In this document: positions 1 to 64,000 of the stretch, piece after piece | Numbering within the stretch: position 1 is the first letter of the stretch | How the letters are laid out: each line of letters begins with the position of its first letter | Assembly (NCBI GenBank): GCA_010093605.1 | Contig: MU004182.1 | Span: forward strand, 2,155,195-2,219,194 | DNA length: 64,000 nt | DNA from: Lophium mytilinum | Lineage: Eukaryota | Direction: 5' to 3' | Position numbers and translations under genes: made by a program | The notes under the pieces: generated by a model | Databases searched by the model: none | What the model saw: only the letters and a program-made list of their open reading frames with translations | What the model was told of the DNA's origin: nothing

Positions 1-1
1 G

Positions 2-178
2 CCGGGCTGGTATCGAATTTGCTATGGTGTGCCACCATCGAAACTTACCGAGGGACTGAAGCGAATAGATAGAGTGTTGATCAATTTTACTCAGGCTGAG
101 ACGGAGAAGAATCAAAAAAGAAAGAGCATAGATGATACCGCTCTTGACAGTACTCGCGAGAAAAGGATCAAAGTTTAG
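2..178 (+). CDS. 3' end of class I/II PLP aminotransferase (ACC-synthase-like; GliI/SirI-type C-S lyase), truncated by window edge
   Basis: Frame 2 is open from base 2 and reads PGWYRICYGVPPSKLTEGLKRIDRVL...KV* (TAG 176-178). PGWxRI...L.EGL.RI is the typical C-terminal motif of ACC-synthase-like enzymes. Convergent with a GliP-like NRPS. Not in the ORF track. Confidence 0.7.
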   Translation, partial: PGWYRICYGVPPSKLTEGLKRIDRVLINFTQAETEKNQKRKSIDDTALDSTREKRIKV

Positions 179-354
179 AATAGTACATATACCCATTCCA
201 TAATATTCATCCTTCAAAAGGACGCGCAGAGCTTGAAAACTGTGCCCAATGCGGTTTCATCAACCCAAAACTCCATATCAACTAAAGCCCAAATACGACG
301 AAGATTTTAACAAGGAAATAATACTGATGTTCGTCAGACGAGAGGCCCGCCCAT

Positions 355-3300
355 CTAACACAACAAATTAGACCTCGCTGCATCCAACGCGTCCAGCGGT
401 GTCCCATCCTGCAACAAGACAACAATAGCCGGCAGTACCTCTTTGATCTGATCTACAACTACTCCACTCACGAGCGCCGTATCGTACTCAAGCTCGCAGG
501 AAACACCCTCCCCAGTCTCCGTGAACTCCACCAGAAGTGGAAACTTGGACCCACTAGGTTTATAATGCGCTTCTGTAACTTGAACTTCTGGCAGTTGGAA
601 TGCTTCAGAAGCAGAGTCCTCGAACCTATTGTAGGTCACCAGTACATCAAAAAGCGCGTTGTCCCCTGCGATTTTTCGTATTTCGCGGTAGGGAATAGAG
701 TGCGACAGAGCACCCTCGATTCCTTCTTTCGTGGCGGAGATTAACGAAGGCGCATCTTTGAAGCGATCAAGCTGGATGCGAATTGGGAGTCTGTCTAGGA
801 AGATGCCAAACATGTCTTCTGTGCCGTGCTCGGAGCGGTCGATATACGGAATCGCGAGAAGGAGGTCGTTGATTCCCAAGACAGCTTTAAGCGTAAGTGC
901 GAGTATGGAAAGACAGTACTCGAAAGAGCTTCTAGAGGCTGAATCCATCGACACATGAAAGGTATGGTTGGAAGCGTTGGCCTTATTTAACCCTGATGTC
1001 TGAGTGAACAGCCTGCGCGTGGGAGAATCCAGACATTGTCTCCAATAAAGAGTATGGCTTTCTGGTATTTTGCTGTCTTTAGAGCGATCCCATTCTGCCC
1101 ATTCGGCGTAGGATGGCTCTCGGACGGTGCTTTGAGCTCGATTGGCTGCTGCAGGTCCTTCTGTATAGTGTTCCTTAATTCTCTTAAACAGAATGTTGCA
1201 AGATGTCTTGTCAGTGATAACGTGATGCATTACGACAATCATTGTTATATGAGAGGCGTGTTCTAGAAGAGCGATCCTTATCGGGTGATCCGTTGAGAGG
1301 TCAAATGGCTTATCCACCAATTCCATGAAAATTGGCCGCAAAGCTTCCCTGGACCAGCAAGGCATCGAGACCCGTTCAATCGACACCGGATCCTTCGATA
1401 TAGCGCGTTGCAAAAAACCGCCCCTGCGTTGGTAAAGGGTCCTGAAAATAGCATTCTGGTTGACGACCGCGTCGATTGACCGCTCTAGCCTCTCCAAGTC
1501 CACATTTCCGTGCAATTGAAGCATGTACGGCACATTGAAACTTTGAGGGGTCGTCGACGAAGAACTCAATTCGAAGATCTCTTCTTCGAGGCGCGAGACT
1601 CGGTTTGATGAGGTTGGTATGGATTTCCAGCTTGCTAAAAATGATTGGGATTGTTCTCCCTTCAGAGACTCTTTGATCACAAACTCATCAAGCGCTGCAG
1701 CTAATGCCGACATCTTGGTGTTTCTGATGAAGATGGACAGTGGTATTGGGAACCCAAAATCCGCCGAGGTCTGTTGTGCAGCTTTGATCTGGCGAAGGGA
1801 GTTGCCACCGAGTACCATGAAGTCATCATCTAGCTCAATTTCGTCGCCATCTGAAAGTCCAATGGTTTCTCGCCAAACCTTCTCGAGCAGAGCCTGGGTT
1901 GTTGTGAGAACTTGTTTCCGCCCAGCGTTTGGAAGTAACCGGGGAGTAGTTGTGGCCATGGCTTTGAGGGCCTTTCGGTCTAGCTTCTGGTTTGGTGTCG
2001 TCGGGAAACATGGTAGTGGGATAATCGACGCTGGGCAAGCATAGCTGGGTAGTTGGTCGCGGAGTCGTTGATGCAGCAAAGCAGTATCTATGTTTTCGGG
2101 TGCAACAAAGGCGGCAACGTTCCCGTCGTCGGTTAGAGCAGCGGCGTGAGTAGCCGTAGGGCATGCTGACAAAATGGCGTTCTCAATCTCTTCCAACTCC
2201 ACACGATATCCGCGGACTTTGACCTGGTTGTCTATACGTCCCAGAAACCGAAGCTCCATATCCTCAGTCCAAACTGCAAGATCCCCGGTTCGATACATTT
2301 TCTGGCCCTGGAGGAATGGGTCGGGCCCAAAGCGCGCATCCGTCTGCGACTTCAATTCAGCCCCGATATATCCATTCATTACTTGCAGACCGGAAAGGCA
2401 TATCTCGCCGGTAACTCCAATTGGCACCGGGTTACTATGAGTATCAAGAAGATAAACTCCCACACGCGGGATGGTGCGACCCAGTGTCACCCGCTCACTA
2501 GGCTGCAGAAGCTTAAAGAGCGCACCAATAGTACACTCGCAAGGCCCATAAGAGTTGTACAGCCGCCGGTTTCCACTCCAGCGATCAGAAAGAGCTTGCG
2601 GAACTGCTTCCCCCGCAAAAAGTATGGTATCTAAGTTGCTTAAGTCATCCGGAGAGCAGACCGAAAGGAATGAAGGGGTGATCATGGTAGCATCAACGCG
2701 TTTGAGATGAGCGTAAGGATCAGAAGGGTCTTTGAGGACCAAGGTTGCGCCATAGCATAGTGTTCCGAATATCTCAGCGATGTTAACATCAAAGCCAGCA
2801 GAGAACATTTGCGCATGTCGCCTGCTTGGAGCAGCGTGCATTCTCGCGGGCTCATATGAGAGGTATGAGAGTACAGCATGATGATTGACGCGAACTCCCT
2901 TGGGTATGCCGGTCGATCCAGATGTAAAGATTACGTATGCCCAATCAGCCGGCCTGATGTTGACCTGAAGTCGCTCGGACTGTTGAGGTGGCGCGCCCCG
3001 CAGAATCTGGTGTATCGACAACGTTGGGATAGAGTTCAACGTAAAAAGGCTTTCGTACTCTTGGCTTGGGACTATGCACAGCTTTGCGTCTGAAGTTTTG
3101 GTGATAATTTCCATCCGTTGAGGAGGCAGCTTGGTGTCGAGAGGAACATATATAGCTCCGCACTTAATGATAGAGATAACCCCAATAAGCCAATTCAAAG
3201 ATCCATCACTGACCAGAGCAACAGCTTCTCCAGGTTGCACGATCTGTGCGATATAATGAGCAAGAGAGTTGGCGGTCCTATCTAGTTCGGAGTAGGTCAT

Positions 3301-6300
3301 GGATCGTGAGATTGACTCCACAGCGACGTGATCAGGCCATGCGTCTGCAGCACGCTCGAGGCTTTGTTTGAGATTTTCTGGTCCACGATATTCGTCAGAA
3401 CGTGAGGGTGAATTGCGTGTCAAAGAAAGGAGCTCCCGCTGGTCGAGCATTCTTTGACGAATACTTGGAAGATCTTGACAGCGGGTATCCAGGAGGGCTT
3501 GAATGAGGTTCTGAAAATGCCTTAGCATCCTGTTGATTACTGAATCGTCGTACGACGACTTTTGTGTAAGCGCGCGAAGAGCGAAATGGCCTTTGGAAGC
3601 CTCCACTAAAATCGTCAAGCCAAATTCGGGCATGTCTTTACGCGTAAGATTGAAATGGCCCAGCTTTTCGTCCTGTAACTCGGAGAATACATCCGGTAGG
3701 TTATATTCGAGAAACAAAATCGTGTCGTATATGCGCGCATGACTCCCTGATGCAATCTCTTTAAGTGCCTCCGCAGCAGACCATTGGTGGTCACTGATCT
3801 GAAGCAGTTGCCTCTGTACTCGACTCAAAAGGTCGCTTTTCGAGTCTATTCCTTCGAGGTCAACGGGAAAGGGACACGTGTTGATCATTGGCCCTACCAT
3901 ATTCTCTGCGCCTGCGATGGGGAAATTCCGGCCCGAGAAAACCGATCCAAAGGCGACGCGGTCTTTTGCGGAGTACGTCGCAAGTACCATTGCCCACGCC
4001 CCATATATGACCGCAGCCGGAGAGACGCCTAGACTACGAGCCTTTTCTTCAAAATCTAGAATTGAAAGGTTCAAGTCTAGCGAAGTGCTAGAAAGTTCAA
4101 CGGTAATAACTTTTGATTCCGGTTTGGGTAAATGCAAGGGAGTACCTTCCAAGAAGCCTTCCATGGCGTTGGACCAGAATTCAATTGACTCATGATGCTT
4201 TTCTTTGATATGAAACTCAAGATTCTTCGCGAAACTGCAGAATTGAGGAGGCTGCGGTAGTGTCTGTCCCGAGATAATCGACCGCAACTCTCTAATCAGT
4301 ATTCCAAAAGACCACCCATCAACCCGACTGTGGTGTACCAACCAGAGGAGGGTAGATTTTGAACCTGGTGCTCTAATGAATCGGAAAGCGTTGACCGGGG
4401 AGAACAATTTTTCGGACCCATGATATTTCGGTAGAGCCAGTAGAGCTTCAGACTCTCGGTCTATGACGCTTTCCAGCTGATCCGTAGCAACAATGGTCTC
4501 TTGCCAGTCGACATTGCAGTTATTTTCAACTATTTGAGTACCGTGAGAAGTGTCGAAAGAAGTTCGAAAGATCGAATGTCTAGCGAGCACTGACTCCCAA
4601 GCATCTTTCAATTCACTTGAGCTGAAGTTTTCTTCGCCCGTCTCAAAATTGATAGACACTAACATGTATGATGTGAGACTCTCTTGTAGAGAGGATCGAA
4701 TCATTCCCATTTGCACATCCGTGATAGGTACTCTTGACTCCTGATGGGCGTCGCATATTAGGGTACCCTTCCGGCAGTGACTTGGAGGCGCAGTGGCGGG
4801 GATTCCAGTGGCTTTCAATGCCTCAGATATAGCTATTATGCTAGGAAGTAGGTATAGGCGTTCCAAGCTGATCGAAAGCTGCCGCTCGTGGAGGAGCGAA
4901 AGAAGTTTGATCGCCGCCAGAGAATTTCCTCCAAGGTCCCAGAATGACGCATCATCTACAATATCTCCTAAAGGTAGATTTAAGGCCAAGGAAATAGCAG
5001 ATCTCAGGAAGCCAAGCGGTGTATCTGTGGCGTTTGATAGCTCGGCCGAGTGAACAAGTTCGAGGTCGAGATTCCTCCGAAGAGCCTTGACATCGACTTT
5101 TCCACTTGAAGTTAACGGAAACGCCGGCACGGCCTTGATGAGATCCGGAACATGGAAGGTGTCATGAATGCTCGAGATTTTGAGCCGCAGATCGTGAACA
5201 TCCACAGATTCAGGCATCACATACGCCACGAGCCTTCGATGGTGCATAAATGCTGTCGCAGCGTGAACTTCAGTATTTCCCAAAAGCGGCGGAACGACAT
5301 CAGCCTCTAGGTTGATGAGAAAGCCTCGATTCTTGACCAAACTATCTTTTCTACCGAGAAAAGATATGCCGTCAGATGTGCGTCTCCCATAGTCTGATGT
5401 ACGGTAAAGTCGCGTTCCGTTCCAGTGGATGAATTTCTCTTCCGTGAGGGCTTCGTTCTGGTAATAGCCGAGCCCAACGATAGGACCGCCAATACAAATT
5501 TCTCCTTCCAACGCCTCTTGGAGATTGGAATCCAAGAGAATCATTTGACATCCTTTCATGGGTCTTCCAAGAGATATTGGCAAATCTGGTCTCAACTCGG
5601 CTTGACTGGCTGCAATGGTGGTTTCCGTAGGGCCATACGCGTTGAGTATTCGACGGCTAGGTGACCACCACTTTCGGATGAGGTGAGGACTAGGTGATTC
5701 TCCGCCCATACATATAGTATGGATATGGTTGTAAAGATGGGGCTCCTGAAGAGCGTCAAGAAGAGATGGGGCGCATGGCAGAACAGTACAGAGCTCCGCA
5801 TCCCTCATGAATGTGTCAGAATCAGAAAGCATCAAATGGCCTCCATGTCCCAGTGTACTAAAGACAGCTCCAGTGTACGCTAAGCATATATCAGTACTGT
5901 CATCAATCTTGATTGGTAGTTGACATACCGTCGAAAGCGATTGAGAAGAGAACAAGTACCGTGTCGGCAGAGGTAACGCCAAAGTCATAATGATGTACGA
6001 AATGAATGAGATTTTCGTTAGAGATTAAAACACCCTTCGGTATTCCTGTCGTCCCAGATGTGAATATTGTGTACGCTGGATCTTCTCTGCGAGCAACAGG
6101 GGAAAGGCTTGTTCTTGCTGAGGCAGGGGTCCTTTTGGAGTATACAGCATCCCAAATCTCCAGGCCGGTGATTGTACCTTCGTGATAAGGCGATGATTCT
6201 ACGTCTGTAACAATGATCACCCTCGCATCAATGATAGAGAGAACTGTATTGGTCCGTTCCGAGCTCCAGCTTTCGACATCAACGGGAACGTAGCAAGCTC

Positions 6301-6577
6301 CAATACTTATAATGGCAAGTAGACAAGCGACCATCTCTGGGCATCTTGACGTTAAAATCGGAACACAGTCTCGTGGCTGCACTCCGCGCTCTTTCAAGAT
6401 CATCGCAATCCTTGCAGCTGCCGATTCCAAGTCGCCATACGTGAGTTTGGAATCGCCGTGAGAGACCGCGATACGATCAGGGAAAGCTTGCGCATGTATT
6501 TGGAAAAGATCGCAGACCGATTCCGGTAGACCCTTAGAAATGACATCTGGCGAGTTCTGTGGAGCGATTGATCCCAT
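355..6577 (-). CDS. Bimodular diketopiperazine NRPS (A-T-C-A-T-C), GliP/SirP-like
   Basis: ORFs 5903-6577 and 355-5988 are joined by a 49-nt GTATGT...TTAG intron (5880-5928), giving FD-AYTG. Two A domains (FTSGTTGIPKG, NAYGPTE; FTSGSTGIPKG, NSYGPCE, YRTGD), two T domains (FWDLGGNSL, FMVLGGNSL) and two C domains (HHSRVDG, HHVITD). No terminal third T domain seen. Confidence 0.92.
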
Positions 6578-8042
6578 CTTGAGGCCGCGAGTATCACCGT
6601 TTCCGAAAGCGAAAAATCAAGCGCACAAACCGTAGCTTCTATGAGTACGAGGATGAATAGGAAAGAAAATGAGGCGTGAAGAAAGAGGGTACTGGTAAGC
6701 TTGTGCGTTTCTGCTGACAAGTGGCACGCTGGTGCCATCAAATCTGACCACTGTAAGCTAAACCCAAAGCAGGGTATAAGACCAACCTCACCATATTACG
6801 ATCGATTGCACAGCTAGTGGATTAAGTTGAGGTCTTTCTGATCAGTAGCAACGCTGTGGACACATTCACGTGGTGTACCCATTCGACGGGATTATCCTTT
6901 CCGCACGTTATGCAGTTCACGGACCGATGATTAGGTTCAACGTGACCGGGACCACGAGAGCACCCATCTGGGGTTGGTACCCTGTTGGTTCCTGCATTGC
7001 GCACCCTTGGCTGGGATTCGTTAGTTGCGTTCGGGGAATATAAGTCGGAATCTTCAATCCTTCGGTCAATATTTTATTCCGGCTTCTGCGTCTTACACCG
7101 GGCTGCCGACCCCAGAATATTTGAAACATATCACGCCAAAGGTGGTCGGAAGTAAGGAATTAGTAAATGAGTAAGAATCTGAGGACGTGATACCCTCGCA
7201 GCGCGAAAATCTTCGTTCTCAATGATGAGCTGGCCGACAGGCGGTATTGACTGAATCCAGGAAGAATAGGAGCAGAGTAATGACGCTAGGATTGTTAGTT
7301 CTTTGGGTCTAGAGTGCGAAAATGATGAGGCCCGTCTGTACTCAAAAGTGACTGACTGACAGTCGTGATGCATGAGTGATGAGTTCCCGGTCGCCTTCGC
7401 AGGCCGCCCTACCAGAAATAGGGTCTTGCTGACTACCCAGCCCTAGATCAGATAGAGACTAGGGCAAGAATCCCCCTCCTCTGCCCTCCGCATGGGGACA
7501 CAATTGACCCTCGGAAGCCATATCAAAAGCCATTCAAAGCTACAAACAGCCATTTCGAGAGCTTTCAGATGCTTTTTGCAGAGGACTGGCTACGGAGTTG
7601 CCCAGCTGCCTTCCCAAGAAAGGCTAATGCAAGCATCAGCTACCACCACAACGCCATGATCAGGAACAGCCGAGTCTCGAACCCTCGAAGAGATGCACCC
7701 GTGGTTATCAGACTCGCCAGCGCACCTCGATCCAAGTAGAATTTGCGGGTTATGAGACGGCTGCGGCTGCGGCTGTATGGGCGAGTTTCTTTGGAACCTG
7801 AACCATTTCCAGCTCCCAGCCAGCCTGGCGAAAGCCACGAGGGCGTGCCTGAGCTGCGTTGGGATACCATGATTTGCAGACTAATCGAGGTGATCCGGTG
7901 CGCGTCATGTCGCGATCAAATCGTCTAGCTATGTAGGTACTGTACGGCTGCTTGCTTGTGGTTATAAAAGCACTGAAGTTCCCTTTGCTGATTAAGATAT
8001 CGACCTGAACACTGCCATTCAATCATTCTTACGATCTTCAAT

Positions 8043-8643
8043 ATGCGTTTCCTCACCACAGCCCTCCTCGCGCTCATCGCCTCAACCACAGTAGCAGTCG
8101 CGCTGCCCGAAAAGGGCAAAGATGAGAAGCACGGCGACGACGACCACTGCCTCAAAGACTTTGAAGTCAGCGAGCTCGCTGTCAAGTGGCTCCTCGTCTG
8201 GTCGACCGACCCCAGCCCTAAGAAGTCGGATCTCCAGAAGATTCTCACGCCCAACATTGCGAGCTACGACGAAGCCTTCGGGGGCCCGACACTCAGCCTT
8301 GACGAACTCTGGGACGTCATTACGGCGCCCGGTCCCTACACCACGGGCGACATAAAGCAATTCCCGCTATTCACGTTCCATTCGTGTGATCAGATAGGTG
8401 TTCGATGGGGATATACTGCTGTCACTACCGGTTTTGAGTCGTGAGCTGTCTCTGCGTTGTTTATTTTGGAGGACCGATTTGCTAACGGGTGATTCAAGGA
8501 CTGTGCCCGTTGGGACGAAGGTCGAGCTTAAGGGCATTGACATCCTCCATGTGGATCTCAAGACACGGAAGATTTTCAATGCGACGTCCTCGGCTGACTG
8601 GATCAACCTTGCGCGGCAGCTTGGGCAGACCGTCCTTATCTAG
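8043..8643 (+). CDS. Small secreted protein with probable NTF2/SnoaL-like fold (~180 aa)
   Basis: Signal peptide MRFLTTALLALIASTTVAVA. Intron 8441-8498 (GTGAGC...GCTAAC...AAG) joins ORFs 8043 and 8398. The pattern CDQIGVRW...VELKGIDILHVD...KI is SnoaL/NTF2-like. Confidence 0.7.
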
Positions 8644-8830
8644 GTTTGGTAATACGAAGGTGGAGGGTCGGATGGACAGAGCTGCAAATAAAATTGCATT
8701 CAATACGTTCCTTATGAATGAATGTATACGCTGCACGTGGGCCAAGAAACATGCAAACCATACATTTGAAAAAGCTGGGTATATTTTACAATAATGTCGA
8801 ACGCTGTGCGGGCGCATTTTTTGAGGGCGT

Positions 8831-9838
8831 TTAGCCAAACATGGATTTTTGACCGAGCCGCTCTGCGATGACTTGTGTAGAAGCCCCCATTCCCGCCAAA
8901 GATCCAACTGAGATTGCAAGCGGAATGTTCTTCATAGGCAAACAATTGTCGCCCGCAGCGAATACGCCCTGAACGCTCGTCTGGTAGAAAGGTGGTCCCG
9001 CTTTGATGTCGCTGCCTTGCATAGCAACTCCCAGTTGCTCTGCGAATGGGCCTTTCAGTTTTGTAGGAGGCGCATGGGCTAAAAATCCCTCTGTGACCTC
9101 GGAGCCGTCCTCGAACTCGATCGTGACTTCAGCGTTCTTAGGCCCTTTCTTGAATGACTTGATGCGCCGGGAGTCCGATTTCATCTTGCCCGTGTTTCCA
9201 AAAGCCGATTGCATGCTAGTAGCAAGCTCTTCCGCACCGTTAGTATATATCGTCACAGATTTACTGAGCGAAGTCGCTTGTCGGGCGACATGGAGGCCAA
9301 ACGGGACGTTGGCGAGACCTCCGATTGCGAGGACACCAGAAGAAGCGCAATTACGCTCTTCATAGCCTTTGCAAAACAAGCAATGAAATCTGTCCAATCG
9401 TCAGTCAAAGCTAGCAGCTGATGTATGTGGCTTGAAGACTGACATTCCAGTACCCCAGCAGTCGGCATAGCCCTCGATATCTGGGAAGATATCTTCAACA
9501 CCAGTAGCCAAAATCAGCTTCAATCCCGTCCAAATTTTGCCATCACTATCCGTAGCCTCAAAATGCCCCTCTTCAGTCTTCTTGACACCTGCTATCGTGA
9601 CGCTGTGTAGCGATACCGAGTCGTAGCGGGAGATGATGTTCTCCACTGCGGTGCCACGGAATTTGACGGGGTCGACATGGTCGAAGCCTGGAAGCATGTG
9701 CATATAGTCGGCATCCTGATTTCGATAGACCCCGCTGTCAAATATCTTGACAGTATGTGCTTGCCGCGCTAGCGAAAGCGCGGCAGAGAGGCCGGCTGGA
9801 CCGCCGCCAATGATTAGGACGTCTGTAGTTGGTGCCAT
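8831..9838 (-). CDS. FAD-dependent thiol/disulfide oxidase, GliT/SirT-like (thioredoxin-reductase fold)
   Basis: DVLIIGGGPAGL, LILATG, VFAAGD. Intron 9390-9443 (GTCAGT...CTGAC...CAG) restores GIFHCLFCKGYEER, the CLFC motif of GliT-type enzymes. Confidence 0.88.
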
Positions 9839-10766
9839 TACTTGGCGTTGAAGAATCAGTTGAGGAGGGCCGTTTATTTAGTGGAAGAGTGTATGTTGTT
9901 TTAAGAAGCCTACTTCAGATCAGAGTCATGGCCTATAAGCCCCAATGCTCATGTCTAGTGCGAGTCCGAAAAATATACGCCGAGTGAGGGGGCCGAAACA
10001 CCCATGACCGGGGAGCATCCAAGAGGCATTGGCGAATCTGCTAGAACGGGCATCTAAGCCCTTCCGACTGTTGTATCATTCTTCATGGTCCTGCGAGTGC
10101 TCCTGATGGGTTGTTGGGTGGATATAGTGCAATTCGTCGGGATGAGGGTCGTGATGGGTAAGATAGGTAGAGTGTCCATGTATAGTCGGGATACCACACT
10201 GCGGCATACCAAGAGAAATCAGTAAGCTGCTCCACCTCAAGCCCGCAAGACTTACATACCTGGCTGCGTTCAATTGATGGTGTTCCGTCCTGAGTGGTGC
10301 TGAAAGATCGTGATGTTCACTCATGAGAGATGACGAGGGGAAGTCCGAGCGCCCAAATGTAACCAGCTCGAATCCATCCATCCCTCAACCCTATCACTAT
10401 ACATACTTCTTTCCCTATGTCCATGTGATAATTGCAAGCTATCTCTCTAGAATCACCCCACACGTTAAAACCCCCGGCTTAAAGCCAGCACAGCCGCCCG
10501 ACTAAGCACCGCAAAGTCTTGACCAATCATCCCCCCTGGTTCGCAGCTTATGACCACCTCCGGACTCCGTGAGAGTCATGTCGATCGTAGGATCCTACGA
10601 CGCACGAGGACACTCACATGCATATTTAAAGCTAGAATGACGGATGTTATGGAATATACGACATCTGCAGTACACAACGCTCTCAAAATTCTCTCTACTT
10701 TCTTTATTCTATTCTAGCCTAGCGCAAATCTAGCCGTACAGGTACCAATATCAAACTCCACCAGTC

Positions 10767-11048
10767 ATGGAGGCCATCAGCAACATGCACAACGCTACTA
10801 TACCCTCGGCCTTCCAAGATACGACCATCACCCTCGCTGGGGACGTCTCGCACATCCAATACGTCATCTTCTCATGGATGGCCATCTTCTTCCTCGTTGG
10901 CATCTTGAAGAGGGCGAAAACCTGGGTGCGTGCGATCAATGTCGCACTTTCTGTACTTTACGTATCAATAGCAGGTGCGTAGACGACTAAATGAACGTTG
11001 CTTCAATGCTCGGTGCTGATCGATGGGATAGGTGCCCATTATCACTAG
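10767..11048 (+). CDS. Possible small membrane protein (hypothetical)
   Basis: 71-aa ORF with two hydrophobic stretches; possible intron ~10975-11031. No family recognised. Confidence 0.25.
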
Positions 11049-11534
11049 CTAGCTGTACCACGACACGACTTTAGACGAATTTCTCATTTTTCAGCCTTGA
11101 GGACCTGGAGAGGCTGTCAGGATGGCGCCGGAGTTTTGCGTTAGCGAAGCCTACAGACTTCTTTGCACCGATTACTGAGCCTTGGGGCTGCGCTTATGGT
11201 TTTCAGGAAGAACCCTCCAAACATACGGATTCCATGTTGCATTTGATAAGCAGGATTCATGAGAGCTCATGGAATTTCGTTTTCACAGTGTCTGTCGCAG
11301 GCTCCGTGGAAGCTCGATGCTTAGGTTCGAGACACGTGGAGGAATGTTTGGTATGACTTGGGCATATCGGCGTCACGCGACACCGCCGGCGCTTGAATCC
11401 TGAGCACATGCAGCTTAAACAGCTTCGGCGATAGTGTACTACAACTACTGATAAAGTAGCAAATCCCTATGTACCTTCTGTCTAAGTATGTATGTACAAG
11501 TGAACGTAATTTCACATGAACACCCCAACTTCGT

Positions 11535-11994
11535 CTACGCCCAAAACATTCTCGCCAACATTTTAGCCGCTGCGACTATCCGCTTTGTTATATCCGGGAG
11601 ATAGGTTAGGAATCCTTTCTGACAATCGTTCTCAGCCTCCGCCTTGTCCGCATCGCTGGTCCCATCGGGGAACGTCACACGTGGTGTCGAATAGTCCAAC
11701 TCCATGATCTGGGCAAAGATAGCGAGGAAAGCTGTGGATGACTTAGAAACATGACCATGATGAGTAGATCCAATTAGTTCTGGTTCGGCTTACCAAATTA
11801 TCGGCATTTTTGATGGCATCCTGTGCTTCTTTTACAATTACGTTGGTGTACCCGTAAGGCTGTGGTTGGACATCCGCGATGTCGTCGCGTACTGCGTGAG
11901 CAAGCTACGAGACAGTTAACTATGGCCTCTGCTGCGTTTGCTTCGTTGTACTGACTTCATGAAGTATGGTATGGGACACTAGATCCGAGAGCAT
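11535..11994 (-). pseudogene. Remnant of HExxH zinc metallopeptidase (M35/aspzincin-like)
   Basis: Manual splicing across a GTCAGT...TAG intron (~11905-11956) gives HTILHE-LAHAV...IADV...YGY...AIKNADNL. The second intron (11732-11793) joins out of phase with the FLAIFAQIMELD exon, and in-frame stops lie upstream. Confidence 0.6.
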
Positions 11995-12605
11995 GTCGAT
12001 TGGACGAAAATAATGGGCCGTTGGTTAGGCAGGACAGGGGCGCGATGAGAAAGAAAGTTAGGAAGACGTGATGAGATCGGAAACTGGGTTGGGTGATCGC
12101 TAAACGAATTGATCGGGAGTTTGCTACAGCAGTTGAAGATGTGGAGGTACAGTTGACTCCGGACTTTGAAGGAAGTCAACACGTATTTAACAATTGCTCT
12201 TCATTGCGAAATACGATCATCTTCCATGGCCCATACCAGTTGTTGCGCACTGTTTCACGGATTTGGTGCAAAATGCCTTGGTGTATTGTCAAATTTAGAC
12301 ATACAATCAGCAATACTTTACGACATCGTGTCGTTGAGCAATAGGTGACTCACATGCCACGCATTCAGCAGCTACGTCCGCCCATCCTTTCATATATTTC
12401 CTTCACTTAACGTTCTTCTAAAACACACACACACACACTCCATTTCCTTTTCTTGTGGAAATCCATAAGTTACCGTCCAAATAGACTGCCTCCAAAGATC
12501 TAGAACCACACCCCAACCCCACAACTAGCGCCGATCTCCCGCAACGCCACAGATCAAACCCCCCCACCTTAACCACAACGACACCTCGAGGGTCCAGTCC
12601 CCACA

Positions 12606-14408
12606 ATGCCACCGATCCGTCTCACCCTCGCCCTCAACGCCTCCCAAACCAAACGCACCCCCTTGATCCTATCCTCCAGCGCCCCGCGCGACCCAGCCCT
12701 CCCAAACTCCTGCCAGGAGCTCCTCTTCAAAGCCGCGAAAGACAAGCTCCGCCTAAAAGGCAAGAGTTCAAAATGGCGCATCTTCGTCGCCAGAAACGGG
12801 CTCGAAGTGCTCGGAAAAGAGGGGTGGGAGAGCGCCTTAGCTGAAGCAGAAACTAAAGAGATCGTGCTGCTCATTAGCGCGGGCGAGGATTATGTTGGCA
12901 AAACGGCTTCGTCGTCATGTACGCTTTTATCACGCGTCTCCAGTTGCTATTCGCGATGAGATTTGAGGGGTGATGCTGATTTTAATGTAGCTTCAGCTCC
13001 GAAAGGCAACCCCGATTGTTCTGTTGAGATATTAGCGAAGGCTGCTTTCGTTGACTCCATCTCCCTCGATCAGCTTAATACTACCGCTCGCTCGCTTCCG
13101 GGTCTTGTTCATGCTGTCGGGCAGCCGGACCTCCACCCGGGGACCAAGTTCCCTATTGGCGCTGTCTTCGTGTCGCGGGGCTGGGTACACCCACCGCTCA
13201 TAGGTGGGGATATCGGTTGTGGCATGGCATGGTACCGGACGCGGCTACAACGGCACCAGGTCGAAGGCGATCGCGGGAGAAAGGTTGCGGAGCGGCTGAG
13301 AGGATTAGAGGGAGCGTGGCGTAAGAAAGAACAACGGGAGGCATGGCTGAACTGGGAGAAAGAGAGCACGGCCGGAGAAGAGTGGGATAAAGCACTAGGC
13401 ACCATCGGAGCCGGGAACCACTTTGCAGAAATACAGGTCGTGGAGGAGTGCGCAGCATCAGAAAGTCTAGAAGAAGGAGAGGTTATACTGCTGGTGCATT
13501 CCGGATCTCGAGGTTACGGCGGCCACGTCCTCAAGACTTTCACCGGCGACGGCGACAGTTTGGAGGAGGGCACGGAGAAGATGGAGGAGTATATGCAGAT
13601 GCATGATCGGGCGTGCCGGTGGGCGAAGGCGAATAGGGATCTTATCGCGCTCCGTTTCCTCGCGTGCCTGGAGCCCGGCGAGGAATCGTGGGTACTCGGG
13701 CGGAATGAGAGCGACACCGTTGAGGCAGACGACGTCACAGCTGCCAGAGCGAATATCCAGGAGCGTAAGGTGGTAGATATCTGGCACAACAACGTCGAGA
13801 GAATCCAATGGCCACCTAGCCCACCCAGATCAGAAGCAGAGGCAACTCTCGAATCGCAAACCTCATCACTATCACTCTCCTCTCCAGGGCCACCTTCGAC
13901 CGCTGACTACGCATATACACACCGTAAAGGTGCTGCACCGACTTACAATATCGCAACCCACAGCCCTCTGTCAGTTCTCCCTCTCCCGGGCTCTCGTGCT
14001 ACACCAACCCTCATCCTCCGCCCACTCTTCACACCTGATAATTCCTGGGGCGCCAAGAACGCTCTCTCGCTCGCCCACGGCGCTGGTCGGGCTATGTCAC
14101 GTCACAAAGCCCTAGTCTCCATGTCCCAAAAGTACAAGAACCCAGAGTTGCTGCTACAGCCATCTGCAACATCAGAGGCGCGTTCAAATAAACCCAGCGG
14201 CGAAGGGCAGTGGGCAGCCGGCAAGGACGTCCACGGCGGCACGTGGGTGGTATGCGAAGACCGGGAATTGGTTTGGGAAGAGGCGCCGGAGGCATATAAG
14301 GATGTTTGGGAGGTTGGGGAAGACTTAGTCGAGAGCGGGGTTGCGGAGATCCTGGGGTGGTGCAGGGCGAAGGTTTGTTACAAGGTGAGGGATGAGGGGA
14401 GATCATGA
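12606..14408 (+). CDS. rtcB: RtcB-family 3'-phosphate/5'-OH RNA ligase (RtcB2 / release-factor-H-coupled type) with N-terminal extra domain
   Basis: Intron 12919-12990 joins ORFs 12606 and 12963 in frame. Motifs PDLHPG..PIG, GGDIGCGM, LGTIGAGNHFAEIQ, LVHSGSRG, DIWHNN, HRKGA, PGSR, SLAHGAGR and EEAPEAYK are all intact. Confidence 0.9.
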
Positions 14409-15856
14409 TGTTTTGAGTGGTCTATATCATTTCGTCTAAAAGCAGTAACTCTTGGCTAAGTAAAAAAAATCCGTCGAGCATAGAGGCCACGTCTTGAATA
14501 GTTTCGAGAGCACTAATCCCATGGTTCCCGAATATCTGCACTAAGACACCTAACAGTATAAAACCGAACTTGTCTGGTCCCTGGAATCGCAACGCCTGGC
14601 TAGAAAGAGCAGAGCGTGGAGCATAGAGGATAGATCTAATACAATTTTGTCTTTAACAACTTGATGCGCCCGTACTCCGTGCCCGTGGCGGGGCCGCCGA
14701 CATGCTTGACAGTGATCGCCGCGTTGCCTTGTTCTGGACGAAGAGTGGGAAGCTCCGACTGTTCCATAGCTAGTATCCTATTGAGCACATCTAACTCATT
14801 TTGCCCCAACGCAGTGTGGAAGGGAGAAAATGGGACCACGGTGGAAGTAAGACGCACAGGGCCGTTCTCCCGGACCTTGTTGAATTCTTCGCGAATGTGC
14901 ATCAGACCCCCAGTCTTATAAGAAAATCAAAAAGGAAAAGGTTCGCAGCGGGGGTCGAACTCAAAAACAAAAACTTCGAAGAAGGCGAGCCACTCGCAGG
15001 CTTACTAGGCTTAAACGGCCACCGCTAGTGGTAACGAGACTTGTCGGATTACCACACGACCATAAGAGCTTTTCAGAGATTGAGTGTTTGGTGCGGACCT
15101 CGCTTGGAAGATGGAATACTGCCAGAATATTCTAGTATATAAGGTCTTAAAACTGGTTTACTCTCACAATTTAAGTTATCACAGGTTATGCCGAGATCTT
15201 GGCTCACTGCATAACGCATAAGTTCCCCATCACACTCTCTTCCCCAGCTTTATCCCTTCAATTGCGCTTCAACTTCTTCACCCTACGAGAAGGGTGCTGA
15301 TACCACGCCCACGTTTCCTGGAGGCCCGAACCACAGTAGACGGCCGCAGACACAGGTCTTTCAGAACATACACCACATTCCCTACTGATCGAGTAAACTA
15401 TGCATTGTTGATACACAAGCTATGTCGCCTCCCCTATCCAGAACCCTCCCACAACCCAGTTCTCTTTTCCTGCGCAACTCCCTGCCTGCCACCAAAATGA
15501 AAAAAAGGGGGAGGAACTGCACGCAGGCATGCCGGTACCCCGCAACCCCCACAAGCACTGAACTATGGAAACGCCAAAACATATGCATGTGAGGCGTAAC
15601 TCTCAGATAAGAAACAGACTAATGTCGAGACCCAACGCCGTTTAATGTCCCGGGAGTCTTCGTCCGGTAAGGGCGTTGAGGTGGTTGTGCAGTGTCGATA
15701 GGCTTGTATAGCGACCGGATCTCAATGGATTAGACTCAACCCTCGAGGTGAGGCAAGGTTCAGCTGCAGGGGTACGTCTAACCTCCTCCATGCTACCCGA
15801 GTGATAGACGTAAAAGCCTGTTCCTGGACTGCAATCAATAGGAATGGGATACGGTT

Positions 15857-18748
15857 TTATGTCGCCATGGATATCCCATTAACCTGCTGCTGCCCCGGAT
15901 ACTGTCCATTGGCCGGCTGCGGCGTCCCCGAGCCCTGCCGATTCACCACCTCCTGCGCCGCGACACGCGCCGCGGGCTGCGCCACCAGCTGCGCGCGATT
16001 CCGGTCCATAATCAGTTGTTGCTGCTCGGCGGTCATGGTGGAGTGGAATCCGCTGGGCCCCAAGTTAGCAGGTGTTACTGGCTGAGGTGTTGCTGGCTGA
16101 GGTGTGGAGTATTGGGCAGGGGGCTGGGATGCTGGTTGACTGAAGTAGCTAGGCCCACCCATTTGTCCGTTACTTGTCGGAGTTCCATAGCCCGGGCGAG
16201 AGCCATTGTATGGACCTGGCGCAGGCCGCGCCGGCTGCTGCCCAGCCTTCAGAGGGGAAGCAGTTCGCACGTGAGGGCTCTGCGATGAAGCGTAATTGTT
16301 GTACATGGGAGCGACGGCCGGTGGTCGCTGTTGATAGGAGTTCTGCATTTGGGCCGGATATCGAGTTTGAGGCTGCGGTTGGGGGGGTTGATAGTACTGT
16401 GAACCGCCCATGCCATAATTGCTGGGCTGCGCAGATCGTTGTTGGTAGTATTGGCTCGAACCGTTCGCTTGGTACGCAGGTCGTGGAGTCTGCTGACCAT
16501 ATGCTTGGGTAGCAGGGTAACTGGGCCGTGGCGTGCTATTGGCGTAGGCGTTTGGCGTTTGATACGACTGAGCAGGCCCATTTGACGATCGCGGGTAGTG
16601 AACGGATGGAGAACGGTGCGGGGCTTGTTGCTGGGGATAATAGGATTGTGGTCCATGAGCAGACCTGGGCGCAGGCGATTGTGGCGGTGGTGGACGCACA
16701 TACTGAGTGCTGGTGGGAGCGTAATGAGAATGCGTCCCCATCGGCCCTGATCCCATTCGAACAATAGGAGGCGGCCCTGCAGCGGCACTCAACGCAGTTG
16801 TTTTCGCTACCCGCGAGACCTGGTCTTCTTCCATTACACCGCGGTAGTCTTTGCTTTCAATCAGGATGTTCCGACTGATGCTCAGCTCTGACAGCTGGTC
16901 GCCATTCAGCTTAGCAACTGCGTATGGAGGCAGACTCGATATCATGAGCGTGAGCTGGGACTTCAACATGTTATACACATCAATCTCGTCACTTCCCGGA
17001 CTGGTTGGACTTCCAACCAAAGACGCAAGCGAGGAGTTCGGTATGACTGGTGTTTGCGGTCTTGTGGCGAGCGACGAATTTCTGATTTGTTGGTGTGATG
17101 CCAAAGTCTCTAGAAGTTCCGAGATCTCCGCTAAGATTTCATCGGTATCTTTATCGAGCTGAGCTTTAGCATGAGCTTCAGCTAAGAAATCGGTTTCGTC
17201 AGGCGTAAAGTTCTCGACGGCGTCTTTGAAGGTCTCGTCCTCGTCGGCCCCGATGCTTGCAGATTCAGTAGCTCCCGAAGAGGCCAAAAGACTCGGGTCT
17301 ATCAGACTAGGATCAATGGCAAAAGTATCCTCGAATCTCTTCTCGCCAACCTTTTGCCACCAGATTCGGTTCCTAGTCTCTTCCGGAATGATAGCAGCTG
17401 CGTCGTCGCGGCATGGTGCAAAGCTGGAATACGCACTCCGAAACAGGGCATCGTCTTTCGCTCGCTCCATGGCTGCAATGATATTCTCAGATGGAGGCTG
17501 TTGGGCTTCCCCTGTACTGAGGGCACGCTGTCGACTCTTTGCCTTTGCATTGGGCGATGCAGGTTCCTTGAGCGGCTCCACGCCGCTATAACCGAGAGAT
17601 TGGCCCGTTGACAGTGGTTGTGTGGAGTACATGGGTATTTTGCGGTTGACTTTGGGCAGCTGATCCTGAGACACGAATCGGATGGTATTACCACGAGTGG
17701 TCAGTTGCTTGGCGGTCTTCGGTGGACTCAATTGCGGTACGTGCGCTGGAGGAGCAAAGAGCTCACCAAAAGTAGGACCAGACTTCTTTGAACTGAGCTG
17801 CTCCACTACGTCCACGGGAAAGATTTTGGTGGTGGATATGATATTGGGAAGCCCTGATTCAGCGAGGGGTAGCGTAACTTTGATGGAGGTGTCTAATGCC
17901 TTGTAAGGAACAGGACTATCGGCGGACTGGACTCGTAGTGGTTGCTGAAGACTGGAGAAGAGCTGCTTAGGGCCTTGGGCGGTTCCATACAGAGTCAGAA
18001 CAGCTCGACTGTCCTGTAGATCTTCGATGGAAGCAGCATCTTTAGCGATGGAAGCTCCATTTGTGCTCGAATCCTGTTCTTCGGCTCCGTTCTCAGTCGG
18101 CGCTTTCGAATCTTTCAGAGCACGGGTCTTCCGTTGATTCTCCCGGACAGTTATATTCTTCAAGACTTTCTGGAAAGCCAAGACTCCAGCACATAGCCTG
18201 GCCTCTTCGGGTGAAGGTGCGTGTCGCTGAACAGCGCCATTCGTAGCGGGTTCTGCAGGCTTGACAGTGGAAATGACATCCGAGGCCGCAATCTCGACAT
18301 CGCTGGCCAAATCCGCTAGGGAGCTGTAGGACCCATCTTGCAGGCGACTTGCGATAGAGGTGGCATTGTCCGATGGCGTTAACTTGGTGCGTTTTACGGA
18401 CGGCTCGCCGGAGGAGGATCTATTCGACGTCGTCCTGAGAGGAAGGTTAAGAATAGACGGCTGGGTATCGTAGCTGTCAGGGTGTTAACATGGCGCACGA
18501 AAGGCCCGCAGGTGAGAAGGGGGATGCACAGGGCGCGTCACGAACCTCTTGAGAATGGCAAAAACATCTTCCAGCGTCTCTTGCAGTCCCTTGTCCAAGC
18601 TATTCGGGGAGCCTTCTTGGTGTTCAGCAGATGCGACGCCGGATTGATTCGTAGCTGCGCTGGTGGACCGTTTTCGCTTTGTCGCTGACGTGGCCGAGGA
18701 AGACGAGTCGAGCGACGGCGGTGTCAAAATGCCGTTACCGGTGGCCAT
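15857..18748 (-). CDS. Conserved nuclear protein, possibly Rsc58/BRD7-like RSC subunit, with Q/P/Y-rich C-terminal tail
   Basis: Exon 1 (MATGNG...KRKRS NLS-like...ILKR) is spliced via ~18474-18545 to the 817-aa ORF. IASRLQDGSYSSLADLASDV is bromodomain-helix-like; AYSSFAPCRDD resembles the SFAPxxD motif of Rsc58/BRD7. Confidence 0.55.
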
Positions 18749-19151
18749 GATGGATACTATTGAGGGGGGTCGAAGCTCTTTCGCGATCGGGCAACGCGCT
18801 TCTGGTCGTCTAGTCGGAACACCACCCGCTCTGGTCCTTCACCAAAAGCCACTCCACTCCCGGCGCAAACGCTGGCAGGGCGTCAGCCAGTCGAGGCGAG
18901 CGGCGGCGCGTGGCGGCGGTGGCAGACGGTGAATAGAGGCCGGAGAGGCGTGCTGTGGACGGGTGAAGGCGATGATGGTTGGCCGTCTTCGGTGGTATTG
19001 GGGGGGTTGATGGGATCGCGAGAAAGCCCTGAGCGACGCGATAGCACGAACGAGGGCTGGGGGGTGGCGCCGCGCACAACAACAGCGTTGTCGCGACCGG
19101 GCGAGATGGGTGAATTGGCAGTTGATAGCACTGGGCAGGCGATGCTGCAAT

Positions 19152-19172
19152 AGAGAAGAGAGAGAGAGAGAG
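19152..19172. repeat. (GA)n microsatellite
   Basis: agagaagagagagagagagag in the divergent intergenic region. Confidence 0.8.
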
Positions 19173-19373
19173 TGGGTGCAGCATTCCAGTCAGTGCAGGG
19201 CGAGATTGGGCGAGAGACATCGCGAGCCTGGCATCTGCCGCGACGCTATGCCCGCCTGGATCTAGCGTGCTCAACTCCCAGCATCTCCTGCGCGTGTCCC
19301 GCGCAACTTCAACTTTTCGCAGCCCTGTCCTGTCCCCTTCACTTCTTGTATATCCTCTTCGCATCATCAATGA

Positions 19374-22300
19374 ATGCCATTGGCGGCGCTCCTGGCAGCT
19401 TCAGGAAAAGCTGGGTGTGCGCACGCCACGCGCCTTCTCACTGCCCGGCATAGATGTTTTTCGCGATTGGTGAGTATTTCTTGCGCCTAAAGAGTGAATC
19501 ACACTGATGCCCCTCTTCCTCAGCTACTAGACCAAGCAGTCAATAAGGCTGCAAAATGGCCGGCTGGCGCACGTATAGCAAGTGGCGCTGGAAAGCGATT
19601 CCTGAGCTATACCTTTCAACCGCATGCGCATCACCCGAAGCCTAATCCACATTCGCACAGGGACCAACCAGACTCTGAAGCAGCCCCAAGCTTAGACAGG
19701 CCATACCAGTCCAGCATTCAGGAAGAATCCTCAACCAATTGGACTCCTGACTCTTCCTATTCTTTGCAGCCCGAGGCGTTTTACCCGTCCTTAAACGCGC
19801 TGAAGCGCTCTCGGCCAAGTCCAAATGGGTACCTCTTGAAAGTCGTGAATCATTACGAACCCAAGCTTTATTTTACTACTCCGAGTCACAAAGTAGACCT
19901 CTCATACAACAATGTTCGGACACTAGTGGACGACTGGAACTTCACTCATCCAGGGTCCACGGAGCGGTCTAGCTCCTCTTCACTGCCTGCTCCGAGGGAT
20001 TACTCTTACAAAGATCATAAAGTGGTGGACGTGCGACAAGAAAAAACATCAGTTGATCTTGACGAACTCAGACTGCAATGGAACAGTCCGGCCGAGATGT
20101 CGCTTCAGTCTATCTTGACTGAGTTCATCTATAAAGTGGGACGAGACGTCGTCCAAGGCCAGGCGTCGCATACATTCTCGGTGGCTGAGACCTTGTTTCT
20201 GCGTTCCAAGGGTTACGATGTTGAGCATGTGCCTGCATGGGCATCCGTTGTCCTGAACAGGAACCCAGATGCAGCAGCTGAATATTTCGTGTCAGAAGCC
20301 ACTCTGCCACTTTTCCTGATACTCTTTTTCCTCAGACGGCGTAACGTATCCGTGGACGCCCTTGCTATGACAATGACCCGTTTACGAAGTCACGATCTGA
20401 GAAGCAAATCTATGGACCCCAAGTCGGTAGACCGACTGGTAGATCCACTTTCTTTTAGCATTGTTCTTATTCGACTGGTCAGGCACGCACGAAAAAAGTC
20501 ACCTGTCGATCTGCCCGCAATAGCAAGTCTTTTGACTGTACAAATGAAGAAGGTCACGGGAGACTTCCCCAAACCAGGAGAGGAAATGTCTAATTTCGTA
20601 TTCTTCTGCAATCGTTTCTTAACGCTGCTTTCTGCCCCAGCATCGAATGAACCGTATATATCCAGCAGATTCCAAGAGACTGCCCAATTTCTAGTCCTTC
20701 AAGCCATGTCGGTCCACGAACCTCCAATCCCAGTCACCCAAGAAGGATACAGAGCGCTTGCCAGAGTCCAGCTTGCTCACGCAAAGACCGAAAAGGAGCG
20801 GGAATGGGCACTACTTAAATCAAAGGCGTGGCCACCCTGGAAGGAAAATCGGACCGCAATGGATGAAGACACAGGAATAGAGGCTGGCATATCGAGAGCA
20901 GGCCTTATCATGCAGCAGATGTACGCTGCTGGTTATCCGCCACTCCCCTGGGAAGAAAACGCTACTATATCTGCTGGGTGGGATACAGACGGGAGCCCTA
21001 CTATTCAGGACCGAGATAATGTGGCGAACGTTCCCCTCCGCATTCGAGATGGGGAAGAGCCAACGCACATAGTGCGCAGATACGAGATTGCCCAATGGGC
21101 TGCAAGAGTGCGCGCCACAAGGACCATACGCGAAGCTTGGGCATGCTTTCTCGCCTACGAGCACACAACCTTACCGCCGCATCAAAACGTCTATCTCGCT
21201 ATGTTCACGAAATTACAGTATCGAGAACCTCTCAAAGCAAGACATACATCGGGTCAAACGCAATTGTCATCATTAGAAAACGAAATATTTCCAGGCGATG
21301 GGAAAGGAGTCTTCCCAGAACCTACCTCGACTCACGAAATCGCGTATATTTCGGAGCCTGTTCCATCATTTGAAGCACTCCTGAACCGCATGACGTCTAG
21401 AAAAGTCAAAGTATCCAATAGGTTCTTAGCCTCTCTCGTTGAAGGAGCCCCATCCCAGCATTTGGGATTGCTAATACTAAAGACGTTCGAATTTGCATAT
21501 AGAGGTGCGATTCAGCGACTTCTCGATGGGTCTGTTGAGAGAGAAGCAGACATTGAGGACATCCCAGAGTACTTGCTTGTGGAGATTCTGGAATTTTTCT
21601 GCCGGGTTAGATTCGTCCCTCGTTACCCACAGCGACTTGCGATTGGCGCCTTCGGCAACAATCGGTCTCTAAACTATGTCTACCAGATCGTCGCTAGCTG
21701 TCAGCCGGGTTACAGACCATTCTGGTCCAATTTGCTGCGCTGGATCAACGTCGATAGCAGATGGCCCAAGCATCGGACCGTTGAATCTCAGAACCACAGA
21801 TGGCGGGTGATGAGTCGAATGATAGAGCTCCACCCCGCCCTCGTCCGAGAGCCTGACGAGCAGAGCTTCAAACTAGTTTGCGAACGCGCTGGGCGAACGG
21901 CAATGGCTCACTGCGCCTCCGCCACGCCGGCGAAGTCTAGGCCAGAGCTGTTCGCCGAGTTCTCCCAGCGCATCCGAGCACTATTTCAAGCGATGACCAG
22001 ATTTCAACCCAAAATGACCAGGCCGAGCCAACCTGATAGAAAGCACCGGATGATGGCAACAGTCCCGGGCCCGACTACTCTACATTTATACATCCGCACG
22101 CTAGGTATTGTAAGCGACTTCGAGGGACTATGCTCTTGCGCATCATGGACGGGCCACTGGCACCCTATACTTCTCGCAAGGGCTGATACGCAAGTCAAGG
22201 GTCGAAGAAGACTGCGCGAGGCGGTCGTCGCGTTGCGGGTCTTTCTGGAACGTAGCTGGGTGGCAGCGGAGGATGATAGACTGCGGGTACAAGCGTCTAC

Positions 22301-22427
22301 AGAGCTAATTGAGCGTGCGAGACGCAGTTTGGAGGCATCGCCAGATGTTGGCGGCTGGCCAACGGATGAGGAAGTTCGTGAGTATGTTCTGCAGAGCCCT
22401 GCCGATCAGTTGCGTGGGGTCTACTAG
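19374..22427 (+). CDS. Large conserved helical protein, probably mitochondrial (possibly PPR-like)
   Basis: Upstream exon MPLAALLAASGKAGCAHATRLLTARHRCFSRL (ATG 19374, presequence-like) plus intron 19470-19523 (GTGAGT...CAG) joins the 977-aa ORF in phase 0. Conserved-looking block WPPWKE...AGWDTDGSPTIQ. Confidence 0.65.
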
Positions 22428-23030
22428 AAAGGATTTGGAATGTCGGATGTACGCTTTTCTAACGTTAGCTATTCCATGTATAAAACGTGTATAGCACATA
22501 GTAAACTAATAATGTACTGAGACCTGGCTGCCATTCAATCGCTCTGGGTGCCTGGGTGCATGTGTTTGTGCCGAGGAACTGCTGTCTGCACTCATTCACT
22601 ACGACTCGCAGTAGTCCGAACCACGATCAGATTTTCGCACTGAATAACACTGCTCTGACAGCAGCCAGCAAGCAGTTGCTCAGCTAGGTCGTCAAAGACC
22701 CGACGCTTTCCCTGCATATTATGACGTAGGCGGCCGGGAACAAAGTCGGTCTTCTGGGAGCCAACCACCAACCACCACCAAGCAGCAACAGACAGCCTCA
22801 TCCTCCTCCTCCTGCACTAGCAACTGCGCCGGTACTACAAAGCCAGTCTCGGATTGCTTCTTCGTTTGCGTCGTCAATCCTTCCTGTCACACTGCCTACA
22901 TTCTTGACACGGAAAACACCCCACTCGACGTCACTCCCTCTCAATACTCAATACGAGTGTCCGCGAGCTCCTCCTCCACCGCTCTTCTTCCTCAAAGACG
23001 AACAATCAACACCATTCCAAGCTGCCCATC

Positions 23031-24020
23031 ATGTCGAACGCCCCGACTTTGATCAATCTCCCCCCGCCTCCCTCGGACCCTGTTACTCCCTCGGACATGC
23101 CGTAAGTTGCACTACACGCACGCATCCGCGAGACATGGCTGCGACGGGAATCTACATGACTGCTCACACTGCTTAGGGGCACTCCCAACTCCACCACAAC
23201 CTCCATGTCTGAGCTCTCGACCGTCGCAATCAAAGACGGCCACCGCGGCCACTTCGCTCACCACCATCACCCCCAGGACGCTGAGCGCGCCGACCGCATC
23301 TCACGCCTCGCCGGCCTCGAGCGTGTGACCGCAGGCCGCCAACCTGGACCCAACCTCGGGGGCATGCAGAACACCAGCAACCAGCCTCCCGGCTACTTCG
23401 ACCAGAACAACCAGCCCCAAATCTTCCGCGAGCGGAGCACAGTGGGTAGCGCAAGCGCGACTGGCAGTGTTGGAGGCCGCACCACATGGGCGTCCGGCAG
23501 CGACGTCTACGACCAGGACAAGATGAGCATGAGCGAGGACCAGGACAATGAGACGGGCAGCGTAGGTGGTATGAGCGACGAGGCCAGCCTGGTTGGCTTT
23601 GGAGAGGGTGCCAGGACGCCGGCCAGACAGCAGAGCAACTTTGGCAGCCCGGTCATTGGCAAGGCTACTGCGGTTCCTGCACATCTGCGCGACCAGGCTC
23701 CCCCGAGCCCGATGACCGGCATCAGTATCAGCAGCGCGGGGACCTCGCACACGACACCGAGCACTGAGGCGCAGAGGCAGGACGCGAGGATGATTGATGG
23801 GATGACGTACGACAACGACTTTGTCGACACGACCGGCCGCACTCCACCACAGACAGGGAATTACCCTGAGAACACGGCTTCTGGTCGCAGCCCGACAGGC
23901 GCTGAGACTGCACAGCGTCTCTTCAGCGAGCACATTGGCAACACTGGAGGTCGGAGCCAGGAGGCGCTGAGCGTAGACGACAAAGGCCTTGGAAAGTTCC
24001 CTTTCGAGGGAAAGAAGTAG
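23031..24020 (+). CDS. Conserved disordered fungal protein, RfeF-like putative regulator
   Basis: Exon 1 MSNAPTLINLPPPPSDPVTPSDMP, intron 23102-23176 (GTAAGT...TAG), then GTPNSTTTSMSELSTVAIKDGHRG...RADRISRLAGLERV. Family assignment is from memory of the N-terminal motif. Confidence 0.6.
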
Positions 24021-25335
24021 TCACTGTTGCGTCACTTCTACTGTTCAACTTTATGTTTACTATGTTTGTCCCAGGCGTTCGATATGGTGGTACTCCAAAC
24101 CCGAGAACGGGAAGTGGCTACCTAAACCTTGCAACCTATGCCTCAGCTGGATAGAATTACGGCTTTGGGGTTGCTGAGTATTTATGGATGCTATTGTGCT
24201 TATTGGGTCTAGCTGGTCTGGTCTACTTTATCATGGGGTACTGATAGGAATGATAACATGCAATATACTTATGGGTGGGTTTTGTGAGTTTGGGGAATGG
24301 TGTCCTACGATACAGTACTTTGCCACACGTCTGGGCACACTCACTTAGCGCCGTTTGAGGTGGCTCAGCACATTGAAACGTTTCCGATATACCCAAGGCC
24401 CTGAGAACCTAAATCAGAGAGGTTTCACGCGCTTCCAACCAGCCTACTCGCCCATTGAGGTACTCCAGCACACCATCATACCCTTGGAAGAGCGCAAAAG
24501 CCGACGTGTCCAAAACTGTCTTCTAGTACTGTATCACTTCAAAGAAGAGAAGACGCACACAACCTTCAATTCTTTATTTGTAGCATGTCTGACATCTCAA
24601 TATGAAACCAAAGAGACATTACCACACTATCTCCAGCGCTTCCAAACCCAATTAGCCTTCACCCCACAAGCACGCCACTCCACAAAAATGATACCGCCCA
24701 ATCGCCCTCCACGACCCCGCAATGGGGCGCAACAGTGTGGTGGGTTAAACAAGAGCACAAAGAAGCGGCCAAGGCCGTGGCTGGATCTCGACGAGGTTGA
24801 ACCCACCAACCCTTTAAAAGACGCAAGGGGTGGGTATTGCGGACCTGGATTTGAGTACCAACTATTGATCGGAAAGCATCAATGCTTGGTCTTCTAAGTA
24901 ATACTTTACTGCGCGGTGTTCGTTGAGCTTCTTCTTACCTTTCTTGGGCCATTTTTTGTTGGAGCCCACGTGGTCGAGAATTGTTGATATGCCAATTGTG
25001 GTCACCTGAACTTCTGCAAGCTTCAAACACATTCGTCATTAGCTACAGAAGAGATACGATTTAATTGAGGTGGATGCGTGTTCATGCGAGTGGGCGCACC
25101 TACTATGCGGGGACCTTTCGTTCGCCCTCTCGAATAGGCGGCTGATATACGCCTCGCAGAACTTGTCGATCACTAGAACGACTTCACGGTTCGTTGACAG
25201 AGGCTTGAATTGCATATGAAACACGGATCGTCGACTTATAATTTGAAGACGTACAGTACCTTTCAGTCAGACATTTTCATTCTCCATACTCCCTGAGTCT
25301 GCAAAGCCTTTACGAACTCCTCCCTTTCCACCACC

Positions 25336-26853
25336 ATGGCACCAACCACTTTCTCCGAGAAAGCCCCCTCAGAAGCAGAGATCCCGCAAGGCAACCTCTC
25401 CACCCCTTCCCTCCACGACCCCATGGCCGAAAAATGCCTCCTCCGTAAACTCGACCTCCACATCCTCCCACCGCTCTTCACCCTCTTCCTCCTCGCCTTC
25501 CTCGATCGCACCAACATCGGCAACGCCCGCATCCAAGGCCTAACCGAAGACCTCCACCTGCACGGCTCCGCCTACAACACCGCCCTCCTCACCTTCTTCA
25601 TCCCCTACATCCTCTTCGAAATCCCCTCCAACCTCGTCCTCCGCGCCCTCGCCCCCTCCACCTGGCTCTCCCTCACCATGATCCTATGGGGCATCGCCAC
25701 CATCGGCCAAGGCCTCATAACCACCCTCCCCGGCCTCATCGCCCACGCGTCCTGCTCGGCCTCTTCGAAGCCGGCCTCTTCCCCGGCTGCCTCTACCTCA
25801 TCAGCATGTACTACCGCCGCTACGAGCTACAACGCCGCCTCTCCCTCTTCTTCGCCGCCTCCATCCTCGCCGGCGCCTTCGGCGGCCTCTTCGCCTACGC
25901 CCTCGCCCATCTGCACGGCGTCGGCGGCTACGCCGGCTGGCGCTGGATCTTCATCGTCGAAGGGCTGCTGACCGTCGTCGTGGGCGTCGCGGCGCGCTGG
26001 TGGGTCGTCGACTGGCCCGAAACCGCGCGCTTCCTGACGCCTGCGGAGCGCGAGCTGCTCATCGAAAGGCTGGCGCGGGATACCGATGCTGCGGCGATGG
26101 ACCGGCTGGACCGGCGCGCGGTGCGGCGGATCGCGGGAGACGTGAAGATGTATATCGGCGTGGTGATGTATTTCGGGGTCGTGAACACGGGGTATGCGGG
26201 CGCGTTCTTCGTGCCGACGATCATTCGGGAGCTGGGGTATACGGCGGCGGCGGCGCAGGTGCGGTCGATTCCTGTGTTTGTGGTGGCGACGGTGGTGTCG
26301 TTGGGCGCGGCGGTGGTGTCGGATCGCGTTAGGCGGCGGTACTGGTTTTGTATGGGCGGGTTGGGGGTCGCGTCGGTGGGGTATGTGTTGTTGCTGTGTC
26401 AGAGGTGGCTGTCGGTGGGTGTTAGGTATTTTGCGCTGTTTTTGGTGGTTCCGGGGGGTTTTGTGACGCAGCCGATTACGCTGGTGTGGGTGGCGAATAC
26501 GATGAGTGGGCATTATAAGAGGGCGGTTTCGACGGCGGTGATGGTGGGGTTGGGGAATGCTGGTGAGTTTGGGAGACATTTGGGGTTGGAAGGGGGTGTG
26601 TGCTAATAGGAGAGTAGGTGGGATTGTGGCTTCCAGCGTCTTTCTCGATCGGGAGATGCCGAGATATCCAACGGGATATGGGGTCAGTCTGGGACTCCTG
26701 TGGGTCTGTGGTGCGGCGTGTACGGTCTTTCTTTTTGTGGTCAAGAGAGAGAATGGGAAGAGGGATCGTGGTGAGCGCGATCATAGGCTAGAACGGACAG
26801 AGGATGCGGATAATTTAGGGGATGACCATCCGCGGTTCAGGTTTGCGACTTAG
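25336..26853 (+). CDS. MFS transporter, anion:cation symporter (Dal5/allantoate-nicotinate permease-like); contains a frameshift
   Basis: LLRKLDLHILP...FLDRTNIGNARIQGL, EIPSNL, GLFEAG, GWRWIFIVEG, GHYKRA, GDDHPRFRF. One base is missing near 25745; intron ~26563-26617. Confidence 0.85.
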
Positions 26854-27096
26854 CGATGTACAGATCTGAGGAATACCGAGTTCCGTAACTTGATGAGGTG
26901 AAGATGAGCGAGAATGAAGAGTCGAAGGATTAGTATGAGATATGAAATAGCACTATGAGCCCTGAATAATTAAGCGAAGAAGCCTTCAATTGTTACTTGA
27001 TGAGAAGAGTCGCTGAAATGCAAACGCCATGGATGCAAAAGCGGAGATGCAAATGGTAAACGCCTGAACACCCGAATGCCATATTTACTTTCCTTG

Positions 27097-27629
27097 TCCT
27101 AGATAGTGGTCAGAATCTCACGCTGGTTTCATGATGAGGTGTCTAGGTGGACAAGTGACTCACATCCGTCCCTTAAGTGCTGCGCGTCGTTTTCACGGTT
27201 GTCCTCCCGCGCCTCCTCGAGCATGCTATCTATGCCTCGGGACTTGAGTGCTTTCTAGGGGAAAGTTTAGCACCAGCCACGCGGCTACATATTAGAATGA
27301 TGGGAAAATTGGGGACGTTATACGTACACCTAAGCACTGCTTGTACTGCTTGAAAAGAGGTTCGCATTCGTCTGTTGTCGCGTTGCCTCGAAGAAATTCT
27401 TGTGTAGTCTTAGATCATGGCTTTGATTTGATGATTTTGGAAAGACAGATAGAGCAAAGCAGAGATAAAGGACAGGAAAAGAGGACTCACTCTCGCTGTA
27501 CCATTTCAGGAAGCAGCTGTCGTAGCGTCTGTATTCATGCTTAGAGACTGTACGTAGGAAGGAGTGAACTCTGAAACTGAGAACATACTCTTTGACCTCG
27601 TTACACTCCGGCGCTAGTGAAGCCGACAT
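27097..27629 (-). CDS. MDM35: Mitochondrial distribution and morphology protein 35 (Mdm35/TRIAP1)
   Basis: Multi-exon: MSASLAPECNEVKE-RYDSCFLKWYSE-KFLRGNATTDECEPLFKQYKQCL-KALKSRGIDSMLEEARE, a twin CX9C protein. The 3' end is approximate. Confidence 0.9.
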
Positions 27630-27886
27630 AGTTAAGATTCAAGGAATGAGGATTTCAGATGATGGAGTTTGCTCAAGTTGATGGAAAAGAGCTGGAGGCT
27701 TTGATTCGCCTCCCGAAGCTAAGGTATAAATTACGCCCTTATCGATAAGAAATTTAGATTACAGCGTAACGTAAAAGTTGCTCTTTCTTCCAGACGGGAC
27801 AACGCGCCTCCAACTCTTTCACAGCGAGACCTATTCTGCAATCCACGGCCACCCATGGAATCGCACACGCCAGTATCACCACCATA

Positions 27887-30606
27887 ATGGATCCGCAATC
27901 CGACTTCCAAGCCACCCAAGACGCCGTCTCCGCCGCCCTCGTCGCAACCACTCGCGCTTCGACCCGCATCGCCGGCGAGGACTTGGAGTTCCAGCGCTCC
28001 CTGAACCCGAAAAACGCCCGAGTACTCGACAAGCAGAATGCGCGGCTTCTGGGCCTGGCAGGGCGCCTGCTTAAGGGCAGTGCGGGGGGTGCAGAGGGTG
28101 TGAGTAGTCTCCTCTCGGATACAGTTGAGGACGTCAAGGAAGGGGAGGGTGCGGGGTGGAGAGGCGTGGTTGATAGGATTGATAGTTTGCTGGAGAGGGC
28201 GGACTCGCGGCTCGATGAGTTTACGGGGGCTGTGAAGAAGGGCGGGGAGGAGACGGTGAGTTTTACTTCCTTGCGGCGGAGAGTGGGATTGGGGACTGAT
28301 GAATGGATAGGTTTTGCCGGTGAAGCAGAAACCCGCGAAGTCGGCCAAAGCGTTTTTCTCACAGACGAAAAACCTCGCGAAACCACAGTTGCTGTTCGAG
28401 CACGTTCCGAGGAATGACGAGACGGGTGCTTTTAGGCCGCTGATGACCCAGAAGCCGCACGCGATTGTTTCTTTGAAAGGGAGCTTGAAGGGGTTCACGG
28501 ATGAGAGAGGGAACAAGCAGTATGAGAAAAATCTTCAGTTGTTCCCACGTGGATCGAACAACTGTGTGCTAAGTCGCGTAGATTCCCACATCCCTATAAA
28601 TCCGAGATTGAGAATTATACCTATCCGAGCTCCCTATACGAAAAGAAAGAGCCGATCATGTATCATCCTTTCGAAACTACCACGGCGACGCTCGTGGATA
28701 CACCAGAGGCGTTGGCGTCTATGCTTGCAGAGCTAAAACGGGCGAAAGAGATTGCCATCGATTTGGAGCATCATGACAACAGGTCCTACATTGGTATCGT
28801 GTCTTTGATGCAGATCAGTACGAGAGACAAAGACTGGATTGTCGACACCCTGGTGCCTTGGAGGAGGAAGTTTGAGTGCCTCAATGAGGTATTCGCCGAT
28901 CCGGGTATTCTAAAGGTATGCTGAGTATTGACTACAATTTCGCATTTTGCTCACAAAAGCAGGTGCTTCATGGGGCTTTCATGGACATCATATGGCTACA
29001 ACGAGATCTCGGTCTTTACGTTGTGGGGCTGTTTGACACTCATCATGCTGCAAGGGCTTTGGGATATACTGGAGGCAGTCTGGCCTTCTTATTGCTGAAG
29101 TTCATAAACTTCAGCGCGAACAAGCAGTATCAAATGGCCGACTGGCGAGTCAGGTACGTTTGAGCACGGACTTTCTACTTATGATAGCTGACACCATTCA
29201 CTAGGCCTCTACCCACGGAATTGTTCGACTATGCACGATCCGACACCCATTATCTTCTCTACATATTCGACAACATGCGAAACGAGCTTGTTGAGAAATC
29301 GAACTTTTCGGATCCGGAATTCGACCTCATCGCTCGAGTTCAAGAGAAATCACGGGAAACAGCGCTTCAACGCTATGAGCACCCTCTCTACGATGGGCAA
29401 ACTGGACAGGGATCAGGCGGATGGCACAAGATCCTCCGCAATACCCCGGCGTCTTTCTCGAAAGAGCAGTTCGCAGTGTTCAAGGCAGTGCACAAGTGGC
29501 GCGATGAAGTTGCTCGACAAGAGGATGAGAGTGTCCACTTCATCTTAGCGAACCACGCCTTGTTGAGCGTTGCGCGGGCTATGCCGACTGAACAGGCCGC
29601 TTTGTTGGGGAGCGCTTCGCCCATCTCACCTATACTCCGGATGCGAGCTGAGGAGCTGGTTGCAAGAATCATCGATGCTAGGATGAACGCTGAAGATGGC
29701 CCCGAAATGACAACAGTCCTCGCGGAATTGGAAGAAAAGCACCAAGCAAAGAGACTGGCATTCCTACAGGCTGAAGTTCAAAGCCAGCCACAGACAGTCA
29801 CTGAGTCAATTCTAATTCCCGCTGCTAAGGCGGCTGAGCCTACACCCGCACCAACGCTACCTACTAGCGGAAAGCTCCGTACGAGCTTCTCTCAATTCTG
29901 GGGTTCGGCATGTGGAAGCACGTTTTGGGATCAGCGACGGTCCTTCTCCAATGGAGAAATCCGTCTTGCATTGCCACTCCCGCAACTCTCAGCTGAGATC
30001 TTCGCTGATGTAAAGGATGTGGAGAGTCCACAAGCAAAGATAGATCCGGGAGCACGCGCTGAGCATCCATTTAGGAGCAAGAAAGACAGGGAAGCCCAAG
30101 AGGAGGTGGATGACGTCTTTGTCGTCAAGCAGCTCGGAGGTGGCAGGAAGAGGAAGAATAGGGAGATTGAGGAGCCTGTAGCCGAAACCCTGTCCCCAAC
30201 AAACGACGAAGCCGGCGAAGAGCTTGACGGACAAGACGATGAAGTAGTTTTGGATGATCAGACTATCTTGGAGGAAAGGGCTAGGAAGAAGGCAGAAAAG
30301 AAGGCGTGGCGGAAAGTGGAGAGAGCCACAAAGAAAGCTGCGCAGAAGGCGGCGGCGAACGGTGGTGTCGAGACGATGGATGTTGATGATCCACCCGTCG
30401 ACGAAGACGGCGAGGTGAAAGCTTTCGACTACGCCGCGCAGCCGAGCGTGATCCAAGGCCCAAGCAAGGAAGAGAGGAAGAAAAACAAGAAAGACAAGAA
30501 GAAAGCAAAGGTAGTCAATCCGTTCGCGAAGGCAAATGATGCGCCTAGGGGAATGGGCAGGACGCAGAGGGAGACGGTGGGACGGAGCAAGACTTTCAAG
30601 GGCTGA
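27887..30606 (+). CDS. RRP6: Exosome 3'-5' exonuclease Rrp6
   Basis: PMC2NT-like N-terminus, [15 protein letters not shown]...[53 protein letters not shown], and [16 protein letters not shown]. About four introns. Confidence 0.95.
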
Positions 30607-33469
30607 GTGGAAAGCCATGATGCTGAGCATGGATTTCCAGTTCTACCTAGTGGCTTCTAGTTCTGCTCGTGCATGAAAACGGTGTTCTGGCGGTCTTTTC
30701 GGGTTCAAGAGTGGTTTTGCTCGCGCATAGGCGAGGCGTTGATGGGGTTATTGACAAGGGCTTGCATGCTTTACGAAATGCACTGGTAGGATTCGGAAAA
30801 GGGTCTACCAGAGACCAAGGTTGATGGCAATAGGTATCCTATTGCTGACCTGGATTTAAGTTCCCTTTCTGCTGATCTTGCGCTTGCGTGACTTTGCCTC
30901 TAGGGTTTCATTTCCAGCCTCGAAATGTTCCACGTGGAACCAGTTCAATGTCTAACGCTCGTGATAATACATATCTACTCTAGCGGATAGTTAGTTGACC
31001 TCGACAAAATGGCTTCGGAGTCCGAAAGGATACATCATTCGTACGGAGTCTCACGGCCGCAATCTGAGGTTTGACATACCAACCTGTCATATGAAGCCAC
31101 CCGCGCTTCCAACGGCACACAGGAACGACTGAGGGCCAGTCCTGAAAAATCGGGTCAACCTATCGATGATTACACGGTTGGGTAAGTAAAGCCACTAGGG
31201 AAATTATTGATAACACACAGAATGTGAGAACTATGTAGGCGGTGCACTAGACCTAATCGAGCCTAAGCGCGGCATGCGACAGATAGAATACGAAGTATGG
31301 AGTGCGCGGTATCAGGCTCCAAGGAAATCACAAAACGCATCACCTTTACTAATTCCAATGTTCACACATCTGCAACAAATCCAGATAGAGGGTGGTGAGG
31401 TAATAGAAGAGTGGGCGCGGCAAGCCGATACAAAATTTCGTAGAGAAACCTATGTCCCACCCACAATGCATAAATGTTACGCAGAAGGACAACGAGAAAT
31501 CTTGGGCATTCAAAGAGAGGCGATATCCCGAGTTTTCTCACCAAGCGTATGTCTTTACAATACCATCTCAGACGTCAGTTTAACCTAACGCTTGTACTAG
31601 TTTTGCTATGCAGCCATCTATCGAACGGTCGAGCCTCCAGGAGCCTACGTGGGCGGGCCAAAGACTCAGTTGATCATCCCGATCATGATCACAAATGCTT
31701 CTGCATATGTTGCCCCGGTTCCAGATTGGTTCCAAAAGTGCCAAGTCCAACTAGGCCATGCCATAATTTGCCAGCAACATCGGCCCGTATGGATTAGTCA
31801 TGGGGTAACCTACGCGACTTGGGCCGAAATTATCTCAGGTGCCTCAGCCGCTTCTCCGAGTCATTTTTTGAGGCGTTCCACCACAACACCACTACACTCA
31901 ATACAGTAAGGACCCCCTACGGCCCCACCACCCCCTTACCTGCCGCCCCCAGCCCCCAGCCCTCCCTCCCCCCCAAAAAACCCTCGGATTCGCGTCTGAG
32001 GACTTATGGGCGCCTGTTTGGTGCAAACTGGTCCATTTTCAACAGGTATACCTTTTTCAAATATCAACCACAAGGTGAATTCATCAGCTACGGTCTCAGT
32101 GTTCGATGCATTTCAATCACAAGTTCTTTCTCTACCATCTTTCAAGAGTTGTACCTAGCTAGCTACGGTATTAAGGGTCGATGTACAGCGTTAAAGTCAA
32201 AAGTGTGTTTTTTGAAACTGGACCACTGTGCCTCATTCCTCTATGCGTATTTTTCAGCACGCCTGCGTACCTTTCAGCATGCATCTGCTCTCTTGGAATT
32301 ACAGCCGCGTTATGGCATGGCTGAACCTAGTATTAGATAGAGGAGATAGAGCAGGAGATAGGCTAGCACCTTGTGGTTGTGGCAGGTTGTTTGGAGTTAT
32401 ATCAAGGGTTAAGATACAGCGTTGAAAGTTGGCTGTTTTGGCTGTTCGTTCCTTATGAACCGTGCCCAAATGTCCTCAGACTCTCTACGAGAGAAAGCCC
32501 GATCACGTGCCGTGATCGGGCTTTCCTCGGTAGAGTAGAGGGTCTGAGGCACCTGAGATAAGGCCGAAACATGATGCGCAGTGAAAAAGCAGACCCTCTG
32601 TGTATCGGCCTGGAGTGGTCCGAATCCGACGTGAAGGAAACAGCTCTAGGGGCAGCAACCTGGGAGTCCAGATTGGCGAACTTGTTTTATCGTCAGGGTC
32701 GTCGAAAGCGCAAAATCTACTCCGTTGTCCGTTGCTCAAGTGACACCAATAACTCATTCTAGTGGACTCGTAAACGCACTGCAAACGCATCTCATGTTGG
32801 AGAACTACTTACCAACGTTTCAGTTCCAGGGCATGGGTATTCTCCACTCGGCTCCTACCTTTGCTAGTGCAACACCATTTTACGGAAGACCCCAGCTAGC
32901 AGGTACTCGACTAGCCAGAAGGTCTCCTAGTTCCTAAGGCATAGACTGAGCAACTCTAGGCTAAGCGCCAGATCCACCTCCCCAGATTTCACCGTCTCAC
33001 TAGCCTGCCACCTTGCGTTAACCCTTCCATCTAACATGCAGGAACGTACAACAACGGAAATCGAGGGAGCGACCAATAGCAAGCTTGAACTATGCTATTG
33101 TGCGCCCGGCTAGGGCTTCGCGTTCCGATCGATATTGATTGCCATTCAGTACGACTTCATGCTGTCGTACTGCGCAGATAGTATCGATTTCTTTACCCCG
33201 AGAGCGCACAAGGAACCTACGAGCTGAAGGCAACCTAAGGCAGATTCAGCTGCGTTGATACGGTCATGTTCAACTTTAAACCCCCCACACTAGACTCTAT
33301 CGTATAACGATCTCGGTCACTTACAAGTATTTGAGATTCCGCGATGGTAAGGCACTACAGTCATGAAAAAAACCTTTGTATACATTCATCACCGCTACGT
33401 TTCTCGGTCTCTTGTCCACGCGCTTTCCAGTTCATTCCACACATAGTCAAGTCATCAGTTGCAGGGAAA

Positions 33470-34995
33470 ATGTCCCTCCCAAAAGTCCCACCGGAGGTCT
33501 TGCAAAAGATGCTGGATGCACCTGCCCATGCACCGCCGGCGGGCGTCATTCCTAACTTCATAGACCCACCCTCGCTGCATACGACGTCTTTAGTTATCGT
33601 GATTGTGTGTTTGATCATCCCGACTATAGCGGTGTGGATGCGACTATATACGAAGGGGAAGATTGTGAAGAGCATCACGCTCGAAGATTGTCAGTCGAAA
33701 ACTTTACCATGTCGATGCATGTTTACTGACAGCTTCCAGATGTGCTTCTGTTGGGCTGGGTAAATCAAATTCATCACTCGCAGACTACATTCAATTCTAA
33801 TACACACAAGGTCTGCTACGTCGGCGCCTACTACGTCTGCGCCTTTCTCATCATCGACTACCTCCCCGGCGTCCACCAATGGGACGTCCAAGTCAAAGCT
33901 ATCAGCAAATACCTCTACGTACACTCCCTTCCCTCCCATCCCCTCCAACTTTACTAACACCCCCAGTACCTCCACATCGGCACGTTAATGTACGGCATCA
34001 CAATCCTCTTCATCAAACTCTCCATCCTCATCCAATGGATCCGCGTCTTCCTCACCCCCGCCTCCCGCGGGCCCATGTTCTGGGCCTTCCACGCCCTCAT
34101 CTGGGCCAACATCATCTTCTACGTCAGCTGCACCTTCATCGAAGTCTGGTCCTGCAACCCGCGCGCCAAGATCTGGACGCCGCTGCTGCAGGGTGGCAAA
34201 TGCCTAAACACCAACGCGATCGCGGTGTCGTCGGGGGTGTTCAACACGATCTCAGATATCGCAATGGTGTTGTTGCCGCAGCGGGTGATTTGGAAGCTGA
34301 ACATGTCGAGAGGGAGGAAGATCGGGCTGTCTGCGATATTTCTGTTTGGGATCTTGTGAGTTTGAGTCCTATTTCTTGGAATACCGGTGAAGAGATAGGG
34401 GGGTGAGCTGACAACACACAGGGCTTGCATCGCCTCCCTCGTCCGCCTCTACTACTGCGTCCGCGTCTTCGAAAGCCATGATTACACCTATTACACCCTC
34501 CTCATGGCCCTCGGCTCCTTCCCAGAAATGACCGCCGGCTTCCTCGTCATCTGCCTCCCCGTGCTACCCAAGTTCGTCCGCAGCATGTTCGGTGAAGACA
34601 TCCTTACCCGAGTCGGCTTCACGAAGTTCCGCTCGTACTTCTATACGTCTTCGGGGAGTGGCAATGCGGCGTCGGGGAGCGGGCGCTGGCGGAACTTGAG
34701 GTTCTTGAACTCGCCGTCTGTTACCGGTAAGGAGAAGAGTGCGGTTGAGGCGACGCTGGAGCGGAATGATAGTGGCGCAGCCGTGGAGGTGGATGCGGAG
34801 AAGGAGAAGGCGGATGCGTGTATTGTGCGTACCGTGCAGATTGCAGCGGAGGATGGACCGAGAAGGTCGGGGGACTTTGAGGCGCGGTTTCAAGCGACGC
34901 ATCCGTGGGCGAAGGAGGAGGTGCCTGGTGCTGCTGCGGACGCGTTTGATGAGAGAAATATTGGATTTGTTGGGGAAGAAGACTCCTTTATATGA
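33470..34995 (+). CDS. PTH11-like rhodopsin-domain integral membrane protein (no CFEM)
   Basis: PAHAPPAGVIPNFIDPP, RLYTK, GVHQWDV, IKLSILIQW, CNPRAKIW..GGKC, SDIAMVLLPQRVIWKLNMSRGRKIG, EMTAGFLVICLP. Four short introns. Confidence 0.85.
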
Positions 34996-35177
34996 GGGAT
35001 ATAGGGAATTTGGACGCGTGGTGGATATTTTTTTGATCTGAATTACATAGAGACTTTAGATGGAAATAATACTATTCTTAGACCTCATGTGTCGGTCTTC
35101 TATATTCTGAAACGCGAGTTTGGTTTATGAGGGGACTACCATGACTTCGCCCTCCTTCACTGTGTTCTACGGAAAAC

Positions 35178-35255
35178 CTCGGCCGACTTTTCAATCACTG
35201 CGGCCGAACTTTCAGTCACTGCGGCCGAGTTCTGGAAAAGTCGGCCGAGTTCCTT
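35178..35255. repeat. Array of four CGGCCGA motifs at ~21-bp spacing, with a 15-bp perfect inverted repeat
   Basis: CGGCCGA at 35180, 35201, 35222 and 35242. ctcggccgacttttc (35178-35192) is the reverse complement of gaaaagtcggccgag (35235-35249). Confidence 0.8.
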
Positions 35256-35469
35256 AAAAATATTGCGACCGGGCGCACAGCGAGCAGAGCCATTAGTTCT
35301 CAACGCAAAACCATCATACAAGCAGCAAATTCAATCAGAAAAATCGTGATTTTGGCAAATGTGGTTTTTCTCAACGATGCTACTGGATTTCCAGCAAATG
35401 CTGCCCGTTTAATCGAGCGTTTTAGACAATATTAACAAATATGCTGGCGGCGATAGAGCCGTAGAAGTG

Positions 35470-35775
35470 ACTGTACTATAAGCAAAGTAGTCTAAAATAT
35501 TATAAGTCTAATAGATTAAAAAGAACTAGAGACTAAAAGCTATTACTATTTAGTATAAAGTACTAAGTAGAAGTATTTAGAAATAGTAAAGAATAAATAT
35601 ACTAGTAAGTCTAGATATAGCTATATAGCTTATAGAAACTTTAGTATAGTTTCTATCTTTTAGAAATACTATTATCTATAGGTATTACTATTAGGTATAG
35701 TTTAATAGATAAGGGGAGTATTTAACTAGTACTATATTAGTATAGGTCTCTAACACCTGCCTATATAGCTTAGTG
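35470..35775. mobile_element. AT-rich, TpA-enriched relic consistent with a RIP-mutated repeat
   Basis: Abrupt drop in GC with dense TA/TAG/CTA words (e.g. tatatagcttatagaaactttagtatag), flanked by normal-GC DNA. No coding homology recognisable. Confidence 0.65.
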
Positions 35776-35926
35776 CGGCTTGGCGGAATTTTTAATATAT
35801 AAGCCCGTTCGCCGCCGTTCTTTCTTCTTCCCTCCTACACCAGCGCCCCGCAGGAAAATCAAAATCCAACCTTCAGGCTTGGCACCTACCACCTACTTTA
35901 AGCCCTCATCACGCTACACGACCACC

Positions 35927-36793
35927 ATGTCTCACTCACAGATCAAAGCTATTAAGGATGCCGTGCTTGACCCTAAGAGGCAGATTCCCAGTTACTCTAA
36001 GTATCTCGTCGAATACGACGATGGCACGGAAGGATTAGTGCCTGCCGCCACAGTGGCTCCTGCTATGGCTATTAAATACTTAACGCAGTACCCACCCAGG
36101 GCCGTGAAGCTCGAGGACACTACTGTCGCCAATGATATTAAGGCCTACAATAATAAAAGTGCTGTGTATAACAGCGACCGTGCATGGCCTAAACCTAACG
36201 CACCGGTCTTAAATAGAAATACTGCTGCCGTGCCTCTGAAAGCACGCAAGGCAAGCACGTATAGTACTACCAATATGCAGCAAAATACTCGTCCACCTGC
36301 TCCCACCCAATGTGCGGCGGCAAGGCGAGACTCTGTCGCGGGCCAATCCTCGGCACCTCGTCGTAGATCTAGTACCCCCCAGGGCTCCAGGAGCAACACC
36401 ACTCTCGCTCCTGAGCGCACTCCTGAACGCACTAGACTTACAGCTCCGGGGCACGACGACTACGAACTGCCCCCCGAACCTGCACGAGACGCTGAGAGGA
36501 GTAACATCCCGGATTTACGGAAAAACAGCACGCTCATTATCGTAGACGAAAGACCTTCCAAAAGGGACAGGAAGCGTAGCCGCATTACCACTGAGTACCT
36601 TATCTACCGACTCCGTGATAATATGACAGGCAAGAAGCGGCCACTCGTGTGGGTGTCTGATAAAGCCGTGCACGCGAGGCCCAAGGCCGAGTGGGCGGCT
36701 AGTGGGAGGCAGAAACTCTTTTCTGCGAAGCAGGTGCTTGAGAAGAGGGCGGAGGTGAGAGATGCTGTGCATCGTGATGTCTATGGTTATTAG
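35927..36793 (+). CDS. Hypothetical protein with two degenerate chromodomain-like segments
   Basis: Likely ATG at MSHSQIKAIKD. N-terminal KYLVEYDDG...VAP and C-terminal EYLIYRLRDNMTGKKRPLVWVS...AEW flank a disordered linker. Confidence 0.45.
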   Translation: MSHSQIKAIKDAVLDPKRQIPSYSKYLVEYDDGTEGLVPAATVAPAMAIKYLTQYPPRAVKLEDTTVANDIKAYNNKSAVYNSDRAWPKPNAPVLNRNTAAVPLKARKASTYSTTNMQQNTRPPAPTQCAAARRDSVAGQSSAPRRRSSTPQGSRSNTTLAPERTPERTRLTAPGHDDYELPPEPARDAERSNIPDLRKNSTLIIVDERPSKRDRKRSRITTEYLIYRLRDNMTGKKRPLVWVSDKAVHARPKAEWAASGRQKLFSAKQVLEKRAEVRDAVHRDVYGY

Positions 36794-37445
36794 TGATATT
36801 GTTAGTTACTTAAGGAGTAAGTCGGACACGTGATATAAGCTGGGGGTGTATGATGACTAATAAAGTTATAGATTGAACTGATAAGGAAGGATTGATGAAC
36901 GTGGGTATTTCTTTAGTTTTGTTCGGTTTCTTACGGAGGGCTGTTTTGTTTCGCACTGCTTGACTTTATGGCAATGGACGAAATGAAGTATGACAGAGGG
37001 TGGGAGGTTGAACTTGTTGTTGAAGGATTGAAATATATGAACGGACGGGATGTGTCCTGAGCACGGTGCTTTAGTTTTGCATTCGACCGCCGTTGATACT
37101 TCTGTTTAGCTTGCTATTGCGTTCTGTTGTTTACCTCTGGCTTGTCGTTGTCACTTTTGTTCACCTCACTATCGTGCTATATCGTCAATCCGAAGAATAA
37201 ATAAGAGAATGGTCTGTTTATGGATTACAATTCTCGGATCTCGCTGATGTTGAGGACCAAAGCGCAATAGAAATGCAAACTTCGTAACAACTGCATCCAA
37301 GACAGCCGATTGAGACCAGAGCGACAGAGGAAACTTCTCACCAATTAGCAGAAAGGCTCAGCGATATCACAGAGTATACTCACCTGCTAACGCGCCCTCG
37401 CCCTCTCCCACTCCTCTATCCCATCCTCCCTCTCCCACTGCTTCC

Positions 37446-38090
37446 TCAAACCCGGCATCGCCGCCAGATCCCTCGCGTACGCAAGACGCTACACATCCTC
37501 CATCTTCCGCTCCGCCCGCTCTCCGCCACCTCCTCCTCCGTCAACGGCGCACTGCCTTCGAAGACGAAATTCAAGGGGCGGCGCTGGGGCTGTGGGAGCT
37601 TTTCTCCTACGAGCACAGACTCATCACCCCCATCAACCTCAACCGCCGTCTGCCGCGTACTTCCCTGCTCATCACCCTCGTCAACCTCAATAGCCGTCTC
37701 CCGCGTCCTTCCCTGTGCGACAGCTTTCACAGCCCCACTCTTCGGCATCTGCCAGACCTCATCCGCCAAGCTGCTTGGTATCCTATAATTCCACCCCCCA
37801 AACAGTTTCTTGCGTTTCCTCCCCTTCTCCGCCCCTCCCACCCCATCCCCGCCGTACGCCGCATTTCCCCCGTCACGGACCGCCTGCGCGTGATTCCCCT
37901 CTTCCCACGCTTCCACAAGCTCAGGATGGGTTGCCTTTTTCGGCGTGCAGATCTCGGGCCAAGGTTGTCCGGTGACCGGGTGCGGTGCGTAGTGGATGAG
38001 GTACTCGGACATATCTTCGTCTTTGATGTAGTTGTCGGTGGGCAGGCGAGGCGGGGTGGTGGTGTGGGTGTCGATGGGTTGCTGGACCAT
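37446..38090 (-). CDS. Hypothetical protein with degenerate chromodomain-like N-terminus
   Basis: IKDEDMSEYLIHYAPHPVTGQPWPEICTPKKATHPELVEAWEE resembles fungal chromodomains (YLIxW...TG...W.P...V..WE). Repeated AIEVDEGDE/AVEVDGGDE motifs. Confidence 0.5.
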   Translation of the reverse strand: MVQQPIDTHTTTPPRLPTDNYIKDEDMSEYLIHYAPHPVTGQPWPEICTPKKATHPELVEAWEEGNHAQAVRDGGNAAYGGDGVGGAEKGRKRKKLFGGWNYRIPSSLADEVWQMPKSGAVKAVAQGRTRETAIEVDEGDEQGSTRQTAVEVDGGDESVLVGEKLPQPQRRPLNFVFEGSAPLTEEEVAESGRSGRWRMCSVLRTRGIWRRCRV

Positions 38091-38446
38091 GGCGGCGGTG
38101 TTGATGGGTTTCGGAATTGTACTGGTGGTGCTTATGTTAAGGTAGTCTGTTGCGTTAACAAGGGGCGTGTTGGATTGGAAGGATGCCTGTAGAGGATAAG
38201 GTGGGGTGAGAAGTACGTTTTATACAGTTTGTCCCATGCAATGATCACAGTAAAGGTTGACGAATGCCTGCGGAGGTGTTGAGCCGTCGCAGCACTGCGA
38301 GTATACAATGTAAGTCGCGTCCTTGGCTATGCGTGAGCATTAGGAGGTCGCCACCAGGAGCTTTCGAGCGAGCGATCACTTCGCTGACAGCTTCATCGAT
38401 TATAGAGATCAGTTCATGATATTAGACAATAAATTACACACAGGCA

Positions 38447-40770
38447 TCACCCAATGCCACCATTTCTTTGCCTGGCAGCCCAAATCGTGCTTGCGCCAGG
38501 CCCACCTCTTTTTGTATTGCCATTCGGCCACTTCTTGTTCGAGAACCCGTTCATTCCCGGAGTCGCTGGTTTCGACGCGTTGACATTGTCTGTGAGTTTT
38601 GTCCACAGTTCGACAATACCAGCACGCCTTGCTGGAAGCATGCTGTATTGGAGACTGTAGAGATTCTTCCGATGAATCGGGGGTACAAAGCGGCCGGTGA
38701 CGAGGCAGAGGAAGACGCCGGGGGAGAGATAGTGCTTCTGAAGGCGGTTGCTGAGTTCGAAGTACTCGTTGAACATAGCGGTAAGGGGCAGGGGAATTGA
38801 CTGCTATTGTGTTAGGTCAAGGTTACGGGAACGTGACGAACGGGCGCAAACCTTTAAGACAATGTAAGAGGTGGGCGCGGAGAGGTGGTGTTCCGGTAAA
38901 GGTGCGGAACGGGTATCTTGGAGATCGAAACGGATGCCGCCTTACACGAAATCAGTAATCGGTCATGAGAGTCGGTTTAGTAGGACTTACCTGGTAAACG
39001 CCGGGAGTCTTTGATGCGAAGCATTAATGCAAATAGCGGAAAGTGGTTTAAACATGCAAGCATGGTATCCAACGCAGCTTTCAGGGATATTATAGCCATT
39101 CTAGCAGACGCAAATGTAAAGTAGAAGACAAAGACGGTAGGTAGTAGGAAGAATAAGAGTGTGAAAAGGATGGTCCCGAGGAGAAGCTGATCCAGATCAT
39201 AGTCGCATGAGTCGATTCGATTGCGCAGAACATTACGCTTTTTGCCTCGAAAGAGGTGGAAGAGGGAGAAAATGATGGTGAGTTGCCAATTAAATATTCG
39301 GGCAGAGGCGATGTAGAACGAGTATATGTGCAGGGTCAACAGGGAGACAAGGTCCGAAAACAAGGATATTGGCATCGTGGCCCCGGCGAAGCTGGAGAAA
39401 CCAATGAAGTGGATGACGGCAGGGAGAAACGGCCTTAGCAAGGACATGGAGGCAGACCAATGATCAATGACCCATAGGAAGAGGTCTCCGAGAAATCCCG
39501 CCAGTTGGTTGTTGAGCTTCAGTCCACCTGGCCACTCCATGAGCCAAGAAATTGTTCGACGTAGTCCTTCGATCGACCACGTTGTGAAGATTGTGTCTAC
39601 TTGCGACGCCACATAGACGTGGTTCTCGATGATATATGAGCCCAATGCGATCCCGATGATGACGTCGTTTGCAACAAGCCATAAGCTGTTGTAAAAGCGT
39701 ATGTACTCTGGGTGGCTGTTGGTGATGCTTTCCCAGTTGCCCTTTCTCTTTCGCAGCGTCAAATATTGGATTGGCCAATAACAGAATTGTTGTAGGCGAA
39801 TGTCAACTTGCTGCGCCGTTGCTGATATGTCCTTCAAAGCAGCAGAATCTGGAGACACTCGCCATTCGAGAACGCGCATTATCATCTCGCCAGCCACTCG
39901 ATGTGCGATGAGCCCTAAGATGAAGAGTTTGGCTATTAAAGGGTATAGCCAAACGGCGGCGACGTACCATAGCCCCATGAGAACATAATCCCATAAATCG
40001 TTGGCAGACTTCACGACTGTTTCGCTGACGCTCAAGGCTCGTCGAACCCGGGTACCAATGAGGCCTACATTTTTCTGGAGAAGAGCGTTTAGCTCGAAAG
40101 AGCAATTGACTTGATCGATGATGGTGGGTAGCGACAATTCCTTCTGTGACGGTGGGCGAATAACGACGCTATGAAGCCGCAACTTTTCGACTAGTTTCTT
40201 CTTCCGCTGTCGTTCCTCCTCTTCCCGCGCCTCTACTCCTTCGAAAGCAGGATCCCATTTTCCCACCTGTTCTGGTTTATCTCCCAATGCTAATGATATC
40301 TGCTTCAATGACAGGTATTGCATGCGAGTCGGGTGTGGGCGGCGGTATAGGATGAATTGAAGGGTGATGTCGCAGTCGCCGGGGCAGAATATTCGAGGGA
40401 AGCGGGATGGGGAATCGCTGTATGCGGCTAAGAGGGCTGCGTTGAAGCTGGCAGGAGGCGACTCGGAGTTGATTGTTCCAAGGACCTGCAAGATCGATTG
40501 TCCACACCTGTCGAAGATATGGCTGATTGGATGCGGGCTGTTCCGGTAGAGGATTCCCATACGCAAGGCATGCTCGACACTCCTGATCTGTAGATTGTGA
40601 GTAAAGAGAGATCACATTCGAGGGCGGACCCATACCTCAACATCTTGCAGAATTGCCACCACAAAGACGTCCAACTCAGAATTCCTCCAGCCCACGAGAA
40701 CGCCGGGAGTCGGTGTAGTAGGCGCATCCGACGGCCAGAATATCCGCATCAGCCCATTATTTGTAACCAT
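38447..40770 (-). CDS. GPI1: GPI-GlcNAc transferase subunit Gpi1 (PIG-Q)
   Basis: Starts MVTNNGLMRIFWP (ATG 40770). Contains QQVDIRLQQFCYWP, YIRFYNSLWLVAND, WPGGLKLN, LFRGKKRNVLRNRIDSCDYDLDQLLLGTILFT and LNHFPLFALMLRIKD. Several introns. Confidence 0.93.
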
Positions 40771-40787
40771 ATCAACATAGCGCTCCC

Positions 40788-41183
40788 CTAGAACGAGCCC
40801 CGGCGTTTGAGCTGCTCACGGGCAGAGATACCGCTTCCCGCAGTGCGCGGATGCTAGGGGAAAAGTTCAGTATTCCTCCATATATTGGTAATTTGGTGAC
40901 AGCACTGACTAGGTCGATTTCTCGCGAGGCGAGGCGTTCGATGGGCAGGATGAAGAGGAAGAAGAAGACAGAGAGAATAGCGAAGGCTTTAGCGGCGCGT
41001 GTCTGCGAATTGTATCAGACGTCAAGACGCGACATGGGGGTAGGGAGGGGGGATCTGGCATACGACAACTCCGTGGTCCCAAGCGAATATTGCTAGTTCA
41101 TATAGCCGGGTGACGAGATCCCACCTGGCCGTGGAGTAGCCGGCTACGAATATTCCGGCAGTGAGGATCGAGAAGGGGTGCAT
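40788..41183 (-). CDS. 92-aa small membrane protein immediately upstream of GPI1
   Basis: Three exons (41183-41064, 41002-40910, 40853-40788) with canonical introns: MHPFSILTAGIFVAGYSTARWDLVTRLYELAIFAWDHGVV-TRAAKAFAILSVFFFLFILPIERLASREIDL-HPRTAGSGISAREQLKRRGSF*. Confidence 0.78.
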
Positions 41184-41868
41184 GAATCTCGAATTGGGAG
41201 ATGGTGGCAGCAAGCAGATGGAGCGAGGTCGTGGGAGGACTGGAGATTCGAGGCCGCGTGGGCTCTAGAAGGTGGCGGAGGGGCGACTCTGGATGTGCGG
41301 CGACGGTTCAGGCGTAGTGAAGGCGGTACTCGAGCAGATCATGGTGCATTGAGGGCATGGAGCGACGAGAGCATCACGGTGCCGTGTCCTTATGGATGCG
41401 GTTGCCAATACACGAGGCTCATTCGCTGTCCCCAGAGAAGGGGTGCGTAGAGAGGAGCACGCCAACGCAGCTGTAGTCACGGTCACGTGAAAAACATCGA
41501 GGTCGACTGCACTTCCTTACTTATACACCACCAACCCTGCGAAAATTCTCACCGGCACTTAAAACCGGCACGCTCGCAGTCATGTCGTACTATTCAAGCT
41601 ACTCCAGGTACGGTGCAAGCTTTCCCCATACTGTGCCGTGTTCTTGGCGCTTCGCTTCTTTTAAAAGGTGGCTGGGCCGCTCGTTCGGGCTTAGCGCGAG
41701 CGTGTCGCTAGCTCAATCGCATCTCAGCCTCTTTCTTAAACTCACTTCTGCCGCCGCGCTTTGGATTTTTCAACATCCGACCCCGCCGTTGTATTATTTC
41801 TATTGTGCTAATGTATTGTTCCTCGTCTGTCCAATAGAAACACGTACGGGCCCCAACGCGGCCCCACA

Positions 41869-44271
41869 ATGCCCGTTTGCCAGTTCTTCAAGCAGGGCAA
41901 CTGCAAGTTCGGAGGTACACTTCTCTCTCCACCCTCATACATTTCTCGTCGACCTCTTTTCACATCACACAAAATACCACCACTCCCAACCTCAATTCAC
42001 CATGTACTCGCTGACGATCCCCATTTATCCTCCCACAGACCGGTGCAGGAACGAGCATCCAGTCGGCCTCCAGCCGCCGAGCAACGCCAACCGCTTCGGT
42101 CCCTTGGGCCAGGCTCAGGCTCAGCAGAGTCGAGGATTCAGTGCCGGTAAGCATTCCATATCTCCTAGCATCTGCTTCGTCCCCGCCGCCTTTGAGTTTC
42201 TGCGAGCTTCCTCCATGCGGCTCGCGACGTCACGCCTCTGTCGTATCCGAATCTGTACTGACCCGCCATGCAGGGACTCAGGCGAACAAGCGCACCTGGC
42301 CGTAAGTTTCGGATCATATCCTATTGCTCTCCACGCTATTAACGTCTCTCAGGTATCATCTCAGTCCAGATACCATCAAGGACGATCTCGTCAAGGAACG
42401 CCCAGAATGGCCGCTCTCCGCCTACGGTCCGGGACGCGATGCTCCCCTCCAACTCCTCGAGGGAGGTATCGACATCAGTCCTGAAGAGATGCGCATGAGG
42501 TTCTATGCGGCCCGTGCTGCAGGACGTGAGAATCAATATGTAAGTCTCCAGCTCTGCAATCATCAACATCGACTAATACGTGGCCTAGATCGAGCAAGAG
42601 GCTGTCCTCGCCAAAGAGGCGCAGAACCAGATTGACAAGATTCTCAACGACCTCGAGGGTGCCTGCAAGTACATCGTCGATGGAGCGAACACTCCCCGCG
42701 ACCGAGCGAAGATATCCAAGGAGTCTGCCAACCCAGCCCATAGAGACTACTTCAGCATCGAGAACCAAGCCCGCGTTGCCAGGCGCAAGGCCGCCGCTAC
42801 CTCCGCCCCTTCAAATTCCTTTGGAACCTCTGCGTTTGGCCAGCCCTCTGGTCTTGGTGGAGCGCAATCGACCTTCGGCCAGCCTGCCGGCCAAGCCATA
42901 GGTTTCGGCCAACCATCCGGCTTAGGACAGGCCGCTGCTCCAGCTCAAACGTCTGCCTTCGGTCAACCGTCTCTTCCGGGTCAAACCTTGGGATTCGGCC
43001 AGCCATCAGCTCTAGGACAAGGCTCTGGGTTTGGCCAAACATCCGCCATGGGACAGAGCTCGGCTTTTGGACAACCATCTGGCCTCGGCCAGGGCACGGC
43101 ATTCGGTCAACCCGCTGCTCTGGGCCAGACTTCCGGCTTCGGACAAACTTCTATGCCTGGCCAGAAGTCTGTCTGGAGCCAGGCCGCTGCTCCAGCTCAA
43201 ACCTCTGCCTTCGGACAGCCGTCCAATCCAGGCCAGACCTCTGCCTTCGGCCAACCGTCCAATCCAGGCCAATCCGCCCCAGCTTTCGGCCAGCCAGGGT
43301 TCGGTCAGTCCGGCAATGCGGGTGCTTCTCCCTTCGCCCAGAATCAGCAGGCGCAAGCCTCCAATGCCTTTGGCGCCACCCAGCCTACGTCGACATTCGG
43401 CCAACCATCGCAGCAATCTACGTTCGGTCAGCCTGCCGGCTTTGGTCAACCCACTACTAGCGGAGATACTTCTAGCCCGTTCGCTCCAACTACTGCTCCT
43501 CCTACCGCCCCTGCTGCGAACCCTTTCGGACAATCTTCGAGCTTCGGTCAGCCCACCACCAGCGCCGCTGTTTCAAGCCCATTCTCTCAGCCCACTGCCG
43601 GCCCTACTACGAACCCTTTCGGACAGCCAGCAGGTCTGAGTCAAACAACGGGTTTCAGCCAAGCCGCCACCTCATCTAGTTCTAGCCCGTTCACTCAGCC
43701 GACTGCCGCTCCAACGACGAATCCATTTGGACAGCGCACAAGCTTCGGTCAGCCCGCTGGCGCTGCGGCTCCCACTCCCTTCGCACAACCCACTGCTGTG
43801 CCTGCATCGACTTCGTTCGGACAGCCGGTCACCGCCGCCCCATCGACCGGACTCTTCAGCCGCCACAGCGCCACTACAGGTGGTCCTTCAAACACCGCTG
43901 GCTCCCTCAATGTTCCGAAGTATCCTCCCGGCGCACCTGTCACTTCCTACAGCACTAGGAGCGCAGATGGAAAGAGGCTGCTTACCTGGAAGGGTCATCA
44001 AGTAGTCTACAAGGACAAATTGCAAGGTGGTAAGGTCGTCGGCGAGTATCCAGCCTACAAAATCAACAACAAGGACTACCAGCGTATCTGGTTCCCAGAC
44101 GGACCCCCGCCTCCTAACCCATGGGCCGAGGGCAGACCGGAGGAGTATGAGGGAGAGAATGGAGCAAAAGTTGCGCAAGCCTACCAGTTCTCCAGTGAGC
44201 ACGGGTACTACAAGGACGGGATCATGCCGAGTGTTCCGCCGAAGAGGGAGTGGATCAGTTGGGATCTCTAG
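41869..44271 (+). CDS. CCCH zinc-finger FG-repeat nucleoporin-like protein (Amo1/Nup42/NUPL2-like)
   Basis: [22 protein letters not shown] (CCCH), ERPEWPLSAYGP, DISPEEMR, many FGQP repeats, C-terminal GIMPSVPPKREWISWDL. Confidence 0.85.
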
Positions 44272-45436
44272 GTCACGGATTTTGCTGGGCGTAGTATTGG
44301 CGTCGGCGGTATAGCAGGATTCTACTGCCTTTCAAGGCGTATGGGCGGCCTTGATGGCGTTTCGAAGGACGGACATTGTATATTTTAGCGTTGATGCGGA
44401 AGCATTTCAATCATTTGATGAGCTTAGCTCTGATGTAGTGATGTGATGCTGGTTTATCGGAAGCTGCCCGTCACTATTTGAAGTCTGACACTGCTGGTCG
44501 CAGTCGGGTATGACGTGAAGTTCTTATCTATATCACGTGACTAGATAAACTTCATGATACACTTTTCCCAGTCATCTCTTCATAGAGCAACAACACACTC
44601 CTCAAGTCGTTCATTTCATGATACTCTCCCAGCTGCCCGTATCTCGTGCCGGCGAGGCTAGTTCGAAAGCATGAAACAAGAGTGACGGTCTTGGGTGAGG
44701 GCTTTGCTGGGGGCAGGTGTGTTGAATGCAGGCCTTAGCGTCTGATATCATGTGGAAGATGAGCCAATGCACAGGAATGCACCCAAGTTTGCTACCGTGA
44801 TAGCTTCCTATAGGTCATTGTGATGATCCAACAAGGTGTGTGACAGGGGAGGGAGGAAGACTTCGCTTCTCAGTTGAACACGATATCGGTGGCTTATTAA
44901 GGGCGTTGGGATGATAAGAGTATGCGATCTTCTATACGTGGCGGTCGTTTGTGGAAGGCGAGGAGGTGAAAGGAACTGCGCTATTACAAAAGTAGGATTT
45001 AAAACCACATGGAATGGAGGCTGCAACTTCGAATACTCGAGTCTTGATCTGCTATTGAAACCTTGATTGGGTTTGGAGAATGCAGAACGGATAATCTTCG
45101 AGCAGTGCTGTTTGCTAACTGCAAGAGACCAATCAAGCCCCTTTTTGCTCCACAAGCACCCCCTTCTCCTCTTATAGATAGCTAGAAAGAACAAGTTTAC
45201 TAAAGGATACTATATAAATCAGATAGATATAGTGCGCACTGCCCAAGTCAGGTAAAAGTTAAATGCTAGTCATGTGACCTGGCAGTTGAACCAATCAGAA
45301 GCCAAGAATCAAGGGCCGTGAAACCATTAGAGCGCCAGGATCATCTACAGCCTTATATCCACGCGGTCTAAAAAGAAACCTAGTCCAGTCCAATGCTTTT
45401 TTCAAGTGCCTCCATCCAGTCAACCTTCAAACGGCC

Positions 45437-47281
45437 CTAGTCTAATTCCATCAAGAGTCTTATAGAATATACAATTATCATCCACAAATCAAGAATGATA
45501 ATACTGAGTGGTAGCATCAAAGGCAGCGATGGTCCGGCATGTCTACGAGGTGGGCTGCTTCTGACCTCCCCTTCAAACACGCTGAACCGCAAAGTATCAG
45601 GAGCATTTAGATCCGCCCTCGCAATCCTGGTCTCCCTTGCCGCCATGTTGAAGGCATCCCACTCCGCGGCCACAGAGTCAGGCGAGCTTTTAAGAGCTCG
45701 TTCCAGCGCCCGACGGTGATCTACATCCAGTGCTCCCTCATCATCGCTATTGAGCCCTGAGGGTTCGAACACTGCGGGGCCATTGTAAACCCTCGGTCCT
45801 AGAAGCCATAAGGTCTCAAGCTTATATTGAGCTTTGAGCCAGAGGAAAACATCTCCCCAAAGGGGTTGCCAGTCTCCTAGGACGGGGGACTTTGTCGGAT
45901 TGAGATTGACGTTGCCGAGAGCGAGATGGCGAAGATGTTTCAGCCCGCGAAAGACTTCTCTGATGTCGTTTACAGCTGTGCCTGAGTCACCTCCTAGCAA
46001 GAGCCGAATGGATCGGGCTTCCTGCAACGCTCCTCTCTGCCTGGCGTCTTTGAGGACCGTCCATATGCTTCTTGGGAATATTGTAAAAGCTGGGTCGTAT
46101 AATGTGAGTTCGAGTCTCTCGAGCTTAGAGGCGGCGGCGAGGAGTCCCCCTAAAGCGAGTGCGTCGTCACTGAAACTGAGGTCAAACGGGAAAAAAATGC
46201 TCAGATTTAGTTGCTTGAGATTGCCAATAACAGTGGGCAGATAGGACGGGCTCAGCCGCGCAATTGTATGGCAGGCCAAGCCTTCCGAGCATAGGTTAAC
46301 GTCTTCGTAGAAGGGTGCGCCCGCCGTAGAGAGGGATGCGAGTTGCGAGTGGCTCGTCGACAGAGCTTCGAGAATGTAATCAAGTACGGAGCGACCGTCC
46401 ATGTCTTCCTCGGGGAGATAATTATTGCCGTTGGGTGGATTGCGTCCGGGGAATTGTTTGAACCCGTCCACGGTGAACGGATGGTAGCGTATGTGCTGGA
46501 GTTTTGTGAAGCGTGGTAAACTGTACGAAAGGTACTGCATGAACTCGCTAGACTGTCGAAAAGTCTGTTCGCTGTAGTAGCGACGTTTGTATGTGGCCCA
46601 CTTCCTCGAATTAGAGGAATGCTCTCTCCAAGATTCAGGGATACCGGTGAATGTCACCACCGAAAAAGTGAGCGTATTTGCCCATTTGGTGATATCCGGC
46701 ATCTCGGAAAGGTATTTGAGGCCGTCCATGCTCGCCTTAGTCGCGACAAAGGTAGTAGACTCCACCACCTTTGCAAATGATTTGATGGCAGCCCATTTCC
46801 ACTCTGAGGAGACCTGTCGTGCATTTTTGATATCCAGCTTAGAAGCTTCCGTCAGCGATTTGAACGAGCCATGGTCTTGATAGACCTCCAGTTGTTGGAT
46901 CACAATCTCAGCCAATTCTGCCGGAAGTTTGATAGAGCATTTCGGTGCTACCGAAGATGTTATTTCGAGGCCCGCCACTTTTGAAACCAGGCTGTTTGCT
47001 AGAAGAGACCACGTGTCGATAGTATGGATCGCCTCCTCCAGACAATCAGGAGGAGTTGTAAGGGAAGTTCCCATTTCGAGGTCTCGTGATTCAGGGCCAC
47101 ATTTTCCTTTAGGAAACTTCGTTAAATACTCACTATGGTAGAAGGGTTGAAATGTTTCTCTGAAGTTGGACTGGGGATCGGAACTTTGCTGATGGTGAGT
47201 TTTCCAATCGCAGTGGGGACACGAATCATATTCGGTTGAAGATACCATGGTACCCACGATTCTTCGCCTGGCTCTAGACAC
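45437..47281 (-). CDS. F-box-like protein with LRR-like C-terminus
   Basis: KLPAELAEIVIQQL...DIKNARQVSSEW (F-box-like); LKQLNL, LERLEL, LRHLAL and LETLWL repeats. Start uncertain. Confidence 0.65.
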   Translation of the reverse strand: MSRARRRIVGTMVSSTEYDSCPHCDWKTHHQQSSDPQSNFRETFQPFYHSEYLTKFPKGKCGPESRDLEMGTSLTTPPDCLEEAIHTIDTWSLLANSLVSKVAGLEITSSVAPKCSIKLPAELAEIVIQQLEVYQDHGSFKSLTEASKLDIKNARQVSSEWKWAAIKSFAKVVESTTFVATKASMDGLKYLSEMPDITKWANTLTFSVVTFTGIPESWREHSSNSRKWATYKRRYYSEQTFRQSSEFMQYLSYSLPRFTKLQHIRYHPFTVDGFKQFPGRNPPNGNNYLPEEDMDGRSVLDYILEALSTSHSQLASLSTAGAPFYEDVNLCSEGLACHTIARLSPSYLPTVIGNLKQLNLSIFFPFDLSFSDDALALGGLLAAASKLERLELTLYDPAFTIFPRSIWTVLKDARQRGALQEARSIRLLLGGDSGTAVNDIREVFRGLKHLRHLALGNVNLNPTKSPVLGDWQPLWGDVFLWLKAQYKLETLWLLGPRVYNGPAVFEPSGLNSDDEGALDVDHRRALERALKSSPDSVAAEWDAFNMAARETRIARADLNAPDTLRFSVFEGEVRSSPPRRHAGPSLPLMLPLSIIILDLWMIIVYSIRLLMELD

Positions 47282-48639
47282 ACGAAGAAACGTAGATCAA
47301 TTGGACTTTTGATTCCACAATGGGTAACCTCCTCATCATTCCTCGTTCCTTCCTTCTCCACTTCCATAACACAGAATGCCAGTTCCAATCTTGACGTCTT
47401 CGCCATTACTTCTCCCTTCATATCCTATGGAGACTTTAGCACTTCTGTCTCGCGAAGAAACTGATCTACTAGAAATATAATCGAATATTCTTGTCTAGAA
47501 CTCTAGGAAAAGGTACAGTTTGTGCGGCTTTCCCAAGCTCTTCAGGAACAACCACTAGCGGTCCTGCCTTGTACCCCTTGTTAACCTTATCCTCTGTTCA
47601 CTATAGCAACTTTGACCCGTCCTAAGAAGCACTCACGCTACTAGAATCCAACTCCATCCCTTGAATTCTGATTTCATGGGCTGTACTTGGGATTCTGCCC
47701 TTAAAATCTTCAAACACTGCAACAAGCGGCCGGATCCCAACGGCAACACCTATGGTCTGCTGGAATGTGCGACTGGCTAGACGTATGAATTTAATTAGAT
47801 CTGGGTTGAGGGTCGGTCGGAAAAAGGTGCCATGTCCTATAATAGCCTCAGTCGAGAATCATCAATGCGCTCTTGATCTGAAAGGCAGCAACATCCTTCA
47901 ATTGCGGCATCGCAAGGTAGAATGACTCCTCATAAAACCTGTACACTAGTTTGCCACTACCTGAGGAGCTTTTAAGTATTTTCAGCGTTCAGAAGAGAGA
48001 AGTGTGGCAATTTAGACAACTAGTGAGCTTATGGGTCATTTTGACAGTGACAACTTGGTGTACACGGATCAAAGGTGTATGCGCTGCCACTAGTTTCTAC
48101 TAGTACTTAGACGCCCTATCGATATTGATAGGGAAGTAAGTGTATGGATACTTATGGCAAGTCACTGTGGAGCAGACTTAGCCAAAGAGAAATATATATT
48201 TAGCTCACAGATTTCCAGACGCTCTTCCTACTCTTCATTCCCGATAGCAGACAATCTTTACGGATAATAGCGTATGTTAGCCCCTGAATTCTGCTTCGGC
48301 AGTCCCAAAATACTTATTCGGGCCGACCGCTGGCACCCTGTGGGACCCACAGCACACGCGTTCGTCAACGAATCACTATACGTCAACACTAACGTGGACT
48401 TTTCAGCTTTTGTTTATCGAACTTGGGTGGATTCGAGGTCACGCAATGCGTTTAATACTAAAGCTCCGTTAACTAGCAAGTGGCTGAATTTTCACGCTTG
48501 TATATTCTCCTTCATTCTTTATTTCATTTTCTCTTACGTGGTAATATCTACCTTTGTACTATGTACAGCCGTACTTTCGTTCCCCTGCCTGAGCACTCGT
48601 TCTATTCGGCTTCCAACCTATCAATTCTTGTCAATAGAT

Positions 48640-49716
48640 ATGCTATCTCTTAAGCTCAAGGCGATCCTGTGCCTGACACTCGCTTCATCCACTCTCGCTC
48701 AAACATCGAGTCCGTGCAATCCCACTACCAACAGTATGCCCATCCCCCTCCAGTCTAATTCTCCTGTCATAGTCTAAGCCAGAGCCACAGCAACCTGCTC
48801 CGCCGACTCCGGCCTCTCCGCGAGCACTTACAGCATCGACTTCACCAGCAGCAGCGACAACAATACCTGGACCACCACCGCCGGCAACGTCTCCTACACC
48901 TCTTCCGGCGCCGAATTCAAAATCACCAAACGCGGCGACTCGCCCACCATCCAAACATCCTGGTACCTCTTCTTCGGCGTGATAGAAGTGCACCTCCGCG
49001 CCGCACCCGGTACCGGCATCGTCTCCAGCGTCGTGCTCGAGTCCGACGACCTCGATGAAATCGACTGGGAGTTCCTCGGCGGGAACAGCAGCAAAGTCGA
49101 AACCAACTACTTCGGGAAGGGGAATACCACAAGTTACGACCGCGCGGTGTACTACGGCGTAGATGACGCGCAGAGCACTTCGCACAACTATACGGTAGAG
49201 TGGACGAAAGAGTACACCACCTGGTATGTGGATGGCAGCGCGAAGCGGACGCTGAATTACGCGGATGCGCTGCTAGGAAAGAACTATCCGCAGACGCCGA
49301 TGCGGTTGAAGTTGGGGATCTGGGCCGGTGGGGATAGCGAGGAGAATAGTGCGGGGACGGTGGAGTGGGCGGGGGGCGAGACGGATTATAGTGATGGCCC
49401 GTTTACGATGTATGTGGAGAGGGTAAAGGTGACGAACTATAATCCTGGGGGAAGCTATTCGTACCGGGATCAGACGGGGGATTTGTCGAGTATTGAGGTC
49501 AGCAATGCTACGGATGCGAATTCCACGGGAGGGAACGTGTCTGAGGTCACGGGAACGACGGCTTTGGCGACAGGGACGGCGGCCGCTGAGACGAGTACGG
49601 GGACTGCGGCTGCCGAGAAGACAGTGACGACTGGTGCGGCGTCTCTTCTGTCGTTACAGGCATCCAGTGTCGTGCTAAGTATGCTTGTCATATTGCCTGT
49701 CATTTTTGTTGCCTGA
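48640..49716 (+). CDS. GH16 Crh1-family chitin transglycosylase, secreted and GPI-anchored
   Basis: Signal peptide + QTSSPCNP; intron 48734-48790; LESDDLDEIDWE catalytic motif, NYFGKG, YPQTPM..GIWAGGD, WAGG; S/T-rich linker and hydrophobic C-terminus. Confidence 0.93.
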
Positions 49717-50201
49717 GAAATGGTTGAATTGACTCTACCAATAAGCATCTAGTTAGGGCAGGAGGAACGCATGCACTGTAGATAATCGAATAACGCATCT
49801 AGCGTAGGGTCTAGGGTGACGCAATCAATGAAAGACTTTCGAAGATGATGGCTGCTATAACAGTAAACCAATTGAGTAGGCGAAAAGAAATGATAGCATT
49901 ACTGAACCTTGACGCGAAAAGAAAAAATCGGAATACGCTGGATCGAATTGTGTAGAAGAAGCATGGTACCCATCAAGATCTCTGCCTTTGTGCAAAGAAA
50001 GTTATATCCGATCTTCTTTGTGCGCTCTCTTTAGTAGCTCAATGTATGACAGGCAGTTGAAGAATGAACGAACTAAGAGAGCTAGAAAACAAGCATTACG
50101 AACATGTTGGAAGTGCGAAAGCGCGCCATGATAAACTCTCGCGACATTAGGATGCCAATTTTCAAACCCCGGTACTTGTCATAAGCTTCTCGTTGGGAAC
50201 A

Positions 50202-50870
50202 TCAGATGATGGTGATCTCTCTCATCTCGGTATTCTGGTCCCATAGCTCATCATCTGGCTCATATTTGAAATAATGATGATATGGTAAAACGAGTCCGAT
50301 CCGCCCATAAGCTCCTGGAATCTGCTCGGATATCCCTAAGAGGATGAGTTCGGAATTGACAATATGACGGTCTCGGCCAACGACTAAGCCGTGAACATTG
50401 CCCATTACAGTCAAAGGCTGCGAAGACGCTGATCGGCATATGGTAGTTTCCACTTGGTCCATTGCATCAAGACCATTACCACTGATAAGGGCGGTGTCGG
50501 CCCGGGCAGTACAGTGTCTCCAACCTAGCGATTCAATCGAAGGGTCATAGCCAGATGAACAGAACCAGTCACATCATCATCTTCAATAATTCCGGCCATT
50601 TTCAATCGTACGACGAGCCCTCGTAGTCGAAGACTGGCTTGAGTGTTTCCCATGGGATTGGAGACAGCGAGGGTAGAATGAATTTCTAGGATAGCCAGGG
50701 GACAGTTGACCGCCTCGAAAGGCGGGTTTTCATACACTATGTCGCCCTCTATTCATGCCCATGAGAAAGACGGAGCCCTTCCTGACATAGGCTATTATTT
50801 GGATTCCCATAGCAGCCGAATACCAGACATGTACGCGACCGATGTTTCTCTCCACCGACGTCCATTTTTC
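50202..50870 (-). pseudogene. C-terminal remnant of HET-domain protein
   Basis: Alternate frames give YMSGIRLLW, RAPSFSWA*IEGDIVYE, SNPMGNTQASLRLRG and GAYGRIGL, motifs typical of HET-protein C-termini, interrupted by stops. Confidence 0.65.
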
Positions 50871-53800
50871 ATCAGCACGTTCCTCAAGGCTCTTGAGTGA
50901 AACGGCACCATGATCGCGGAGAGTCTGCGCGATGAGTTTTCTATCCTGTATCTCGTCCTCAAGGGTCTTGATCCTATCGTCCAGATTCCCCTTAGTCCCA
51001 TTGTAATGACGTTCGTCATAGCGGTCTAGGAGGCTATCAGGCTCATCCGCCAAGTACCTTGTATCGTGCCATTCCTCATTAAAAATGTAGCACTTCCACG
51101 ATGCGCCTTTGGTGCATTTCCTGGACCGCCGTTGCCGCGATTTCTTCATGAGGTCTTTGCGCTCATTGATGAGATCCTGCTTCTCGTACTCCCGTCGCTT
51201 TATTGCTGCCATCGCTATGTTGAGAGATAGGCCATCGAGTAAGATTCTGTTTAGATCGACCTCTTTCCTCTTGCAAAGTGCTTTGACTATTTCGATGTAG
51301 GACTTGTCAAACTCGGCTCCAAAGGAGTACTGATTGGCAGGACGAGTTGCCATGACAGCCACCTCGAGAGGGTCAATTTGTGACTGCCCAACCTCGATCT
51401 TCAGTCGAGGATCGGCTAAGAGGGCTTGCACGATCTCGAAATAACCCCGCTTAGCTGCCTCATGGATCGGTTGAGGGTAAAGGTAATCACCCACTCGGCC
51501 AGATAGGTTCAAGTCTGTCCTTGGATCCGCCACGACAAGCTTGACCGCTTCAAGGTTATCAGCATCGACTACGCGAAGAAGTAGAGAACTGTAACTCGAT
51601 GTGAGATAGTTGACATCGACATCAGCCCGGCGCAATAAAGCGGCGAGTACGTCTAGCACGACGCTACTATCGAGATCATCCTTGATGAACTTAGGAGGAT
51701 CACCAACATCCAGATCGGGCCGTTCCAGAAGCTGTACTAGCATTGTGCGAATCGTGGATGTGGCGCGTCGGGTGCCGAGCCCAACGCATATGGACCTTGC
51801 TGAGTAGTTCCATTCATCCTTCGCATTGATGTCAATGTCATTGCGCGAGAGGAGTATCTTCCAGAGAGCATGTGCGCGGTCATCAGGTACATAAACGACT
51901 TCTTCTGCACACAGCATGAGTACTGTTTGCTGCCATTTGCCCCTGGCATTGAAGGATACGTCAGTCCGTCCAGCCAACATTTCTATCACCTTCCAGCCAT
52001 CATTTTCCAGGGCGGCTGTCAGTACCTTCGTTCTGTGCCGGCTCTCAAAGGCATCTTTGGCTCCACTATCCAAGAGTAACTTCAGCAGCTCCAGATTCTG
52101 GTGTCTGATGGCAGAACCGAAAAGAGACCGAGTCCAATCTGGTCCTTCCCCAAAAGTTTCCTCGATCAAGGCCCCATGACGAATTAGGATGGTAGCAAGG
52201 CTGGCGGCGTTGTCCAAACAGCATCTCACGGCCTGTAGCGGCGTAACCCCCTCGTTGTCTCATCTGTTTGCGTCGGCCCCGCGGAATAACAACAGAGTAT
52301 AGATTGCCTCATGGCCACATTCTACAGCTAGGTGAAGGGGGGTTTTCCCAGTTGCGTTCGGCGAATCAGTGGTCGCACCTGATCGCAGCAGAGCATTGAC
52401 GGCTGGAGCACTTCCATATGATACGACCAGATGCAGCGCACTGTCGCCGTCATCGTTCGTACTCTTTGGGTCTGCGCCCAGCTTCAGTAAACTTTCTACT
52501 ACCTTCAGACGAACCAGACGAACTAAGCGCTCTCGGTCAACCGCCACAATGAGAGCTCGGTTGAGGAGTGGTTGAAGTTCCGCACGGAGCACAGGAAAAC
52601 TCGGTGATGCTCGGCTGGCCCATATATGATCGAGTATAGTTTGAGTAACGCCATTTTCGAGATACTCGTCAGCTTGCCACTTGGAACTGGGTACAAGAGC
52701 CAGTGATAGAGCAGTCAATCCGTTTTCGTCTCTTGCAAGGAGGTTGGCGCCTTTGTCCAACAATAATGTTACAATGGAAGCATTGACTCCCTCTTCGACA
52801 TCATCTTCCTCCGACTCCCGCAGAAAAGTCAATAAAGGAGTTGAGTCGTACAGAACTGCCTCAATCTCAACCTGAGGCGTTTCAAGCAGCAGTTTGGTCA
52901 TGGGTAGGTTGCTTGCTGCAACTGCAAGATGCAGCGCCCACAGCAACGACGAGCGGAAGTGCGGTGAATCTCGCCGCATGACTTCGGGATTGAGCAAGGC
53001 CAGAACCAACGTCGTCGAAGGGAGCTTACATGCTGACATGAATAGAGATCGGTGCCAGCACATTGTGAACCCAAACGGAGCTATAAGTTGGAAGCCCTCG
53101 ATGCAAGCCTGGACATCCTGAGCATTCTCTGAGTCACCAAGGTGGCCTTCGATGAAGTCAACCACAAGGCCAGTATGCCGAGGAGGAACTGTTCATGCTG
53201 GAGGGAGGGCCAGATGTCGGCGAGACATGTCAACGCTCTGCCGTCCATTTGTCGAATTTGAGGTTCAACCTCCGTCCAATCGGAATCTTCATCAACAGCT
53301 GTATCTGAAGTATTGGCTGGCGTACTCGCATCTTTCAACTTCATCTGCATGAATTCTGCAACCAGCTCATCGTCGCCAATAGCGACAATGCTCTCGAGAG
53401 ACTCTTTATTCTTTGCCAACATCTCTCCAATCTTCTTATCAAGTGACCAGTACTGAATGGCCTGGCAGCAAACGTCTTCGGAGTACTTTGCAGCCGCAGC
53501 GGCGAAAATTGATTCCATTTTGTCCATCTCTACTGCTGCCGATAAGGCAAGGAGATGGTACATTCTTTGCCTGCCTTTCTGGGTTACTTCCTCGCTTCGG
53601 GGCCGGGCCTCATCCAGGAAAAGCAACCCCGACTTCAGCATTAGCTTCATGACAGTGTAGTGGATAAACCGTACTCTTGGGTAATCGTCGGCCTCTTGGT
53701 AGATTTCAAGCAGCCCACAGGATAAAGCTGGCAGCATTCGATCCAACTGTTCGTCATCTGAGATGTGAGAAGCTCCCCCCGTCGCATTCTTGATTTCGGG

Positions 53801-55790
53801 TATAGTCCAGCTCTCGTTCACATTCAATAGCGATCGTATGGAGCTCAGCCTAGGCCTAGACTCGCATAAACACATGAGTTGAAAAATGCGCAGGGCGGCG
53901 CGATGATCCCTAGTGGGAAGACTGTGTAAAGCAGATTCGTAAATCCGTTCTATGTGTTCAGGGACGTCGTTCTTGGCTCTTGATATGATGTACTCATCTG
54001 AAAGTCCCAGAAGCTTGCTTTCTCTAACCTTGTCTAGAGTGGACGCCAACCAGCGGAAGTTGCCCCCAGCTAGTTGCCTGATTTCCCACCACGTCTTGAA
54101 AGGGAGGTCAAGGCCCGTGTGGGCCAGTGTAGATTCGACCACGGAATGAATGTCCTTGTCGTTCTCGTTCTCCATACAGATGCATTTTTCCGCGCCCACC
54201 GGTATTAGCCTTGGATAATGGCGAGATGAGAAGGCGAGAGATATGGAGTGCGGCTTCGCGTGATTCTTATTACCGAGTTCGTAGAAGGAGTGTACCAAAC
54301 GGCGGACTATGTCCACGTCCCCCCGGCACTCGTGTAAGTCGTCAATATACTGGCGAACGTCAAATTCATCTAGGGCATCGGTAATCATGCGATGGAAGAA
54401 GTATTCGAGGTCTTCAACATCCCAGTAGTTGTTACCTGGTGATTGTCCTCGTCTCTTCAGAAGCCTTTTGATTTTAGTGCCTAGTCCCTTGATCGGGTGT
54501 TGCAAGAGCTGAACCAGGAGTGACCTGTAGAGTCCCTCAATACTTTGCTGTAGCGGAGCGCTGTCCTGGGCAAAGAAGTGGGAAAGTATGATCGTCGATT
54601 TCAGTAGAGCTTGGTCAGACTTTGCCATATCCAGAATCTTTTTCATCAATGTAGATTTCCCGGTGCCTGGATGACCCTTGATCCATATGATTTGCTTCGT
54701 AGACTTCTTCCACTCCTGATAGGTTGAGTTTGATTCAATCCACAAGAACGTATCAGCATGAGGCGCAGAAATACTATCTTCTCGGCGATAAATCCTTGGG
54801 AAGAACAAGGAATCCATGAAAGCCTGGGCTTCAGTCGACAGCGGCTCCTTCAGATCCGACTTCATCTTCTCGAGATCTTGCTCGTCATCGGTATCGCTGT
54901 CTAGATCATGTCCTAGCCAAGATCGAACATGGTCTTGAATGCGCATATATCCAGCCTCGTAACGGCTGGAAAATTTGCACATGTGGATGTGATTCGCCGG
55001 AATCTGCATCTGAGGATAGCCGTCGATAGTTGCGAATGCTTTTGGTACGATCAAGCCACCAGGGCTGCATTCGCGCTCCTCGTAGAAACAAACCATATTA
55101 AATCTATCACTGTTTCTTCTTGTCCAGTTTCCAAACGAGGATGTCAAGTCGGCAAGCACTGTTGGTAGCGTTAGTAACGAATACCAGACCCGATCGCCCA
55201 AGACGACCCCGGTGCTTGCCTTCAGAGTGCGATTTCAGCACGTCCACGACGCGCGTATTCACACTAACGAACAGGGAGGCAATATTCGCAACGATGGATC
55301 CTAACTTCGCCAGGTCAGATCCCCGATGGGGTGTTCCCAGGAAGCAGATCCCACGCAGACAGCGGTCAAGAGCCCTCTCTGCGCTCTCCTCAGCGGACTC
55401 CGCCGAAACACATAGGGCCTTTTTAGCAACCAGACCGCCTAAACTGTGAGCAACGATGATCACCGGCCTCTTTGCTGCTCTTCTCCCTCGTCTCGCAGCA
55501 AACTCGCCGACCAGGGTCTCTGCATGGTCACGTAGGGTGCCCTGGCCAGCATTGCCGGCGAAGATAGCGACGTCCGCATCGTAGCCAAAGCTTAGAATCC
55601 TCGCGGTAAGGAAATCGTGTGCCAGGAGGTCCAGAGGCCAATATACGTCGGTCTCTGATACCCAGGTCCTGTAGGCATGGCCCCTCAGGCCATGGATGAA
55701 GAGAATGTCGACGTCTGCATTTGGCGGCTGGCGGAGCTCCCGCAGGCCGAGGTGCTGCCCGCCTGGGAAGAGGGACTCTTGCGCCACCAT
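50730..55790 (-). pseudogene. Fungal NLR: SesB-like alpha/beta-hydrolase - NACHT - ankyrin repeats, disrupted
   Basis: DILFIHGLRG, FGYDA, AHSLGG, LGTPHRGS; GC-AG intron 55159-55219; WIKGHPGTGKST P-loop; ankyrin repeats (GDSALHL, GKTPLHLA). Frame change ~53081-53190 and in-frame TGA at 52260-52262. Confidence 0.85.
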
Positions 55791-56191
55791 GCCGCCAACT
55801 GCTGCAAGTTGGATGTGATATAACTGAAATTATAGCGGTGGGATGATAGGGCTACTCAGTGGACAGACCTCTTACAGGCAGAAGGAAAGATGAGTGGAGA
55901 GCGATGGAAACATAACCTTGCAAGGCTGAACGCTTTGTAAAGAATAGTGGCTTTCCAGCTGAAGCCAGCCTTACGCCCCTTCTTGGCCTATGCACGGCTG
56001 TCACACTCAGTGGCCAATCATATCAAGATATACTCGCAGGAACGTATCCATGCTCCCAAATCCCATGGATGAGATTTGAGGCTTGTCGAGCCTATACATT
56101 ACACTCCTTAAGTACTGAACCGCCCGGAATACCATACAGCATGATGTCAAGTTGGGTCGAGCCCGATTGCCGAGTATTCTAAACGGCTCTA

Positions 56192-57478
56192 CTAGAGAAG
56201 CGGCATGGTACCGTATACCTCCCTAAGCTGCTCCCAGGTAATATTTGTCCCGTAGATAAGCTTTGCGACTACCTTACCAGCCCAAAGACCACTCCTAGGT
56301 GAAGCCATGTACTGACGATGTGCGATTTCAGCACTCTTCGATGCCATGTAGTTGGAAAGGTATGTAGAGTTATTGCTCTGCTTCATATTCCCTTGCTGGT
56401 GAATCAGAGGTGACGCCGTCACTTCGCTCTCCATTTCCTTCATGAAACGCATCACGCGTTTCTTGAACTCGATTATCGGTCGATTCTCCTCCGCGGACAA
56501 TCCTGGAAAGGTAATAAACTCTGGTGAGACTGATAGCTGTTCAATGGGGGCAGCCTGGGCACTACTCCAATCAATGACTCCTGTTAGGTTGTATTCGTCG
56601 TCGAACAGCAGATTGCCGTAATGGAGGTCGAGGTGACAGAGTGGGAAGGGGCCCCGAATTCTATCTTCGATGATGATATGGGCTAGAGCGGTTTTCAGCA
56701 CCCAGCATGCCGTACGCCAGTCTGGATCGTGCGGATGTAAGGTCATTATTTCTCGATTTTCGCCTTGTCTTTGATTGTAAAAGTACTCGAAAGAAGTTTC
56801 CAAGGGGCCTGGTGAGTGGTGCCACGCCATGGGAATGATCTCAATTGCCTGATCAGCGTTTTCTCCACACCAAAGCCGTCCAATGCGGTCGAACGTCAAA
56901 TTTTGGAGTTCCACAAAGACATTTGCAAATTGTCTCGCGACCTTAATGCGATGCTGCGGAGGTATCGATAACGCCATTCCATTGTCAAGGGACCGGCCGT
57001 CTATGCATTCCATAAGAACGTACGGATATCCGAACGGTTGGTCTTTAGACATCTCAAAGTCGAAAACCATAGGCACCGGGATGGTCGTGCGTTGGCGAAT
57101 GGTCTTCATCGTCGCTATCTCACTGAGCAACATGGTCTTGGTGTCTGCGTCGACGGTACGATATGGAATGCGAGCCACCCAGTAGACTGTGTCCGAAAAA
57201 GCAAGTTCCAAGATGAGATTATCGAAGCCTGACGTAAAACGTGCTGGATCTATGCTGCAACCAACATCGGGCGATAGGTCCGTTTGGTGTCTCCGCCGCG
57301 AGTCTACTGCACGCTTCTCTAGATGCTCTAAGTTTGCCGAAGAGAGGATGAGCTGGATTCGTTTATATTTCTCGGACCCTGGACTAAGATTGGTGGAATT
57401 GTGCCAATGTTCACTCGGTCTTGTCATCGTAGATGGAGCTGGCAGTTCTTCAAACAAAGGCCAGCTGTCAGCAGACAA
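56192..57478 (-). CDS. Aminoglycoside-phosphotransferase/choline-kinase-like protein kinase fold
   Basis: WVARIP, SEIATMK..TTIPVPMVF, PYVLMECIDG, LCHLDLHYGNLL, GVIDWS. Confidence 0.88.
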   Translation of the reverse strand: MSADSWPLFEELPAPSTMTRPSEHWHNSTNLSPGSEKYKRIQLILSSANLEHLEKRAVDSRRRHQTDLSPDVGCSIDPARFTSGFDNLILELAFSDTVYWVARIPYRTVDADTKTMLLSEIATMKTIRQRTTIPVPMVFDFEMSKDQPFGYPYVLMECIDGRSLDNGMALSIPPQHRIKVARQFANVFVELQNLTFDRIGRLWCGENADQAIEIIPMAWHHSPGPLETSFEYFYNQRQGENREIMTLHPHDPDWRTACWVLKTALAHIIIEDRIRGPFPLCHLDLHYGNLLFDDEYNLTGVIDWSSAQAAPIEQLSVSPEFITFPGLSAEENRPIIEFKKRVMRFMKEMESEVTASPLIHQQGNMKQSNNSTYLSNYMASKSAEIAHRQYMASPRSGLWAGKVVAKLIYGTNITWEQLREVYGTMPLL

Positions 57479-57981
57479 CTTTTGGGTGCGCAGGACTGAG
57501 GCTGCAAGGTGGTAGCGATGGCTGGTAGCTGAAATATGGACACTTCGTCGTAATGGCGTAGTCCGTTGTAGCTAGTACACTCAGTATAGTGGTAGCTATT
57601 GTCTTCCGTACTCTTGTGTAACTCTCGATAACTGAGAGACCCAAAAGCGTCTAATGGGGGTGGTGGAACAGAGAAGAAGATGAGCTTCGACTCGTGCGAT
57701 TTTGGCGTGCGCTGAGACAAAGGCTGAACTCCTCCATAGTCGCATTTTGACGATTTTGCTGCTTGATCCGAAAGGTCGGGCTACATGATGTAGAATTTAC
57801 ACGGCGCTCTCGGTCTACTTACAGGATTGAAGGAGGCAGTCTTTTCTCTTGGTGGTTGGAGGGCCAGGGGCTGTGGTTGGTGAGCTGTTGGCCTTGTGGC
57901 CTGAGGCACGAAGCACCCGCGTCATCGCTCGAGATTTCGGAGATCTCAAGTCCGCAGCTCTGCAATCAACAACATGCGTCC

Positions 57982-59707
57982 ATGTTCATAACCCGTAAAA
58001 TACTGTGCTTCCGAAGCACCCAGAGAGCCTCTCGCCTTTTCAGTACCGCGTCAATCATGGAGGAACGAGACTACAGTGTAAATATCCCTTCCAATTACCA
58101 GCCTTCCTGCTTAGACTGACCATGTCGCAGGCTGCTGTTGCAGCACTCAATACGCTGCAGTCGAACTTCTCCGTCGTCGATGCGATCCGGAAATCGGGGA
58201 AGAAGATGAATGAGCAAGCCATTCCCGAAATGCTTGAGTGGTGTCGGAGAATTGGGTACAAGGTGGGTAGTACTTTGGAAGTCTTCCTTTGCCTTTCGCT
58301 GAACATTGATAGCCTATCGATATGGACAAACTGAACCTCATTCATATTGCCGGAACGAAGGGAAAGGGCTCTACCAGTGCCTTCATTTCTTCCATTCTCT
58401 CCCAATATCTCCCCTCGGCGCAACAGCAGAATCCAAAGTTGCATAAAGTCGGCCTCTACACCTCACCTCACCTCCGCTTTGTGCGCGAGCGAATACGGAT
58501 CAACAACGAGCCCATATCGGAGGAGTTATTCACAAAGTACTTTTTTGATGTCTGGGATAGATTGGAAAACGCAGCGAAGACTTCCGATGATCCCTCCCAC
58601 AAAGTCACCGAGAAACCTGTGTACTTCCGCTATCTGACGCTCATGGCACTGCATGCATACCTTGAAGAGTCAGTGGACTCAGCAGTCATAGAGTGCGGCA
58701 TAGGCGGAGAATATGATAGCACGAACATCATTTCGCATCCCACCGTCACAGCTATAACGAGTTTAGGTATAGATCACGTTGCCATGCTAGGCTCAACGTT
58801 GCCGGAGATCGCGTGGCACAAGGCAGGAATCTTCAAGCCTGGTAGCGTCGCCTTCACGGTGCCGCAAAAGGAGGAAGCATTGAGAGTGCTCAGGAACCGT
58901 GCAGCTGAGCAAAAGGTTTCGTTGACGGTTGTGCAGCGACATCCTGATCTTGAGCACAACAAAACCAAGCTCGGGCTGGCTGCGGACTTCCAGATTTCAA
59001 ATGCTAGTCTGGCTATTGCCGTGGCAGCAGCGCATCTACGAGCTCTGGGACACAGCGATATCCCTGATCCAACAACGATACCGCATATTACACTGCCAGC
59101 GGAGTTCATCCGCGGTCTTGAGCAAGTCCATTGGCCCGGACGCTGCGAAGTCCGCCACGATGCTCCGAGCAATATAGCATGGCACATTGACGGAGGTCAC
59201 ACGCTTGACAGCATTGAGATGTCTGGCCGCTGGTTCGCGGAGCAGATCTCTGCTTCTCCAATTCCCTCTACCACCGAGGGAGGCGTAAGGAAACCAAGAA
59301 TATTGATTTTCAACCAGCAAACGCGCGATGCCAGTGCTCTAGCGCGTGCTCTCTACACTACCTTGCAGAGCTCTTTATCTACATCAACCTCTCCTTTCAC
59401 GCACGCCATCTTCACTACCAATCAGACCTTCAACGAAGGGTTCAAGCCTGATCTTGTATCGATCAATACCAATAAAGCCGACATAGATACCTTGGCTGTG
59501 CAGCGCGCGTTAGCAGCCACCTGGAGCGAGATTGACCCTAGTGCTGAGGTTAGCGTCGTCAAGACGATTGAAGAGGCTGTTGCACAGTCGAGAAAGACTG
59601 CTGCGTTGTGGAAGAGTGGTCAGAAAGAGGAGAACAGTGAGGTTATGGTGCTAATCACGGGCAGCTTGCACCTCGTTGGCGGTGCGCTTGATGTGCTGAA
59701 AAGCTGA
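57982..59707 (+). CDS. MET7: Folylpolyglutamate synthase
   Basis: RDYS-AAVAALNTLQSN, IHIAGTKGKGST, GLYTSPHL..VRERIRIN, ECGIGGEYDSTN, WHKAGIFK, WPGRC, DGGHT, TGSLHLVGG. Two 5' introns. Confidence 0.93.
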
Positions 59708-59984
59708 ACGGAAATGGATGCGATGTTGCCAAAGTCGCTGCAAAACCTAGATACCCAAGAGATTTCAACACTCTACCATCATTGACTCCAATTGATACCT
59801 TTGTATGAATTCTCGTGATATCCTACTGTTCTACCCCCTGACCCGCATGAATGGGTGAAGCTCGGCGATGCGCTCATCTCGCGGCGCTAGCTCGGGCAGC
59901 TTCAAGTTTGTTTCTGCTGGCATCATCACCACATCCTCCCCCGTCATCCGCCCTCACCTCCGTCGCCTGTTGGAGCAGCTCACC

Positions 59985-61967
59985 ATGCTGCGCGCCTCTT
60001 TGCTAAGAGCAAGGCCAATTGCGCCCGCCGCTGGCCTCCAATGGCGCGTAGCCAACCGCTTTTTCGCCGACAGCAAGAAGCCGGATGAGACGTTGCTGCC
60101 CGGCTCCCAGAGCGCCAAAACCAACATCGAAATACCCTCCCCGACCCTCTCTACGAGCAGTACAAACGCGTCTTCCGTATCAGCAAGCACAATCGCGGCT
60201 TCAGAGGTTCCCAAAACCCCCCCAACACCGCAGGAGGTCCGCTCAGCTCCGGTCGTCCAGCCTGCGACCACTCCTCCTACCGGCACAGGCTCCGCGAGCG
60301 TAGCACCACCGCCATCCGCGCCGAAACCGAAGAGGCGACGATTCAGGCGCTTCCTGCTCCAATTGCTGGTTCTGTCGGCGCTGGGATACGCTGGAGGTGT
60401 GTGGTACTCGCTCGTTTCCGACAACTTCCACGACTTCTTCACCGAGTACATACCCTTTGGCGAGGATGCCGTGGGATTCTTCGAGGAGCGTGAATACCGC
60501 AAACGCTTCCCTGGGCAAAATGTTCAGCAACGACTGCATCCACAGCTCAGCGGCGAGCAGAAGGTCACAATCCCTGGCAGGCATGGTCTGACGTCCCGTG
60601 TCGCGGACGAAGGGGAAGCGAGTGGCAGTAACCTGGGAGCGACAGGACCACATGTGAGCGCGTTGGAAAGTGATAAGACGAAGAAGCCTGATTCGTCGGG
60701 AGAGACGCCCAAAGCTACTTCGACAGCTCCGCCAGCTCTTGCGGAGAAGCCAACCGATTCCCTTACACACAATCTACTCCCAAAGGATGCTGTGAAGGAT
60801 ACAAAGGAAGCTACCCCCGCGCCCGCGCCAGCTTCCAGTACACCTGCGAAGATGATCGACAATCTGGACATTCCATCTGCCAAGGAACCTGTCGTTCAAG
60901 ACGTAGTCAAGATACTGAACGATCTCATAACAGTCATCAACGCCGATTCAGCTGCCTCCAAGTACAGCTCCGCGATAGACAAGGCAAAATCGGAACTCGG
61001 GAAAGTCATCTCGGATATCACAACCCTCAAGGAATCAGAACAAAAGGCCGCCGAGGACAAGATCCGTTCTGCTCACCTGGAATTCGACACAGCTGCGAAA
61101 GAATTGGTTCGCCGACTCGAGGCGCAGATGCACGAACAGGAGAGCCACTGGAAGGACGAGTTTGAGACAGAACGCGAGACGCTCGCTCAGACGTACAAGC
61201 ACAAGCTAGACTCGGAGCTAGAAGCGGCAAAGAAGGTCTATGAGCAACGCGTGAAGAACGAACTTCTCGAACAGTCCATCGCCCTGCAGAAATCCTTTAG
61301 CTCGTCTGTCCGCGACCGCGTTGAGTCAGAGCGCGACGGCCGGCTCTCCAAGCTCAATGAGCTCTCCTCCTCGGTACAGGAATTAGAGAAGCTAACATGG
61401 GAATGGAACTCGGTCATCGACGCCAACTTGAAGACCCAACATCTCGTGGTCGCTGTTGAAGCTGTCAAAGCCAAGCTTGCAAACGCCGAGACACCCAGGC
61501 CATTTGTCAATGAGTTGGCAGCGCTGAAGGAGATCGCTTCAGACGATCCAGTCGTCTCTGCCGCCATTGCCAGCATCAATCCCGCAGCGTATCAACGTGG
61601 TGTCGCCACACCCGCACATCTCATTGATCGCTTCCGCCGCGTATCAGCCGAGGTTCGTAAGGCTGCTCTACTCCCCGAAGATGCGGGTATCGCCTCGCAC
61701 CTCGCCAGCCTGGCCATGTCCAAATTCCTCTTCAAGAAATCTGGCCTCGCTGTGGGTGGGGACGTGGAGGCTGTTCTCGCTCGCACAGAGGTTCTACTTG
61801 AAGAAGGCGACCTAGATGGGGCCGCGAGAGAGATGAACGGCCTGGACGGGTGGGCGAAGGTTTTGAGCCGCGACTGGTTAGGGGAGGTCAGGAGGGTGTT
61901 GGAGGTGCGCCAGGCTCTCGATGTCATCAGCACGGAGGCCAGGCTGAACAGTCTGCTTGTTGACTAG
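59985..61967 (+). CDS. MIC60: MICOS subunit Mic60 (mitofilin)
   Basis: MLRASLLRAR presequence, TM YAGGVWYSLVSDNFHDFFTEYIPFGE, coiled coil, mitofilin domain GDLDGAAREMNGLDGWAKVLSRDWL. Confidence 0.95.
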   Translation: MLRASLLRARPIAPAAGLQWRVANRFFADSKKPDETLLPGSQSAKTNIEIPSPTLSTSSTNASSVSASTIAASEVPKTPPTPQEVRSAPVVQPATTPPTGTGSASVAPPPSAPKPKRRRFRRFLLQLLVLSALGYAGGVWYSLVSDNFHDFFTEYIPFGEDAVGFFEEREYRKRFPGQNVQQRLHPQLSGEQKVTIPGRHGLTSRVADEGEASGSNLGATGPHVSALESDKTKKPDSSGETPKATSTAPPALAEKPTDSLTHNLLPKDAVKDTKEATPAPAPASSTPAKMIDNLDIPSAKEPVVQDVVKILNDLITVINADSAASKYSSAIDKAKSELGKVISDITTLKESEQKAAEDKIRSAHLEFDTAAKELVRRLEAQMHEQESHWKDEFETERETLAQTYKHKLDSELEAAKKVYEQRVKNELLEQSIALQKSFSSSVRDRVESERDGRLSKLNELSSSVQELEKLTWEWNSVIDANLKTQHLVVAVEAVKAKLANAETPRPFVNELAALKEIASDDPVVSAAIASINPAAYQRGVATPAHLIDRFRRVSAEVRKAALLPEDAGIASHLASLAMSKFLFKKSGLAVGGDVEAVLARTEVLLEEGDLDGAAREMNGLDGWAKVLSRDWLGEVRRVLEVRQALDVISTEARLNSLLVD

Positions 61968-62163
61968 ACCCTTCTATGTATTCCTAGTGTTCATACTGCT
62001 ACTTGTATGTTGTAGTTTATAGAAATGGAGCGCATTTTCATTTTCATCATAGTATCTTTATCAAGAGCTGGCTTTCCAAGTTCTCCCTAACTCTGTCTGT
62101 TCCCTTTCACCCCTCTCACTTTCCACACCCTATGTGCCTCCCCCGAGACAGCCATCCCCGCCC

Positions 62164-62376
62164 TCATCGCCAGCCCGCTACTCCCGTACAAAGACTACAC
62201 ATTCCCGGCGCCTCCCCAACGATCTTCGTACTCGTAACCGCACAAGCCGCCCCTCTCGCCCACGCAGCCTGGCACCTCACTGTAGTAAGAGAGTTATACC
62301 GGCTGAAGTAGTCATGAGTCGCGGTGTCTTGGATGTGTCTACAGCCACGGTAGCTGATAGACTCGACGTAACACAT
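62164..62376 (-). CDS. 70-aa Cys/His-rich microprotein (MC-x9-CxH family)
   Basis: MCYVESISYRGCRH...CQAAWARGAACAVTSTKIV...CSLC; paralogous to the adjacent ORF. Confidence 0.6.
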   Translation of the reverse strand: MCYVESISYRGCRHIQDTATHDYFSRYNSLTTVRCQAAWARGAACAVTSTKIVGEAPGMCSLCTGVAGWR

Positions 62377-62689
62377 TTTGAGAAGTTGTGTGAAGAGCGA
62401 GTTTGTGGGTTGGAGAATGGTAGAAGGTACTTCGAAGATGCAGATGGTAGAGGTGCTTTTGAGGGTGTTGGATGTGGGTGTGGTGTTGGATGTGGTAGAC
62501 CCAACGTGCCTTTTATCTACAGACTCGGAAATGGCTTTGTCGATAAACAACACCTCATTTGGTGAATCATACCCCAATTCACCTCTTTCTGAACATCGCC
62601 AGCACTCCTTGCCCACCCCGTCAAGCCAGTTCGACCTCGATCCCGCTGCTAGCCGCCTTCCCCGCCGCCGACTAATTCAATCAACCTGC

Positions 62690-62923
62690 CTAAATGAGAG
62701 CATAGAATGCTGGCTTCTTCATCGGACACCTCCCACATCGCTCCATTGAGTGTTCAACCACGTCGGTGCTTGTGACTTCACACGCGACACCTCCACGCTC
62801 TCGCGCCTTCTCGCAGTAGATAGTGAGCGGGACCTTCTCCGTGGTATCACCCTCCTTGACATAGACCATGAGGTCGACGAGGTGGTCGCAGGGGCGGTGG
62901 TAGATGGATTTGACGTAGCACAT
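62690..62923 (-). CDS. 77-aa Cys/His-rich microprotein (MC-x9-CxH family)
   Basis: MCYVKSIYHRPCDH...CEKARERGGVACEVTSTDVV...CGRC. Confidence 0.62.
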   Translation of the reverse strand: MCYVKSIYHRPCDHLVDLMVYVKEGDTTEKVPLTIYCEKARERGGVACEVTSTDVVEHSMERCGRCPMKKPAFYALI

Positions 62924-63694
62924 TGTGGCTAATTTGGCCGCGAGTGTGGTAGATGGATATTCGACTTGTTTAGTACTGTTTTCGAATGATGGGTGTGGAC
63001 GGCTTTGTGGAGAATCTGCTTGGTTTTAGTGTGGCGAATGGTATGTTGGGATTGTACGTAGGATACATTTGAGTGCTAAGAGCTACTTGTGGATGTAATG
63101 GCGATGTCTTTGATTGCGGTGGATTGGTGACGTAGTAGATGGCGCGATAAAGAAGCTTCTACCGTATGGAATAGAAGGATCTGTGAACAGTGTCTGCGAA
63201 GTGCTGTTCTGTGAGAACGGGGCTTTTATGGAAGGAGCTGGCAAGGTCTAACGGGAGGGTGAAGGAAACGCACGTGACCGGCCTTCACCATGCTGTCTGC
63301 CAACGTCACTCTCAGCTTATCCAGCGCATCCGCTTTCACCTTCTACTCGGAATTTAGTCTCTCCTACACATCGTCAAGCTAAGCACATCGGCTATGTTCC
63401 TCAGCTGTTAGCGCCACATATACCTCCACATCTCTGTATCGCCATACAGTTTTCCTCAACCACGCAACCGCCAACACATCTCCCCTTCTCCCACCTCAAA
63501 GCCACCATGACCCGTTTAAAAACCCAGCAACACCCACGAACCCCCTGCGCTGTCCACCCGGCATCACTTGCCACCTCACTCTCACCTCTCACTTACCCAT
63601 AAACCCCATAAACCGCAATGCTTCAATGCCCAACCAGTCCCCAAAGCATCAAACATCAACCTACCAATACCCAAAGAAAACTAAAGAAACCACA

Positions 63695-63901
63695 ATGTGC
63701 CACATCAGATACACCCACCCCGCCTCCGCCCCCTCAACCTCGCAGCTCGCAACAATCTACCCCCCAAACCCAAATTTCATCCAGCAATGCATCCACGCGC
63801 GATACACCCGGCACCCATGCCCCAACCTCACCGTGTCGCACGAATATCCGTCGTCTTCTCTCCCGCCACCGCCCAATACCCTCAGCGAATCAAATTCGTA
63901 A
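63695..63901 (+). CDS. 68-aa divergent Cys-containing microprotein
   Basis: MCHIRYTH...IQQCIHARYTRHPC; good ATG context (acaATG). Retains the MC start and C..AR....C core but lacks CxH and CxxC. Confidence 0.35.
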   Translation: MCHIRYTHPASAPSTSQLATIYPPNPNFIQQCIHARYTRHPCPNLTVSHEYPSSSLPPPPNTLSESNS

Positions 63902-64000
63902 GGCGGGTAGGCCCTGGTGGAGTTCGTGCACGGTCTCTCGCAGGTAGGGGGCTGAGGATGGGGGTGGGCGGGACGACGGAGGATGTAAATCAGGATGAGG

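Follow-up and report, generated by a model that had tools for sequence, protein, structure and literature searches.

The closest described counterparts of the locus examined here are the leaky-scanning bicistronic loci of green algae, which are reported to share a short upstream ORF with a weak start, depletion of AUGs before the second ORF, freedom of relative reading frame, and deep conservation, and in which the first ORF has often been overlooked by annotation (PMC11892635; PMC7896298). In these algae, weak ORF1 context combined with AUG depletion is described as a tested signature of such bicistrons, and an AUG added between the ORFs more than halved the output of ORF2 (PMC11892635). A viral counterpart is the ORF35-ORF36 transcript of KSHV, where a short uORF near the first start is described as allowing ORF1 to be skipped and translation to restart at the second ORF (PMC3561293). 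Among human genes, PYURF-PIGY is a listed bicistron, in which one mRNA carries the coding sequence of a GPI-GnT subunit preceded by a conserved small ORF (PMC13303939). Within the Pezizomycotina, long-read surveys of Fusarium graminearum (10.1101/2021.11.08.467853) and Zymoseptoria tritici (10.1101/2023.04.26.537486) have recorded pairs of same-strand ORFs on one RNA, which are described there for the most part as read-through across genes that are transcribed independently. GPI goes unmentioned in the main text of either survey (10.1101/2021.11.08.467853; 10.1101/2023.04.26.537486), and the Fusarium screen, as outlined, demanded ORFs of ~100 aa and annotated genes and would thus miss a 92-aa ORF (10.1101/2021.11.08.467853).

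Here, we describe a locus in a 64,000-nucleotide stretch of the Lophium mytilinum genome (contig MU004182.1; hereafter the window) at which a small upstream ORF (ORF1) and GPI1 are, judging from comparative sequence patterns, very probably expressed from a leaky-scanning bicistronic mRNA conserved across the Pezizomycotina. ORF1 lies on the minus strand and consists of three exons (41183-41064, 41002-40910, and 40853-40788) that encode 92 codons followed by a TAG (40790-40788). Its two introns, of 61 nt (41003-41063, after codon 40) and 56 nt (40854-40909, after codon 71), are both GT..AG and in phase 0; their positions are common to 28 and 30 of 53 distinct copies, respectively, and some lineages have lost one or both. 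A 17-nt spacer (40771-40787) separates the ORF1 stop from the ATG at 40770 of the downstream gene, which is on the same strand, out of frame with ORF1, and identified as GPI1 by its Pfam domain (PF05024, E 5e-112). The four-exon GPI1 model encodes 724 aa (40636-40770; 38991-40587, which carries the PF05024 domain; 38852-38940; and 38447-38800, to the stop codon). A sequence-only reading of the window had proposed both the three-exon ORF and its position relative to GPI1; the former was reproduced by our recomputed model, by a database protein (P0001) with exactly the sequence of the spliced product, and by spliced contigs, and the latter is as described in the sequence. That reading had overlooked an out-of-frame ATG within the 17-nt gap (40778). 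Upstream, the leader (41184-41302) contains no ATG, its extent being that of the spliced contig of run X1, the end of which should not be taken for a mapped start. Poly(A) hexamers (AATAAA or ATTAAA) were found after neither the ORF1 stop nor the GPI1 stop, a scan that is uninformative either way.

The arrangement is widely kept. Among 80 fungal loci chosen by ORF1 similarity alone, GPI1 lies directly behind ORF1 on the same strand in 73, and in the other seven the sequence ends 2-83 nt downstream of ORF1; the loci are related to one another, so that these counts overstate independence. Across 50 distinct loci the inter-ORF gap ranges from 6 to 32 nt, with relative frames distributed 18/16/16 and no fixed stop-start overlap or spacing. 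ORF1 itself is under purifying selection (median dN/dS 0.11, 70 pairs), and thus both conserved adjacency and protein-level constraint, the comparative checks proposed at the outset, were found. Its stop codon is conserved, 149 of 165 distinct full-length proteins are exactly 92 aa, and the last 12 residues are near-invariant. The N-terminal 40 residues have a pN of 0.07, compared with 0.15-0.20 in the remainder. Exon 1 has at least 1,013 homologues, more than a chance reading frame would have, and a full-library profile search for ORF1 returned 257 matches without names; in the other homologue searches, the named entries (a minority) among the best 120 matches listed for each included none outside the Pezizomycotina.

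The two start codons sit in opposite contexts. That of ORF1 is weak (AGATTC ATG C, with T at −3 and C at +4; 41181-41189), and a pyrimidine occupies −3 in 52 of 53 distinct copies, while the GPI1 start is strong (GTTGAT ATG G), 44 of 50 loci having a purine at −3. Once the copies are clustered at 85% identity, a −3 pyrimidine is found at 36/37 ORF1 starts versus 3/35 GPI1 starts. Furthermore, spliced ORF1 is devoid of strong-context ATGs in any frame: 0 in 14,772 nt, versus ~111 expected at the rate of the GPI1 body. All three exons are free of them, exon 1 having 0 versus ~46 expected, and the depletion accordingly reaches ~200 nt upstream of the ORF1 stop. The ORF1 introns carry 26 in 3,209 nt, which is the background rate, and 48 weak-context ATGs are left in the spliced set. 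In the window, the sole internal ATG of spliced ORF1, at the Y28-E29 junction (41093-41101), is in weak context and is followed after two codons by a stop. Synonymous choices tell a similar story. Those creating a strong out-of-frame ATG were taken in 0/80 cases in ORF1 (mostly at two sites, H37-G38 with 0/41 and R20-W21 with 0/25) versus 180/353 in the GPI1 body, and those creating a weak-context out-of-frame ATG in 48/152 versus 194/460. Methionine is likewise scarce: of 165 distinct full-length ORF1 proteins, 3 have one at an internal position, and variable hydrophobic columns contain any Met in 0/16 cases, versus 37/70 in Gpi1 (Fisher p 4e-5). Because strong AUGs are absent from spliced ORF1 but present in its introns, this pattern is best read as the footprint of ribosomes scanning through ORF1 to GPI1.

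The depletion is confined to ORF1. It is seen neither in the inter-ORF gap, where 29/50 loci (including the window, with one) have an ATG, nor in the 5′ leader, where a strong uAUG lies within 45 nt upstream of ORF1 in 37/53 copies (36% expected). In relatives, ATGs are not scarce within the 100 nt ahead of ORF1 (63 in 51 loci); the window's own copy has an ATG-free leader and lacks such a uAUG. The idea that TAT at Y28 is retained to terminate an overlapping uORF was considered and set aside as weak, TAT being present in 11/14 copies with such a uORF, 17/23 with a short uORF, and 8/16 with none.

In the mechanism we propose, a single spliced transcript would begin upstream of ORF1 and continue through GPI1. 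Of the scanning ribosomes that reach the ORF1 AUG in its conserved poor context, some would initiate and produce the 92-aa membrane protein, and others would scan on. Selection would have purged Met codons and strong-context out-of-frame AUGs from the whole of spliced ORF1, thereby allowing the scanning ribosomes to get to the GPI1 start ~300 nt downstream. In many relatives, the strong uAUG, situated 12-40 nt before ORF1, may offer a second bypass, whereby a short uORF is translated, the ORF1 AUG is skipped, and initiation resumes at GPI1. This resembles the arrangement of KSHV ORF35-ORF36, which differs in being viral and in having a uAUG of the kind that the window's copy lacks.

The sequence-only reading had allowed for either reinitiation or leaky scanning. 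Reinitiation after a 92-aa ORF is a far poorer fit than leaky scanning, given the weak start context and the extension of AUG depletion into exon 1. Were GPI1 translated mainly through termination and reinitiation, with the short gap as the working part, the gap range, which is tighter than leaky scanning requires, and the mini-ORFs around the GPI1 start that frequently stop on an in-frame ATG would find an explanation. However, reinitiation would benefit from a strong ORF1 start, which is instead conservedly weak, and neither depletion so far upstream of the stop nor the lack of a constant stop-start overlap or spacing speaks for it. In addition, cellular reinitiation after ~90 codons is inefficient. 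We regard this route as very improbable.

Assembled transcripts agree with the predicted splicing. A contig of run X1 has both ORF1 introns removed exactly as predicted, and those of runs X2 and X3 agree with the prediction to the base at intron 2 and to within 1-3 bases at intron 1; two further sequences (L032 and L048) correspond to genomic loci L046-L047 and L025/L028/L030/L031 with the introns removed. Fully spliced contigs from X1-X3 span ORF1 and GPI1, but contigs may merge overlapping RNAs and do not prove one transcript. Contig depths, together with one bin lacking coverage (41448-41691), were left out of the evidence. Those of X1 and X2 also extend into the next, non-conserved gene (ATG 38090). 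A tricistron was rejected, that gene having 0 tblastn matches among the 80 loci, of which fewer than 30 have 3.5 kb of downstream sequence, and for this reason the run-on is treated as a possible assembly merge. False joins of overlapping transcripts are documented in Zymoseptoria (10.1101/2023.04.26.537486).

These contigs would look the same if two overlapping monocistronic transcripts were made, one with an ORF1 3′ UTR extending into GPI1 and the other from a GPI1 promoter within ORF1. The run-on into a third gene is compatible with such overlap, and most polycistronic RNAs seen by long reads in Zymoseptoria are described as rare relative to single-gene RNAs (10.1101/2023.04.26.537486). Yet overlapping transcripts leave unexplained both the conserved poor context of the ORF1 start and the absence of strong AUGs from exon 1 next to unconstrained introns, and they require a promoter inside a coding sequence under strict purifying selection, even in lineages that lack one or both introns. 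This alternative strikes us as improbable. The earlier claim of one mRNA for both ORFs is strongly supported by the comparative signatures together with the assembled contigs, and we infer the single transcript from these rather than from full-length reads.

In contrast to the green algal loci, which belong to a different lineage and comprise unrelated genes, the fungal locus often has the strong uAUG just before ORF1 and retains strong out-of-frame AUGs around the start of the second ORF. In the window, an out-of-frame mini-ORF of nine codons (40749-40778) begins 8 nt before the GPI1 ATG and ends in a TGA that overlaps the second in-frame ATG (40749); a further out-of-frame ATG at +13 (40749-40757), in strong context, opens two codons and a TGA overlapping the same second Met. 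An ATG at +13 is present in 48/50 loci and one at −8 in 27/50, the window included, the latter in every case with a purine at −3. The AUG at −8 counts against plain leaky scanning, which predicts its loss, as does the drop in ORF2 output seen in the algae with an added inter-ORF AUG. At both positions the mini-ORFs often end on top of an in-frame ATG. These AUGs probably compete with the true GPI1 AUG and keep Gpi1 output low, and, together with the uAUGs that recur ahead of ORF1, they suggest further tuning.

Databases often fuse ORF1 wrongly to Gpi1. Of 128 long database proteins, 105 join the two, and these models place ORF1 next to GPI1 in many named genomes as well. Taken at face value, they would make ORF1 an N-terminal part of Gpi1 reached through alternative splicing, readthrough, or frameshifting, and a pyrimidine-AG acceptor in a fitting frame is indeed present in 18 of the 29 loci with intron 2. 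The junctions, however, show 31 different lengths in the 84 cases that could be measured, and the near-invariant ORF1 C-terminus is missing from all 105 joined models. The candidate acceptors fall at eight different positions, with none in the window, readthrough could join the frames in only 17/50 loci, and the contigs (which drop rare forms) show only the splice that ends in a stop. A fused product is thus extremely improbable. Similarly, the notion that ORF1 is itself Gpi1/PIG-Q, as database names imply, was discarded given that ORF1 has no match to the PF05024 profile, its stop codon is conserved, and the fused-model junctions are scattered.

The ORF1 protein appears to be a small membrane protein. 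Exon 1 (codons 1-40), its best-conserved part, encodes a moderately hydrophobic helix (residues 3-18, mean Kyte-Doolittle 1.2) and an amphipathic helix (residues 21-36); exon 2 (codons 41-71) encodes a clear transmembrane helix (residues ~44-64, mean Kyte-Doolittle 1.8); and exon 3 (codons 72-92) encodes a basic tail with a near-invariant R-R-G-S-F end. Where two hydrophobic segments had originally been noted, only residues ~44-64 are thus a clear membrane helix. The predicted fold consists of helices (mean pLDDT 82). A Foldseek search of this model against the PDB gave no match at E≤0.001, and the top result of a wide VIA fold search had Z 5.4 at rmsd 9.5, neither of them a useful lead; a PDB sequence search returned 0 matches. 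DUF454 was rejected, as its Pfam match (E 0.04 in 1 of 21 members) is below the cut-off. In the ESM Atlas, the ORF1 family itself, auto-named PIG-Q, makes up the two best-ranked clusters, and the named clusters gave no usable match, which shows neither novelty nor absence. A complex prediction of ORF1 with Gpi1 residues 46-577, in which alignments were not used, scored 0.00, a result that argues neither for nor against an interaction.

Small helical membrane proteins of similar size are described among the GPI-GnT subunits, namely PIG-Y/Eri1, DPM2, and PIG-P (PMC12182360). ORF1 has no profile match to them: the PIG-Y/Eri1 profile (PF15159) matched none of 4 proteins (E≤10) or 21 members (E≤1), and those of DPM2, DPM3, PIG-P, PIG-H, Gpi2, and Arv1 had no match to the ORF1 family. 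A separate PF15159 gene (E 1e-23) lies on another contig (C3) of genome G000, where the other six also each have their own gene elsewhere, and the identification of ORF1 with PIG-Y, DPM2, PIG-P, or another known subunit was therefore rejected. The human bicistron differs from the fungal one in its subunit, PIG-Y as opposed to the 724-aa Gpi1/PIG-Q, and ORF1 has no Pfam match to the family of either human protein. PYURF acts in mitochondria and is not known to be a subunit of GPI-GnT; the parallel drawn in the sequence-only reading therefore holds for gene layout and not for a shared complex. The two arrangements look like independent origins.

The evidence for ORF1 as an unrecognised GPI-GnT partner, as first suggested, is its linkage to GPI1. 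The best single guess, a tentative one, is a membrane partner that acts with Gpi1, as the permanent coupling and the membrane helix might indicate; it is no less likely that the protein has an unrelated membrane role and that GPI1 is controlled in cis. A more elaborate version, which we hold somewhat more doubtful, would make ORF1 an extra, Pezizomycotina-specific subunit or regulator of GPI-GnT, co-made with Gpi1 in a ratio set by start-codon stringency and the conserved decoy AUGs; phosphorylation of the invariant RRxS tail, a PKA-type motif, might also act on it as a switch. Bicistronic control would then have arisen independently in animals (PYURF-PIGY) and moulds. Also compatible with a leaky-scanning bicistron, if rather unlikely, is a peptide that works mainly in cis, as a conserved-peptide uORF: a metabolite or the state of the membrane would cause ribosomes to stall at its invariant C-terminus, thereby throttling GPI1. 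The near-invariant last 12 residues and stop position fit an arg-2/CPA1-type C-terminus at fixed distance from the stop, the arg-2/CPA1 attenuator peptide provides a fungal precedent (PMC7049704), and inhibitory uORFs in poor context are described as a known control device (PMC3326321). Against this, the best-conserved part is the N-terminal 40 residues, which would be well outside the ribosome tunnel at termination, and the confidently predicted helical fold and clear transmembrane helix are those expected of a released protein.

Whereas fungal polycistronic RNAs have mostly been described as occasional read-through, the ORF1-GPI1 arrangement has persisted in six classes of filamentous ascomycetes and has the look of a bicistron that is dedicated and under selection. 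It harbors a highly conserved microprotein without a Pfam family, hidden as gene finders fuse it to Gpi1 or name it 'PIG-Q', and published gpi1 deletions or tags based on fused models may have affected both genes. The locus can be readily examined in Neurospora or Aspergillus nidulans, and the comparison of strong AUGs between exons and introns could be applied genome-wide to find similar loci. The GPI pathway is required for the fungal cell wall and is pursued as an antifungal target, and the organization of this locus suggests that the first step of GPI synthesis is subject to dosage control at the level of translation.

In line with the sequence-only reading, ORF1 occupies three minus-strand exons of the window (41183–41064, 41002–40910, and 40853–40788), which splice into 92 codons plus a TAG across two phase-0 GT..AG introns of 61 and 56 nt, and its stop lies 17 nt before the GPI1 ATG at 40770 on the same strand. 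The spliced product is 100% identical to database protein P0001, and the downstream gene is GPI1 by its Pfam domain (PF05024, E 5e-112), modeled with four exons and 724 aa. Three public sequencing runs (X1–X3) were aligned over window positions 37300–44600. X1 yields a single 3,179-nt contig, 41302 to 37858, from which all five introns of ORF1 and GPI1 are absent, and spliced contigs bridge both ORFs in X2 (a relative, <90% alike) and X3 (mostly 95–99% alike). None of these runs is recorded as RNA; the missing introns show that the templates were spliced. A contig over two genes is in itself no proof of one transcript, and those of X1 and X2 also enter the next gene, a same-strand ORF (37446–38090, minus) some 350 nt past the GPI1 stop. 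This ORF has no Pfam match and, though joined to GPI1 in both contigs, no match in 80 related loci; the run-on reflects either read-through or an assembly merge. Four ATGs (41374, 41358, 41349, and 41342; span 41265–41374, minus) lie upstream of the X1 contig end, where the X3 contig still extends, and open ORFs of 11–25 codons; a more upstream transcription start would make these uORFs.

The sequence-only reading had looked to conserved adjacency and to dN/dS of the small ORF as checks. The small-protein alignment, used to scan metagenome contigs, gave 237 confirmed places; in 73 of the best 80, GPI1 follows ORF1 directly and in the same orientation, and the other seven contigs stop 2–83 nt after ORF1. 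Gene models were obtained for 75 of the 80 (L011, L048, L072, L073, and L075, incomplete or unparsed, were left out) and, with the window, gave 53 distinct coding sequences, the GPI1 start being placed in 50. Introns of ORF1, where present, follow codons 40 and 71; the gap to GPI1 is 6–32 nt (median 19, 50 loci), and the relative frames are distributed 18/16/16. Two contigs, L032 and L048, are spliced, span both ORFs, and are >98.5% identical to genomic loci in the same set. The pairing is fixed, and other neighbors vary: the window's downstream gene has no match in any locus, and the upstream neighbor differs between locus groups. In the window, the divergent neighbor (41869–44271, plus; four introns spliced in X1) encodes many FG-type repeats and, by a weak Pfam match, a CCCH zinc finger at the N-terminus, resembling a Nup42/Amo1-type nucleoporin; 20 of the 39 upstream regions compared, the window's among them, group into one tblastx cluster. 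In one locus group (L014, L034, L052, L053, L056, L060, L063, L064, L066, L069, L071, L074, and L077), an MDM35-like gene (PF05254) precedes ORF1 by about 600–1,000 nt in the same orientation, and several database models fuse the two; this looks like ordinary microsynteny, and in the window the gene lies 13.5 kb from ORF1 (27174–27629, minus).

How GPI1 is reached is indicated by the start contexts and the distribution of AUGs. Strong fungal starts are marked by a purine at −3, and leaky scanning is extensive in Neurospora (PMC7049704). For the ORF1 AUG, the base at −3 is a pyrimidine in 52 of 53 copies and that at +4 is C in all 53; for the GPI1 AUG, the −3 base is a purine in 44 of 50. After clustering at 85% identity, pyrimidines at −3 mark 36/37 ORF1 starts versus 3/35 GPI1 starts. 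Across 14,772 nt of spliced ORF1, ATGs preceded by a purine at −3 are absent (about 111 expected from the GPI1 body rate), from each of its three exons alike, whereas its introns hold 26 in 3,209 nt, which points to constraint on the mature mRNA. Synonymous choices creating a strong-context out-of-frame ATG are taken in 0 of 80 cases (control 180/353), and those creating a weak-context one in 48 of 152 (control 194/460). These counts are not independent and rest mainly on two sites, H37-G38 (0/41, with 11 comparable control sites ranging 0.23–0.88) and R20-W21 (0/25). Methionine is likewise missing from variable hydrophobic columns (0/16, versus 37/70 in Gpi1), and only 3 of 165 ORF1 proteins have an internal one. 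Because H37-G38 and R20-W21 both fall within exon 1, that exon must be part of the RNA from which Gpi1 is made; this speaks against a promoter for GPI1 within ORF1, and also against reinitiation at the ORF1 stop as the main route. Of the two routes first proposed, leaky scanning is therefore favored over reinitiation: ribosomes would scan across ORF1 to the GPI1 start. The locus would work like the algal bicistrons, which are defined by the same two signatures and whose leaky scanning was confirmed by reporters (PMC11892635); their comparative features recur here, except that neither gap nor leader is depleted of AUGs.

Two further features go beyond plain leaky scanning. At the GPI1 start, an out-of-frame ATG stands 8 nt upstream in 27 of 50 loci, each time behind a −3 purine, and another at +13 in 48, where the residue varies (D 21, N 19, H 8, Y 1) and the letters ATG are constant. 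The latter has an R..ATGG context in 41 of 48 and opens only 2–3 codons in 40 of 48; the control rate for this synonymous choice is 57%. A further ATG at +43, in the same frame as both, occurs in 15 of 50 loci (40428–40727, minus, in the window). Given that in yeast the main AUG faces competition from out-of-frame AUGs within ~17 nt of it, upstream ones being less inhibitory the closer they lie (PMC9743702), this cluster would damp Gpi1 output without abolishing it. Before ORF1, a strong uAUG occurs within 45 nt in 37 of 53 copies (36% expected from flanking DNA), its presence on the mRNA depending on where transcription starts. One frame is shared by 28 of the 37; in 23 of the 37 the resulting uORF is short and stops shortly ahead of the ORF1 AUG, and in 14 it overlaps that AUG, an arrangement resembling the uORF bypass of KSHV ORF35-36 (PMC3561293). 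The window's copy has no strong uAUG; an ATC in GCCACC context at 41202 shares the frame of its relatives' uAUGs, which may be chance.

A fused protein was also considered. A search for longer ORF1-bearing forms gave 255 matches (best 120 listed); ORF1 is joined to Gpi1 in 105 of the 128 long proteins examined. Among the 84 models retaining Gpi1's first motif, 31 different junction lengths occur; that motif is absent from the other 21, and none of the 105 retains ORF1's near-invariant end. Of 29 loci, 18 have candidate fusing acceptors, at eight positions, the window having none, and readthrough could fuse the frames in 17 of 50. Fusion is most likely an annotation artefact, a rare fused isoform being possible; such models explain why the stand-alone small protein is often auto-named "PIG-Q."

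The small protein itself is genuine and ancient. A search with exon 1 gave 1,013 homologues at E ≤ 0.001 (90–100% identity among the 120 matches listed), and named homologues come from Dothideomycetes, Eurotiomycetes, Sordariomycetes, Leotiomycetes, Orbiliomycetes, and Pezizomycetes. Length is exactly 92 aa in 149 of 165 distinct full-length proteins. Against the window's copy, median pS is 0.71, near synonymous saturation, and pN 0.14; median dN/dS is 0.11 over 70 unsaturated pairs. Two divergent 91-aa members (P0230 and P0241, ~50% identity), possibly from an early-branching lineage, keep the C-terminal motif and not the usual N-terminus. Helices are predicted at 3–18, 21–36, 39–71, and 82–88 (mean pLDDT 82). 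Residues 44–64 form a clear membrane span and 3–18 a marginal one; 21–36 are amphipathic.

What the protein does is less certain. Pfam profile searches returned no fitting family. The gene is single-copy in a genome (G000) with separate genes for PIG-Y, DPM2, PIG-P, PIG-H, DPM3, Arv1, and Gpi2, so it occupies no known subunit's slot; that it is a mold-specific GPI-GnT component is doubtful. The PIG-Y-domain protein of G000 (L081:1474–2601, minus, contig C3) has 375 aa, versus ~70 aa in the Pfam model, its domain being preceded by a long N-terminal stretch of low complexity, and DPM3 lies ~5 kb away on C3. Permanent coupling to Gpi1 and the membrane helix make a Gpi1 partner or assembly factor a tentative possibility; the modeled human ring has a membrane opening beside PIG-Q (PMC12182360). 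A stalling regulatory peptide is unlikely. The invariant tail fits a PKA-type motif. PYURF, cited with PIGY as a parallel in the sequence-only reading, is mitochondrial. It comes close to an even prospect that the protein has some unrelated role in a membrane and controls GPI1 only passively, in cis: human bicistrons often pair unrelated proteins, and one such upstream protein, that of SLC35A4, acts on mitochondrial cristae (PMC13303939).

Top-ranked results from a literature without most subscription journals gave no published account of this locus, nor, in the same literature, any of a fungal GPI1 bicistron. The main text of two long-read preprints, on Fusarium (10.1101/2021.11.08.467853) and Zymoseptoria (10.1101/2023.04.26.537486), does not mention GPI, and their supplements might list the locus; PMC4599673 has no passage on the bicistron. 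AUG depletion, start contexts, fixed pairing, and bridging spliced contigs together support well the proposal of one mRNA for both ORFs, and the locus is very probably bicistronic. The probable ORF1-GPI1 bicistron carries an uncharacterized conserved microprotein.
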